DNA of 40,712 nt, from contig JALEND010000020.1 in the NCBI GenBank assembly GCA_022768045.1, positions 1 to 40,712 on the forward strand. The letters are read 5' to 3'. This DNA is from Mycoplasmatota bacterium (GTDB lineage Bacteria; Bacillota_I; Bacilli_A; RF39; UBA660). Both the position numbers and the translations under genes were made by a program. The notes beneath the pieces are model-generated. The model was not told the origin of the DNA and searched no databases. It worked only from the letters and a program-made list of their open reading frames with translations. Of this stretch, positions 1 through 40,712 are shown piece after piece (within the stretch, counting starts at the first letter, position 1; the number at the start of each line of letters is the position of its first letter).

Positions 1-395
1 CTAATTATTTATATAAGATAATTGGTATGGATAAGTTTGATGGTTATGTTGGTTTTATTTATGCTGATGGTACCGTTTTATTTGAAAAGTTTTTTGAAGT
101 AACTAAAAATAAGACAACAGGTGAAGAAGAAAAAAGACCATGTAAACTATCAAATGCAACATATAAAATGAACATATATAATTTTGCTCAGTTTTCAAAA
201 CTAACTAAGCAAGAAATAATTGAGTATATTAAAAATATAGGTAATGAAGAATTAGAAAGGTTTTATCATAGTAAGAATTGGAGTAATAATATTAAAAAAA
301 GAGCAGAAGCATATTCTAAAAAAAGTAATTTAGATATATATAATGAGATAAGTAGCTTAATTGACAAGGGAGACTTAACAAAAAATCATATTTAA
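1..395 (+). CDS. Hypothetical protein, 5'-truncated by window edge
   Basis: Frame is open from position 3 (NYLYKIIG-MDKF...) with no RBS before ATG 27; stop at 393-395; no recognised family. Confidence 0.7.
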   Translation, partial: NYLYKIIGMDKFDGYVGFIYADGTVLFEKFFEVTKNKTTGEEEKRPCKLSNATYKMNIYNFAQFSKLTKQEIIEYIKNIGNEELERFYHSKNWSNNIKKRAEAYSKKSNLDIYNEISSLIDKGDLTKNHI

Positions 396-479
396 CATAT
401 GTAAAATTTAATAAAATATTAAAATAAGGTGTCGTATGATACCTTGTTTTTGTTATAATATAAAAAGGAGATGATAAAG

Positions 480-1454
480 ATGAATATAACAATACTAGGT
501 GCAGGAGCTTATGCTTTAGGTCTTGCATTAAGATTTAATAAAAATAAAAATAAAATAATTATATGGTCAGCAGTTAAAAGTGAAATTGATACATTGACTA
601 AGACAAGAATGAATGAAAAGGCATTAAAAGGTGTTAAGATGCCTAATAATTTTATTTATACAGAAAACATAGAAAAAGCACTAGATGGAAGCGATATAGT
701 TGTAATAGCTGTTGCAACTAAGTTTTTATCTAGTGTATGTGATACAATAAAGCCTTATGTAAAAGATAAGCATATTATAATTGCTTCTAAGGGAATTGAA
801 CAAGAAACTTATAATTTTGCAAGTAATATAATTAAAGGTAAGTTAAAAACAAAGAAGTTAGCTACTATATCAGGTCCTTCTTTTGCAAAAGATATGGCAA
901 CAGATTCACTAATTGGATTATCACTTGCAACAACTAACAATAAAACAAAAGAGATGGTAATAAAAGCACTTTCATCTGACACTTTAAAAATAAGACCTAC
1001 TAAGGATTTTTTAGGTGTTGAGTTATGCGGTACAATGAAAAATGTAATAGCAGTTGCAGCAGGTATGTTAGATGGTATGAAAGCTAATGAATCTACAAAG
1101 GCAATGTTTTTAACAGAAAGTATTAATGATACAAGAAAACTAATAAAAAAATTAGGCGGTAATGAAAAAACAATAATGTCATATGCAGGGTTTGGAGATA
1201 TACTTTTAACTTGTACATCTACTTCTTCAAGAAATTATTCTTATGGTAAGCTAATAGGAAGTAATGCACCTAAAGATGAATTAGATGAATATTTAAGTAA
1301 TAATACGGTAGAAGGTGTTTATACTCTTGAATCTATATATGGTTTAATTAAAAGTAAGAAAGTTAAGATGCCATTTATAGATTTTGTTTATGATGTTGTT
1401 TTTAACTATCGTAGTTCAAGTGAAATATTAACATTTTTAAATGAAAAAGAATAG
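480..1454 (+). CDS. gpsA: NAD(P)H-dependent glycerol-3-phosphate dehydrogenase
   Basis: ILGAGAYA Rossmann motif, SKGIE, SGPSFA, KNVIAVAAG, GDILLTC..SRN, VEG; AAGGAG RBS at 465-470 favours ATG 480. Confidence 0.97.
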   Translation: MNITILGAGAYALGLALRFNKNKNKIIIWSAVKSEIDTLTKTRMNEKALKGVKMPNNFIYTENIEKALDGSDIVVIAVATKFLSSVCDTIKPYVKDKHIIIASKGIEQETYNFASNIIKGKLKTKKLATISGPSFAKDMATDSLIGLSLATTNNKTKEMVIKALSSDTLKIRPTKDFLGVELCGTMKNVIAVAAGMLDGMKANESTKAMFLTESINDTRKLIKKLGGNEKTIMSYAGFGDILLTCTSTSSRNYSYGKLIGSNAPKDELDEYLSNNTVEGVYTLESIYGLIKSKKVKMPFIDFVYDVVFNYRSSSEILTFLNEKE

Positions 1455-1455
1455 T

Positions 1456-1489
1456 AAGAAAGTCTCTTTTTAGAGGCTTTTCTTTTTTT
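1456..1489 (+). terminator. Rho-independent terminator after gpsA
   Basis: AAGAAAGTCTCT-ttt-AGAGGCTTTTCT hairpin followed by a T run. Confidence 0.75.
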
Positions 1490-1498
1490 GTAAGATTA

Positions 1499-1505
1499 TG
1501 TCGAA
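1499..1505 (+). promoter_or_regulatory. Spo0A box upstream of the spoIIA operon
   Basis: Perfect TGTCGAA (consensus TGNCGAA) about 55 nt upstream of spoIIAA, a canonical Spo0A target. Confidence 0.65.
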
Positions 1506-1561
1506 TCTATTTTCTTTGTTTTTAATAAGTGATTAAATATATTTACTGGATGGTGATTTAT

Positions 1562-1879
1562 ATGTTTGATGCACAAATGGAATTTAGAAAAGGAATACTA
1601 TTCATTAGATTAACTGGAGAATTAAATAATAAAACAATAAATGATTTTAGAATGAAAGTTAAGGAGGTGGTTATAAGAGCAGGAATTAGATACCTTGTTT
1701 TAAATGTTAATAATTTAAATAGTGTAACAAATGAGGGAGTAAAAGAAATTAAAAGTTTGAAGAAGGTTATGAAAAAGCTTGATGGAGAGTTTTACTTGTT
1801 TGGAGGAAGTATAAAAAAATTAAAAGGGTTAGTTAATTTAGAAAATGAATTAAACGTATTTGAAAGGGTTGTGATATAG
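1562..1879 (+). CDS. spoIIAA: STAS-domain anti-sigma-F antagonist, degenerate
   Basis: ILFIRLTGELN..T STAS N-terminus, about 105 aa, directly upstream of sigF; GGTGA RBS. DSSG phosphorylation motif replaced by TNEG. Confidence 0.8.
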   Translation: MFDAQMEFRKGILFIRLTGELNNKTINDFRMKVKEVVIRAGIRYLVLNVNNLNSVTNEGVKEIKSLKKVMKKLDGEFYLFGGSIKKLKGLVNLENELNVFERVVI

Positions 1880-2551
1880 TTGCAAAATGCTATAATTCCA
1901 GAAAACATAGTAGATGAAAATAAAAATTTAATTTATTCTATTTGTTATAAACATAAAAATTATTGTGATATAGATGATTTATATCAAGCTGGTTTGTTAG
2001 GCCTTATGGATGCATATAAGAACTTTGATCCTAGTAAAAATGTTAAGTTTTCTACTTATGCCTTTAATTATATTTTAGGAGAAATTACTAAGTATATAAG
2101 AGAAAATAATAATATAAAAGTAAGTAAGGATATGTTAAGGTTAGGTAAAAAAATTAATGAGTATATAGATAAGTTTTATGAATTAAAGGGCTATAAACCA
2201 TCTATTAAAGATATTAGTTTAATGCTTAATATAAAAGAATCTAAGGTTATAGAAGCACTTGATTTATGCCTTAAAGTTAAGAGTTTAGATGAGATTATAA
2301 TAAGTGATGGAAAAGACGTAACATTACTTGATGTAACACCAGATAATGATAAATTATCTTGTGATGTTATGCTTGATTTAAAAGATGCTCTTATGATCTT
2401 ATCTGATGAAGAAAGAGACTTTATAATAGATAGATTTTATAATGACTTAACACAAAGTGAGGTTGCAGAAAAACTAGGTGTTAATCAGGTATATGTATCT
2501 AGAATGGAAAAAAGGGTTTTAAAAAAGATGAAAAATAAGATGGTAGCATAA
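1880..2551 (+). CDS. sigF: Forespore sigma factor sigma-F
   Basis: DDLYQAG..GL, FSTYA...ILGEI..YIR, IKVSK, TQSEVAEKLGVNQVYVSRMEK (SigF-type TQSEVA/QV rather than SigG TQMEVA/QA); lies between spoIIAA and spoVA; TTG start. Confidence 0.88.
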   Translation: MQNAIIPENIVDENKNLIYSICYKHKNYCDIDDLYQAGLLGLMDAYKNFDPSKNVKFSTYAFNYILGEITKYIRENNNIKVSKDMLRLGKKINEYIDKFYELKGYKPSIKDISLMLNIKESKVIEALDLCLKVKSLDEIIISDGKDVTLLDVTPDNDKLSCDVMLDLKDALMILSDEERDFIIDRFYNDLTQSEVAEKLGVNQVYVSRMEKRVLKKMKNKMVA

Positions 2552-2570
2552 AATTGCTATCATTTTTTTT
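2540..2570 (+). terminator. Terminator after sigF
   Basis: ATGGTAGCA-taaaat-TGCTATCAT followed by a T run. Confidence 0.8.
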
Positions 2571-2579
2571 ATAAAAAAA

Positions 2580-2608
2580 GTATAATTTAAAAATTTTAAC
2601 TAAAACTA
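2580..2608 (+). promoter_or_regulatory. Putative sigma-G/F promoter of spoVA
   Basis: GTATA-N17-AAAACTA matches the sigma-G consensus GHATA-N17/18-MAWAMTA; spoVA is sigma-G dependent in Bacillus. Confidence 0.5.
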
Positions 2609-2625
2609 TTACTGGTGATAATAAT

Positions 2626-3066
2626 ATGGAAAAAGAAGAGTATAAAAAGCTCATTAGTACTATTGTTCCAAAGGAAAATAAACTAAAAAATGGATTAATA
2701 GCTTTTATAATAGGTGGATTAATAGGTTTGTTAGCTGAAATATTAGTTGTTATTTTTCAAAGTAAGTTTAATTTATCTTACAAAGAGTCAACTAGCGTTA
2801 TGATGGTTATATTAATATTTTTTGCTAGTTTATTTACCGCAATGGGTTTTTTTGATAATTTAGTTAGTTTTGCTAAAGCAGGGTTAATAGTTCCAATAAC
2901 TGGTTTTGCTCATGCAATGACATCAAGTATAATTGATTATAAAAAAGAAGGATTTGTAACTGGTATTGGTTCTAATGCATTTAAGCTATCAGGTAGTGTT
3001 ATTTTATATGGGGTTGTATCTGCTTACGTATTTGGTATAGTAAGATATTTATTTTTTGGAGGTTAG
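2626..3066 (+). CDS. spoVAC: Stage V sporulation protein AC
   Basis: AFIIGGLIG, AKAGLIVPITGFAHAM, EGFVTGIGSNAFKLSGSVILYG. Confidence 0.95.
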   Translation: MEKEEYKKLISTIVPKENKLKNGLIAFIIGGLIGLLAEILVVIFQSKFNLSYKESTSVMMVILIFFASLFTAMGFFDNLVSFAKAGLIVPITGFAHAMTSSIIDYKKEGFVTGIGSNAFKLSGSVILYGVVSAYVFGIVRYLFFGG

Positions 3067-3069
3067 AAT

Positions 3070-4065
3070 ATGACTATTAAGTTTAATAACATTTATTTAG
3101 GTGAATCATCATCAGTTGCATGTCAAGATGAATATAAGGGGAGTTTTGGAAAACTATATGACATAGTATATGATGATTATTATGCAGGTGAAAAGACTTT
3201 TGAAAGAGCAGAGGTAAAAATGATTAAGGATGTAGTTTTTTTAACTCTTAAAAAAGCTAGTAAGAAAATGGATGATATAGATGTTATAATTGGTGCAGAT
3301 TTATTAAATCAGATAGCAGCTAACTCTTATTCAGCACTTTCTTTTGATAAATCTTTTATAGGTGTTTATAGTGCTTGTGCTTCTTTTTGTGAAGAGTTAA
3401 TTGTTGCATCTTTTATTTTAAAGAATAATAAAATTAATAACGTACTAGTTAATACATCGTCTCATAACATGACCGCAGAAAGACAGTTTAGAAATCCGGT
3501 AGAGTATGGAGCTCCTAAACCTAAGAGATCTACTTATACTGCAACAGGAGCTACATCATTTTTAGTATCAGTTGAAAGATCTAATATAAAAGTGTCTAGT
3601 GCTTGTATTGGAAGTGTTGTTGATATGGGAATAGATGATGCTAATGACATGGGTTCTGTAATGGCACCTGCAGCAGCTAAAACGTTATATGATTATTTAT
3701 CAGATACTAATACAAAACCTAGTGATTATGATCTTATATTAACTGGTGATTTAGGAGTTTATGGTAAAGAGATATTAATTAAGTATATGAAAGAGTTTTA
3801 TAATATAGATGTATCTGAAAAATTAGAGGATGCAGGTAGCATTTTATATGATAGAACTTTACAGAAAAAAGTAAATGCTGGAGCATCAGGACCAGTTACA
3901 ATAGCACTAGTTACAAAGAATTATGTAATTAATAAACTAAGTAATAATGAGTTTAAAAAAGTCCTTTTAATAGCAACAGGAGCGTTAATGAGTCCTACTA
4001 TGAATAATCAAAAACTATCTATTCCATCTATTGCACACTTAGTATGTTTGGAGAATGTATTATGA
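3070..4065 (+). CDS. spoVAD: Stage V sporulation protein AD (DPA-binding)
   Basis: DLLNQ, TSSH..AERQFRNPVEYG, MGSVMAPAA, YDLILTGDLG, GALMSP..SIPSIAH. Confidence 0.97.
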   Translation: MTIKFNNIYLGESSSVACQDEYKGSFGKLYDIVYDDYYAGEKTFERAEVKMIKDVVFLTLKKASKKMDDIDVIIGADLLNQIAANSYSALSFDKSFIGVYSACASFCEELIVASFILKNNKINNVLVNTSSHNMTAERQFRNPVEYGAPKPKRSTYTATGATSFLVSVERSNIKVSSACIGSVVDMGIDDANDMGSVMAPAAAKTLYDYLSDTNTKPSDYDLILTGDLGVYGKEILIKYMKEFYNIDVSEKLEDAGSILYDRTLQKKVNAGASGPVTIALVTKNYVINKLSNNEFKKVLLIATGALMSPTMNNQKLSIPSIAHLVCLENVL

Positions 4066-4412
4066 TATTTTTATATTCATTTATGTTTGCAGGAACACTT
4101 TGTTTGATAGGACAAATAATACTTGATAATACTAAGTTAACCCCAGGACATGTAACAACTATGTTTGTAATTTTTGGATGCTTTTTAGACTCATTTGGAA
4201 TATATGATAAATTTATTAAATGGTTTGGTGCAGGAACACTTGTTCCAATAACTAGCTTTGGTCATTCACTTATCCATGGAGCTTTAGATAAAGCTCATGA
4301 ATCAGGTATACTTGGACTTTTAAGTGGTATGTTTAACTTAACATCAACCGGTATAGTAGCAGCAATTGTATTTGGTTTTATATTTTCACTTTTATTTAAG
4401 GCAAAAGACTAG
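4062..4412 (+). CDS. spoVAE: Stage V sporulation protein AE (SpoVAEb)
   Basis: LCLIGQIILD..KLTPGHV, GAGTLVPITSFGHSL; ATGA overlap with the spoVAD stop. Confidence 0.95.
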   Translation: MIFLYSFMFAGTLCLIGQIILDNTKLTPGHVTTMFVIFGCFLDSFGIYDKFIKWFGAGTLVPITSFGHSLIHGALDKAHESGILGLLSGMFNLTSTGIVAAIVFGFIFSLLFKAKD

Positions 4413-4426
4413 AATTTTGCCTTTTT
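4399..4426 (+). terminator. Terminator after spoVAE
   Basis: AGGCAAAA-gactagaa-TTTTGCCT followed by a T run. Confidence 0.7.
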
Positions 4427-4460
4427 ATAATGTATTATAAATATAAGAAGGAGAAGTTTT

Positions 4461-6110
4461 ATGGTAGATAAATTAAGTCCGTTAGATTATGGTATGAAAG
4501 ATTATATAAAATTTTATTTTTGTCTTAGTTTGGCAAATGGAAACTTATATAATAAGTTGATTAACCTTTATGGCAGAAAACTTGATTTTGAAAAAGAAAT
4601 ATGTATTACAGATAGTGAAGCTTTATATATAAAACAAGGTTTTAATCAAATAAAGAAGATTTATGATTATGTTGATATAGAAAATGTTGATTATCTTAAA
4701 ATATTTGATCAAAAAGTATTATATATAGAATTTATTAATTTTAGAAGAAATAATGAGAATCCTGATATGTCTGAATTTTTAAAATATGAATTGTTGAAAA
4801 AAGCAAGATATATTAAACAAACAACATATGGAAATTTAAAAAATTATTTCAAGTATTTTAAAATAAATGATATATTAAAAGCAAAAGAATACCTTGATTT
4901 TAGATATAAAAGAATGTTTGATGAGAAGTTTTTTAGTGATGGGACAAAGAGCTTTTTATATAATAATTTAAGTACTGATGAGCAAAAAATAATTATTGGC
5001 ATATATAAAGGACTTATAAAAATAAATAGTATAACAAAAGAAGAAAAAGCGGCAGGAAAAGTAGTAGATACTGATAAAGAAAATAACTTAGATGGCATAA
5101 AAGGAGAAGATAGCATGGCAAGAAAAAGAAATGATAAAAGATCTTTAATGAAAAGTCTAGATATAAAAAGTGAAAAGGAGTTGGAAGAATTGGTTGATAA
5201 ATTACCTTCAAAAAATAAAGAGATAATGTGTTATATGTATGGTATATTAATGGAAGAAAAAAGTATGGAATGGATATTAAATAAACTTGGTATATCAAAA
5301 GGAACTGTTTATAAAAAGATAAGTGAATCTAAAGAAATGTTAAAGGATATTAAAGAAGGAAAAGATATATCAAAAGAAAGTAAAGAACCTAGTAAAGTAC
5401 CGGAAAAAAACGAAGCAAATAATAATCAGGTAGTAAAAGAAGAAAAAGTTAAAAAATCAAGAGGAGCAGCTAAGAAAACACCAGAAACAATATCTGACTT
5501 AGCAAAAAAGTATGATGTTTCACAAGAATTTGTTTATAGTGTAATTTCTAATCTTTCGTCTGATAAGAAAATAAAGGTAGCTAAACTATACTTTATAGAG
5601 GGTATGCCTCAAGCAACTATTAAGGAAAGCACAAACATAAGTCCTTCTTACATATCAGTTGTTATAAAACAAGTTCATGAAAGTATTAAAAAAGAAAAAG
5701 AAAAGATGGAAAACAATAATTCAAATGATGAAAAAGAGACAATTAAAAAAGAAGAAACAAAAAAAGAAGAACATAACAAACCTAAGACTTTAGATGAAGA
5801 TAAAAATATAAATAACATTAATGATAAACTTTTATCTTACATAGCATTAAGTATTAATGATATATTATATGATGATAATGAGTTAAAGAAATTAAAGCAA
5901 GAAAAATTTATGTTATTTACAATGTTATCATTAATTAAAAAGCATAATTTTACATCATCTGAATTACAAGATACACTTTTATTATCAGAAGAAGAAATGA
6001 AATTATTATATGAGGAAGCTGCTGATTTAGGTATTAAGAAGATTAATAAATACATGGAAGATAATAAAAAAGAGATTACAAAAAGATTAATAGATAATAA
6101 AAGAAACTAG
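4461..6110 (+). CDS. Hypothetical protein with several sigma70 region-4-like HTH segments
   Basis: 549 aa, AAGGAG RBS; LPSKNKEIM..YG...KSMEWILNKLGISKGTVYKKISES and LYFIEGMPQATIKESTNISPSYIS resemble region 4; no sigma region 2 seen. Confidence 0.7.
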   Translation: MVDKLSPLDYGMKDYIKFYFCLSLANGNLYNKLINLYGRKLDFEKEICITDSEALYIKQGFNQIKKIYDYVDIENVDYLKIFDQKVLYIEFINFRRNNENPDMSEFLKYELLKKARYIKQTTYGNLKNYFKYFKINDILKAKEYLDFRYKRMFDEKFFSDGTKSFLYNNLSTDEQKIIIGIYKGLIKINSITKEEKAAGKVVDTDKENNLDGIKGEDSMARKRNDKRSLMKSLDIKSEKELEELVDKLPSKNKEIMCYMYGILMEEKSMEWILNKLGISKGTVYKKISESKEMLKDIKEGKDISKESKEPSKVPEKNEANNNQVVKEEKVKKSRGAAKKTPETISDLAKKYDVSQEFVYSVISNLSSDKKIKVAKLYFIEGMPQATIKESTNISPSYISVVIKQVHESIKKEKEKMENNNSNDEKETIKKEETKKEEHNKPKTLDEDKNINNINDKLLSYIALSINDILYDDNELKKLKQEKFMLFTMLSLIKKHNFTSSELQDTLLLSEEEMKLLYEEAADLGIKKINKYMEDNKKEITKRLIDNKRN

Positions 6111-6130
6111 TTTTTAGTTTCTTTTATTAT
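6094..6130. terminator. Bidirectional terminator-like perfect inverted repeat over convergent stop codons
   Basis: ATAATAAAAGAAACTA-gtttt-TAGTTTCTTTTATTAT, a 16-bp perfect stem. Confidence 0.7.
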
Positions 6131-7237
6131 ACTTGATTTATAATCTTCTTTATAATCATAATCTGTAATTAAAGAGTAAAGCTTAGATGCTTTAATATCA
6201 TCTTTAAATAAACTATCATATTCTTTTTTATATTTAGTTATTATTGGAACATCTATACCATCTTTTATGCTTTTAATTATTTTTTTACCATTATGATTAA
6301 GACCAAGAACCCTAATATAATTTATTTTTGTATTATAATCTTTTTTTGTCTTACTTAAAATATGCAAAAGCATTCTTTTAATTCTGTTATAAGAATATCT
6401 TTTTGATTTTATTTTCATTATTAATTCATCTACGTTTGATACGTTAAATATTTCTTTTCTAATCTTATTTTCTATACCTTCATCAACATCTAATATTTCA
6501 TTTAAATTATCATTTGTAATTATTTCATACTTTATGTAATTAAAGTAGTCATTTAGTTTAATATCTCTTATTTTATTAAATGAAGAAGTAGGCATCGTAT
6601 TTTTTATCAAACATTTATTATTAATATTTTTTCTAATGGATGATGCGCTTGTAATATTATTTAATATTTCTTCTTCATGATATTTATTTGTTCTTTTAAT
6701 ACTAATAGGTTTAATATTACTATTTATATTATAGATTGCGCGTACATATTCTAATGCTAGTACATCATTTGGTTTATCTATCATAATAGATGATATATCA
6801 TTTAATGCTAGTGAACATGATTTAGGGTAGTTATAGCCCTCATTTAAATAATGTCTTATTTTATTTTCATATTCTTTGTTATTATTTGTAATATTTACAA
6901 CTTCTTTTAACATTTCAACGTCATTTGATTCACTACCAAATACTAGATAGTCACACTCTAATTTATTTAGTATTTCTATGGCACCTTTAGCATAATAATT
7001 AGCTGAAGATGTTGATATATTAAAAGGAAGTTCAACAACTAAATCATAACCATATTCTAGTGCAATAGATGTTTTATCCCATTTATTTAGTACACTAATA
7101 TCTCCTCTTTGGGTAAAGTTACCAATTAGTACTAAAATAAAATAGGCATCATTAAACATTTTTTTAGCTTCCTTTAAATGATATATATGACCATTATGAA
7201 ATGGATTATATTCTGCTATTATTCCTACTTTTTTCAT
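6107..7237 (-). CDS. tmcAL: tRNA(Met) cytidine acetate ligase (YlbM/HIGH_NTase1)
   Basis: VGIIAEYNPFHNGH, GNFTQRG, DLVVELP, FGSE, PNDVLALEY, SASSIR, YIRVLG. Confidence 0.95.
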   Translation of the reverse strand: MKKVGIIAEYNPFHNGHIYHLKEAKKMFNDAYFILVLIGNFTQRGDISVLNKWDKTSIALEYGYDLVVELPFNISTSSANYYAKGAIEILNKLECDYLVFGSESNDVEMLKEVVNITNNNKEYENKIRHYLNEGYNYPKSCSLALNDISSIMIDKPNDVLALEYVRAIYNINSNIKPISIKRTNKYHEEEILNNITSASSIRKNINNKCLIKNTMPTSSFNKIRDIKLNDYFNYIKYEIITNDNLNEILDVDEGIENKIRKEIFNVSNVDELIMKIKSKRYSYNRIKRMLLHILSKTKKDYNTKINYIRVLGLNHNGKKIIKSIKDGIDVPIITKYKKEYDSLFKDDIKASKLYSLITDYDYKEDYKSSIIKETKN

Positions 7238-7364
7238 GATGAGCCTCTTTTCATAAATTAAGTTTATACTACCAAAATAAAAAATACTTGTCAATTGAAC
7301 TAAATATTTAAATAAATATATGTTTGTGCTATAATATAAAAGATGAAAAAAGGAAGTGGTACTT

Positions 7365-8471
7365 ATGAAGAAAAAAGTAGTAATAGGAATGAGTGGTGGT
7401 GTTGATTCATCAGTTGCTGCAATTATGCTTCAAAAACAAGGGTATGAAGTAATTGGACTTTTTATGCGTAACTGGGATTCTTTTGCAGATGGTGAAGTAG
7501 AAGGCGCACCAACAACTGATGAGGGAATATGTCCTCAAGAAGTTGATTATAATGATGCTAAAAAAGTATGTGATAAACTTGGAATACCACTTTATCGTAA
7601 AGACTTTATAAAAGAATATTGGGATTATGTATTTACTTACTTTTTAGATGAATTAAAAAAGGGAAGAACACCTAATCCAGATATTATGTGTAATAAGTAT
7701 ATTAAGTTTGATCAGTTTGCTAAAGAAGCAGAAAAACTAGGAGCTGATTGTATTGCAACAGGACATTACTGTAGGGTAAAAGATGGACAATTAATGCGAG
7801 CTAAAGATGATAATAAAGACCAGTCATACTTTTTATCACAAGTATCTAAAGAGCAGCTTAAAAATGTTTTATTTCCGATAGGAGATATGATAAAGCCAGA
7901 TGTTAGAAAAATAGCAGAAGAATATGGTTTAGTAACTGCTAAGAAAAAAGATTCAACTGGAATATGTTTTATTGGAGAAAGAAATTTTTCTAACTTTTTA
8001 AAGAATTACTTACCAAATCAGCCAGGGGATATAGTTGATATAAAAACTGGTAAAAAAGTAGGAAATCATATAGGACTTATGCATTATACAATAGGTCAAA
8101 GAAGGGGTCTTGATATTGGTGGAACAAAAAATAGAATGTTTGTGGTTGGTAAAGATTTAAATAAAAACATTTTATATATAGAATCAGGTAATGACGAATA
8201 TTTAATTACAACATCTTGCGTCGTAGACCAAATAAACTGGACTTATGAAAAAAAAGAAGAAAAATGTACGGCAAAGTTTAGATATAGACAAAAAGACGTT
8301 GAAGTTAGCCTAGAGTGGTTAAATGATGATGAAATATTAGTTAAGTATCCACAAGGCGTTAAGTCAGTAACTCCAGGCCAAGCATGTGTATTTTATGATG
8401 GTGATATATGCTTAGGTGGTGGTATCATTAAAGAGGTAAGAAAAAACGGTGAGAAATTATGGTATTTATAA
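7365..8471 (+). CDS. mnmA: tRNA-specific 2-thiouridylase
   Basis: MSGGVDSS, TPNPDIMCNKYIKF, ATGHY, KDQSYFL, DSTGICFIG, YTIGQR, PGQACVFY. Confidence 0.98.
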   Translation: MKKKVVIGMSGGVDSSVAAIMLQKQGYEVIGLFMRNWDSFADGEVEGAPTTDEGICPQEVDYNDAKKVCDKLGIPLYRKDFIKEYWDYVFTYFLDELKKGRTPNPDIMCNKYIKFDQFAKEAEKLGADCIATGHYCRVKDGQLMRAKDDNKDQSYFLSQVSKEQLKNVLFPIGDMIKPDVRKIAEEYGLVTAKKKDSTGICFIGERNFSNFLKNYLPNQPGDIVDIKTGKKVGNHIGLMHYTIGQRRGLDIGGTKNRMFVVGKDLNKNILYIESGNDEYLITTSCVVDQINWTYEKKEEKCTAKFRYRQKDVEVSLEWLNDDEILVKYPQGVKSVTPGQACVFYDGDICLGGGIIKEVRKNGEKLWYL

Positions 8472-8517
8472 GCCATAATTTTTTTGTTATGATATAATTA
8501 GAAAGAGGATGATAGTT

Positions 8518-9078
8518 ATGAAATTTATTAATCATTTAGGTTATAACTCAGTTGTTATATTAACCTTTTTCTTTATATCATTTGTAGCACTTATACTAAA
8601 TTATATAACTAAGGGTAAGAGCAATAATGTTTTATTTTCATCTTACAAAAGTAGTTTACTAAAACCACTTACTTATGTAAGACTAGTAACTCATATATTT
8701 GGTCACGCAGATTGGAACCATTTTATGAATAATTTTTTATACATTCTTTTAATTGGTCCTATGATAGAAGAAAAGTATGGCAGTAAGAATTTAACTATTA
8801 TGATTTTAGTAACAGCAGTTATAACTGGAATAATTAACATGATTTTTACAAACAAAAAAATTCTTGGTGCAAGTGGTATTGTATTTATGCTTATAGTTCT
8901 TTCTTCATTCGTTAATATAACAACTGGAAAGGTACCAATAACGTTAATTTTAATATGCATTTTCTATGTTGTAAACGAAATTGTTTCAGGAATATTTAAA
9001 AAGGATGACATATCACATATGGGACATTTAATTGGTGCTTTATGCGGATTTATATTTGGATTTTATGTGTTTAAGTAA
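8518..9078 (+). CDS. Rhomboid family intramembrane serine protease
   Basis: HADWNHFMNN, catalytic GASG, SHMGHLIG; multiple TM helices. Confidence 0.92.
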   Translation: MKFINHLGYNSVVILTFFFISFVALILNYITKGKSNNVLFSSYKSSLLKPLTYVRLVTHIFGHADWNHFMNNFLYILLIGPMIEEKYGSKNLTIMILVTAVITGIINMIFTNKKILGASGIVFMLIVLSSFVNITTGKVPITLILICIFYVVNEIVSGIFKKDDISHMGHLIGALCGFIFGFYVFK

Positions 9079-9198
9079 GTTAGGAGAAAATTATCTATTG
9101 GATTAAAAAGCAATAAAAAGTTTTATTGTTTTTTCTTTAATATAGTTATGAAAATTAGTGTATATATGATATAATATTTGAAGGAAGTTGGTGTAATT

Positions 9199-9930
9199 AT
9201 GAATAAAAAGAAACTTACTATCATTATAATTAGTGTTGTAATATTTTTAGCGCTTATTTTTTCTACAGTACTTATATTTGTTAATAAAAATAAAGAAGTT
9301 AAGGTAGAAAATATTGATGCATTAAAAATTAAAGAAGAGTATGAAAGTTTAAATAATAAAAAAAGTAATAGTGGTAAAACATATCCTAAAGTAACATTAA
9401 GTGAAAATAATAAGTTTAAATATAAAAGTGCAAAAGAAATAGTTAATATTTTAAAAAGTGGTACTGGTTTAATATACTTAGGATTTCCTAAATGTCCTTG
9501 GTGTCGTAACGCAATTAACGTACTTAATTATGTTGATGTAAATGAAATTATGTATTTAGATATGACAAACCAAAGGGATGAGTATAGTATAAAGGATGGG
9601 GCATTAACAAAAACAAAAGATGGTACTAAAGAGTATTATGAGATACTTGAAATATTAGATGATATTCTTGATACTTATGAAGTATCGGATGATGCTGGAA
9701 ATAAGTTAAGTGCTAATGAAAAAAGAATATATGTACCATTAGTAATTGGTGTTAAAGATGGTAAAATAGTAGGTTATCACAAAGATACAGTTACATTAAG
9801 TGATAATCAAAGCTCATATGATTTATTAACTAAAAAACAACAAAGCGAGTTAAAGAAAATATATGATGATATAATTACAAAGGTAAATGATGATTTTTGT
9901 GATATAGAAAATAAAGATCATGGATGCTAA
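9199..9930 (+). CDS. Membrane-anchored thioredoxin-fold protein
   Basis: N-terminal basic+TM anchor, YLGFPKCPWCR CXXC motif, YVPLVIGVKDGKIVG cis-Pro strand. Confidence 0.8.
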   Translation: MNKKKLTIIIISVVIFLALIFSTVLIFVNKNKEVKVENIDALKIKEEYESLNNKKSNSGKTYPKVTLSENNKFKYKSAKEIVNILKSGTGLIYLGFPKCPWCRNAINVLNYVDVNEIMYLDMTNQRDEYSIKDGALTKTKDGTKEYYEILEILDDILDTYEVSDDAGNKLSANEKRIYVPLVIGVKDGKIVGYHKDTVTLSDNQSSYDLLTKKQQSELKKIYDDIITKVNDDFCDIENKDHGC

Positions 9931-9944
9931 AAGGAGGGTTTATT

Positions 9945-10667
9945 ATGGTAAGATCAACAAGAAGATTAGATGTTTCGTTAAGAAATTTTATTGATAGTTA
10001 TTATTTATATGAATTAGATTCTTCTTCTATGATGTATATGGTAGATGAAGGAATTATAGATGGATTAAATGATATAGAGAAAGGTAAAAAAAGAGATGTT
10101 TTAACACCTAGTGATGAAAAGAAAATAAAAGAAGATATTGATACTATAAGATTTTATAGTGATAAAATATCTAGAAGATCACTAGAATCTAGATACAAAA
10201 GAGATACTATTCGTCCAACAAGATATAGCAAGAAGAAAGTGTCTATAGATGAATTTCAAGATGTATATAAAGATATATTTAATAATATAAATGAATATAG
10301 ACAGATAGCAACTAAAAACGCTGAAAAGTTATCTTTGATATTTCCAGAACTTTTAAGTTTAAAAGAAAATAATATCATAACTGAAAATGACTTTAATATG
10401 TACGTATTAGCAAAAACAAAAAGAGATTTAAAAGATGTTTTAAATAGAATAAATAATAGTGCTAAATACATTGATCAGTCAAATGAAAAAGTATTTAGTG
10501 ATATGATAAAAATAAAAGATATAATAGATCAAAATGATTATTATTTTGATATTATGAATTCAGCTAAATACTACAATTTAGATAATAAAACGTTTGATGC
10601 TTTAGATAGGTGTAACAGAGACTATAAAATGTTAATTAATAAGAAAAATAAAATGTTAGGTATTTAA
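9945..10667 (+). CDS. Hypothetical protein
   Basis: 240 aa after a strong AAGGAGG RBS; helical and charged; no recognised motif. Confidence 0.75.
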   Translation: MVRSTRRLDVSLRNFIDSYYLYELDSSSMMYMVDEGIIDGLNDIEKGKKRDVLTPSDEKKIKEDIDTIRFYSDKISRRSLESRYKRDTIRPTRYSKKKVSIDEFQDVYKDIFNNINEYRQIATKNAEKLSLIFPELLSLKENNIITENDFNMYVLAKTKRDLKDVLNRINNSAKYIDQSNEKVFSDMIKIKDIIDQNDYYFDIMNSAKYYNLDNKTFDALDRCNRDYKMLINKKNKMLGI

Positions 10668-10696
10668 AAAAATCTAGATTATTTCTAGATTTTTTT
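10667..10696. terminator. Bidirectional terminator
   Basis: AAAAAATCTAGA-ttatt-TCTAGATTTTTTT between convergent genes. Confidence 0.8.
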
Positions 10697-10949
10697 ATAG
10701 TTTGACGTCTTTATATTTATTATATATATTTAGTATGTATAAATAAGTATCATTTGATACTTTATTTTTTATTTCATTTAACATTTTTAGTCTGTCTCCT
10801 TTATAAATTTCTCGCCAATTTTTCTTAATAAAATCATAAATTATTTTACCTTCGCCATCTTTTAAAATGATGTTATTTTTTTTAGTATAGTTTATAACAT
10901 CATCATAAGATAATTTGTCAACGTAGTTTTTTATTATCATTTCATACAT
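10695..10949 (-). CDS. Small protein resembling YqfT/DUF2624 sporulation family
   Basis: 84 aa, GGGTGA RBS; pattern II..YV.KL..DDV..Y......L...E....Y..IK......IY..DR..ML.EI...VS..T; sigma-E-like promoter upstream. Confidence 0.6.
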   Translation of the reverse strand: MYEMIIKNYVDKLSYDDVINYTKKNNIILKDGEGKIIYDFIKKNWREIYKGDRLKMLNEIKNKVSNDTYLYILNIYNKYKDVKL

Positions 10950-10964
10950 TTTAATCACCCTTTT

Positions 10965-10991
10965 ATTATATGAATATTAGATATAATTTAT
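10965..10991 (-). promoter_or_regulatory. Putative sigma-E promoter
   Basis: Minus strand reads ATA-N16-CATATAAT directly upstream of the RBS. Confidence 0.55.
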
Positions 10992-11018
10992 TACATAATA
11001 ATAATGGTGATTTTTAAC

Positions 11019-13040
11019 ATGAATAATAAACTAATTAATAAAAGATTTATTTTTATAGCATCTATTTTTTTAATATTTTTAATTATAATATCTATTAAGT
11101 TATTTAATATGCAACTTTTTGATACTAAAAAAAGTATGGCATCATTAAATAAATTATCTACTAAAATAGTATATGGAGAATCAAAACCAAGAGGAAGAAT
11201 ATTAGATACTAACGGTAATATATTAGTTGATAACATAGGCATAAATAAAATAGTGTACAAAAAAGAAAATGGTATTAAAAAAGAATATGAGTTTAAAATA
11301 GCTTATATGTTAGCAGAAAAGTTATCATTAGATGAAGATAAGATAACAGATGAAATATTAAAAAAGTTTTGGATTGCAAATAATAAGGATTTAGCAGATA
11401 AAAAAATAACAGCAAAAGAATATGAGTTATATAAACAAAGAAAGTTAAAGGCAAGTAAGCTAGAAGAACTTAAAATAAAAAGGGTAACTAAAAAAGAGAT
11501 TAGTTCATATAACACTTTAGATAAGAAAGCAGCTTACATATATTACTTAATGCATAATGGTTACTCTTATGATGATAAGATTATAAAAGAAGAAATAACA
11601 GATGAAGAACTTTTCTACGTAGAAGAAAATAAAGGTAAGTTAAACGGAGTCAGTGTCGTAACAACGTGGAAAAGAGTTTATCCTTATGGTGATTTATTAA
11701 AAGGCATACTAGGAAGTGTATCAACTAGTTCAAATGGCATTCCAAAAGATAAAAAAACATATTATTTAAAAAAGGGATATTCACTAAATGATAGGGTTGG
11801 ACTTAGTTATTTAGAGTTAGAATATGAAGATGAATTAAAGGGTACAAAAGATAAGTATGAAGTTAAAAATGGTGTTAAAAAGTTAATAAAAAAAGGCCAT
11901 AGAGGTAATGATATTGTATTATCTATAGATATTAATTTGCAAAAAGAAGTAGAAGAAATATTAAAAGAGGAAATATTAAAAGCTAAAAGTGAAGCTAATA
12001 CAAATTACTATGATCATTCATCTGTTATAATAACTGATCCTAGAACTGGAAACATATTATCAGTTGCATCTAAGCAAGTTATTATGCAAAATAATGATTA
12101 TAAGGTAAATGACTATATTACAAGTACATTATCACTTAGTATATCGCCTGGTTCTGTAGTTAAGGGTGCATCAATGCTTGTTGGTTATAAAACTGGTAAT
12201 TTAAAATTTGGTGATGTTTATTATGATAAGTGTATTAAGTTTAAAAATACTCCTAAAAAGTGTTCATGGTCTAATTCTCTTGGTTCTTTAAATGATATAA
12301 CAGCTCTTAAGTTTTCTTCTAATTCATACCAATTTCAATTAGCACTTAAAGTAGCAGGTGTAAAATACTATTATAATATGCCAGTAAAAATAGATTCTTC
12401 TGCACTTGATACTTATAGAAATGTTTTTAAAAGTCTTGGACTAGGTTCAAAAACAGGTATAGATCTTCCAAATGAAAATGCAGGCTATGAAGGAAAGGAG
12501 TCTAATGCAGGATTGTTATTAAACTACGCAATAGGTCAGTATGATTCTTATACAATATATCAATTAGCAAGTTATATTAACACTATTATAAATGATGGAG
12601 ATAGACTAAAACTTAGTTTGTTAAAAGAAATTAGAAGTTATACAAATGATGATAGTATTGGCCCTGTAAAATTAAAATATGAAAAGAAAAGTATTGATAA
12701 ATTAGATCTTGATAAATCATATTTTTTAAGGGTAAAAGAAGGTTTTAAAAGTGTTATGCAAGGTTATTTAGGTAGAGGTTACATGGGTGATATAAAGGAT
12801 AGTGCAGGAAAAACTGGTACATCAGAAACTTTTTATGATTCAGATGCAGATAAAGTAGTTGATACAGAAACATATACTAAGTCATTTATAGGTTATGCGC
12901 CAGCTGATAATCCAGTAATGAGTATTGTTAGTATATCACCTCATGTAAGGGTAAAAAACAACTATTCTAACTATTCTTCTAACGTAAATAAAAGAATTGT
13001 ATCAAGAATTTGTAATAAATTCTTTGAAATTTACAAATAA
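11019..13040 (+). CDS. Class B penicillin-binding protein (PbpA/PBP2-like)
   Basis: N-terminal TM, PRGRILD, RVYP, GLSYLE..YE..LKG; transpeptidase motifs SVVK, SSN, KTG. Alternative start 11004. Confidence 0.93.
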   Translation: MNNKLINKRFIFIASIFLIFLIIISIKLFNMQLFDTKKSMASLNKLSTKIVYGESKPRGRILDTNGNILVDNIGINKIVYKKENGIKKEYEFKIAYMLAEKLSLDEDKITDEILKKFWIANNKDLADKKITAKEYELYKQRKLKASKLEELKIKRVTKKEISSYNTLDKKAAYIYYLMHNGYSYDDKIIKEEITDEELFYVEENKGKLNGVSVVTTWKRVYPYGDLLKGILGSVSTSSNGIPKDKKTYYLKKGYSLNDRVGLSYLELEYEDELKGTKDKYEVKNGVKKLIKKGHRGNDIVLSIDINLQKEVEEILKEEILKAKSEANTNYYDHSSVIITDPRTGNILSVASKQVIMQNNDYKVNDYITSTLSLSISPGSVVKGASMLVGYKTGNLKFGDVYYDKCIKFKNTPKKCSWSNSLGSLNDITALKFSSNSYQFQLALKVAGVKYYYNMPVKIDSSALDTYRNVFKSLGLGSKTGIDLPNENAGYEGKESNAGLLLNYAIGQYDSYTIYQLASYINTIINDGDRLKLSLLKEIRSYTNDDSIGPVKLKYEKKSIDKLDLDKSYFLRVKEGFKSVMQGYLGRGYMGDIKDSAGKTGTSETFYDSDADKVVDTETYTKSFIGYAPADNPVMSIVSISPHVRVKNNYSNYSSNVNKRIVSRICNKFFEIYK

Positions 13041-13086
13041 TCTGTTATAATACCTTTAGTTAACCGAAAAAGGAGGGGAAGTAACG

Positions 13087-13260
13087 ATGGCAAAGAAAAA
13101 CGAAAACAGAAGCAATATTACTTTGAAATGCACTAAATGCGGTGAAGTAAGAATTCGTACTCAAAAAAACAGAATTAATACTCCAGAACGTTTAGAAATA
13201 AATAAGTATTGTTCTAAGTGCAGAACTCATACACCTCATAAAGAATCTAAATCAGCATAA
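13087..13260 (+). CDS. rpmG: 50S ribosomal protein L33 (Zn-binding form); absent from ORF track
   Basis: [57 protein letters not shown]; two CxxC motifs; AAGGAGG RBS. Confidence 0.95.
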
Positions 13261-13299
13261 TTTTATAATTATGTTTAATTTTTTGAAAGGAGCAGTCTT

Positions 13300-13860
13300 A
13301 TGATTAACGTAAATGATGTTAAAAATGGTATGACTATTGAAGTTGATGGTAATATATATCAAGTTTTAGAAACTTCTCATGTAAAACCTGGTAAAGGTGC
13401 AGCATTTGCTAAGATGAAGCTTAAAAACTTAAGAACAGGTTCCATAGTAGAACAAACTTATAATAGTAGTATTAAAGTTGCTAAAGCAATTATTCAAAGA
13501 AAACCTATGCAATATTTATATAGTGCTGGTGAATCTTACAGCTTTATGGACATGAATACTTATGAACAAGTAGAATTAACTTCTAGCCAAATAGGTGATG
13601 ATGTAAAGTACTTAAAAGAAAACTTAGAAGTTAGTCTTATATATTTTGGAGATGAATTAATTGGTATAAGTTTACCTGAAAAAATAGATTATGTAATTAC
13701 TCATACAGAACAAGCTGTTAAAGGTAATACATCGTCTGGTGCACAAAAAGATGCAACTTTAGAAAATGGTATGACAATTAAAGTTCCATTATTTATTTCT
13801 GAAGGTGAATCAGTTATTATATCAACTAGTGATGGAAAATATGTATCAAGAAGCAAATAA
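13300..13860 (+). CDS. efp: Elongation factor P
   Basis: HVKPGKGAAF, VKGNT, LENG..IKVPLFI..GE, GKYVSR. Confidence 0.98.
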   Translation: MINVNDVKNGMTIEVDGNIYQVLETSHVKPGKGAAFAKMKLKNLRTGSIVEQTYNSSIKVAKAIIQRKPMQYLYSAGESYSFMDMNTYEQVELTSSQIGDDVKYLKENLEVSLIYFGDELIGISLPEKIDYVITHTEQAVKGNTSSGAQKDATLENGMTIKVPLFISEGESVIISTSDGKYVSRSK

Positions 13861-13949
13861 GCTTCTTTTTTTGTTATTTAGGTATTTTAATTTATTTATA
13901 ATTGTGGTAAAATAATTTTATAGTAAAAGTAGGACGAAAGGGTGATTTG

Positions 13950-14348
13950 ATGGCTTTTAGTTTAAAGAAATTATTAAACGGTGGAGATATTTCTAGTGAT
14001 GATGAATATTATACTTTAAGTGTGGAAGAAGCAAGTAAGGAAGAGGCTGGAGAAGGTTCAAAGATGATACTTCTTGAACCTAGAGCATATTCTGAATCAC
14101 AACAAATAGCAGACTATTTAAAGAAGAGAAACACAGTAGTTGTAAATTTAAAAAGAGTTACCCCAGATCAAGGAAAAAGAATAATTGATTTTGTAAGTGG
14201 TTGTTTATATGCTATAGGTGGAACTATGCAAAAGCTAGGTGATGGTATATTCTTATGTGCCCCTAAAAACATTAATGTTCAAGGTAAAATGACTGAAGAT
14301 GATACTCAATCTAGAAGAAAAACTAAGAATATTTCAGAGGATTTTTAA
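13950..14348 (+). CDS. sepF: Cell division protein SepF
   Basis: EPRAYSESQQIADYLK..VVVNL, RIIDFVSG..YAIGG..QK..IFLCAP.N. Confidence 0.95.
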   Translation: MAFSLKKLLNGGDISSDDEYYTLSVEEASKEEAGEGSKMILLEPRAYSESQQIADYLKKRNTVVVNLKRVTPDQGKRIIDFVSGCLYAIGGTMQKLGDGIFLCAPKNINVQGKMTEDDTQSRRKTKNISEDF

Positions 14349-14447
14349 TTAAAAGATTAAATCTAAGGTATTAAACTTTGGATTTTTTTAATTTTTGATA
14401 TACTATAGTTATTAAAGATAATAATTTAAGATGAAAGGTGTAAAAAG

Positions 14448-15368
14448 ATGTATAAGAAGTTAAGTAAAAACGCAACAATAGGGGTTGTTGGTGTTTCTAA
14501 TAGTATTAAAAGAGAAAACAAGGAAAGTATTTTTTTAAAAGCTAAAAAGTTATTTGAAGATCACGGATACAAGCTAAAATTTAGTGATAATGTTTTCATA
14601 GACTATTATGGAATGGCAGGAAGTGCAAAACAAAAGGCAGAAGAATTAAATAATATGTTTAAAGATCCTAGTATAGATTTAATAATGTGCTTAGATGGAG
14701 GAGATTCTTGTAATACAATAATTGATTATTTAGATTATTAATTAATTAAGAATAATCCTAAACCAATTGTAGGATATAGTGACGTAACTGTTTTATTAGA
14801 AACAATAAATAAAATGACAGGAATAATTACGTTTCATGGACCAGCATTTTTAAGTTTTGGAGAAGATTATGGAGAAAAGTGCATGGAAAACTTTGTAAAT
14901 ACATTTGAAAAGGGTTTATTTGATGACTTTTTAAACAGTAATATAAAAGAAGTAAGAAAGGGAAATTCTAAAGGTAAACTAATTGGTACTAACTTAGAGT
15001 GTTCAATATATATAATAGGTACTAAGTATTTTCCTGATGTAAACAATAACATATTATTAGTAGAAAGATATATTACAACACCTAGTGAAACTTATAATCA
15101 TTTTTATCAATTAAAGCAAAAGGGTATTTTAGATAAAATAAGTGGTTTATTAATAGGTTATAATTATTCTTTTGAATCAGAAAAAAGTGGCAGAAAAACA
15201 GATATTAAGATGGAGGATATTGCAAAAGAAGTATCTAAAGATTATGATTTTCCTATATATAAGTGTTAAACTTTTGGTCATGAAATGGCAAACGTTGTAA
15301 TTCCGGTAGGAGCTACTGCAGAGATAATTGATAATAAGTTAAAAATAACAGAAAAAATATTCTTTTAA
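14448..15368 (+). pseudogene. S66 LD-carboxypeptidase (MccF/LdcA family) interrupted by two in-frame TAA codons
   Basis: Single frame: ...IDYLDY*LIKNNPKPIVGYSDVT...FHGP...GKLIGTNL...LLVE...YKC*TFGHEMANVVIPVG...; stops at 14739-14741 and 15267-15269. Confidence 0.88.
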
Positions 15369-15370
15369 TA

Positions 15371-15398
15371 TTGCAAAAAGTAATATTTATGATAAAAT
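15371..15398 (+). promoter_or_regulatory. Sigma-A promoter of ileS leader
   Basis: TTGCAA-N16-TAAAAT with extended TG. Confidence 0.6.
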
Positions 15399-15409
15399 TA
15401 TAAGTATAA

Positions 15410-15633
15410 ATCAATTGATGAAGACGTTATAATGTGAAATTAAAAGAGAGTCTACTAGTTGGTGAGAGGTAGGTTAAGGAAGCATTATAAAAATCACTTC
15501 TGATGAGATTATTTGAAAAAAGTAGAATATTCCGCAAGCTTGCGTTAAAAGTATGAGGTGCACACAATAATTAGTGTGAATTAAGGTGGTCTCGCGGTTA
15601 TTAATCGTCCTTTACATAAAGGATGATTTTTTT
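15410..15633 (+). ncRNA. T-box riboswitch (Ile)
   Basis: AGAGA and GGTGAGA stem I motifs, ATC specifier at 15493-15495, AGTA/GAA stem II, CCG..GCGTT, antiterminator AAGG-TGGTCTC-GCG..CGT-CCTT, terminator 15603-15633. Confidence 0.9.
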
Positions 15634-15653
15634 ATTTTAAAGGAGGAATAAAG

Positions 15654-18600
15654 ATGAGTAAATTATTTGAAGAATTATCAAAAGAAGATGCAAATAAAGT
15701 AGAGAAAAGTTTGTTAAAAAAATGGAAAGACATGGATTTATTACAAAAGACAATTGATAACAGAAAAGAAAGTTTTGTATTTTATGATGGACCAATATAT
15801 GCAAATGCAAAGCCAGGTATTCATCATGTGTTTGCAAAAACAATTAAAGATGCCTTTTGTAAGTATAAAACAATGAAAGGTTATAGAGTAGATAGAAAAA
15901 TAGGTCTTGATTGTAATGGACTTCCTATTGAGTATAACGTAGAGAAAAAATTAGGTATTAATGGTAAAAAAGACATTGAAGAAATGGGTATTGATAAATT
16001 TGTTAATGAGTGTAAAAAAAATACTGCCTTAAACATTGATGAGGTAAGAAAAGTAACTGATATGATGGGACAATTTATTGATCAAGAACATCCATATATT
16101 ACATGTGAAAATGATTATCATGAAACAGAGTGGTATTTATTTAAGGAAATGCATAAAAAAGGTGCTATTTATCATAGTAATAAGATTCTTCCATATTGTC
16201 CAAGATGTGGTACTGAACTTGCTAAGTTTGAAGTTGACCAAGGATATCAATTAGATCCTGTTAATACTGTAATTGTTCCCTTTAAATTAGTAGATAAAGA
16301 TGAGTACTTACTTGTATGGACTACAACTCCATGGACTTTACTTGATAATGTTGCAGCTTGTGTTAATCCTGATTATGAATATATAAAAGCAGAGTCTATG
16401 GGATATAAGTTTATCTTATGTAAAGATTTAGCTAACAAAGTATTAGGTGATGAGTATAAAACTTTAGAAACTTATAAAGGTACTGACTTAGTAGGTCTTA
16501 AGTATGAACAATTAATGCCTTTTGCAAGTGTAGAAGGTGGTAAGTCATTTGAGGTAATAGCAGATAATTATGTTACTTCAGAAGATGGTACTGGTATAGT
16601 ACATATTGCACCTGCTTATGGTGAAGATGATAACAGAGTATGTCGTGAAAATGGTATTGGTTGGACACAAAGTGTTGATTTAGCTGGTAAATATACTATT
16701 GGTCCATGGAAGGGTACTTTAGTAACTGATAAAGACTTAGAAATAACTATTATAAAATGGTTAAAAGAAAATGATAAATTATTTAAGAAAATAAAAATAG
16801 AACACGATTATCCTCACTGCTGGAGATGTAAGAGTCCATTAATATACTTTGCAAAACCAGCTTGGTATGTTAAAACAACTGAGTATAAAGATAAGATAAT
16901 AGAAGAAAATAATAAAATTAATTGGTATCCAGATTATGTAGGTACAAAAAGATTTGGTAACTGGCTTGATAACATGGTAGACTGGGGTATTTCAAGAAAT
17001 AGATACTGGGGATGCCCATTACCATTTTGGGTATGTGATAGCTGCGGAGAATTTGATGTAATAGGTTCACGTGATGAATTAATTAAAAGAGCAGATCAAG
17101 ATTTAAAATATGAGGAAATAGATTTACATAGACCATATGTTGATAATATTACAATGAAATGTTCTTGCGGTGGAGTTATGCATAGAGTAAAAGACGTAGC
17201 AGATGTTTGGTTTGATTCTGGAGCTATGCCTTATGCACAATGTCATTATCCATTTGAAAATAAAGACTGGTTTGATAAACACTTTCCAGCTGATTTTATT
17301 GCAGAGGGTATTGATCAAACTCGTGGATGGTTTTATGTATTATTATGCATATCAACAATAATATCTGGTAAATCATCATTTAAAAATGTTGTTGTAAATG
17401 ATATGATGCTTGATGCTCATGGTAAGAAAATGAGTAAGTCAACTGGTAACATAATTGATCCAATAGAAATTATGACTAAGTATGGAGCAGACCCAGTTAG
17501 ATGGTATATGCTTTATACATCACCTGTTTGGACTCCATTAAAATTTGATGAAAATGGTCTTAAAGAAGTTCATTCTAAGTTCTTCTCAACATTAAAAAAC
17601 ACTTATTCTTTCTTTGCGTTATATGCAAATACTGATAATGTAGATCCAAGAAGTTTTGAAGTTCCATACGAAAAAAGAGAAGAAATAGATAAATGGTTAC
17701 TTTCTAAATATAATAAATTATTAGAATATGTTACAGAATCTTATGATGAGTATGATTTAAATAAAGTAGTAAAAGCTATTACAAACTTTGTATCTGAAGA
17801 CTTATCTAACTGGTATATCAGAAGAAATAGACGTAGATTCTGGGGTAGTTCTTTAGACATAAGTAAAAAAGCTGTATATAAAACAACTTATGAAGTATTA
17901 GTTGGTTTATGTGAGATGATCGCTCCAATTGCACCTTATATATCAGATGAAATATATACTAAGTTAACTGGTGATTTATCAGTACATTTAAGTGATTTTC
18001 CAAAGACAAATAAATCATTAATAAATGAAGAAATTGAAGAAAAAATGGACTTAGTAAGAGATTTAATTTCACTTGGTAGAAATGCAAGAGAAGAAGTTAA
18101 AATAAAGGTTAGACAACCAATTAGTGAAGTATTAGTAGATGGTAAAAATAAAAACATAATTGGTGATTTAGTAGATTTAATAAAAGAAGAGTTAAATGTA
18201 AAAAAAGTAACTTACATAGATGATTTATCAGTTTACATGAACTTTGAAGTTAAACCAAACTTTAAAGTAGTTGGTAAGGTATTTGGACCTAAGATAAAAT
18301 CATATCAAAAAGAACTTTCTTCTTTAACTGATGAAGAAATAAGTAAATTACAAAATAATGAAAGTATTAAAATGACTATAGAGGGTGAAGAATTTAATAT
18401 AACACCTGATATGGTAGATATTAGAGTTTCTGCAAAAGAAGGATATGATGCTAAAAAAGAAAATAATAACTTTATCATATTAAATACTAACTTAACAGAT
18501 GAGTTAATAGGTGAAGGTATAGCAAGAGAACTTATATCTAAAGTTCAAAACTTAAGAAAACAAAAGGACTTTGATGTAGCAGATAGAATTAAGTTATATT

Positions 18601-18755
18601 ATAGTTCTAATGAAAAATTTGACTTAGTTATAAGAGATTTTGAAGAAATGATTAAAAAAGAAACACTAAGCTTAGAAATAATAAAGAAAAATGATTTAAC
18701 AGAAGAATTTGATCTTAATGGAATAAATGTTAAATTAGATGTAGAAAAGGCTTAA
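15654..18755 (+). CDS. ileS: Isoleucine--tRNA ligase, type 2 (IleRS2)
   Basis: YDGP.YAN..PGIHH, WTTTPWTL, GTGIVHIAPAYGED, YPHCWRC, SRNRYWG, EGIDQTRGWFY, KMSKS, IKVRQP C-terminus typical of IleRS2. Confidence 0.97.
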   Translation: MSKLFEELSKEDANKVEKSLLKKWKDMDLLQKTIDNRKESFVFYDGPIYANAKPGIHHVFAKTIKDAFCKYKTMKGYRVDRKIGLDCNGLPIEYNVEKKLGINGKKDIEEMGIDKFVNECKKNTALNIDEVRKVTDMMGQFIDQEHPYITCENDYHETEWYLFKEMHKKGAIYHSNKILPYCPRCGTELAKFEVDQGYQLDPVNTVIVPFKLVDKDEYLLVWTTTPWTLLDNVAACVNPDYEYIKAESMGYKFILCKDLANKVLGDEYKTLETYKGTDLVGLKYEQLMPFASVEGGKSFEVIADNYVTSEDGTGIVHIAPAYGEDDNRVCRENGIGWTQSVDLAGKYTIGPWKGTLVTDKDLEITIIKWLKENDKLFKKIKIEHDYPHCWRCKSPLIYFAKPAWYVKTTEYKDKIIEENNKINWYPDYVGTKRFGNWLDNMVDWGISRNRYWGCPLPFWVCDSCGEFDVIGSRDELIKRADQDLKYEEIDLHRPYVDNITMKCSCGGVMHRVKDVADVWFDSGAMPYAQCHYPFENKDWFDKHFPADFIAEGIDQTRGWFYVLLCISTIISGKSSFKNVVVNDMMLDAHGKKMSKSTGNIIDPIEIMTKYGADPVRWYMLYTSPVWTPLKFDENGLKEVHSKFFSTLKNTYSFFALYANTDNVDPRSFEVPYEKREEIDKWLLSKYNKLLEYVTESYDEYDLNKVVKAITNFVSEDLSNWYIRRNRRRFWGSSLDISKKAVYKTTYEVLVGLCEMIAPIAPYISDEIYTKLTGDLSVHLSDFPKTNKSLINEEIEEKMDLVRDLISLGRNAREEVKIKVRQPISEVLVDGKNKNIIGDLVDLIKEELNVKKVTYIDDLSVYMNFEVKPNFKVVGKVFGPKIKSYQKELSSLTDEEISKLQNNESIKMTIEGEEFNITPDMVDIRVSAKEGYDAKKENNNFIILNTNLTDELIGEGIARELISKVQNLRKQKDFDVADRIKLYYSSNEKFDLVIRDFEEMIKKETLSLEIIKKNDLTEEFDLNGINVKLDVEKA

Positions 18756-18835
18756 TATAAAGTCTTTTTTCTCTTGATTAAAATTTATGTTTTATGTTAG
18801 AATAACAAATGCGTTTTTTAAAGGAGAAGTAAGAT

Positions 18836-19372
18836 ATGAAATTGAAAGTTAATTATGATTTATTAAATAAAATAGAAGAATCTAAAAAAGGAGTAAGCCT
18901 TAACAAAATATATAAGGATCGTTTACGTAATACTGCTATATGTATTCCTATGTTAACTCCATTTTATATTTTAGATCCTGATAATATAGGAAGAAATTTA
19001 ATTTATTTACTTGGGTTTGAAGGATTTTACTTTGTAACAGATTGCATAATAGATTCTATGTTTAAAGATTATAAAAAGAAAATAGCTAAAGAAGACCTTT
19101 TAGACCTAATAAGAGACTTAGAAAAATTAGGTGTATTAACTAATTATGAATTATTACAATCTTCAGAAGTTATAACTACTAATTATAAAGTTACTTTAAA
19201 CAAGCATAAGATTCCTGCTATAAAAGAAGCAAAATACATAAACGTAAATTTACGTAATGGATATAGTGAAACAATAATGCAAGAACATAATATCATGAGT
19301 AGATATTATGATATATCTGTTAAGGAAATAGAGAAGAAAAAAGTATTTAAACTTGCTAAAAACAATACTTAA
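18836..19372 (+). CDS. Hypothetical protein with two hydrophobic segments
   Basis: AAGGAG RBS, own TTGATT...TGnTAGAAT promoter and downstream hairpin at 19380-19413. Confidence 0.75.
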   Translation: MKLKVNYDLLNKIEESKKGVSLNKIYKDRLRNTAICIPMLTPFYILDPDNIGRNLIYLLGFEGFYFVTDCIIDSMFKDYKKKIAKEDLLDLIRDLEKLGVLTNYELLQSSEVITTNYKVTLNKHKIPAIKEAKYINVNLRNGYSETIMQEHNIMSRYYDISVKEIEKKKVFKLAKNNT

Positions 19373-19456
19373 ATATAGTAAAAGATAAGTTATAATAATT
19401 GACTTATCTTTTTATTTATATTAAAATTATATTTAGAATAGATGAGGTGTTTGTTA

Positions 19457-20569
19457 ATGAAAAGGATATTTAGTTGTGTTACTTTCATGTTTGTTTTATT
19501 TTTATTTAGTATAACTAGTTTGAAAGCTGCTAGTATGAGCTTTTCTCCAAGTAATTTAAAAAAGGGAAGCCAAACAAAACTTAGTATTTCTGGTTTAGAA
19601 GAAAGTGCAAGCTACAGCTTAAGTTATTCAAATGGATATAGTAGCATATTAAGTGTATCAGTTAACTATTGTGGTAGTGGAACTAGCATTAATAAATCTA
19701 ATAGTTGTCAAATAATTTATAGTACGGTAGGCTCTGGAACTGTTACAGTATCACTTATAAGAACATCTGGTGAAGGTAATGATACAGTAGCATCTGCAAA
19801 GGTTACTGTAAATGGTGGTAATAACAACATAACAACTAAACAAACTCCTAAAACTACTAAACAGACAACAAAGGCTCAAACTACTACAACGGCTGCTTTA
19901 AAAAGTACTAATGCTAATTTAAGCAAGCTAGTTGTAAAAGATCAAGATGGAGCAGTTTTATCATATACACCTGAATTTAAAAATGATGTATATGAATACA
20001 CTGTTGAAGCATTAAGTGGAGTTGAAAAGATTCAGTTAGAGCCTTCTATGGAAGATGCTAAGGCAAACTTAGTAATTAGTGATAATGTTAATGAAAAGTT
20101 AAAAGAAGGACAAACAACAAAGATAACCATTACTGTAACAGCTGAAGATGGAATAACAAAGAAAGCTTATAACATAAACGTTAATAAAGCAGCATTAAAT
20201 TCTGATGCTACTTTAAAGAGTTTAATAATATCAGAAGCTATGGATTTTAAATTACAAAATGGAGTTTATGAATATACTGTTGGGATAGAAAAAAATGTTT
20301 CTGCGTTAACTATTAAGTGTATACCTAATAGTGAGACATCAAAGTGTAGTATAACAGGTAATAGTAACTTAAAAAATAAGAGTGTAGTAAAGGTGCTAGT
20401 AACAGCAGAAGATGGTTCTAAAAAAGAATATAAAATAAACATTAGTAAAAAAAGTGATAATGTTAAAAAAATAACAATGGAAGATATAAAAGATCCTCTT
20501 ATAATAATTAGCTTATCAATAGTTGCTTTTGCGTTAATAGGAGGAATATTCTATACTGTAAAAAGATAA
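19457..20569 (+). CDS. Surface protein with two cadherin-like beta-sandwich domains
   Basis: Signal peptide (..SLKA/A), Thr/Lys-rich linker, two repeats S.NA.L..L.....YEYTV.....VTAEDG.KK.Y.IN, C-terminal TM plus KR. Confidence 0.88.
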   Translation: MKRIFSCVTFMFVLFLFSITSLKAASMSFSPSNLKKGSQTKLSISGLEESASYSLSYSNGYSSILSVSVNYCGSGTSINKSNSCQIIYSTVGSGTVTVSLIRTSGEGNDTVASAKVTVNGGNNNITTKQTPKTTKQTTKAQTTTTAALKSTNANLSKLVVKDQDGAVLSYTPEFKNDVYEYTVEALSGVEKIQLEPSMEDAKANLVISDNVNEKLKEGQTTKITITVTAEDGITKKAYNINVNKAALNSDATLKSLIISEAMDFKLQNGVYEYTVGIEKNVSALTIKCIPNSETSKCSITGNSNLKNKSVVKVLVTAEDGSKKEYKINISKKSDNVKKITMEDIKDPLIIISLSIVAFALIGGIFYTVKR

Positions 20570-20701
20570 AGGTAAACATAAAAAATAAGTGTTTACTTTT
20601 TTTATTATGGTTTAGTATAAAAGCAAATAATTATTAAGCATATATTAATTACTATATGCTTTTTAAAATTCATAAATAAAAAAAAGATAATTGTTTTACA
20701 A

Positions 20702-21403
20702 TTAATCTTTTTTATTTCTTATAAATTCTCTTAGTATCTTTGTTAAAGCTCTTTTTTCAATTCTAGATACATAGCTTCTTGAAATGTTAAATTCCTTTGC
20801 AATTTCTTTTTGAGTGTATATTTTTGTATTATATAAACCATATCTTTTAATTATAATTTGTTTTTCTCTTTCAGTTAATATATTTACGTATTCATATAAT
20901 AACAAGACTTTATCTTTTAAATCTATATCACTTATATAATCAGGATCTGGTGTTTTTAAAATATCCATTATAGATATTTCATTTCCTTCTTTATCAAATC
21001 CAACAGATTCATTTATACTTATGTTTTTAGCGTTTTTCTTATCACTTCTAAAATGCATTAATATTTCATTTTCAATACATCTTGCAGCATACGTAGTTAA
21101 TTTAGCTCCATTTTTATCTGAGAATGTATCAATTGCTTTTATAAGTCCAATGGTACCTATACTAATTAAATCATCTATGTCTACTTTTTTAGAATCATAC
21201 TTTTTAACTATGTGTGCAACTAATCTTAAGTTATGTTCTATAAGTTTGTTTCTAGCTTCTTTCTCATTGTTTTTCATCTTTATTACTAATTTATTTTCCT
21301 CTTCTTTTGAAATTGGATCTGGAAATGTTTTATTTCCATAAGATGCACAACCAATTAACGCACCTTTTATTATTTCACTTATAATATTAATAAACAAAAT
21401 CAT
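20702..21403 (-). CDS. sigK: Pro-sigma-K, uninterrupted (no skin element)
   Basis: FPDP...EE, LIEHNLRLVAHIVKKY, DDLISIGTIGLIKAI, KLTTYAARCIENEILMHFR, TQKEIAK..ISRSYVSRIEKRAL; hydrophobic pro-sequence; start may be TTG 21397. Confidence 0.96.
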   Translation of the reverse strand: MILFINIISEIIKGALIGCASYGNKTFPDPISKEEENKLVIKMKNNEKEARNKLIEHNLRLVAHIVKKYDSKKVDIDDLISIGTIGLIKAIDTFSDKNGAKLTTYAARCIENEILMHFRSDKKNAKNISINESVGFDKEGNEISIMDILKTPDPDYISDIDLKDKVLLLYEYVNILTEREKQIIIKRYGLYNTKIYTQKEIAKEFNISRSYVSRIEKRALTKILREFIRNKKD

Positions 21404-21415
21404 CACTCCTAGTAA

Positions 21416-21443
21416 ATTATATGACGAAATTTATATTATTTAT
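21416..21443 (-). promoter_or_regulatory. Putative sigma-E promoter of sigK
   Basis: Minus strand ATA-N17-CATATAAT just upstream of the AGGAG RBS; sigK is sigma-E transcribed in Bacillus. Confidence 0.6.
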
Positions 21444-21516
21444 GTTATAATAAAATAGAATAAAAAGAATATATATGTAATGTTTAACTTATTTATTAAT
21501 TGAAAGGGTTGGTTTC

Positions 21517-22722
21517 ATGTTAAGATTTAATTTTAATTTTGATTTATTTAACAGTGATTACTTTTTATATGAAAGATTTTTAGTATTTCTTTTCGCGTTA
21601 GTACCTGCTATTTTGTTAGTTGTATTTGTACTTTATACTGATAGAAAAAGCAAGGAACCTGCTAAAAACATAATATTGTGCTTATTATCTGGCTTTTTAA
21701 CCATTGCACTTGCGCAGTACTTAGAAAACTTAGTTATGCCATATTTTTCAAACAATGTAGTATTAACTTATATATGGGCGTTTTTAGAAGAAGTATCAAA
21801 GGCAGCTATTTTCTTCTTGTTTGTATTTGATAATAAGTATTATGATGACATATATGATGGGTTAGTATATATGGCTTTAATTGCGCTATCTTTTGCAGGA
21901 TTAGAAAACATAATGTACGCCTTTTCAGAAAGTACGGTAGCAAGTAGTATATCTCTTGCGTTAATGAGAGATTTTACAACAATACCACTACATGTTATAT
22001 GTGGAATCGTAATAGGGTACTTTTTATCTCTTTCATACTTTTCTAAAACAAAGAAGAAAAAGTATGTTAACATAGTTTTAGCACTTTTAGTATCATCATT
22101 TATTCATGGAACTTTTAATAACTTAATGACTTTACTTAGTACTATAAATGTTTCTGATAACGACTCTGTTAAAATGATGTTATTTGTAATGTTACCACTT
22201 CTAATAATAATGGTAGTGTTATTTATAGTTGCAATTAAGTTTATAAATAAATCTGTTAAGTTAAATGATATATTTGTAAATAACTTAGAATATGATGATA
22301 AATATGCTTATTTAATGACTTCAAAAGAATTCCTATTAAGTGGTAAGAATAAGTTAAAAGAAGAACGTTATAATAAACTTATGGGAATTAAAGATAAAAA
22401 AGATGATAATGAAGAAAATGAGATAGCAGAAGAAGCAAATGATAAAGAAGAACAATCTTTTATGCCTGAAGCTATAGTTTTAAATAGACCTAATAATAAG
22501 TTAATAGAAACAGATTACAAGAATTATGGCTTAGAAGAAGTATATGAAGAAAAAGAAAAATTAGAAGAAACAAATGATATTGATATATCAAGTATTATTG
22601 ATGAAACAATTGATAAAGATTTAGATAACATGATTATTCTTAAAACAAATAAAAGAAAGAGTAATTTAGAAAGTAAGAAAAGAAGAAAAAAATATAGGGG
22701 TAAAAACAGGAGGTTTCGATGA
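21517..22722 (+). CDS. prsW: PrsW family intramembrane metalloprotease with long charged C-tail
   Basis: DRK.KEP, LEEVSK, DGLVY, FAGLEN, PLHVI, HGTFN motifs. Confidence 0.9.
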   Translation: MLRFNFNFDLFNSDYFLYERFLVFLFALVPAILLVVFVLYTDRKSKEPAKNIILCLLSGFLTIALAQYLENLVMPYFSNNVVLTYIWAFLEEVSKAAIFFLFVFDNKYYDDIYDGLVYMALIALSFAGLENIMYAFSESTVASSISLALMRDFTTIPLHVICGIVIGYFLSLSYFSKTKKKKYVNIVLALLVSSFIHGTFNNLMTLLSTINVSDNDSVKMMLFVMLPLLIIMVVLFIVAIKFINKSVKLNDIFVNNLEYDDKYAYLMTSKEFLLSGKNKLKEERYNKLMGIKDKKDDNEENEIAEEANDKEEQSFMPEAIVLNRPNNKLIETDYKNYGLEEVYEEKEKLEETNDIDISSIIDETIDKDLDNMIILKTNKRKSNLESKKRRKKYRGKNRRFR

Positions 22723-23237
22723 AAATTTTCATTCCAGATATTTACCAAAAAAGTATTTTTACAATTAACTATGATAAGCTAAAGAAAAAAGGTATTAAGT
22801 GTTTATTATTTGATCTTGATAATACTATTTCACCAGCTAAAGAAGTGGTTTTATGTAAAAAGACAAAGAAACTTTTAGATAAATTGAAAAAAGATTTTAA
22901 AATAATAATATTTTCAAATAATTTTCCTAAGAGAATAGCAAAGTTTGGCATATATTATGGTGTTGATGTATCATGTGTTTGTCTAAAACCATTTAAGTAT
23001 AAATATAAGTATATATTAAAAAAATATAACTTTAAAAAAGATGAAGTAGCAGCTATAGGAGATCAATTATTAACTGATATTTTAGGTGGTAATAAAATGA
23101 AAATATTAACTATATTAGTTGATCCTATGACTTTGATAGATGAAAAAGAAACATTTTTAAATAGACAAATAGAAAAAGCTATTTTTAAGAATTTTAAGAA
23201 GAAAGATATATTAGTTAAAGGAAGATATTATGAATAA
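22719..23237 (+). CDS. yqeG: HAD IIIA phosphatase YqeG
   Basis: FIPD.YQKSIF.I, FDLDNTI, SNN, KP, IGDQLLTDILGGN; upstream of yqeH. Confidence 0.95.
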   Translation: MKIFIPDIYQKSIFTINYDKLKKKGIKCLLFDLDNTISPAKEVVLCKKTKKLLDKLKKDFKIIIFSNNFPKRIAKFGIYYGVDVSCVCLKPFKYKYKYILKKYNFKKDEVAAIGDQLLTDILGGNKMKILTILVDPMTLIDEKETFLNRQIEKAIFKNFKKKDILVKGRYYE

Positions 23238-24234
23238 AAAATGTATGGGCTGCGGAAGTGTTATGCAAGATAAAGATCCTTTAAAAGAAGGATATACAAT
23301 AAATATTTTGGATAACACCTTATGTCAAAGATGCTTTAAAATAAAGTATTATGGGACGTATTTAAAATCTAATAAGGAAACTTCCAGCTATGATGAAATT
23401 TTTAATGGTATTAAAGATAAAAAAGACTTAATATTATATTTATGTGATATTTTTACACTAGATGATTCATTAAAAAACTTAAATGAGTTTAAAGGTAAAG
23501 TACTTCTTATTATTACTAAGAAAGATTTATTACCAAAATCTGTTAAAGAAGAAAAACTTATTAATTATATAAGAAATAATTATAGTTTAAATATAGAAGA
23601 CATAGTTTTTGTAAGTAGCAAGAAGAATTATAATTTAGACTTGTTAATGAGAAAAATAAATAAGTATAAGACTAGTGATAAAGTATATTTAGTTGGTAAT
23701 ACAAATGCTGGTAAATCAACGTTATTAAATAGAATAATTAAGTCATATTCTTCTTTAGAAAAAGAAATAACAGAAAGTAATATGCCGGAGACTACGCTTG
23801 ATTTAATTGAGATAAAAATAGATGATAACTTAACAATAATTGATACTCCTGGAATAGTAAGTGATGATAATTATTTATATGACTTAGACCAAAAAAACGT
23901 AAAAAAAGTTAGTCCTAAAACAGAGGTTAAGCCAAGAACATTTCAGTTAAAGAAAAATAGTTCTTTGTTAATAGGAGATTATGCTAGAATAGATTATTTA
24001 TCTGATTGGGATAATAGTTTTACAATTTATTTATCTAATGAAATAGATGTTAGTAAAATAAATTTTAATACTAATACAAGACTTAGAAATTTAAAAAAAC
24101 ATTCGTTTGATTTAAGTGATAAAAAAGACATAGTAATAAATGGCTTATTATTTTGTAAGATAGTAAAAAAAGCTAAGGTAGATATCTATGTTAAGAAAAA
24201 CGTTAAAGTCTTTGAAAGAAATAATTTAATATAA
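23230..24234 (+). CDS. yqeH: Ribosome biogenesis GTPase YqeH
   Basis: CMGCG..CQRCF Zn finger, TKKDLLP, GNTNAGKSTLLN, DTPG. Confidence 0.93.
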   Translation: MNKKCMGCGSVMQDKDPLKEGYTINILDNTLCQRCFKIKYYGTYLKSNKETSSYDEIFNGIKDKKDLILYLCDIFTLDDSLKNLNEFKGKVLLIITKKDLLPKSVKEEKLINYIRNNYSLNIEDIVFVSSKKNYNLDLLMRKINKYKTSDKVYLVGNTNAGKSTLLNRIIKSYSSLEKEITESNMPETTLDLIEIKIDDNLTIIDTPGIVSDDNYLYDLDQKNVKKVSPKTEVKPRTFQLKKNSSLLIGDYARIDYLSDWDNSFTIYLSNEIDVSKINFNTNTRLRNLKKHSFDLSDKKDIVINGLLFCKIVKKAKVDIYVKKNVKVFERNNLI

Positions 24235-24239
24235 AAATA

Positions 24240-24266
24240 AAAAAGAACCAAAATGGTTCTTTTTTT
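24240..24266 (+). terminator. Terminator after yqeH
   Basis: AAAAGAACCA-aaa-TGGTTCTTTT plus T run. Confidence 0.8.
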
Positions 24267-24314
24267 GACATAATATTTATTTAGTTTGTTTTATTATTAT
24301 TTTGGGTGATATAA

Positions 24315-24773
24315 ATGAAGAAAACTATTATATGGATTATGTTTGCTATTTTATCTGGTGCAGTGCTTGGAAAGGTAACTTTTGATAAGTATTCGTCATT
24401 AAAAGTAGATGAGGTTATAAGTTATAACACAAATACCTATATGTTAAAGTATAAAACTTATTCTAGCAAAAAGAAGATGGAAGAAGATGTTAAGAAAATA
24501 GATAGATATATCTACATAAAAGAAGGTAATGATATTACTGTTTACTTAGCAATTACAACAAGTAAAGATAATATTAAAAAAATAAAAAAGATATATGATG
24601 AAGAAAATATTAAGACAAGTATTAAAAGAGTAGATATTGAAAATGAAGAGTTTATACAAAACTTAAATGAATATGAAAAGTTACTTACAGCAGCATATAG
24701 CAAGTCATCTTTAATAACAATAGAAAATCAAATTTTATCTTGTTATGAAAAGTTGGTGGTTAATGATGAATAA
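24315..24773 (+). CDS. Membrane-anchored hypothetical protein at the spoIIB position
   Basis: N-terminal TM (AILSGAVLG) followed by a SPOR-like beta/alpha pattern; directly upstream of radC, the spoIIB-maf position in B. subtilis. Confidence 0.6.
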   Translation: MKKTIIWIMFAILSGAVLGKVTFDKYSSLKVDEVISYNTNTYMLKYKTYSSKKKMEEDVKKIDRYIYIKEGNDITVYLAITTSKDNIKKIKKIYDEENIKTSIKRVDIENEEFIQNLNEYEKLLTAAYSKSSLITIENQILSCYEKLVVNDE

Positions 24774-25458
24774 ATTATTGATAAAAGCAATTCCAAAAGA
24801 GGAAAGACCAAGAGAAAAACTTATAAGAGATGGAGCAAAAAACATTTCTTTAGAAGATTTAATTGCAATTACTTTAAAAACTGGTACGAAGGATTATTCT
24901 TCAAAGTATTTAGCAGGTAAAATATTATCTCTTGTAAAAGATGCTAGTGAACTTAAAAATCTTACGTTAAAAAAATTAATTAGTATTAATGGAATAGGTG
25001 CAGTAAAAGCAATTGATTTTTTAGCAGCTTTAGAATTAGGAAGAAGGGTATATCAAGAAACCGTAATTGATAGTTCTTTTAAATGTAATGGAGCAGTAAA
25101 GGTTTTTAATTATTTTAAACATTTATTCATATTTGAAAAACAAGAATATTTTTACTGTTTATACTTAGATAATCATAAGAATTTAATAGATAAAAAATTA
25201 CTATTTAAGGGAACTATAAACAGAAGTATAGTTCATCCAAGAGAAATATTTAAGGAGGCTTATTTAAATAGTGCATCTAGTATTATTTGTATACATAATC
25301 ATCCATCAGGTGTTATATCTCCGTCTAAAGAAGATATATTAATTACTAAAAAATTGGTATCAATTGGTAAGTTACTGGGTATACCAATAATAGACCATAT
25401 AATAATTGGTAAGGATGATTATTATAGTTTTTATGAAAATGATATATTGGAGGAGTAG
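24766..25458 (+). CDS. radC: RadC family JAB-domain protein
   Basis: ERPREKL, GIGAVKA HhH, VHPREIFK, HNHPSG..PSKED, DHIIIG. Confidence 0.96.
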   Translation: MNKLLIKAIPKEERPREKLIRDGAKNISLEDLIAITLKTGTKDYSSKYLAGKILSLVKDASELKNLTLKKLISINGIGAVKAIDFLAALELGRRVYQETVIDSSFKCNGAVKVFNYFKHLFIFEKQEYFYCLYLDNHKNLIDKKLLFKGTINRSIVHPREIFKEAYLNSASSIICIHNHPSGVISPSKEDILITKKLVSIGKLLGIPIIDHIIIGKDDYYSFYENDILEE

Positions 25459-25460
25459 TT

Positions 25461-26201
25461 ATGAAAAGAAAAAACTTATATGTTGTACTTCTTTGTATAT
25501 TTATATTTATCTTTTCAAATACATTATTGGTACTTGATAGAAAATATACTATTTTAGAAAACTTATTTAAAAACGTTAATAAATATATATGTTCTTATAT
25601 AGATGATAGGTTATATAAAGAAGTTAAAAGTGATAATGTTATAAATTCAAGAATAAAATACTTAGAAAAAGAAAATGATGAGCTAAAGAAAAGTGTTAAG
25701 ATAAAAGAAGAACATCCAAATACCATAACATCTAAAGTTATAAATCATGTATCTAATAGTTTTTATGATAGGGTAGAAATAAATAAAGGCCTTGACTATA
25801 AAATTAACGTAGGTGATGCTGTTATTAATTCATCTGGATTAGTTGGTTTTATTTCTAAGACTGGTAAAAAAGTTAGTGAGGCCAACTTACTTGTAAATGT
25901 TAATAATAATTTTAAAGTATCTGTTTTAATAGAAAATAGTGATAGTAATTTATATGGGTTATTAAGCTCATATGATAATAAAACAAAGCTATTTAAGATA
26001 ACTAATATAAGAGCAAAGGATAAGATAAAAATAGGAAGTAAGGTGTATTTATCAGGGTATAATAACTCAAGTTATAAAAACATATACATAGGTAAAATAA
26101 AAGATGAAAAAGTAAGTGATTATGGTCTTACTAAAACACTTTACTTAAAATCTGATGTTGATTTTAATAATTTATTTATTTTATCAGTTGAGGTATCATA
26201 A
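25461..26201 (+). CDS. mreC: Rod shape-determining protein MreC
   Basis: TM, coiled coil LEKENDELK, INKG, VINSSGLVGFI, IYIGKI, DVDFNNL. Confidence 0.9.
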   Translation: MKRKNLYVVLLCIFIFIFSNTLLVLDRKYTILENLFKNVNKYICSYIDDRLYKEVKSDNVINSRIKYLEKENDELKKSVKIKEEHPNTITSKVINHVSNSFYDRVEINKGLDYKINVGDAVINSSGLVGFISKTGKKVSEANLLVNVNNNFKVSVLIENSDSNLYGLLSSYDNKTKLFKITNIRAKDKIKIGSKVYLSGYNNSSYKNIYIGKIKDEKVSDYGLTKTLYLKSDVDFNNLFILSVEVS

Positions 26202-26669
26202 ATGATCTTAAGTATAATATCTTATTTATCCTCTTACTTTCTAACAAGTTTTTTTTCATATGCATTTAAGTATGTTATACCTTTATTTATTTTATCTACC
26301 ATAATATTAATTAATAAAGCAGGCATTAGTACTAAAAAGTCATATATATTATCATTTATATTTGGTTTTATTTATGATTTAACTTTTACATCTTTTTTTA
26401 TGTTTAATGCTTTTATATTCTTATTTTGTACTTATTTTATTAGAAAGTTAAATATAAATTCATTTATAAAATACATGATATTTTACATTTTATTTTCATT
26501 AATATATGTATTAATTATTTATGTAGATGTATTTTTTAACTCAAATACAAGTTTAATAAATAGTTTATATGTTTACTTTAACAGCTTATTTTTAAATTTA
26601 ACATACTTTATAATTACATATTTTATGTATTTCTTAATAAATAGAATAAAGAATAAAATAAAATCATAA
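26202..26669 (+). CDS. mreD: Rod shape-determining protein MreD
   Basis: Polytopic 155 aa with FGFIYDL motif, abutting mreC. Confidence 0.8.
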   Translation: MILSIISYLSSYFLTSFFSYAFKYVIPLFILSTIILINKAGISTKKSYILSFIFGFIYDLTFTSFFMFNAFIFLFCTYFIRKLNINSFIKYMIFYILFSLIYVLIIYVDVFFNSNTSLINSLYVYFNSLFLNLTYFIITYFMYFLINRIKNKIKS

Positions 26670-26672
26670 ATT
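26646..26672 (+). promoter_or_regulatory. Putative sigma-E promoter of spoIVF
   Basis: ATA-N16-CATAAATT upstream of the GGGTGA RBS. Confidence 0.45.
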
Positions 26673-26688
26673 ATATGGGTGATTATCT

Positions 26689-27267
26689 ATGAAGAAGAAA
26701 AAAATAAAAAACGATATAGAAAATAAATATTCTTTTAAAAATTATTTATTTTCTTTTTTTATTAAGTCATTAATTGTTGTTATATTTTTCTTATTAGCAT
26801 CTATTTACATAAATATATCAAGTGATAACAAAAAGAAATTAAAAAACATAGTTTATAAAAATAATTTATCATTCGCTAGAATTTATGGTATGTATCAAAA
26901 ATACTTAGGAGAACTTATTCCTTTTAAAACTAATAATGAAACAAAAAAAGTATCAAGTGAAAGTTTTAAATATAACAGCGTAGAAAAAGAGGGTAACTTT
27001 TATCTTTTTAAAGTTGATACAGGTGAAAACATTAGTGCATTTAAAAGTGGTATTGTAATAGAAAAAAAGAAGGATAAAACGTATGGTAACATAGTAAAAA
27101 TTCAAGATAAACAAGGCGTTATTATAACGTATGGGAATTTAGCTAACGTATCTGTTTTTCTATATGATTATGTTTCCAAAGATGAAATAATTGGGGTATG
27201 TGAAGAAAAGGTTTATTTAATGTTTCAAAAAAATGGAAAGTATTTAAAATATGATGAGTTTATTTAG
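26689..27267 (+). CDS. spoIVFA: SpoIVFA-like protein (degenerate M23 domain)
   Basis: TM, then ISAFKSGIVI..YGNIVKIQ..TYGNL..V.LYDYV..EIIG without Zn ligands; upstream of spoIVFB. Confidence 0.8.
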   Translation: MKKKKIKNDIENKYSFKNYLFSFFIKSLIVVIFFLLASIYINISSDNKKKLKNIVYKNNLSFARIYGMYQKYLGELIPFKTNNETKKVSSESFKYNSVEKEGNFYLFKVDTGENISAFKSGIVIEKKKDKTYGNIVKIQDKQGVIITYGNLANVSVFLYDYVSKDEIIGVCEEKVYLMFQKNGKYLKYDEFI

Positions 27268-28024
27268 AAAGATTAAATTATCTTATACATTATATATTTT
27301 GTTTTTTGTATCTTTAATATCAGGATTATTTAAAGATATTAGTGTTTTTTTCTTAATAATTTTTATTCATGAAATAGGTCATATAATAGCATCTATGCAT
27401 TATAAATGGAATATAAAGAAAGTAGATTTTACGTTAGCTGGAGGCTTTATAACATATGAAGATGAAGTAGATAAACCGTTTAAAGAAGAGTTTATCATAT
27501 CTGTATCAGGTTTTGTTATGCAGTGGATTTTTTTCTTTCTTATTTTTGTTTTATTTAAAAATAATGTTATAAATTATAAGTTATATTTTATGATAAAAAA
27601 GTACCATTTATCTATCTTCTTCTTTAATTTAATGCCGATAATACCTCTTGATGGGTCTAAAATACTACATACGATAATATGTTCTTTAACATACTATAAA
27701 AAAGCTCTTAAAATAAGCTTTATAGTATCAGTAATAAGTTTTATAGTACTTTTTTATTTATATTTGTCTTATTGTAAGGGTAATTTTGGTATGATAATTG
27801 TTTTCTTTTTTATAATTAAAAAAATAATTACGTATTTAAATAACATTCCATATTTATATAACAAAGTACTTTTAGAAAGGTATATTAAAAAAAGAGTTTA
27901 TAAGAAAAATAATTTTATTAAAAAGGGAATGCTAGAACATTTTAAAAGACAAAAAAATAATTTATTTTATAATGGAAAAAGGTATGTTAGTGAGTATAGT
28001 ATTTTAAAAGAAAGGTTTGACTAA
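27251..28024 (+). CDS. spoIVFB: Pro-sigma-K processing M50 protease
   Basis: IHEIGH, GG, FNLMPIIPLDGSK, LLERY; sits upstream of rplU. Confidence 0.88.
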   Translation: MMSLFRKIKLSYTLYILFFVSLISGLFKDISVFFLIIFIHEIGHIIASMHYKWNIKKVDFTLAGGFITYEDEVDKPFKEEFIISVSGFVMQWIFFFLIFVLFKNNVINYKLYFMIKKYHLSIFFFNLMPIIPLDGSKILHTIICSLTYYKKALKISFIVSVISFIVLFYLYLSYCKGNFGMIIVFFFIIKKIITYLNNIPYLYNKVLLERYIKKRVYKKNNFIKKGMLEHFKRQKNNLFYNGKRYVSEYSILKERFD

Positions 28025-28045
28025 TGTTTAATATTATGGTAAAAT
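28017..28045 (+). promoter_or_regulatory. Sigma-A promoter of rplU operon
   Basis: TTGACT-N17-TAAAAT with extended TG. Confidence 0.75.
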
Positions 28046-28054
28046 TGTAACGTT

Positions 28055-28135
28055 TGAATGAACTTCTTGTTCTTCAACCACACTTAAAAGGTTTAAAGTA
28101 AACAATTTATGTACCTTAAGGGTGAGTCTAAGTTT
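28055..28135 (+). ncRNA. L21 leader RNA
   Basis: ACCACAC..AGGT..ACCT..GGTGAGTC elements in the rplU 5' UTR, as in Firmicute L21 leaders. Confidence 0.7.
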
Positions 28136-28156
28136 TTAAAGAAGGAGGAATAATTT

Positions 28157-28456
28157 ATGAAAGCAGTTATTGAAACTGGTGGTAAACAATACCTAGTTGA
28201 AGAAGGTTCTGTTATCTATGTTGAAAAATTAGATTGCGAAGCTGGAAAGAAATATACTTTCGATAAGGTTGTTATGGCAGATGAAAAGATTGGTCATCCA
28301 TATGTTGAAGGTGCAACAGTAGAAGCTAAGGTAGAAAAACATGATAAACAAAAGAAGATAATAGTATATCATTATTTACCAAAGAAAAAATCTCATAAAA
28401 AACAAGGTCATCGTCAACCATATACTAAGTTAACTATTACTAAGATTAATGCTTAA
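28157..28456 (+). CDS. rplU: 50S ribosomal protein L21
   Basis: [23 protein letters not shown]. Confidence 0.98.
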
Positions 28457-28467
28457 TTGGTGATGTT

Positions 28468-28770
28468 ATGATAAAGATAAAAGTTTGTTATGAAAACGAT
28501 AAAATAAAGAACTTTAAAGTGTCTGGACATGCTAATTATGATACATATGGTAAAGACATTGTTTGTGCTTCTGTATCATCTATAGTTATTACAAGTTGTA
28601 ATATGGCGTTAACACTTGATGATAAATCTATTTCTTACGTAGAAAAAGAGGGTTTAGTAAGTGTTGATATCTTAAAAGATGATGATATTATAAACAAGGT
28701 ATTTGTAAATATGATTAACATGTTAAAAGAACTTGAAAATGATTATAAAACTAATATAAAATTTGTATAA
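28468..28770 (+). CDS. prp: Ribosomal-processing cysteine protease Prp (YsxB)
   Basis: SGHA...[10 protein letters not shown]; located between rplU and rpmA. Confidence 0.96.
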
Positions 28771-28786
28771 AAGGAGGCGTTTGTTG

Positions 28787-29068
28787 ATGTTAAAATTATG
28801 CATTCAATTATTTGCACACGTTAAGGCTCAAGGTTCAACTAGCAACGGACGTGATAGTGAAGGTCGTAGATTAGGCGCTAAAGCAGCTGATGGTGAATTT
28901 ATAACAGCTGGATCAATAATTTATCGTCAAAGAGGTACAAAAATTTATCCAGGTACTAACGTTGGTATGGGTAAAGATCACACTTTATTTGCTAAGATTT
29001 CAGGATACGTTAAATTTGAACGTAAAGGTAGAGATAAGAAACAAGTTAGTGTTTATGAAACAAAGTAA
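28787..29068 (+). CDS. rpmA: 50S ribosomal protein L27 with cleavable N-extension
   Basis: [34 protein letters not shown]; AAGGAGG RBS. Confidence 0.98.
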
Positions 29069-29147
29069 TATCATCTATATGATGATATTTTTCTTTTATA
29101 GTTGGTATTTTTAGTGTTATGTGGTAAAATTGTCTAGAGGTGTTTTT

Positions 29148-29786
29148 ATGAAATATAACGTTGTAAAAGATGCAGATAATATTTTAAATAGTAGTTCATA
29201 CTTAGTTAAAGATCCAAGTAAGTATAAAAATAAATGGCATGATTTATTTGGCAATAAAAATCCTATATGTTTAGAACTTGGTATGGGAAGAGGATCATTT
29301 ATCATAGATATGGCTCTTAGTAATCCTAATATTAATTATATTGGTCTTGAGCTTGATAAGGGTCAGTGTGCAACAGCTGTTAAAAATATAAGCGGAAGAA
29401 GTATTAAGAATTTAAAAATGATATGTGCAAATGCTAATGATATTATAAGTTTTTTTGGAAAGGAAATTGATACAATTTATTTAACTTTTTCAGAACCATG
29501 GCCAAAAAAACAAGATGCTACTAAAAGATTTACTAATGTGTCATATCTAAAATTATATGATAGAATATTTAAAAAGAATAAACATATAATACTTAAGACT
29601 GATAATAAAATACTTTTTGCATCTGCAATTGAAAGTTTAAGTGATTACTGGTATACATTTGATGTAGTAAGTTTAGATTTACATAATGATGAAAGAAAAA
29701 TTAAAAATATTATGACTGATTTTGAAAAGCAGTATTATAAAGAAAAAAGACAAATATATTACTTTGATGCTTCTTTTAAAGGATAG
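29148..29786 (+). CDS. trmB: tRNA m7G46 methyltransferase family, divergent active site
   Basis: FGNKNPICLELGMGRG, NYIGLE, IYLTFSEPWPK, KTDN..LF, SLDLH, IMTDFEK. Confidence 0.85.
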   Translation: MKYNVVKDADNILNSSSYLVKDPSKYKNKWHDLFGNKNPICLELGMGRGSFIIDMALSNPNINYIGLELDKGQCATAVKNISGRSIKNLKMICANANDIISFFGKEIDTIYLTFSEPWPKKQDATKRFTNVSYLKLYDRIFKKNKHIILKTDNKILFASAIESLSDYWYTFDVVSLDLHNDERKIKNIMTDFEKQYYKEKRQIYYFDASFKG

Positions 29787-29807
29787 TAAAGTAAAAGGTG
29801 ATAAAAA

Positions 29808-30305
29808 ATGAATAATAAAACTAAAAAAATAATTTCAATAATAGGTGCAACAGCTATTATGACAGGTGCTTTTTCATACATAACTCCAACGATTATTAAT
29901 AATGAAAAGTACGTGGATTCTGATGATAAAAACTTAAGTAATAATGACTATTTATTTATATCAGATTCTATTATATTTGATGATGATTTTAATAAAAAAG
30001 TGTTTTATGTACAAAAAAATGAAAAAGAAGAGTTTCTATCATTAAATAGTAATGTTAAAGGATATACATGTCTTGGTGTATATTCTTCTATGAGTTCTGC
30101 TGATGCCGTTTTATATAAAGTATCAAATGTTAATAATAAAATAGAATTTAAAGTACTAAGTTATGATGATTTAGAAAATAATAAATTAAATGATAATGAG
30201 AAAATATATGTTATAGATGATGCTGCACCTTCATATGTAAAAGAAAATACTTTTATACCAAGTGATAGCATTAAACAAATAGGTAGTTCTAAAGTTCTAA
30301 AGTAG
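29808..30305 (+). CDS. Hypothetical exported/anchored protein (paralog 1)
   Basis: Basic N-terminus plus hydrophobic stretch; shares motifs with 30372..30878. Confidence 0.75.
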   Translation: MNNKTKKIISIIGATAIMTGAFSYITPTIINNEKYVDSDDKNLSNNDYLFISDSIIFDDDFNKKVFYVQKNEKEEFLSLNSNVKGYTCLGVYSSMSSADAVLYKVSNVNNKIEFKVLSYDDLENNKLNDNEKIYVIDDAAPSYVKENTFIPSDSIKQIGSSKVLK

Positions 30306-30371
30306 TCCATAAAAGGTGGACTTTTTTAGTCTTTAATTGTATAATAAGTAGCATTTATGAGGTGAAGTATT

Positions 30372-30878
30372 ATGAATAAGAATAAGAAGAAAACTATTTC
30401 TGTTTTACTTAGTATATCTATACTAGCTACAGTAAGTGGTACAACAGTATATGAGGTTATGAATAATAAAAATGTAAAAAGAGATGTTAATAGATTTTTT
30501 CAGTCTACTTTTTTAAGTGTTGATTATGCAGCTTTAGATGGAATTTCATATGAAGATTTTGATTATGGTAAAAAAGATTATTATGTGTTAGAAAAAAATA
30601 ACAAGCTAATTATTTCTGATAAAAAGAAAGTAGATGGGTATAAGCTTTTAGGAGAGTATAATTCTACTAACTCTTGTGAAGAAGTGTTTTACTTTGGATA
30701 TAGTACTGATGATGGAGAAACAACTTCATATCAAACGTTAAGCTACGATGACTTAGAAAAAGATGATCATAAAATATTTAATACTTTAGAAGAAAACGAA
30801 GTTGTAGTTATAGATGAAAATTCTCCTGATAATGTTAGTGCATACGTTCCAAAGTGTAGTATTAAAAAAATAAAATAA
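30372..30878 (+). CDS. Hypothetical exported/anchored protein (paralog 2)
   Basis: GAGGTGA RBS, TGTATAAT -10; shares motifs with 29808..30305. Confidence 0.75.
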   Translation: MNKNKKKTISVLLSISILATVSGTTVYEVMNNKNVKRDVNRFFQSTFLSVDYAALDGISYEDFDYGKKDYYVLEKNNKLIISDKKKVDGYKLLGEYNSTNSCEEVFYFGYSTDDGETTSYQTLSYDDLEKDDHKIFNTLEENEVVVIDENSPDNVSAYVPKCSIKKIK

Positions 30879-30890
30879 GATGGTGATAAA

Positions 30891-31571
30891 ATGATTACAA
30901 ATGATAAAAGAGAATATTATATGGAAGTTGATAGAAACTATTATAATGATATAAAAACAATATATAAGTATGAGGATGCTATTTGTAGTAATAGCGTTTT
31001 TTATACTGATAGTAAGAACGTAAACATAATAGAAGGTGCTGTTATAAAAAAGGGTTGCTTAAACTACTTAATAATGAAAAAAGATGGTAACTTTTTAGAG
31101 TGCGTTATAGTTAAAAGAAAAGATAATAAATTTAATAAAAAAGGGTATGTTAAAATAGAGGATAATGGTTCGTTAGCTTATTTTATAGACTTAAATAAGA
31201 AGTACTTAATAGATGCTGATTTAGCTAAATATGAATATTTTATACCTACTAATTTATTTCATAAAATCTTTAAATTATATAAACAAAATAATGAAAAAGA
31301 TGAAAAGCTTAAATTTGGTAATGTGGTTTATATAAATGATTCTAATCAAATAGTTGTGCTTCAAAAAGAAAGATTTATATACACATGTCCTTTGGATTCG
31401 TTAGAACAATTTAGAGGTTTTAATAGATATTCTACTAGTGATGTGATAATAAATATAGGTGCTTTATCTAAAAATCAAGAAGAAGTATTATTAAAAAAAC
31501 TCGAAAATGCTTTAACTGAAGATAAACATATTCCAAAAAAGATAAAACAAGATGTAAAAAAACTAGTTTAA
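30891..31571 (+). CDS. Hypothetical protein
   Basis: 226 aa, GGTGA RBS, beta-rich pattern; no recognised family. Confidence 0.7.
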   Translation: MITNDKREYYMEVDRNYYNDIKTIYKYEDAICSNSVFYTDSKNVNIIEGAVIKKGCLNYLIMKKDGNFLECVIVKRKDNKFNKKGYVKIEDNGSLAYFIDLNKKYLIDADLAKYEYFIPTNLFHKIFKLYKQNNEKDEKLKFGNVVYINDSNQIVVLQKERFIYTCPLDSLEQFRGFNRYSTSDVIINIGALSKNQEEVLLKKLENALTEDKHIPKKIKQDVKKLV

Positions 31572-31615
31572 ATGTTGTAAAACTGTTATACTTATAGTAA
31601 AGAGGTGATATTTAT

Positions 31616-32884
31616 ATGTTCGTTGATGAAGTTGTGATGGATGTTAAAGCAGGAAATGGTGGAGATGGATGTACTGCTTTTAGAAGAGAAAAATACATAC
31701 CAGATGGTGGGCCTTTTGGTGGTAATGGAGGACGTGGAGCTAACATAGTTTTTAAAACTGATTTAGGTCTTAAGACATTACTTGATTTAAGGTACAATAA
31801 ACTAATTAAAGCTCCTAAGGGTGCTAACGGTATGGGTAAAAATAAAAATGGTCGTGGAGCAGAAGATGTTGTTATAAAAGTACCTTTAGGTACTACTGTA
31901 AGAGATATGGAAACTGGTCTTATTATAGCAGACTTAACTAAGAAAGATGACGTTGCTATAATAGCTCATGGTGGACGTGGTGGAAGAGGTAATACTGCCT
32001 TTGCTACTGCAACTAATCCAGCTCCTAACTTTTCTGAAAACGGAGAACCAGGAGAAGAAAAGAAGATTAAAGTAGAGTTAAGGCTTTTAGCAGACGTAGG
32101 TTTTGTTGGTATGCCTTCAGTTGGTAAGTCAACTATTTTATCTTTGATTTCAGCATCTAAACCAAAGATAGCAGCATATCATTTTACTACGTTATCTCCT
32201 AATTTAGGAGTGGTTAAAACAATTGATAATAGAGTGTTTGTAGCAGCAGATTTACCAGGATTAATTAAGGGTGCATCACTAGGTGAAGGCCTTGGTGATA
32301 AGTTCTTAAAACATGTTCAAAGAACAAGGGTAATTGCACATATAATAGATATGTCAGCACAAGAGGGAAGAGACCCTATAGAAGATTATGAAATAATTAA
32401 TAAGGAATTAGAAGACTTTGATCCAAAGTTAGCTAAGAAACCTCAAGTTATAATAGCAAATAAAATGGATATAGATGGAGCTAATGAAAACTTGAAAAGA
32501 TTTAAGAAAAAATATAATTTGCCAGTATATGAAACAAGTGCAATAACTAATAAAGGACTTGATAAAGCTTTAATAGCAATTGCAGATGAATTAGATAAAA
32601 TAAAAGAAGAACCATTATTTGAAGAAGATGAGTTTGAATCTCACGTATTATATAAGTTTAAAAAGGAAAAACCATTTACCATTACAAGAGATAATGATAT
32701 ATATGTTGTAAAAGGAAAAGACGTAGAAAAATTATTTAAGATGACTAAGTTTACTGATGAAGGGGCAATTCGTTTTGCAAAGAAATTACAACATATGAGT
32801 ATTGATGAAGAGCTCCTTAAGATGGGTGCAAAATATGGTGATAAAGTACAGATAATGGACTTAATATTTGAGTTTAAAGAGTAA
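31616..32884 (+). CDS. obgE: GTPase Obg/CgtA
   Basis: AGNGGDG..FRREKY.P.GGP.GG, VGMPSVGKST, YHFTTL.PNLG, ADLPGLI, NKMD, OCT C-terminal domain. Confidence 0.99.
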   Translation: MFVDEVVMDVKAGNGGDGCTAFRREKYIPDGGPFGGNGGRGANIVFKTDLGLKTLLDLRYNKLIKAPKGANGMGKNKNGRGAEDVVIKVPLGTTVRDMETGLIIADLTKKDDVAIIAHGGRGGRGNTAFATATNPAPNFSENGEPGEEKKIKVELRLLADVGFVGMPSVGKSTILSLISASKPKIAAYHFTTLSPNLGVVKTIDNRVFVAADLPGLIKGASLGEGLGDKFLKHVQRTRVIAHIIDMSAQEGRDPIEDYEIINKELEDFDPKLAKKPQVIIANKMDIDGANENLKRFKKKYNLPVYETSAITNKGLDKALIAIADELDKIKEEPLFEEDEFESHVLYKFKKEKPFTITRDNDIYVVKGKDVEKLFKMTKFTDEGAIRFAKKLQHMSIDEELLKMGAKYGDKVQIMDLIFEFKE

Positions 32885-32887
32885 GTG

Positions 32888-32916
32888 AAAAAACTAGTTT
32901 AAAAGCTAGTTTTTTT
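32888..32916 (+). terminator. Terminator after obg
   Basis: AAAAAACTAGTT-taa-AAGCTAGTTTTTTT hairpin. Confidence 0.75.
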
Positions 32917-33000
32917 CTTTACAATACCTTTTAACATATCTTGTATTTTTATATTATTTATTATAAAATAAAAGTGAATATTAAAAGGAGGTTTGTTTTT

Positions 33001-34797
33001 ATGGATGATAAAGATTTTATTGATGTTTCAGATGACGTAGAAACATTATCTTTTGATGATGAAATATCAGATGAAATAGATGCTATGCTAAGTCAAATTA
33101 TGCCAGAAGAAAAGAAACCTTCTTCTAACTATGAGATATTAAAAGATGAAAAAGTTACGAATAAAAATAGTTTAGATGTATATGTACCTTCTATTAAAGA
33201 CTTTAATATAAAAAGTGAAAGAACACATAAAATAGTAAAAAAAGTTATGATTTATTCTATAATTTTCATACTATTTACATTTGAGTTTTTTATAAATAAA
33301 GCAGGTACTGAGCTTAATAATTTAAGAATATATGCAACTAATAATAATCCTATAATGATAGTTCAAAATAATAAGTATGGATTTATAGATGATAAGGGAA
33401 ATACGCTTGTTAATCCTAAGTATAGTTATGCAACAAATTATGTTAATGGTTATGCGATTATAAAAGATGCAACTAATTTACCTTTAATAATTGATAAAAC
33501 AGGTAAGGAAATAGTTAAAACAGGTACTTATTTTACTTTATATAGAGCAGGTAGTGATATTATTGCAAGTAAGTCTACTAGTGATGGTTTAAAGTATGGA
33601 ATACTTGATTCTAATTTAAATGTAAAACTTAAGTTTACGTATGATTTAATTTCATACCAAGATGATACTTATACTTTTGTAAAAGATAACGTTGTTGGTA
33701 TTTTAAATAACGACGGAAAAGAAATATATTCTTATAAGTTATCTGATACAGATGATAAAGTAATAAATGTAACAGTATCATCAGTAGATAAAAAAAGAAC
33801 TTCTTACGGGGTTGTTAAAGTTAATGGTTCATCAGTAATAATTAATATGACAACTGGTAAGGTAGCTAAAACTCCTACGTTAAATAATATTACTGTTTTA
33901 GATAATAATGTTTTTTATGAAGAAAAAGAAAACGGTAAGAAGGAGTATTATTACATAGAAAATGATAATATAATAGTTGATTCTATATCATATGTTAACT
34001 TGTCTATGAATTCTATAGAAGCGGGTGTTTTAAAGGGCATTAATAATGATTTTACGTATGAGTTTATTAGTACAGCAACAAAAGAGCAAGTAAGTAAAAA
34101 ATTATCTAATGAAGATGCTTATTTTGGAGAAAACGTATTTATATATAAAACATATGATTATAAGAAGAATAAAGTATCATTTAACCTAGTTAGAAATGGT
34201 AAAGTATTTAAGACGATATATGATATAAAAGGAATAAAACAACCATTTAAAAATGGCTTTGCAATAGTAGAATATGATGATAATAAATATGGATATTTAA
34301 ATGAAGAAGGTAACTTCTTAAATGATGTTCATTACATAGAAGCTAAATCATTTGATTCATATGGAGATGCAGTAGCTAAAATGGATACTGGTTATGGTGT
34401 TATAAATAAAAATGGTAATGAAGTTCTTAAGTTTAAGTATAGTAAAATAAAAGAGGCAAATGAAAATTATAAAAAGAATTCATACAGTGATAAAAATACG
34501 GCATATTATGCAGCAAGTATAGATAATTATTACAGCATATATGATAAAAAGGGTAAAAAAATTAATTCTAATAATTATTTAGATGTAATATTTAATGATT
34601 CTTATCCAGTACTTAAAGTATCAAGTAATGGTAATACATATATTTACATTGCAGAAAGTGATAGTAAAATAAATATAGATGATTTAAATACTAATTATAA
34701 GGCGTATAAAAATTACATAGTAATAAATAATAATTATTATAACTATGATGGTAAACTTATTTATGTTAATAAGTCTCGTAGTACGGAAGGAAGCTAA
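33001..34797 (+). CDS. WG-repeat (KWG-type) membrane protein
   Basis: Acidic N-terminus, one TM, repeats KYGFIDDKG..P.Y, KYGILD, FKNGFAIV..KYGYLNEEG, YGVINKNG; AAGGAGG RBS. Confidence 0.85.
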   Translation: MDDKDFIDVSDDVETLSFDDEISDEIDAMLSQIMPEEKKPSSNYEILKDEKVTNKNSLDVYVPSIKDFNIKSERTHKIVKKVMIYSIIFILFTFEFFINKAGTELNNLRIYATNNNPIMIVQNNKYGFIDDKGNTLVNPKYSYATNYVNGYAIIKDATNLPLIIDKTGKEIVKTGTYFTLYRAGSDIIASKSTSDGLKYGILDSNLNVKLKFTYDLISYQDDTYTFVKDNVVGILNNDGKEIYSYKLSDTDDKVINVTVSSVDKKRTSYGVVKVNGSSVIINMTTGKVAKTPTLNNITVLDNNVFYEEKENGKKEYYYIENDNIIVDSISYVNLSMNSIEAGVLKGINNDFTYEFISTATKEQVSKKLSNEDAYFGENVFIYKTYDYKKNKVSFNLVRNGKVFKTIYDIKGIKQPFKNGFAIVEYDDNKYGYLNEEGNFLNDVHYIEAKSFDSYGDAVAKMDTGYGVINKNGNEVLKFKYSKIKEANENYKKNSYSDKNTAYYAASIDNYYSIYDKKGKKINSNNYLDVIFNDSYPVLKVSSNGNTYIYIAESDSKINIDDLNTNYKAYKNYIVINNNYYNYDGKLIYVNKSRSTEGS

Positions 34798-34799
34798 AA

Positions 34800-34964
34800 A
34801 TGGATGAAAATTTAGAAATGTTAGATGTTTCTGATAATAAAGAAGAAAAGAAAAAAGATTACTTTATGAATTTTATTATGATATCATTAATAGTCTTAGT
34901 AGTATTATTTATAATAGTTTATTTCTTTGGTTATAATTTTTTAAAACCATATATAAAGGTGTAA
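34800..34964 (+). CDS. 54-aa single-TM membrane protein; absent from ORF track
   Basis: MDENLEMLDVSDNKEEKKKDYFMNFIMISLIVLVVLFIIVYFFGYNFLKPYIKV; GGAAGGA RBS; fills the gap with 2-nt spacing on both sides. Confidence 0.8.
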   Translation: MDENLEMLDVSDNKEEKKKDYFMNFIMISLIVLVVLFIIVYFFGYNFLKPYIKV

Positions 34965-34966
34965 TT

Positions 34967-35575
34967 ATGAGGAAGTTAATAAAAATAGTAGCAGATATTA
35001 TTATATTAGTATGTGTTATAGGACTTTATGTTCTAGCAGCTAAGTTTATATACACTAACTTTAGAGAAAGAAAAAGAAAAGAAATAACTGATGGAATAAT
35101 AGATAAGATAGATAAAAAAATAGATGATATTAAAAAAGAAGATAATAGTCTTCAAACAGAGGCTGATGTAAAATATAATGGAACTCATTATACTGTTCTT
35201 GGTAAATTAAATATCAAGAAGATTAATTTTTATCAACCAATATTAAAAGAAAAGACCAGTTACGCATATAATGTATCTGTTGTAAAAATAAAAGGTCCAG
35301 ACTTAAATGAAGAAGGTAATTTTGTTATAGGTGGACATAATTACATGAGAAAAGTATTCTTTATGAAGATTAATAAACTAACTAAGGGTGATGTAATAAA
35401 CATTACTGATTTAAATGGAAGAAGTATTAATTATTATGTATATGAATATAAGGTAACTTCTGCTGATGATTCTTCTTACTTAAAAGATATAGAAGATGGA
35501 GGAAAATACATTACTTTAGTTACATGTAATTATGGTGGTAAAGAAAGATACATAGTAAAAGCTAAGGCAAAATAA
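34967..35575 (+). CDS. Sortase
   Basis: N-terminal TM, LGKLNIKKI, catalytic triad GHNY / LVTC / ERYIVKA. Confidence 0.92.
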   Translation: MRKLIKIVADIIILVCVIGLYVLAAKFIYTNFRERKRKEITDGIIDKIDKKIDDIKKEDNSLQTEADVKYNGTHYTVLGKLNIKKINFYQPILKEKTSYAYNVSVVKIKGPDLNEEGNFVIGGHNYMRKVFFMKINKLTKGDVINITDLNGRSINYYVYEYKVTSADDSSYLKDIEDGGKYITLVTCNYGGKERYIVKAKAK

Positions 35576-35584
35576 AAAAACGTT

Positions 35585-35857
35585 TTATAACGTTTTTTTT
35601 GGTAGTTCATAAATGTTTTTAGTCTTTTTAGGTGCAATTATTATTCTACATGGTTTAACTTCTTTATAAACCTTTATTATATTGTCATTTTTATCAGTAG
35701 CAACAACATCTATTTTATCTAACATAAAGAATGTATGAATAGATTTACAATTTCTAAATAAAAGACAGTAATTAATGTTTTTTTTAAACATTAAACCAAA
35801 TAATCTATCTTTAAAACTTTTAGCTTCCTTTACCTTTAAATTATTAAAATTTAGCAT
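35585..35857 (-). CDS. DUF192 family protein
   Basis: AKSFKDRLFGLM, SIHTFFM..IDVV..D, IYELP. Confidence 0.9.
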   Translation of the reverse strand: MLNFNNLKVKEAKSFKDRLFGLMFKKNINYCLLFRNCKSIHTFFMLDKIDVVATDKNDNIIKVYKEVKPCRIIIAPKKTKNIYELPKKTL

Positions 35858-35961
35858 ACTATCACCATACTCATATTATCATATTAATTTTAAAAAGTTA
35901 AGTATTTAAATATCATTAGTTCTGTATATAAAAATAAATTGCGATAACTATAGTATAGTGA

Positions 35962-35990
35962 TTGACAAATTGTTAAAAAAAATATAAACT
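35962..35990 (+). promoter_or_regulatory. Sigma-A promoter of pilin gene
   Basis: TTGACA-N17-TAAACT. Confidence 0.7.
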
Positions 35991-36023
35991 ATAAGTATAT
36001 AAAATAAAGTAGGGTGATTTTAA

Positions 36024-36218
36024 ATGAATAAATTAAATAATAGAGGTCAAGCTTTAGTAGAGTATGTATTAATTATTACACTTATTGTTGTTGTTGCTAT
36101 AAGTGCTGTTAAAATATTTGGAGGTCGTTTAAAAGATTCTATTACTAAGACCTCATGTGAGCTAATTGGTGAAAAGTATCAAGAAGGTAGTAAAGCAGGA
36201 GAAGGAACATGTAAATAG
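36024..36218 (+). CDS. Flp/Tad-type pilin
   Basis: RG/QALVEY prepilin cleavage site and Flp motif, hydrophobic helix, 64 aa; GGGTGA RBS. Confidence 0.88.
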   Translation: MNKLNNRGQALVEYVLIITLIVVVAISAVKIFGGRLKDSITKTSCELIGEKYQEGSKAGEGTCK

Positions 36219-36255
36219 GCCATCTAGGTCTTTTTTTGTACAAAGGAGGAAATAT

Positions 36256-36939
36256 ATGTCTAAAATATTAAAATCAAGTGGTAGAGGTAGTTTAATTGTT
36301 TTATCAGGACCATCTGGTTGTGGTAAACAGTCTGTATGTGAAAGATTAAATGAGTATAATAATAATTTTTGGGTATCGGTATCTTGTACTACTAGAAAGC
36401 CTAGATTAGGTGATGAAGATGGTATTACGTACTATTTTATAAGTGAAGAAGAATTTAAAAAGAAAATAGATAATGATGAATTCTTAGAGTATAATTATTA
36501 TAACGGAAATTATTATGGAACGCTAAAAGCTAATATAGAAAAATATTTAGAAGAGGGTGTAGATGTTATATTAGAAGTAGATGTTAATGGTGCTCTTTCT
36601 ATTAAACATAAGATAAAAGAAGCTATATTTATCTTCTTAATGCCACCTACTATGAAGGATTTAATATTAAGACTTAAAAAAAGAGGTTCTGAATCTAATG
36701 ATAAAATAATTTCAAGATTTAAAACTGCATATAATGAAATAAATGAAGTATCTAAGTATAATTATGTTATTGTAAATGATGAAGTAGATAATGCTGCTAG
36801 AAAGATGAATTCTATAATAGAAGCACAAAAATGCATGGTAGATAGAATAGAAGAAGTATATTTAGATAACCCAGAAGAAGAAATTCATGAGTTATTAATA
36901 GATAATAAAGAGTTTATAAATAAAGATACTATTATTTAA
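36256..36939 (+). CDS. gmk: Guanylate kinase
   Basis: LSGPSGCGK, SVSCTTRKPR, YYGT, ILEVDVNGA, FLMPP, RGSE, YVIVND. Confidence 0.95.
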   Translation: MSKILKSSGRGSLIVLSGPSGCGKQSVCERLNEYNNNFWVSVSCTTRKPRLGDEDGITYYFISEEEFKKKIDNDEFLEYNYYNGNYYGTLKANIEKYLEEGVDVILEVDVNGALSIKHKIKEAIFIFLMPPTMKDLILRLKKRGSESNDKIISRFKTAYNEINEVSKYNYVIVNDEVDNAARKMNSIIEAQKCMVDRIEEVYLDNPEEEIHELLIDNKEFINKDTII

Positions 36940-37018
36940 AAAGTAATGTTACATTACTTTTTTTGTTTTTTTAAAATAAAAAAATGTTATAATAATAAAG
37001 AATAGGAGATGATATATT

Positions 37019-39346
37019 ATGAAGTATGAAGGCCTTACTAAATCTGAGGTAAAAAAAAGAATAGATAGTGGTAAAGTTAACTATGATACTACAACTCCTA
37101 GCAAAAGCATAAAACAAATATTATTAGAAAATACAGTTACATTATTTAACTTTATTAACATAGTACTTGGTGTTGCAATAGTACTTGTTGGATCATATAA
37201 GAATTTACTTTTTTTAGGTGTTGTTATATGTAATACATTAATTAGTTCAATACAAGAAATACGAGCTAAAAAAATGGTAGATAAATTATCTGTTATATCA
37301 TCTTCAAAAGCTAGCGTAATAAGAAATGGTAAAAAAGAAAAGATACACATAAATGATATAGTAGTAGATGATATTATTCTTTATGAGTTAGGTAATCAAG
37401 TTGTTGTTGATTCTGTTATACTAGAAGGGACATGTGAAGCTGATGAATCATTTATAACTGGTGAATCTAAAATGATTATTAAGAAAAAAGGTGACATGTT
37501 ATTATCTGGTAGTTTTATAGTAAGTGGTAATGTTACATCAAAAGTTGTTCACGTTGGATTAGATAATTATACTTCAATAATATCACGTGATGCTAAGAAG
37601 ATAAAAAAAGATATATCATCAGAGATAATGCGTTCTTTAAAGAAGATAGTAAAATATGTATCTATTGCACTTGTTCCAATTGGTGTTTTATTATTACTTA
37701 GACAATTTTCAATAGATGATAATACCACTCAAAACGCCGTTACAACGGTTGTTGCGGCTTTAATAGCCATGATACCAGAAGGCCTTATTTTATTAGTATC
37801 AACTGTACTTGCTATAAGTGTTTTAAAATTATCTAAGTATAATGTTTTAGTACAAGATTTATATGCCGTTGAAACGTTAGCTAGAGTAGATACACTTTGT
37901 CTTGATAAGACTGGAACACTTACTGAAGGTAAGATGGAAGTAAAAGAAATTATTCCAGTTAACGATAATAAGATATCCGAAATAGATGAAATATTAAACT
38001 TAGTTGCAGCATCATCAAGTGATAATAACTCTACTATTAATGCAATTAAAGAAAAATTTAATATGGGTACTAATATTAAATACATAGATAAAATACCTTT
38101 TTCTTCTGATAGAAAATATTCTGGTGTTATATTAAAAGATAAATCATATATAATAGGAGCTCCTGAGTTTGTGTTAAAAAACCATTATAAAAAATATAAA
38201 GAAATAATAGAAGAAGGATCATTAAATAATAGAGTACTTGCCTTAATAGAAACTGATGTTGTAAAGAATTATGAAATAAAAGGTAAAATAAAAGTACTTG
38301 GTTTTATTTTTATAAGAGATAAGATAAGAAAGACTGCTTATGATACGATAAAGTATTTTAAAGAGAATGACGTTGATTTAAAAATAATTTCTGGTGATAG
38401 CAAAGAAACAGTTTCATCTATTGCATCAAGACTAGATATTAATATTAAAGGTACTATTGATGCATCTTTAATATCAAAGGACATGGACGTAAATAAAATA
38501 GTAGAAGAAAACACTATTTTTGGACGTGTTAAGCCAGAACAGAAAAAATTATTTATTAGTGCTTTAAAAAGAAATGGACATGTTGTTGCAATGACTGGTG
38601 ATGGTGTTAATGACGTATTAGCACTTAAAGAAGCAGATTGTGGTGTTGCAATGAATAGTGGAGCAGATGCAGCAAGAAACATATCAGAAATTGTTCTTCT
38701 TGATTCTAATTTTGATTCCATGCCTAAAATAGTAATGGAAGGAAGAAGAACAATAAATAACGTTGAAAGATCAGCTACATTATTTTTATCAAAAACTATA
38801 TACGCATCACTTCTTGCTTTATTATTCTTATTTATAAATTATGCATATCCTTTCATACCTATACAAATGACTTTAATAAATAGTTTAACTATAGGTATAC
38901 CGGCCTTTATACTTGCATTAGAACCAAATAAATCAAGAATTAAGGGTAAGTTTTTAGTAAATGTAATAAGTAAGGCTATTCCAAGTGGTATTACAACTGT
39001 TGTAAATATTTTGCTCTTAGTTTTACTAGCAAGTTTATTAAAGCTTCCTACTGAGCAAACATCAACATGTGCAGTTATTATAACGGCATATACAGCACTT
39101 CTTCTTATATATAGAATAAGTAAGCCACTTAACTTTCTTAGAACGTCTTTGTTAGTATTATTAACTTCTATATTTGTATTAGCTTTTATCATTCCAGCAG
39201 GAAGAGAAATATTTTCACTTAAGATTTTAAGTGTTAATTCATTATTAGTATTAATACCATTAATGTATTTATCAACTAGGTTATTTAAAATACTTTCAAC
39301 AATGATTGGTTATGTAATTGATAAAAAGAAGAAGTGGTTTATGTAA
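37019..39346 (+). CDS. Cation-transporting P-type ATPase (CtpE-like)
   Basis: DESFITGES, IPEGL, DKTGTLT, PFSSDRK, ISGD, TGDGVND, LTIGIP.F.LALEP. Confidence 0.95.
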   Translation: MKYEGLTKSEVKKRIDSGKVNYDTTTPSKSIKQILLENTVTLFNFINIVLGVAIVLVGSYKNLLFLGVVICNTLISSIQEIRAKKMVDKLSVISSSKASVIRNGKKEKIHINDIVVDDIILYELGNQVVVDSVILEGTCEADESFITGESKMIIKKKGDMLLSGSFIVSGNVTSKVVHVGLDNYTSIISRDAKKIKKDISSEIMRSLKKIVKYVSIALVPIGVLLLLRQFSIDDNTTQNAVTTVVAALIAMIPEGLILLVSTVLAISVLKLSKYNVLVQDLYAVETLARVDTLCLDKTGTLTEGKMEVKEIIPVNDNKISEIDEILNLVAASSSDNNSTINAIKEKFNMGTNIKYIDKIPFSSDRKYSGVILKDKSYIIGAPEFVLKNHYKKYKEIIEEGSLNNRVLALIETDVVKNYEIKGKIKVLGFIFIRDKIRKTAYDTIKYFKENDVDLKIISGDSKETVSSIASRLDINIKGTIDASLISKDMDVNKIVEENTIFGRVKPEQKKLFISALKRNGHVVAMTGDGVNDVLALKEADCGVAMNSGADAARNISEIVLLDSNFDSMPKIVMEGRRTINNVERSATLFLSKTIYASLLALLFLFINYAYPFIPIQMTLINSLTIGIPAFILALEPNKSRIKGKFLVNVISKAIPSGITTVVNILLLVLLASLLKLPTEQTSTCAVIITAYTALLLIYRISKPLNFLRTSLLVLLTSIFVLAFIIPAGREIFSLKILSVNSLLVLIPLMYLSTRLFKILSTMIGYVIDKKKKWFM

Positions 39347-39415
39347 AAAAATAAAAGGAAATTTGTAAATTAAATTTCCTTTTGTTATACTATTTATTAA
39401 AAGAAGGAACTAAAT

Positions 39416-40712
39416 ATGGAAAACTATGAATTATATACTAAAGATTATATTAAAAAGACTATAAAAATAAATCATGCTGATATAAAAAAGATATTTTCTT
39501 TATCTAATGAAAAACTAGATTTATTAATAAAAGAAGAAAATATAAATGAGTATTTATATGTATTAGCATTGTACATTATTCAAAATAAAATGTTATACCC
39601 ATTATATTTAGATAAGGCAACATATATAAAAGATAAATTATTTTATATACAAAAGATAGATGAAATAGTAAGAAATAACATAAGTGAAAAAGAAAAATTA
39701 GCTAACGATAAACATCCTAACTATAAATATAATTACAAAATAGATACTGAATTATTAGAATATATTTTAAGTGGTATAAACAAAAATTATAATAGTTTTC
39801 AAAAAGTAATTTACTATTATTTTGCATGCTGTAATATATTTAACACTGATTCAAAACTAAATTATTTATCACAAATAAATCCATATCTTGCAGGAAAATA
39901 TAGACTTCCGTTTGATAATTTATATAGAATAAACTTAGATAATAATGATGTGGCTTGTTTTGAAATAGTAGAAATAATTAAAGCACTAGCTAAAAATGAA
40001 GGCATGATAGTTTTAGATGATAACATATCTAATTATGGTACAAGACATCATGTTACATTTGAAGGAGTACTTGATAAAACATATATAAAACTTGATCCAT
40101 TAAATAATGTTAAACCATATAATGACATGATAGGAGTTAAGAAGAATATGCCATATAATGGAATATATGTTAAGAAAGAACAAACGTTAGACTCTGTAAT
40201 ACAAAATGTGTATGAAGATGTACAAAAAAGGTTTTTAAAAACTAATAATAAAAGGTTTACAAACAAAAATATAAATGATGTTTTAATAGATATTAATAGA
40301 ATAAACATAGATAAAGATGTTAAAAAATCTATTAAAGATATTATACTTATGATTAATAATTTTAAAACTAAAAAGATAGAGTATTATACAGAGATAATAA
40401 GAAATAAACAAAGTATATTTAATAAGACAAATGGCAATGTAAAAGTAAGTGTTATTTTAATAAATGATGATAAGTATACGTTTAGTGCAATTTTATCTAC
40501 TAATTCTAATTTTTATATAAAAATAGATGAAGATAAAATTTCATTAATAAATAAAGAAGAATTAGTAAAACAAATAGAAAATGATAATATAATTATCTCT
40601 AGAAATAGATCTTCTAATAAAGAAAAAATGTATAATTTTATTGATGGTATAGATAAAAATATACAAGTAAAAAATAACTTAAGAGCATGTAATAACTTAT
40701 TTCCTAAGTTAC
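39416..40712 (+). CDS. Hypothetical protein with transglutaminase-like Cys-His-Asp pattern, 3'-truncated; absent from ORF track
   Basis: AAGGA RBS, TTGTAA-N17-TATACT promoter, frame open to window end; VACFEIVEIIKALAKNEG...RHHV...KLDP. Confidence 0.7.
   Translation, partial: MENYELYTKDYIKKTIKINHADIKKIFSLSNEKLDLLIKEENINEYLYVLALYIIQNKMLYPLYLDKATYIKDKLFYIQKIDEIVRNNISEKEKLANDKHPNYKYNYKIDTELLEYILSGINKNYNSFQKVIYYYFACCNIFNTDSKLNYLSQINPYLAGKYRLPFDNLYRINLDNNDVACFEIVEIIKALAKNEGMIVLDDNISNYGTRHHVTFEGVLDKTYIKLDPLNNVKPYNDMIGVKKNMPYNGIYVKKEQTLDSVIQNVYEDVQKRFLKTNNKRFTNKNINDVLIDINRINIDKDVKKSIKDIILMINNFKTKKIEYYTEIIRNKQSIFNKTNGNVKVSVILINDDKYTFSAILSTNSNFYIKIDEDKISLINKEELVKQIENDNIIISRNRSSNKEKMYNFIDGIDKNIQVKNNLRACNNLFPKL

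What the first reader, a model, noticed from the sequence alone, without database searches (positions are those of the whole stretch)
1562..2551. spoIIA operon without spoIIAB, and a SpoIIAA that has lost its phospho-serine: a rewired sigma-F switch
Seen: the spoIIAA stop (1877-1879) abuts the sigF TTG (1880), leaving no room for spoIIAB. The motif aligning to B. subtilis NLEDLSFMDSSGL reads NVNNLNSVTNEGV (TNEG at 1727-1738), so the Ser58 equivalent is Asn and the next residue is Glu. SigF is also N-terminally short (223 aa). Known: spoIIAA-spoIIAB-sigF and the SpoIIAB/SpoIIE phosphorylation cycle on Ser58 are near-universal in endospore formers and confine sigma-F activity to the forespore. 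Inference: loss of both kinase and target site, with a Spo0A box, spoVA, sigK and spoIVF retained, points to a phosphorylation-independent way to control sigma-F. The STAS protein might act directly on sigma-F or as a ligand sensor.
Basis: partly seen in the sequence, partly recalled or inferred. Interest (0 to 1): 0.8.

Follow-up and report, generated by a model that had tools for sequence, protein, structure and literature searches.

The report
Sigma-F operon without its kinase switch
A whole order of tiny-genome, AT-rich gut bacteria that still carry the core spore-formation genes has lost the kinase and phosphatase that normally switch on the first spore-specific sigma factor, yet keeps a non-phosphorylatable helper protein fused in an operon with that sigma factor, so this textbook developmental switch must work differently there.

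Summary
A 105-aa SpoIIAA-like STAS gene (1562-1879) ends at TAG, directly followed by the TTG start of a 223-aa SigF-type sigma (1880-2551). The position of the phospho-serine is Asn.

No SpoIIAB or SpoIIE-type phosphatase was found in this 1.07-Mb genome (90.8% complete). None was found in any of 121 genomes sampled from its order. In the rest of the class, SpoIIAB occurs in exactly the 51 genomes that have SpoIVA.

The locus is not decaying. Spo0A, SpoIIR, SpoIIGA, SigE, SigG, SigK, SpoIVA and SpoVAC/D/E are present. STAS is under purifying selection (median dN/dS 0.16). A TGTCGAA Spo0A box lies about 60 nt upstream in 40 of 42 orthologous loci. The STAS stop and sigF start abut or overlap in all 47 parsed loci.

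So sigma-F control here is independent of phosphorylation. What STAS now does is not shown. I favour a direct action on sigma-F, but five sporulation-competent relatives have dropped STAS altogether.

A 2024 paper lists spoIIAB and spoIIE as reduced or absent in order RF39. My searches found no description of the operon anatomy or the phospho-site loss. Earlier notes of this scan report the same thing on other genomes.

The parts
1458..1481 (+). Terminator-like hairpin after gpsA; marks the upstream boundary of the STAS-sigF unit
   Evidence: 2 terminator-like sites found in 1400-2700, against 0.1 expected from shuffles
1499..1505 (+). Spo0A-box heptamer TGTCGAA, 63 nt upstream of the STAS start codon
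   Evidence: the only copy in the 40.7-kb window.: a 0A-box heptamer within 130 nt upstream in 40 of 42 orthologous loci, at -58 to -63 in most
1548..1556 (+). Shine-Dalgarno-like GGATGGTGA ahead of ATG 1562
   Evidence: read from the sequence. Orthologues have GGAGGA at the same place
1562..1879 (+). SpoIIAA-derived STAS protein, 105 aa, without a phosphorylatable serine
   Evidence: Pfam STAS 35.4 bits; TIGR02886 33.8 against cut-off 114.75.: model pLDDT 87.1.: best PDB match is SpoIIAA 1th8_B, TM 0.84.: present in 36 of 37 other genus genomes.: median dN/dS 0.16
1721..1738 (+). SVTNEG, the stretch that aligns to FMDSSG of canonical SpoIIAA; the phospho-Ser position is N57 (1730-1732)
   Evidence: That column is S or T in only 5 of 42 family rows, against S in 4 of 4 canonical references
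1862..1868 (+). GAAAGGG Shine-Dalgarno-like site for sigF, inside the 3' end of the STAS gene (translational coupling)
   Evidence: read from the sequence. The STAS-stop to sigF-start gap is -4 to +15 nt in all 47 parsed loci
1880..2551 (+). sigF: SigF-type sporulation sigma factor, 223 aa, TTG start
   Evidence: regions 2/3/4; TIGR02885 171.2 bits; SigG model 153.4.: a separate SigG elsewhere scores 334.7 bits, and canonical in-class sigF genes score 197 and 152 on the same SigF model. Synteny with spoVAC/AD/AE
2537..2566 (+). Terminator-like hairpin overlapping the sigF stop codon; downstream boundary of the bicistronic unit
2626..4412 (+). spoVAC (2626-3066), spoVAD (3070-4065) and spoVAE (4044-4412), in the canonical position after the spoIIA operon
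   Evidence: The same order is seen in the canonical in-class loci L014 and L016

Best explanation
This is the kinase-less form of the spoIIA operon, and it is fixed in an entire order of about 1-Mb, 25% GC gut bacteria.

Shown:
- An ancestral spoIIAA-spoIIAB-sigF operon has lost spoIIAB cleanly, leaving the STAS stop codon abutting the sigF start.
- The SpoIIE-type phosphatase and the phospho-serine of the STAS protein are gone as well.
- The two-gene unit keeps a Spo0A box and sits between two terminator-like hairpins.
- STAS is kept under purifying selection, mostly in genomes that also keep SpoIVA.

Inferred:
- Sigma-F is made when Spo0A~P rises. Its activity is set without any phosphorylation cycle.
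- The co-translated STAS protein most likely acts directly and stoichiometrically on sigma-F or its holoenzyme, either as a weak anti-sigma or holding factor or as a stabiliser. It would tune sigma-F rather than be indispensable, because a few sporulation-competent genera have dropped it.

My odds: about 0.85 that the canonical switch is truly absent and sigma-F control is phosphorylation-independent; about 0.35 that STAS binds sigma-F directly.
For: Absence of the switch:
- Own genome.
- SpoIIAB over cut-off in 0 of 121 order genomes from 73 genera, all >=90% complete. The best score is 50.7 bits against a cut-off of 135. The 150 best listed matches all lie in frames of >=254 aa; 192 weaker matches were not listed.
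- PF07228 in 0 of 121.

The method does detect these genes where they exist. In a 201-genome class sample (1 of the 201 could not be scored in the SpoIVA search), SpoIIAB was found in 51 genomes. These are exactly the 51 non-family genomes with SpoIVA, and 49 of the 51 also have PF07228.

Sporulation is retained; SpoIVA in 102 of 121 order genomes.

STAS is orthologous to SpoIIAA:
- It holds the same operon position ahead of sigF and spoVAC.
- It is 33% identical to the canonical SpoIIAA of G030, within the 29-36% range it shows to other genera of its own family.
- Its best structural match is SpoIIAA 1th8_B, TM 0.84.

STAS is functional:
- Median dN/dS 0.16 over 266 usable of 276 pairs; model pLDDT 87.
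- Present in 88 of 102 SpoIVA-positive genomes but only 5 of 19 SpoIVA-negative ones, and 2 of those 5 carry stop codons.

Link to sigma-F:
- Gene gap of -4 to +15 nt in all 47 parsed loci.
- Conserved 0A box in 40 of 42 loci.
Against: - No physical evidence links STAS to sigma-F.
- The tight gene coupling is inherited from the ancestral operon (canonical loci also overlap), so it is not specific evidence of an interaction.
- Fourteen of 102 SpoIVA-positive genomes have no detectable STAS. In 5 that I checked (3 genera), sigF stands alone with unrelated genes upstream. STAS is therefore dispensable in some lineages.
- I know of no precedent for a STAS protein binding a sigma factor directly (recalled, not searched systematically).
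- dS is near saturation (median 1.05) in a 25% GC genome, so the dN/dS value is rough.
- All genomes are metagenome bins and spore formation has never been observed in this lineage.
Confidence: 0.55

Rival explanations
1. An unrecognised anti-sigma-F that is not a GHKL kinase has replaced SpoIIAB somewhere else in the genome. STAS still works as its antagonist but is regulated without phosphorylation, for example by a ligand, redox state or proteolysis.
For: The logic of a partner switch needs an anti-sigma, and STAS keeps the SpoIIAA fold. It also keeps the conserved loop elements (Ile/Val, Asp in 16 of 18 other genera, Gly in 41 of 42 rows) around the former phospho-site. Non-phosphorylated antagonists exist in the mycobacterial SigF system (recalled; the UsfX-RsfB structure 8ih8 appears among the fold matches).
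Against: No candidate gene was found. Nothing is conserved between or next to STAS and sigF. Genera without STAS still keep sigF and SpoIVA. I ran no phylogenetic profiling for a co-varying gene.
Confidence: 0.2
2. STAS has taken on a job unrelated to sigma-F activity, such as binding another protein or a small molecule as other STAS domains do. It stays in the operon only for historical reasons and for sporulation-timed expression.
For: STAS domains serve many partners. MlaB-MlaF complexes and SulP-type transporter STAS domains are among the fold matches. STAS is dispensable for keeping sigF in 5 checked genomes. Intact STAS persists in 2 SpoIVA-negative genomes, G075 and G122. In G075 no sigma lies beside it within the 3.9 kb fetched.
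Against: STAS presence tracks SpoIVA (88 of 102 against 5 of 19). The gene is never found separated from sigF in SpoIVA-positive genomes among the 49 loci examined.
Confidence: 0.15
3. STAS is a vestige, kept only as an upstream reading frame that delivers ribosomes to the weak TTG/overlapping start of sigF.
For: The stop-start overlap is conserved. sigF uses TTG here.
Against: Protein-level constraint is strong: median dN/dS 0.16, a confident STAS fold, and 9 nearly invariant plus 2 invariant columns across 46 rows. A mere leader frame would not conserve a fold.
Confidence: 0.05
4. Artefact or decay: spoIIAB and spoIIE exist but fell into assembly gaps, or the lineage no longer sporulates and the locus is eroding.
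For: The genome is a bin of 80 contigs, 90.8% complete.
Against: The same absence is seen in 121 independently assembled genomes of 73 genera, some in 4-10 contigs. There is no room in the operon in 47 parsed loci. The core sporulation genes are intact, and the 0A box is conserved.
Confidence: 0.03

Closest known systems
spoIIA operon of Bacillus/Geobacillus (spoIIAA-spoIIAB-sigF) with the SpoIIE phosphatase; structures 1TH8/1TID (SpoIIAA-SpoIIAB)
   Same: Same operon position (after a Spo0A box, before spoVAC/AD/AE). Same STAS fold (TM 0.84 to 1th8_B). Same sigma family. Translationally coupled genes.
   Different: No SpoIIAB, no SpoIIE-type PP2C, and no phosphorylatable Ser (Asn here; the column is variable across the family). 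The partner-switching and phosphorylation cycle therefore cannot operate.
Canonical small-genome relatives in the same class, e.g. G030 (0.9 Mb), locus L014: spoIIAA-spoIIAB-sigF-spoVAC
   Same: Reduced genome. The SpoIIAA N-terminus is nearly the same (MEFRKGILFVR...) and overall identity is 33%. The sigma scores similarly on the SigF model (197 against 171 bits).
   Different: G030 keeps SpoIIAB (190 bits), FMDSSG and a SpoIIE domain. Genome reduction alone therefore does not force the loss.
Gene-content survey of RF39/RFN20/ML615J-28 (Microb Genom 2024, PMC10868615; passages read)
   Same: [quoted passage not shown] An earlier scan note (e1-1468381) places the same phenomenon in RF39.
   Different: It is a KEGG presence/absence statement only. 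'spoIIAA' and 'sigF' occur 0 times in its main text. It gives no operon anatomy, phospho-site analysis or selection analysis. Its supplements were not seen.
Mycobacterial SigF partner switch (RsfA/RsfB-UsfX/RsbW-SigF; 8ih8)
   Same: STAS antagonists of a SigF-type sigma, one of which is regulated without phosphorylation (recalled). 8ih8_B is a fold match with TM 0.82.
   Different: The mycobacterial system still has the anti-sigma (UsfX/RsbW). Here no such protein was found.
MlaB-MlaF (a STAS protein bound to an ABC ATPase)
   Same: It shows that a small STAS protein can be re-used with a partner that is not an anti-sigma kinase (fold matches 6xgz and 7ch7).
   Different: Unrelated pathway. 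TM is only 0.53-0.58, and there is no ABC ATPase next to this gene.

Membership tests
SpoIIAA (anti-sigma F factor antagonist, TIGR02886) | STAS fold | tested here: met
   Pfam STAS 35.4 bits against 22.6. Model pLDDT 87.1. Best PDB hits are SpoIIAA chains, 1th8_B TM 0.84.
SpoIIAA (anti-sigma F factor antagonist, TIGR02886) | Score over the curated equivalog cut-off | tested here: not met
   33.8 bits against a cut-off of 114.75.
SpoIIAA (anti-sigma F factor antagonist, TIGR02886) | First gene of the operon that encodes sigma-F, upstream of spoVA | tested here: met
   Same position as in the canonical in-class loci.
SpoIIAA (anti-sigma F factor antagonist, TIGR02886) | Phosphorylatable Ser in the DSSG loop | tested here: not met
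   The window has TNEG. The column is S or T in 5 of 42 family rows against 4 of 4 references.
SpoIIAA/SpoIIAB/SpoIIE partner-switching module | SpoIIAB anti-sigma serine kinase in the genome | tested here: not met
   (own genome). 0 of 121 over cut-off in the order. The positive control found 51 of 51 SpoIVA-positive genomes outside the family.
SpoIIAA/SpoIIAB/SpoIIE partner-switching module | SpoIIE-type PP2C phosphatase in the genome | tested here: not met
   PF07228: no candidate at E<=10 in the own genome and 0 of 121 in the order. The control found it in 49 of 51 sporulation-gene-positive class genomes. Other PP2C families (PF00481, PF13672) were not searched.
Sporulation sigma factor SigF (TIGR02885) | Sigma-70 regions 2, 3 and 4, with the best family match SigF/SigG | tested here: met
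   region 2 at 55.8, region 3 at 26.3, region 4 at 48.8 bits; NF004052 174.5; TIGR02885 171.2, above the SigG model at 153.4.
Sporulation sigma factor SigF (TIGR02885) | Score over the curated equivalog cut-off | tested here: inconclusive
   171.2 against 321.45. However, sigF genes of same-class genomes that sit in canonical spoIIAA-AB-sigF operons also score only 197 and 152.
Sporulation sigma factor SigF (TIGR02885) | Distinct from SigG; the full set of sporulation sigmas is present | tested here: met
   SigG on C61 (334.7 bits) and SigE on C76 (298 bits). SigK in the window at 20702-21406 (303 bits).
Sporulation sigma factor SigF (TIGR02885) | Forespore-specific activity; directs spoIIR, spoIIQ and sigG transcription | not testable with these tools
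   SpoIIR is encoded (160.4 bits, over cut-off), but no expression data bear on it (one search was uninformative).

The most novel reading that the evidence does not exclude
In this order the SpoIIAA-derived STAS protein has become a kinase-independent, direct regulator of sigma-F: a two-protein STAS-sigma switch. Alternatively, it antagonises a wholly new, non-GHKL anti-sigma-F. Either way, forespore-specific activation of the first sporulation sigma factor would be achieved by a mechanism not seen in any studied endospore former.
Probability: 0.3. Interest if true: 0.85.

Novelty: new variant of a known kind. Interest (0 to 1): 0.64.

Why it matters
[quoted passage not shown] Their phosphorylation cycle is the textbook explanation of how asymmetric division triggers cell-specific transcription.

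Here a large uncultured gut lineage keeps Spo0A, all four sporulation sigmas, SpoIIR, SpoIIGA, SpoIVA and SpoVA, yet lacks the kinase, the phosphatase and the phospho-site. Two readings follow. Either compartment-specific sigma-F activation can be built in another way, or strict compartmentalisation is dispensable in a minimal sporulation programme.

This offers a natural 'minimal' system for asking what the switch is really needed for. It also offers a small, tractable protein pair (105 + 223 aa) that can be tested in B. subtilis or in vitro. Finally, it warns that sporulation-signature gene lists which require spoIIAB or spoIIE will misclassify this lineage.

Tried and rejected
- Complex prediction of STAS with sigma-F (alignments A1 and A2): score 0.00, below the mark, and controls were not run. 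It gives no verdict either way and is not used as evidence.
- Naming the taxon. The search for related loci returned one 98%-identical locus whose record title names a genus of another phylum, probably a mislabelled bin, plus one unrelated hit. RF39 is suggested only by an earlier scan note and by the match to the gene pattern described in PMC10868615. It is not verified.
- Phylum-level sample. All 300 scored genomes were labelled 'same class', so it added no outgroup. It did repeat 0 of 5 for the family and gave 26 SpoIIAB-positive genomes elsewhere.
- Expression. 19 runs hold at least half of the stretch's sampled words, mostly labelled pig gut metagenome, and one may be the source. The only true RNA-Seq run (X20, share 0.10) gave short contig pieces inside spoVAD and nothing usable on STAS or sigF. 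This is no evidence for or against transcription.
- Replacement gene upstream of stand-alone sigF. I looked for homologues of the ORFs that precede sigF in STAS-less genera (302, 376, 422 and 222 aa). None has a homologue in this genome by phmmer at E<=1e-3. None has a Pfam domain except a Fic domain in one. No candidate emerged.
- A 'novel conserved C-terminus' of STAS. The near-invariant NLENELxVFERVVI of the genus first looked new. In the wider alignment it aligns with the ordinary C-terminal helix of SpoIIAA, so I dropped the idea.
- Short sigma-F N-terminus as part of the rewiring. Rejected, because canonical in-class sigF genes are 207-241 aa.
- Count of TGTCGAA in the window. One copy against 0.86 expected, so the count alone is not significant. 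The argument rests on positional conservation.

Full report
**The sequence.** The window is contig C24 of a 1,070,451-base bin with 80 contigs, 90.8% complete, and 25.6% GC. After gpsA (471-1454) and a terminator-like hairpin (1458-1481) comes a 105-aa ORF. It starts at ATG 1562 and its TAG stop is at 1877-1879. The next base begins a TTG-initiated 223-aa ORF (1880-2551). A second terminator-like hairpin (2537-2566) overlaps that ORF's stop codon. Two such sites were found where 0.1 were expected. spoVAC, spoVAD and spoVAE follow.

The first ORF is a STAS domain: Pfam 35.4 bits, but only 33.8 bits on the SpoIIAA equivalog, whose cut-off is 114.75. The second has sigma-70 regions 2, 3 and 4 and matches SigF/SigG models best (174.5 and 171.2 bits; the SigG model gives 153.4).

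**Is the sigma really sigma-F?**
- The genome has separate SigG (334.7 bits), SigE (298 bits) and SigK (303 bits) genes.
- Four same-class genomes with textbook spoIIAA-spoIIAB-sigF operons, followed by spoVAC in two of them, were recovered. Two of their sigF genes were scored; they reach only 197 and 152 bits on the SigF model. The low score is therefore a trait of the class, not of this gene.
- Those four sigF genes are 207-241 aa long.

**The phospho-site.** All four reference SpoIIAA proteins read FMDSSG; the window reads SVTNEG. The column of the first Ser was tallied in alignment A1:
- Own genus, 24 rows: N6 K9 D1 S3 Y2 E2 V1.
- 18 other genera of the family: I2 V1 N3 L6 S1 E2 M1 T1 K1.
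- Four references: S4.

The flanking Gly is kept in 41 of 42 rows. The Asp is kept in 16 of 18 other genera but is Ser, Thr or Lys in this genus.

The protein is still a SpoIIAA in fold and descent. The AlphaFold model has pLDDT 87.1. Its best PDB matches are SpoIIAA chains of the SpoIIAA-SpoIIAB complexes (1th8_B, TM 0.84, 23% identity; 27 matches at E<=0.001). It is 33% identical to the canonical SpoIIAA of G030, within the 29-36% range it shows to other genera of its own family.

**Is the kinase hidden elsewhere?**
- In the own genome, TIGR01925 and PF13581 at E<=10 hit only two frames of 425 and 412 aa (44.1 and 29.9 bits against a cut-off of 135). The 425-aa frame is a classical sensor kinase behind an OmpR-type regulator.
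- An unfiltered hmmsearch with a profile of the four in-class SpoIIAB proteins, over all 2,805 stop-to-stop frames of >=60 aa, found the same two frames. Next came a 620-aa frame at E 0.019, and nothing else below E 0.26.
- PF07228 (SpoIIE-type PP2C) gave no candidate at E<=10.
- Only one STAS gene exists in the genome.

**Clade-wide picture.**
- None of 24 other species of the genus has SpoIIAB over cut-off.
- In a sample of 121 genomes of the order (73 genera, all >=90% complete), SpoIIAB is over cut-off in 0 of 121. At E<=1e-3, 110 of 121 have matches, but the best is 50.7 bits. All 150 listed matches lie in frames of >=254 aa and cover only the ATPase half of the model. A further 192 weaker matches were not listed.
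- PF07228 is found in 0 of 121.

The control is clean. In a 201-genome sample of the class (1 of the 201 could not be scored in the SpoIVA search), SpoIIAB was found in 51 genomes, 50 of them over cut-off. SpoIVA was found in 67. Sixteen of those belong to this family, and the other 51 are exactly the 51 SpoIIAB-positive handles. Of the 51, 49 also have PF07228, against 0 of 21 for this family. Within this class, therefore, SpoIIAB and SpoIVA travel together everywhere except in this order. One of the SpoIIAB-positive genomes (G030) is only 0.9 Mb, so small genome size does not explain the loss.

**Not a decaying locus.**
- The genome encodes Spo0A (255 bits), SpoIIR (160.4) and SpoIVA (688.8), all over cut-off. 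SpoIIGA is present but cut by a contig end.
- An M23 plus M50 pair after mreC/mreD fits spoIVFA/FB.
- SpoIVA is present in 102 of 121 order genomes.
- STAS orthologues occur in 36 of 37 other genus genomes, intact, at 56-97% identity.
- Pairwise dN/dS has a median of 0.16 (266 usable of 276 pairs). dS is about 1, so this figure is rough.

With a profile of the family (A1), STAS is found in 93 of 121 order genomes. Cross-tabulated by hand:

| | STAS+ | STAS- |
|---|---|---|
| SpoIVA+ | 88 | 14 |
| SpoIVA- | 5 | 14 |

Of the 5 SpoIVA-negative, STAS-positive genomes, 2 carry in-frame stops, 1 is partial and 2 are intact.

**Operon anatomy is conserved.**
- STAS is immediately followed by sigF in 30 of 30 genus loci and in 19 of 20 loci from other genera. 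The exception, G075, is SpoIVA-negative.
- In the 29 + 18 loci where both ORFs were parsed, the distance from the STAS stop to the sigF start is -4 to +15 nt. Many show ATGA-type overlaps.
- A Spo0A-box heptamer lies within 130 nt upstream in 40 of 42 loci, nearly always TGTCGAA at -58 to -63. The two misses are one base off. In the window it is the only copy in 40.7 kb.

**Evidence against an essential STAS-sigma-F partnership.**
- Among the 14 SpoIVA-positive genomes without STAS I examined 5, from genera g41, g79 and g47. Each has a SigF-type gene (126-185 bits on TIGR02885 for the two tested) plus a SigG. No STAS lies upstream; unrelated ORFs sit there instead.
- The other 9 may be real losses or bin gaps.

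**Mechanism.**
- Shown: the SpoIIAB/SpoIIE phosphorylation cycle cannot exist here, and the operon is still a discrete, Spo0A-box-bearing, tightly coupled two-gene unit under selection.
- Inferred: sigma-F is produced on Spo0A activation and is controlled without phosphorylation.
- Commitment: I take as most likely that the co-translated STAS acts directly on sigma-F or its holoenzyme as a modulator that helps but is not indispensable.
- Rivals: an unknown non-GHKL anti-sigma that STAS still antagonises; a STAS function unrelated to sigma-F; and a purely vestigial leader ORF, which is unlikely given the fold and the dN/dS value.

**Literature and earlier notes.**
- Galperin et al. [quoted passage not shown] It does not mention spoIIAA or sigF in its main text, and its supplements were not available to me.
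- Three searches found no paper describing a spoIIAA-sigF operon without spoIIAB or a non-phosphorylatable SpoIIAA in such bacteria: (77 papers held at least 3 of the 4 terms, and none of the 15 listed held 'RF39'; 0 papers).
- Four earlier notes of this scan report the same arrangement on other genomes, one naming RF39. I re-tested the claims here on this genome and its order. I could not verify the order's name.

**Verdict.** This is a lineage-wide, kinase-less variant of a known module. Its absence pattern is partly in print, but its anatomy and mechanism are not.

Noticed in passing
L094 (G090:C2:72300-77000), about 700-3540; also contig ends in G024, G064, G067, G079, G086, G110: In a relative, spoIVA is split after about codon 120 by a roughly 2.8-kb insert. 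The insert carries a Fic/DOC protein (243 aa) and a large serine recombinase (514 aa; Resolvase + Recombinase + Zn-ribbon). This looks like a skin-like intervening element. In at least six other genomes of the order, SpoIVA breaks at the same model position (121-125) with both halves at contig ends. No Rfam match, so it is not a group II intron. spoIVA is intact in the window's own genome.
   Followed up: partly
L082, L083, L084, L085, L088 (G090, G144, G155, G143, G081): Three genera that keep SpoIVA, SigF and SigG have no STAS gene at all, and sigF stands alone. In genus g41 it follows spoVAE and an unknown 302-376-aa ORF that has no Pfam domain and no homologue in the window's genome.
   Followed up: partly
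window 4461-6110 (+): A 549-aa Lys/Glu-rich ORF directly after spoVAE carries several weak sigma-70 region 4 / HTH-like stretches (Sigma70_r4 26.7 bits; YlxM-like). It matches no family over cut-off.
   Followed up: no
window 14448-14741 and 14814-15269 (+): An LD-carboxypeptidase (Peptidase_S66) appears split into two ORFs: the N-terminal domain (97 aa) and the C-terminal part (151 aa). This could be a frameshift, a pseudogene or an assembly error.
   Followed up: no
G056:C44:2456-2779, G077:C15:10389-10637, G093:C27:3704-3940, G130:C22:11615-11923, G133:C4:115157-115384, G074:C3:58983-59159: Some genomes of the order hold a second, weaker STAS-like copy (33-55 bits on profile A1). Four of these have an in-frame stop codon, so they may be duplicated and decaying copies.
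   Followed up: no
L060 (record CAVAWS010000081.1): A locus 98% identical to the window's sigF carries a record title naming an actinobacterial genus. For a 25% GC sporulation operon this is almost certainly a mislabelled metagenome bin.
   Followed up: no
window 1400-4500: Near-identical DNA is held by 19 public runs (at least half of the sampled words). Most are labelled pig gut metagenome, the rows come from 14 studies, and one sample may be the source.
   Followed up: partly
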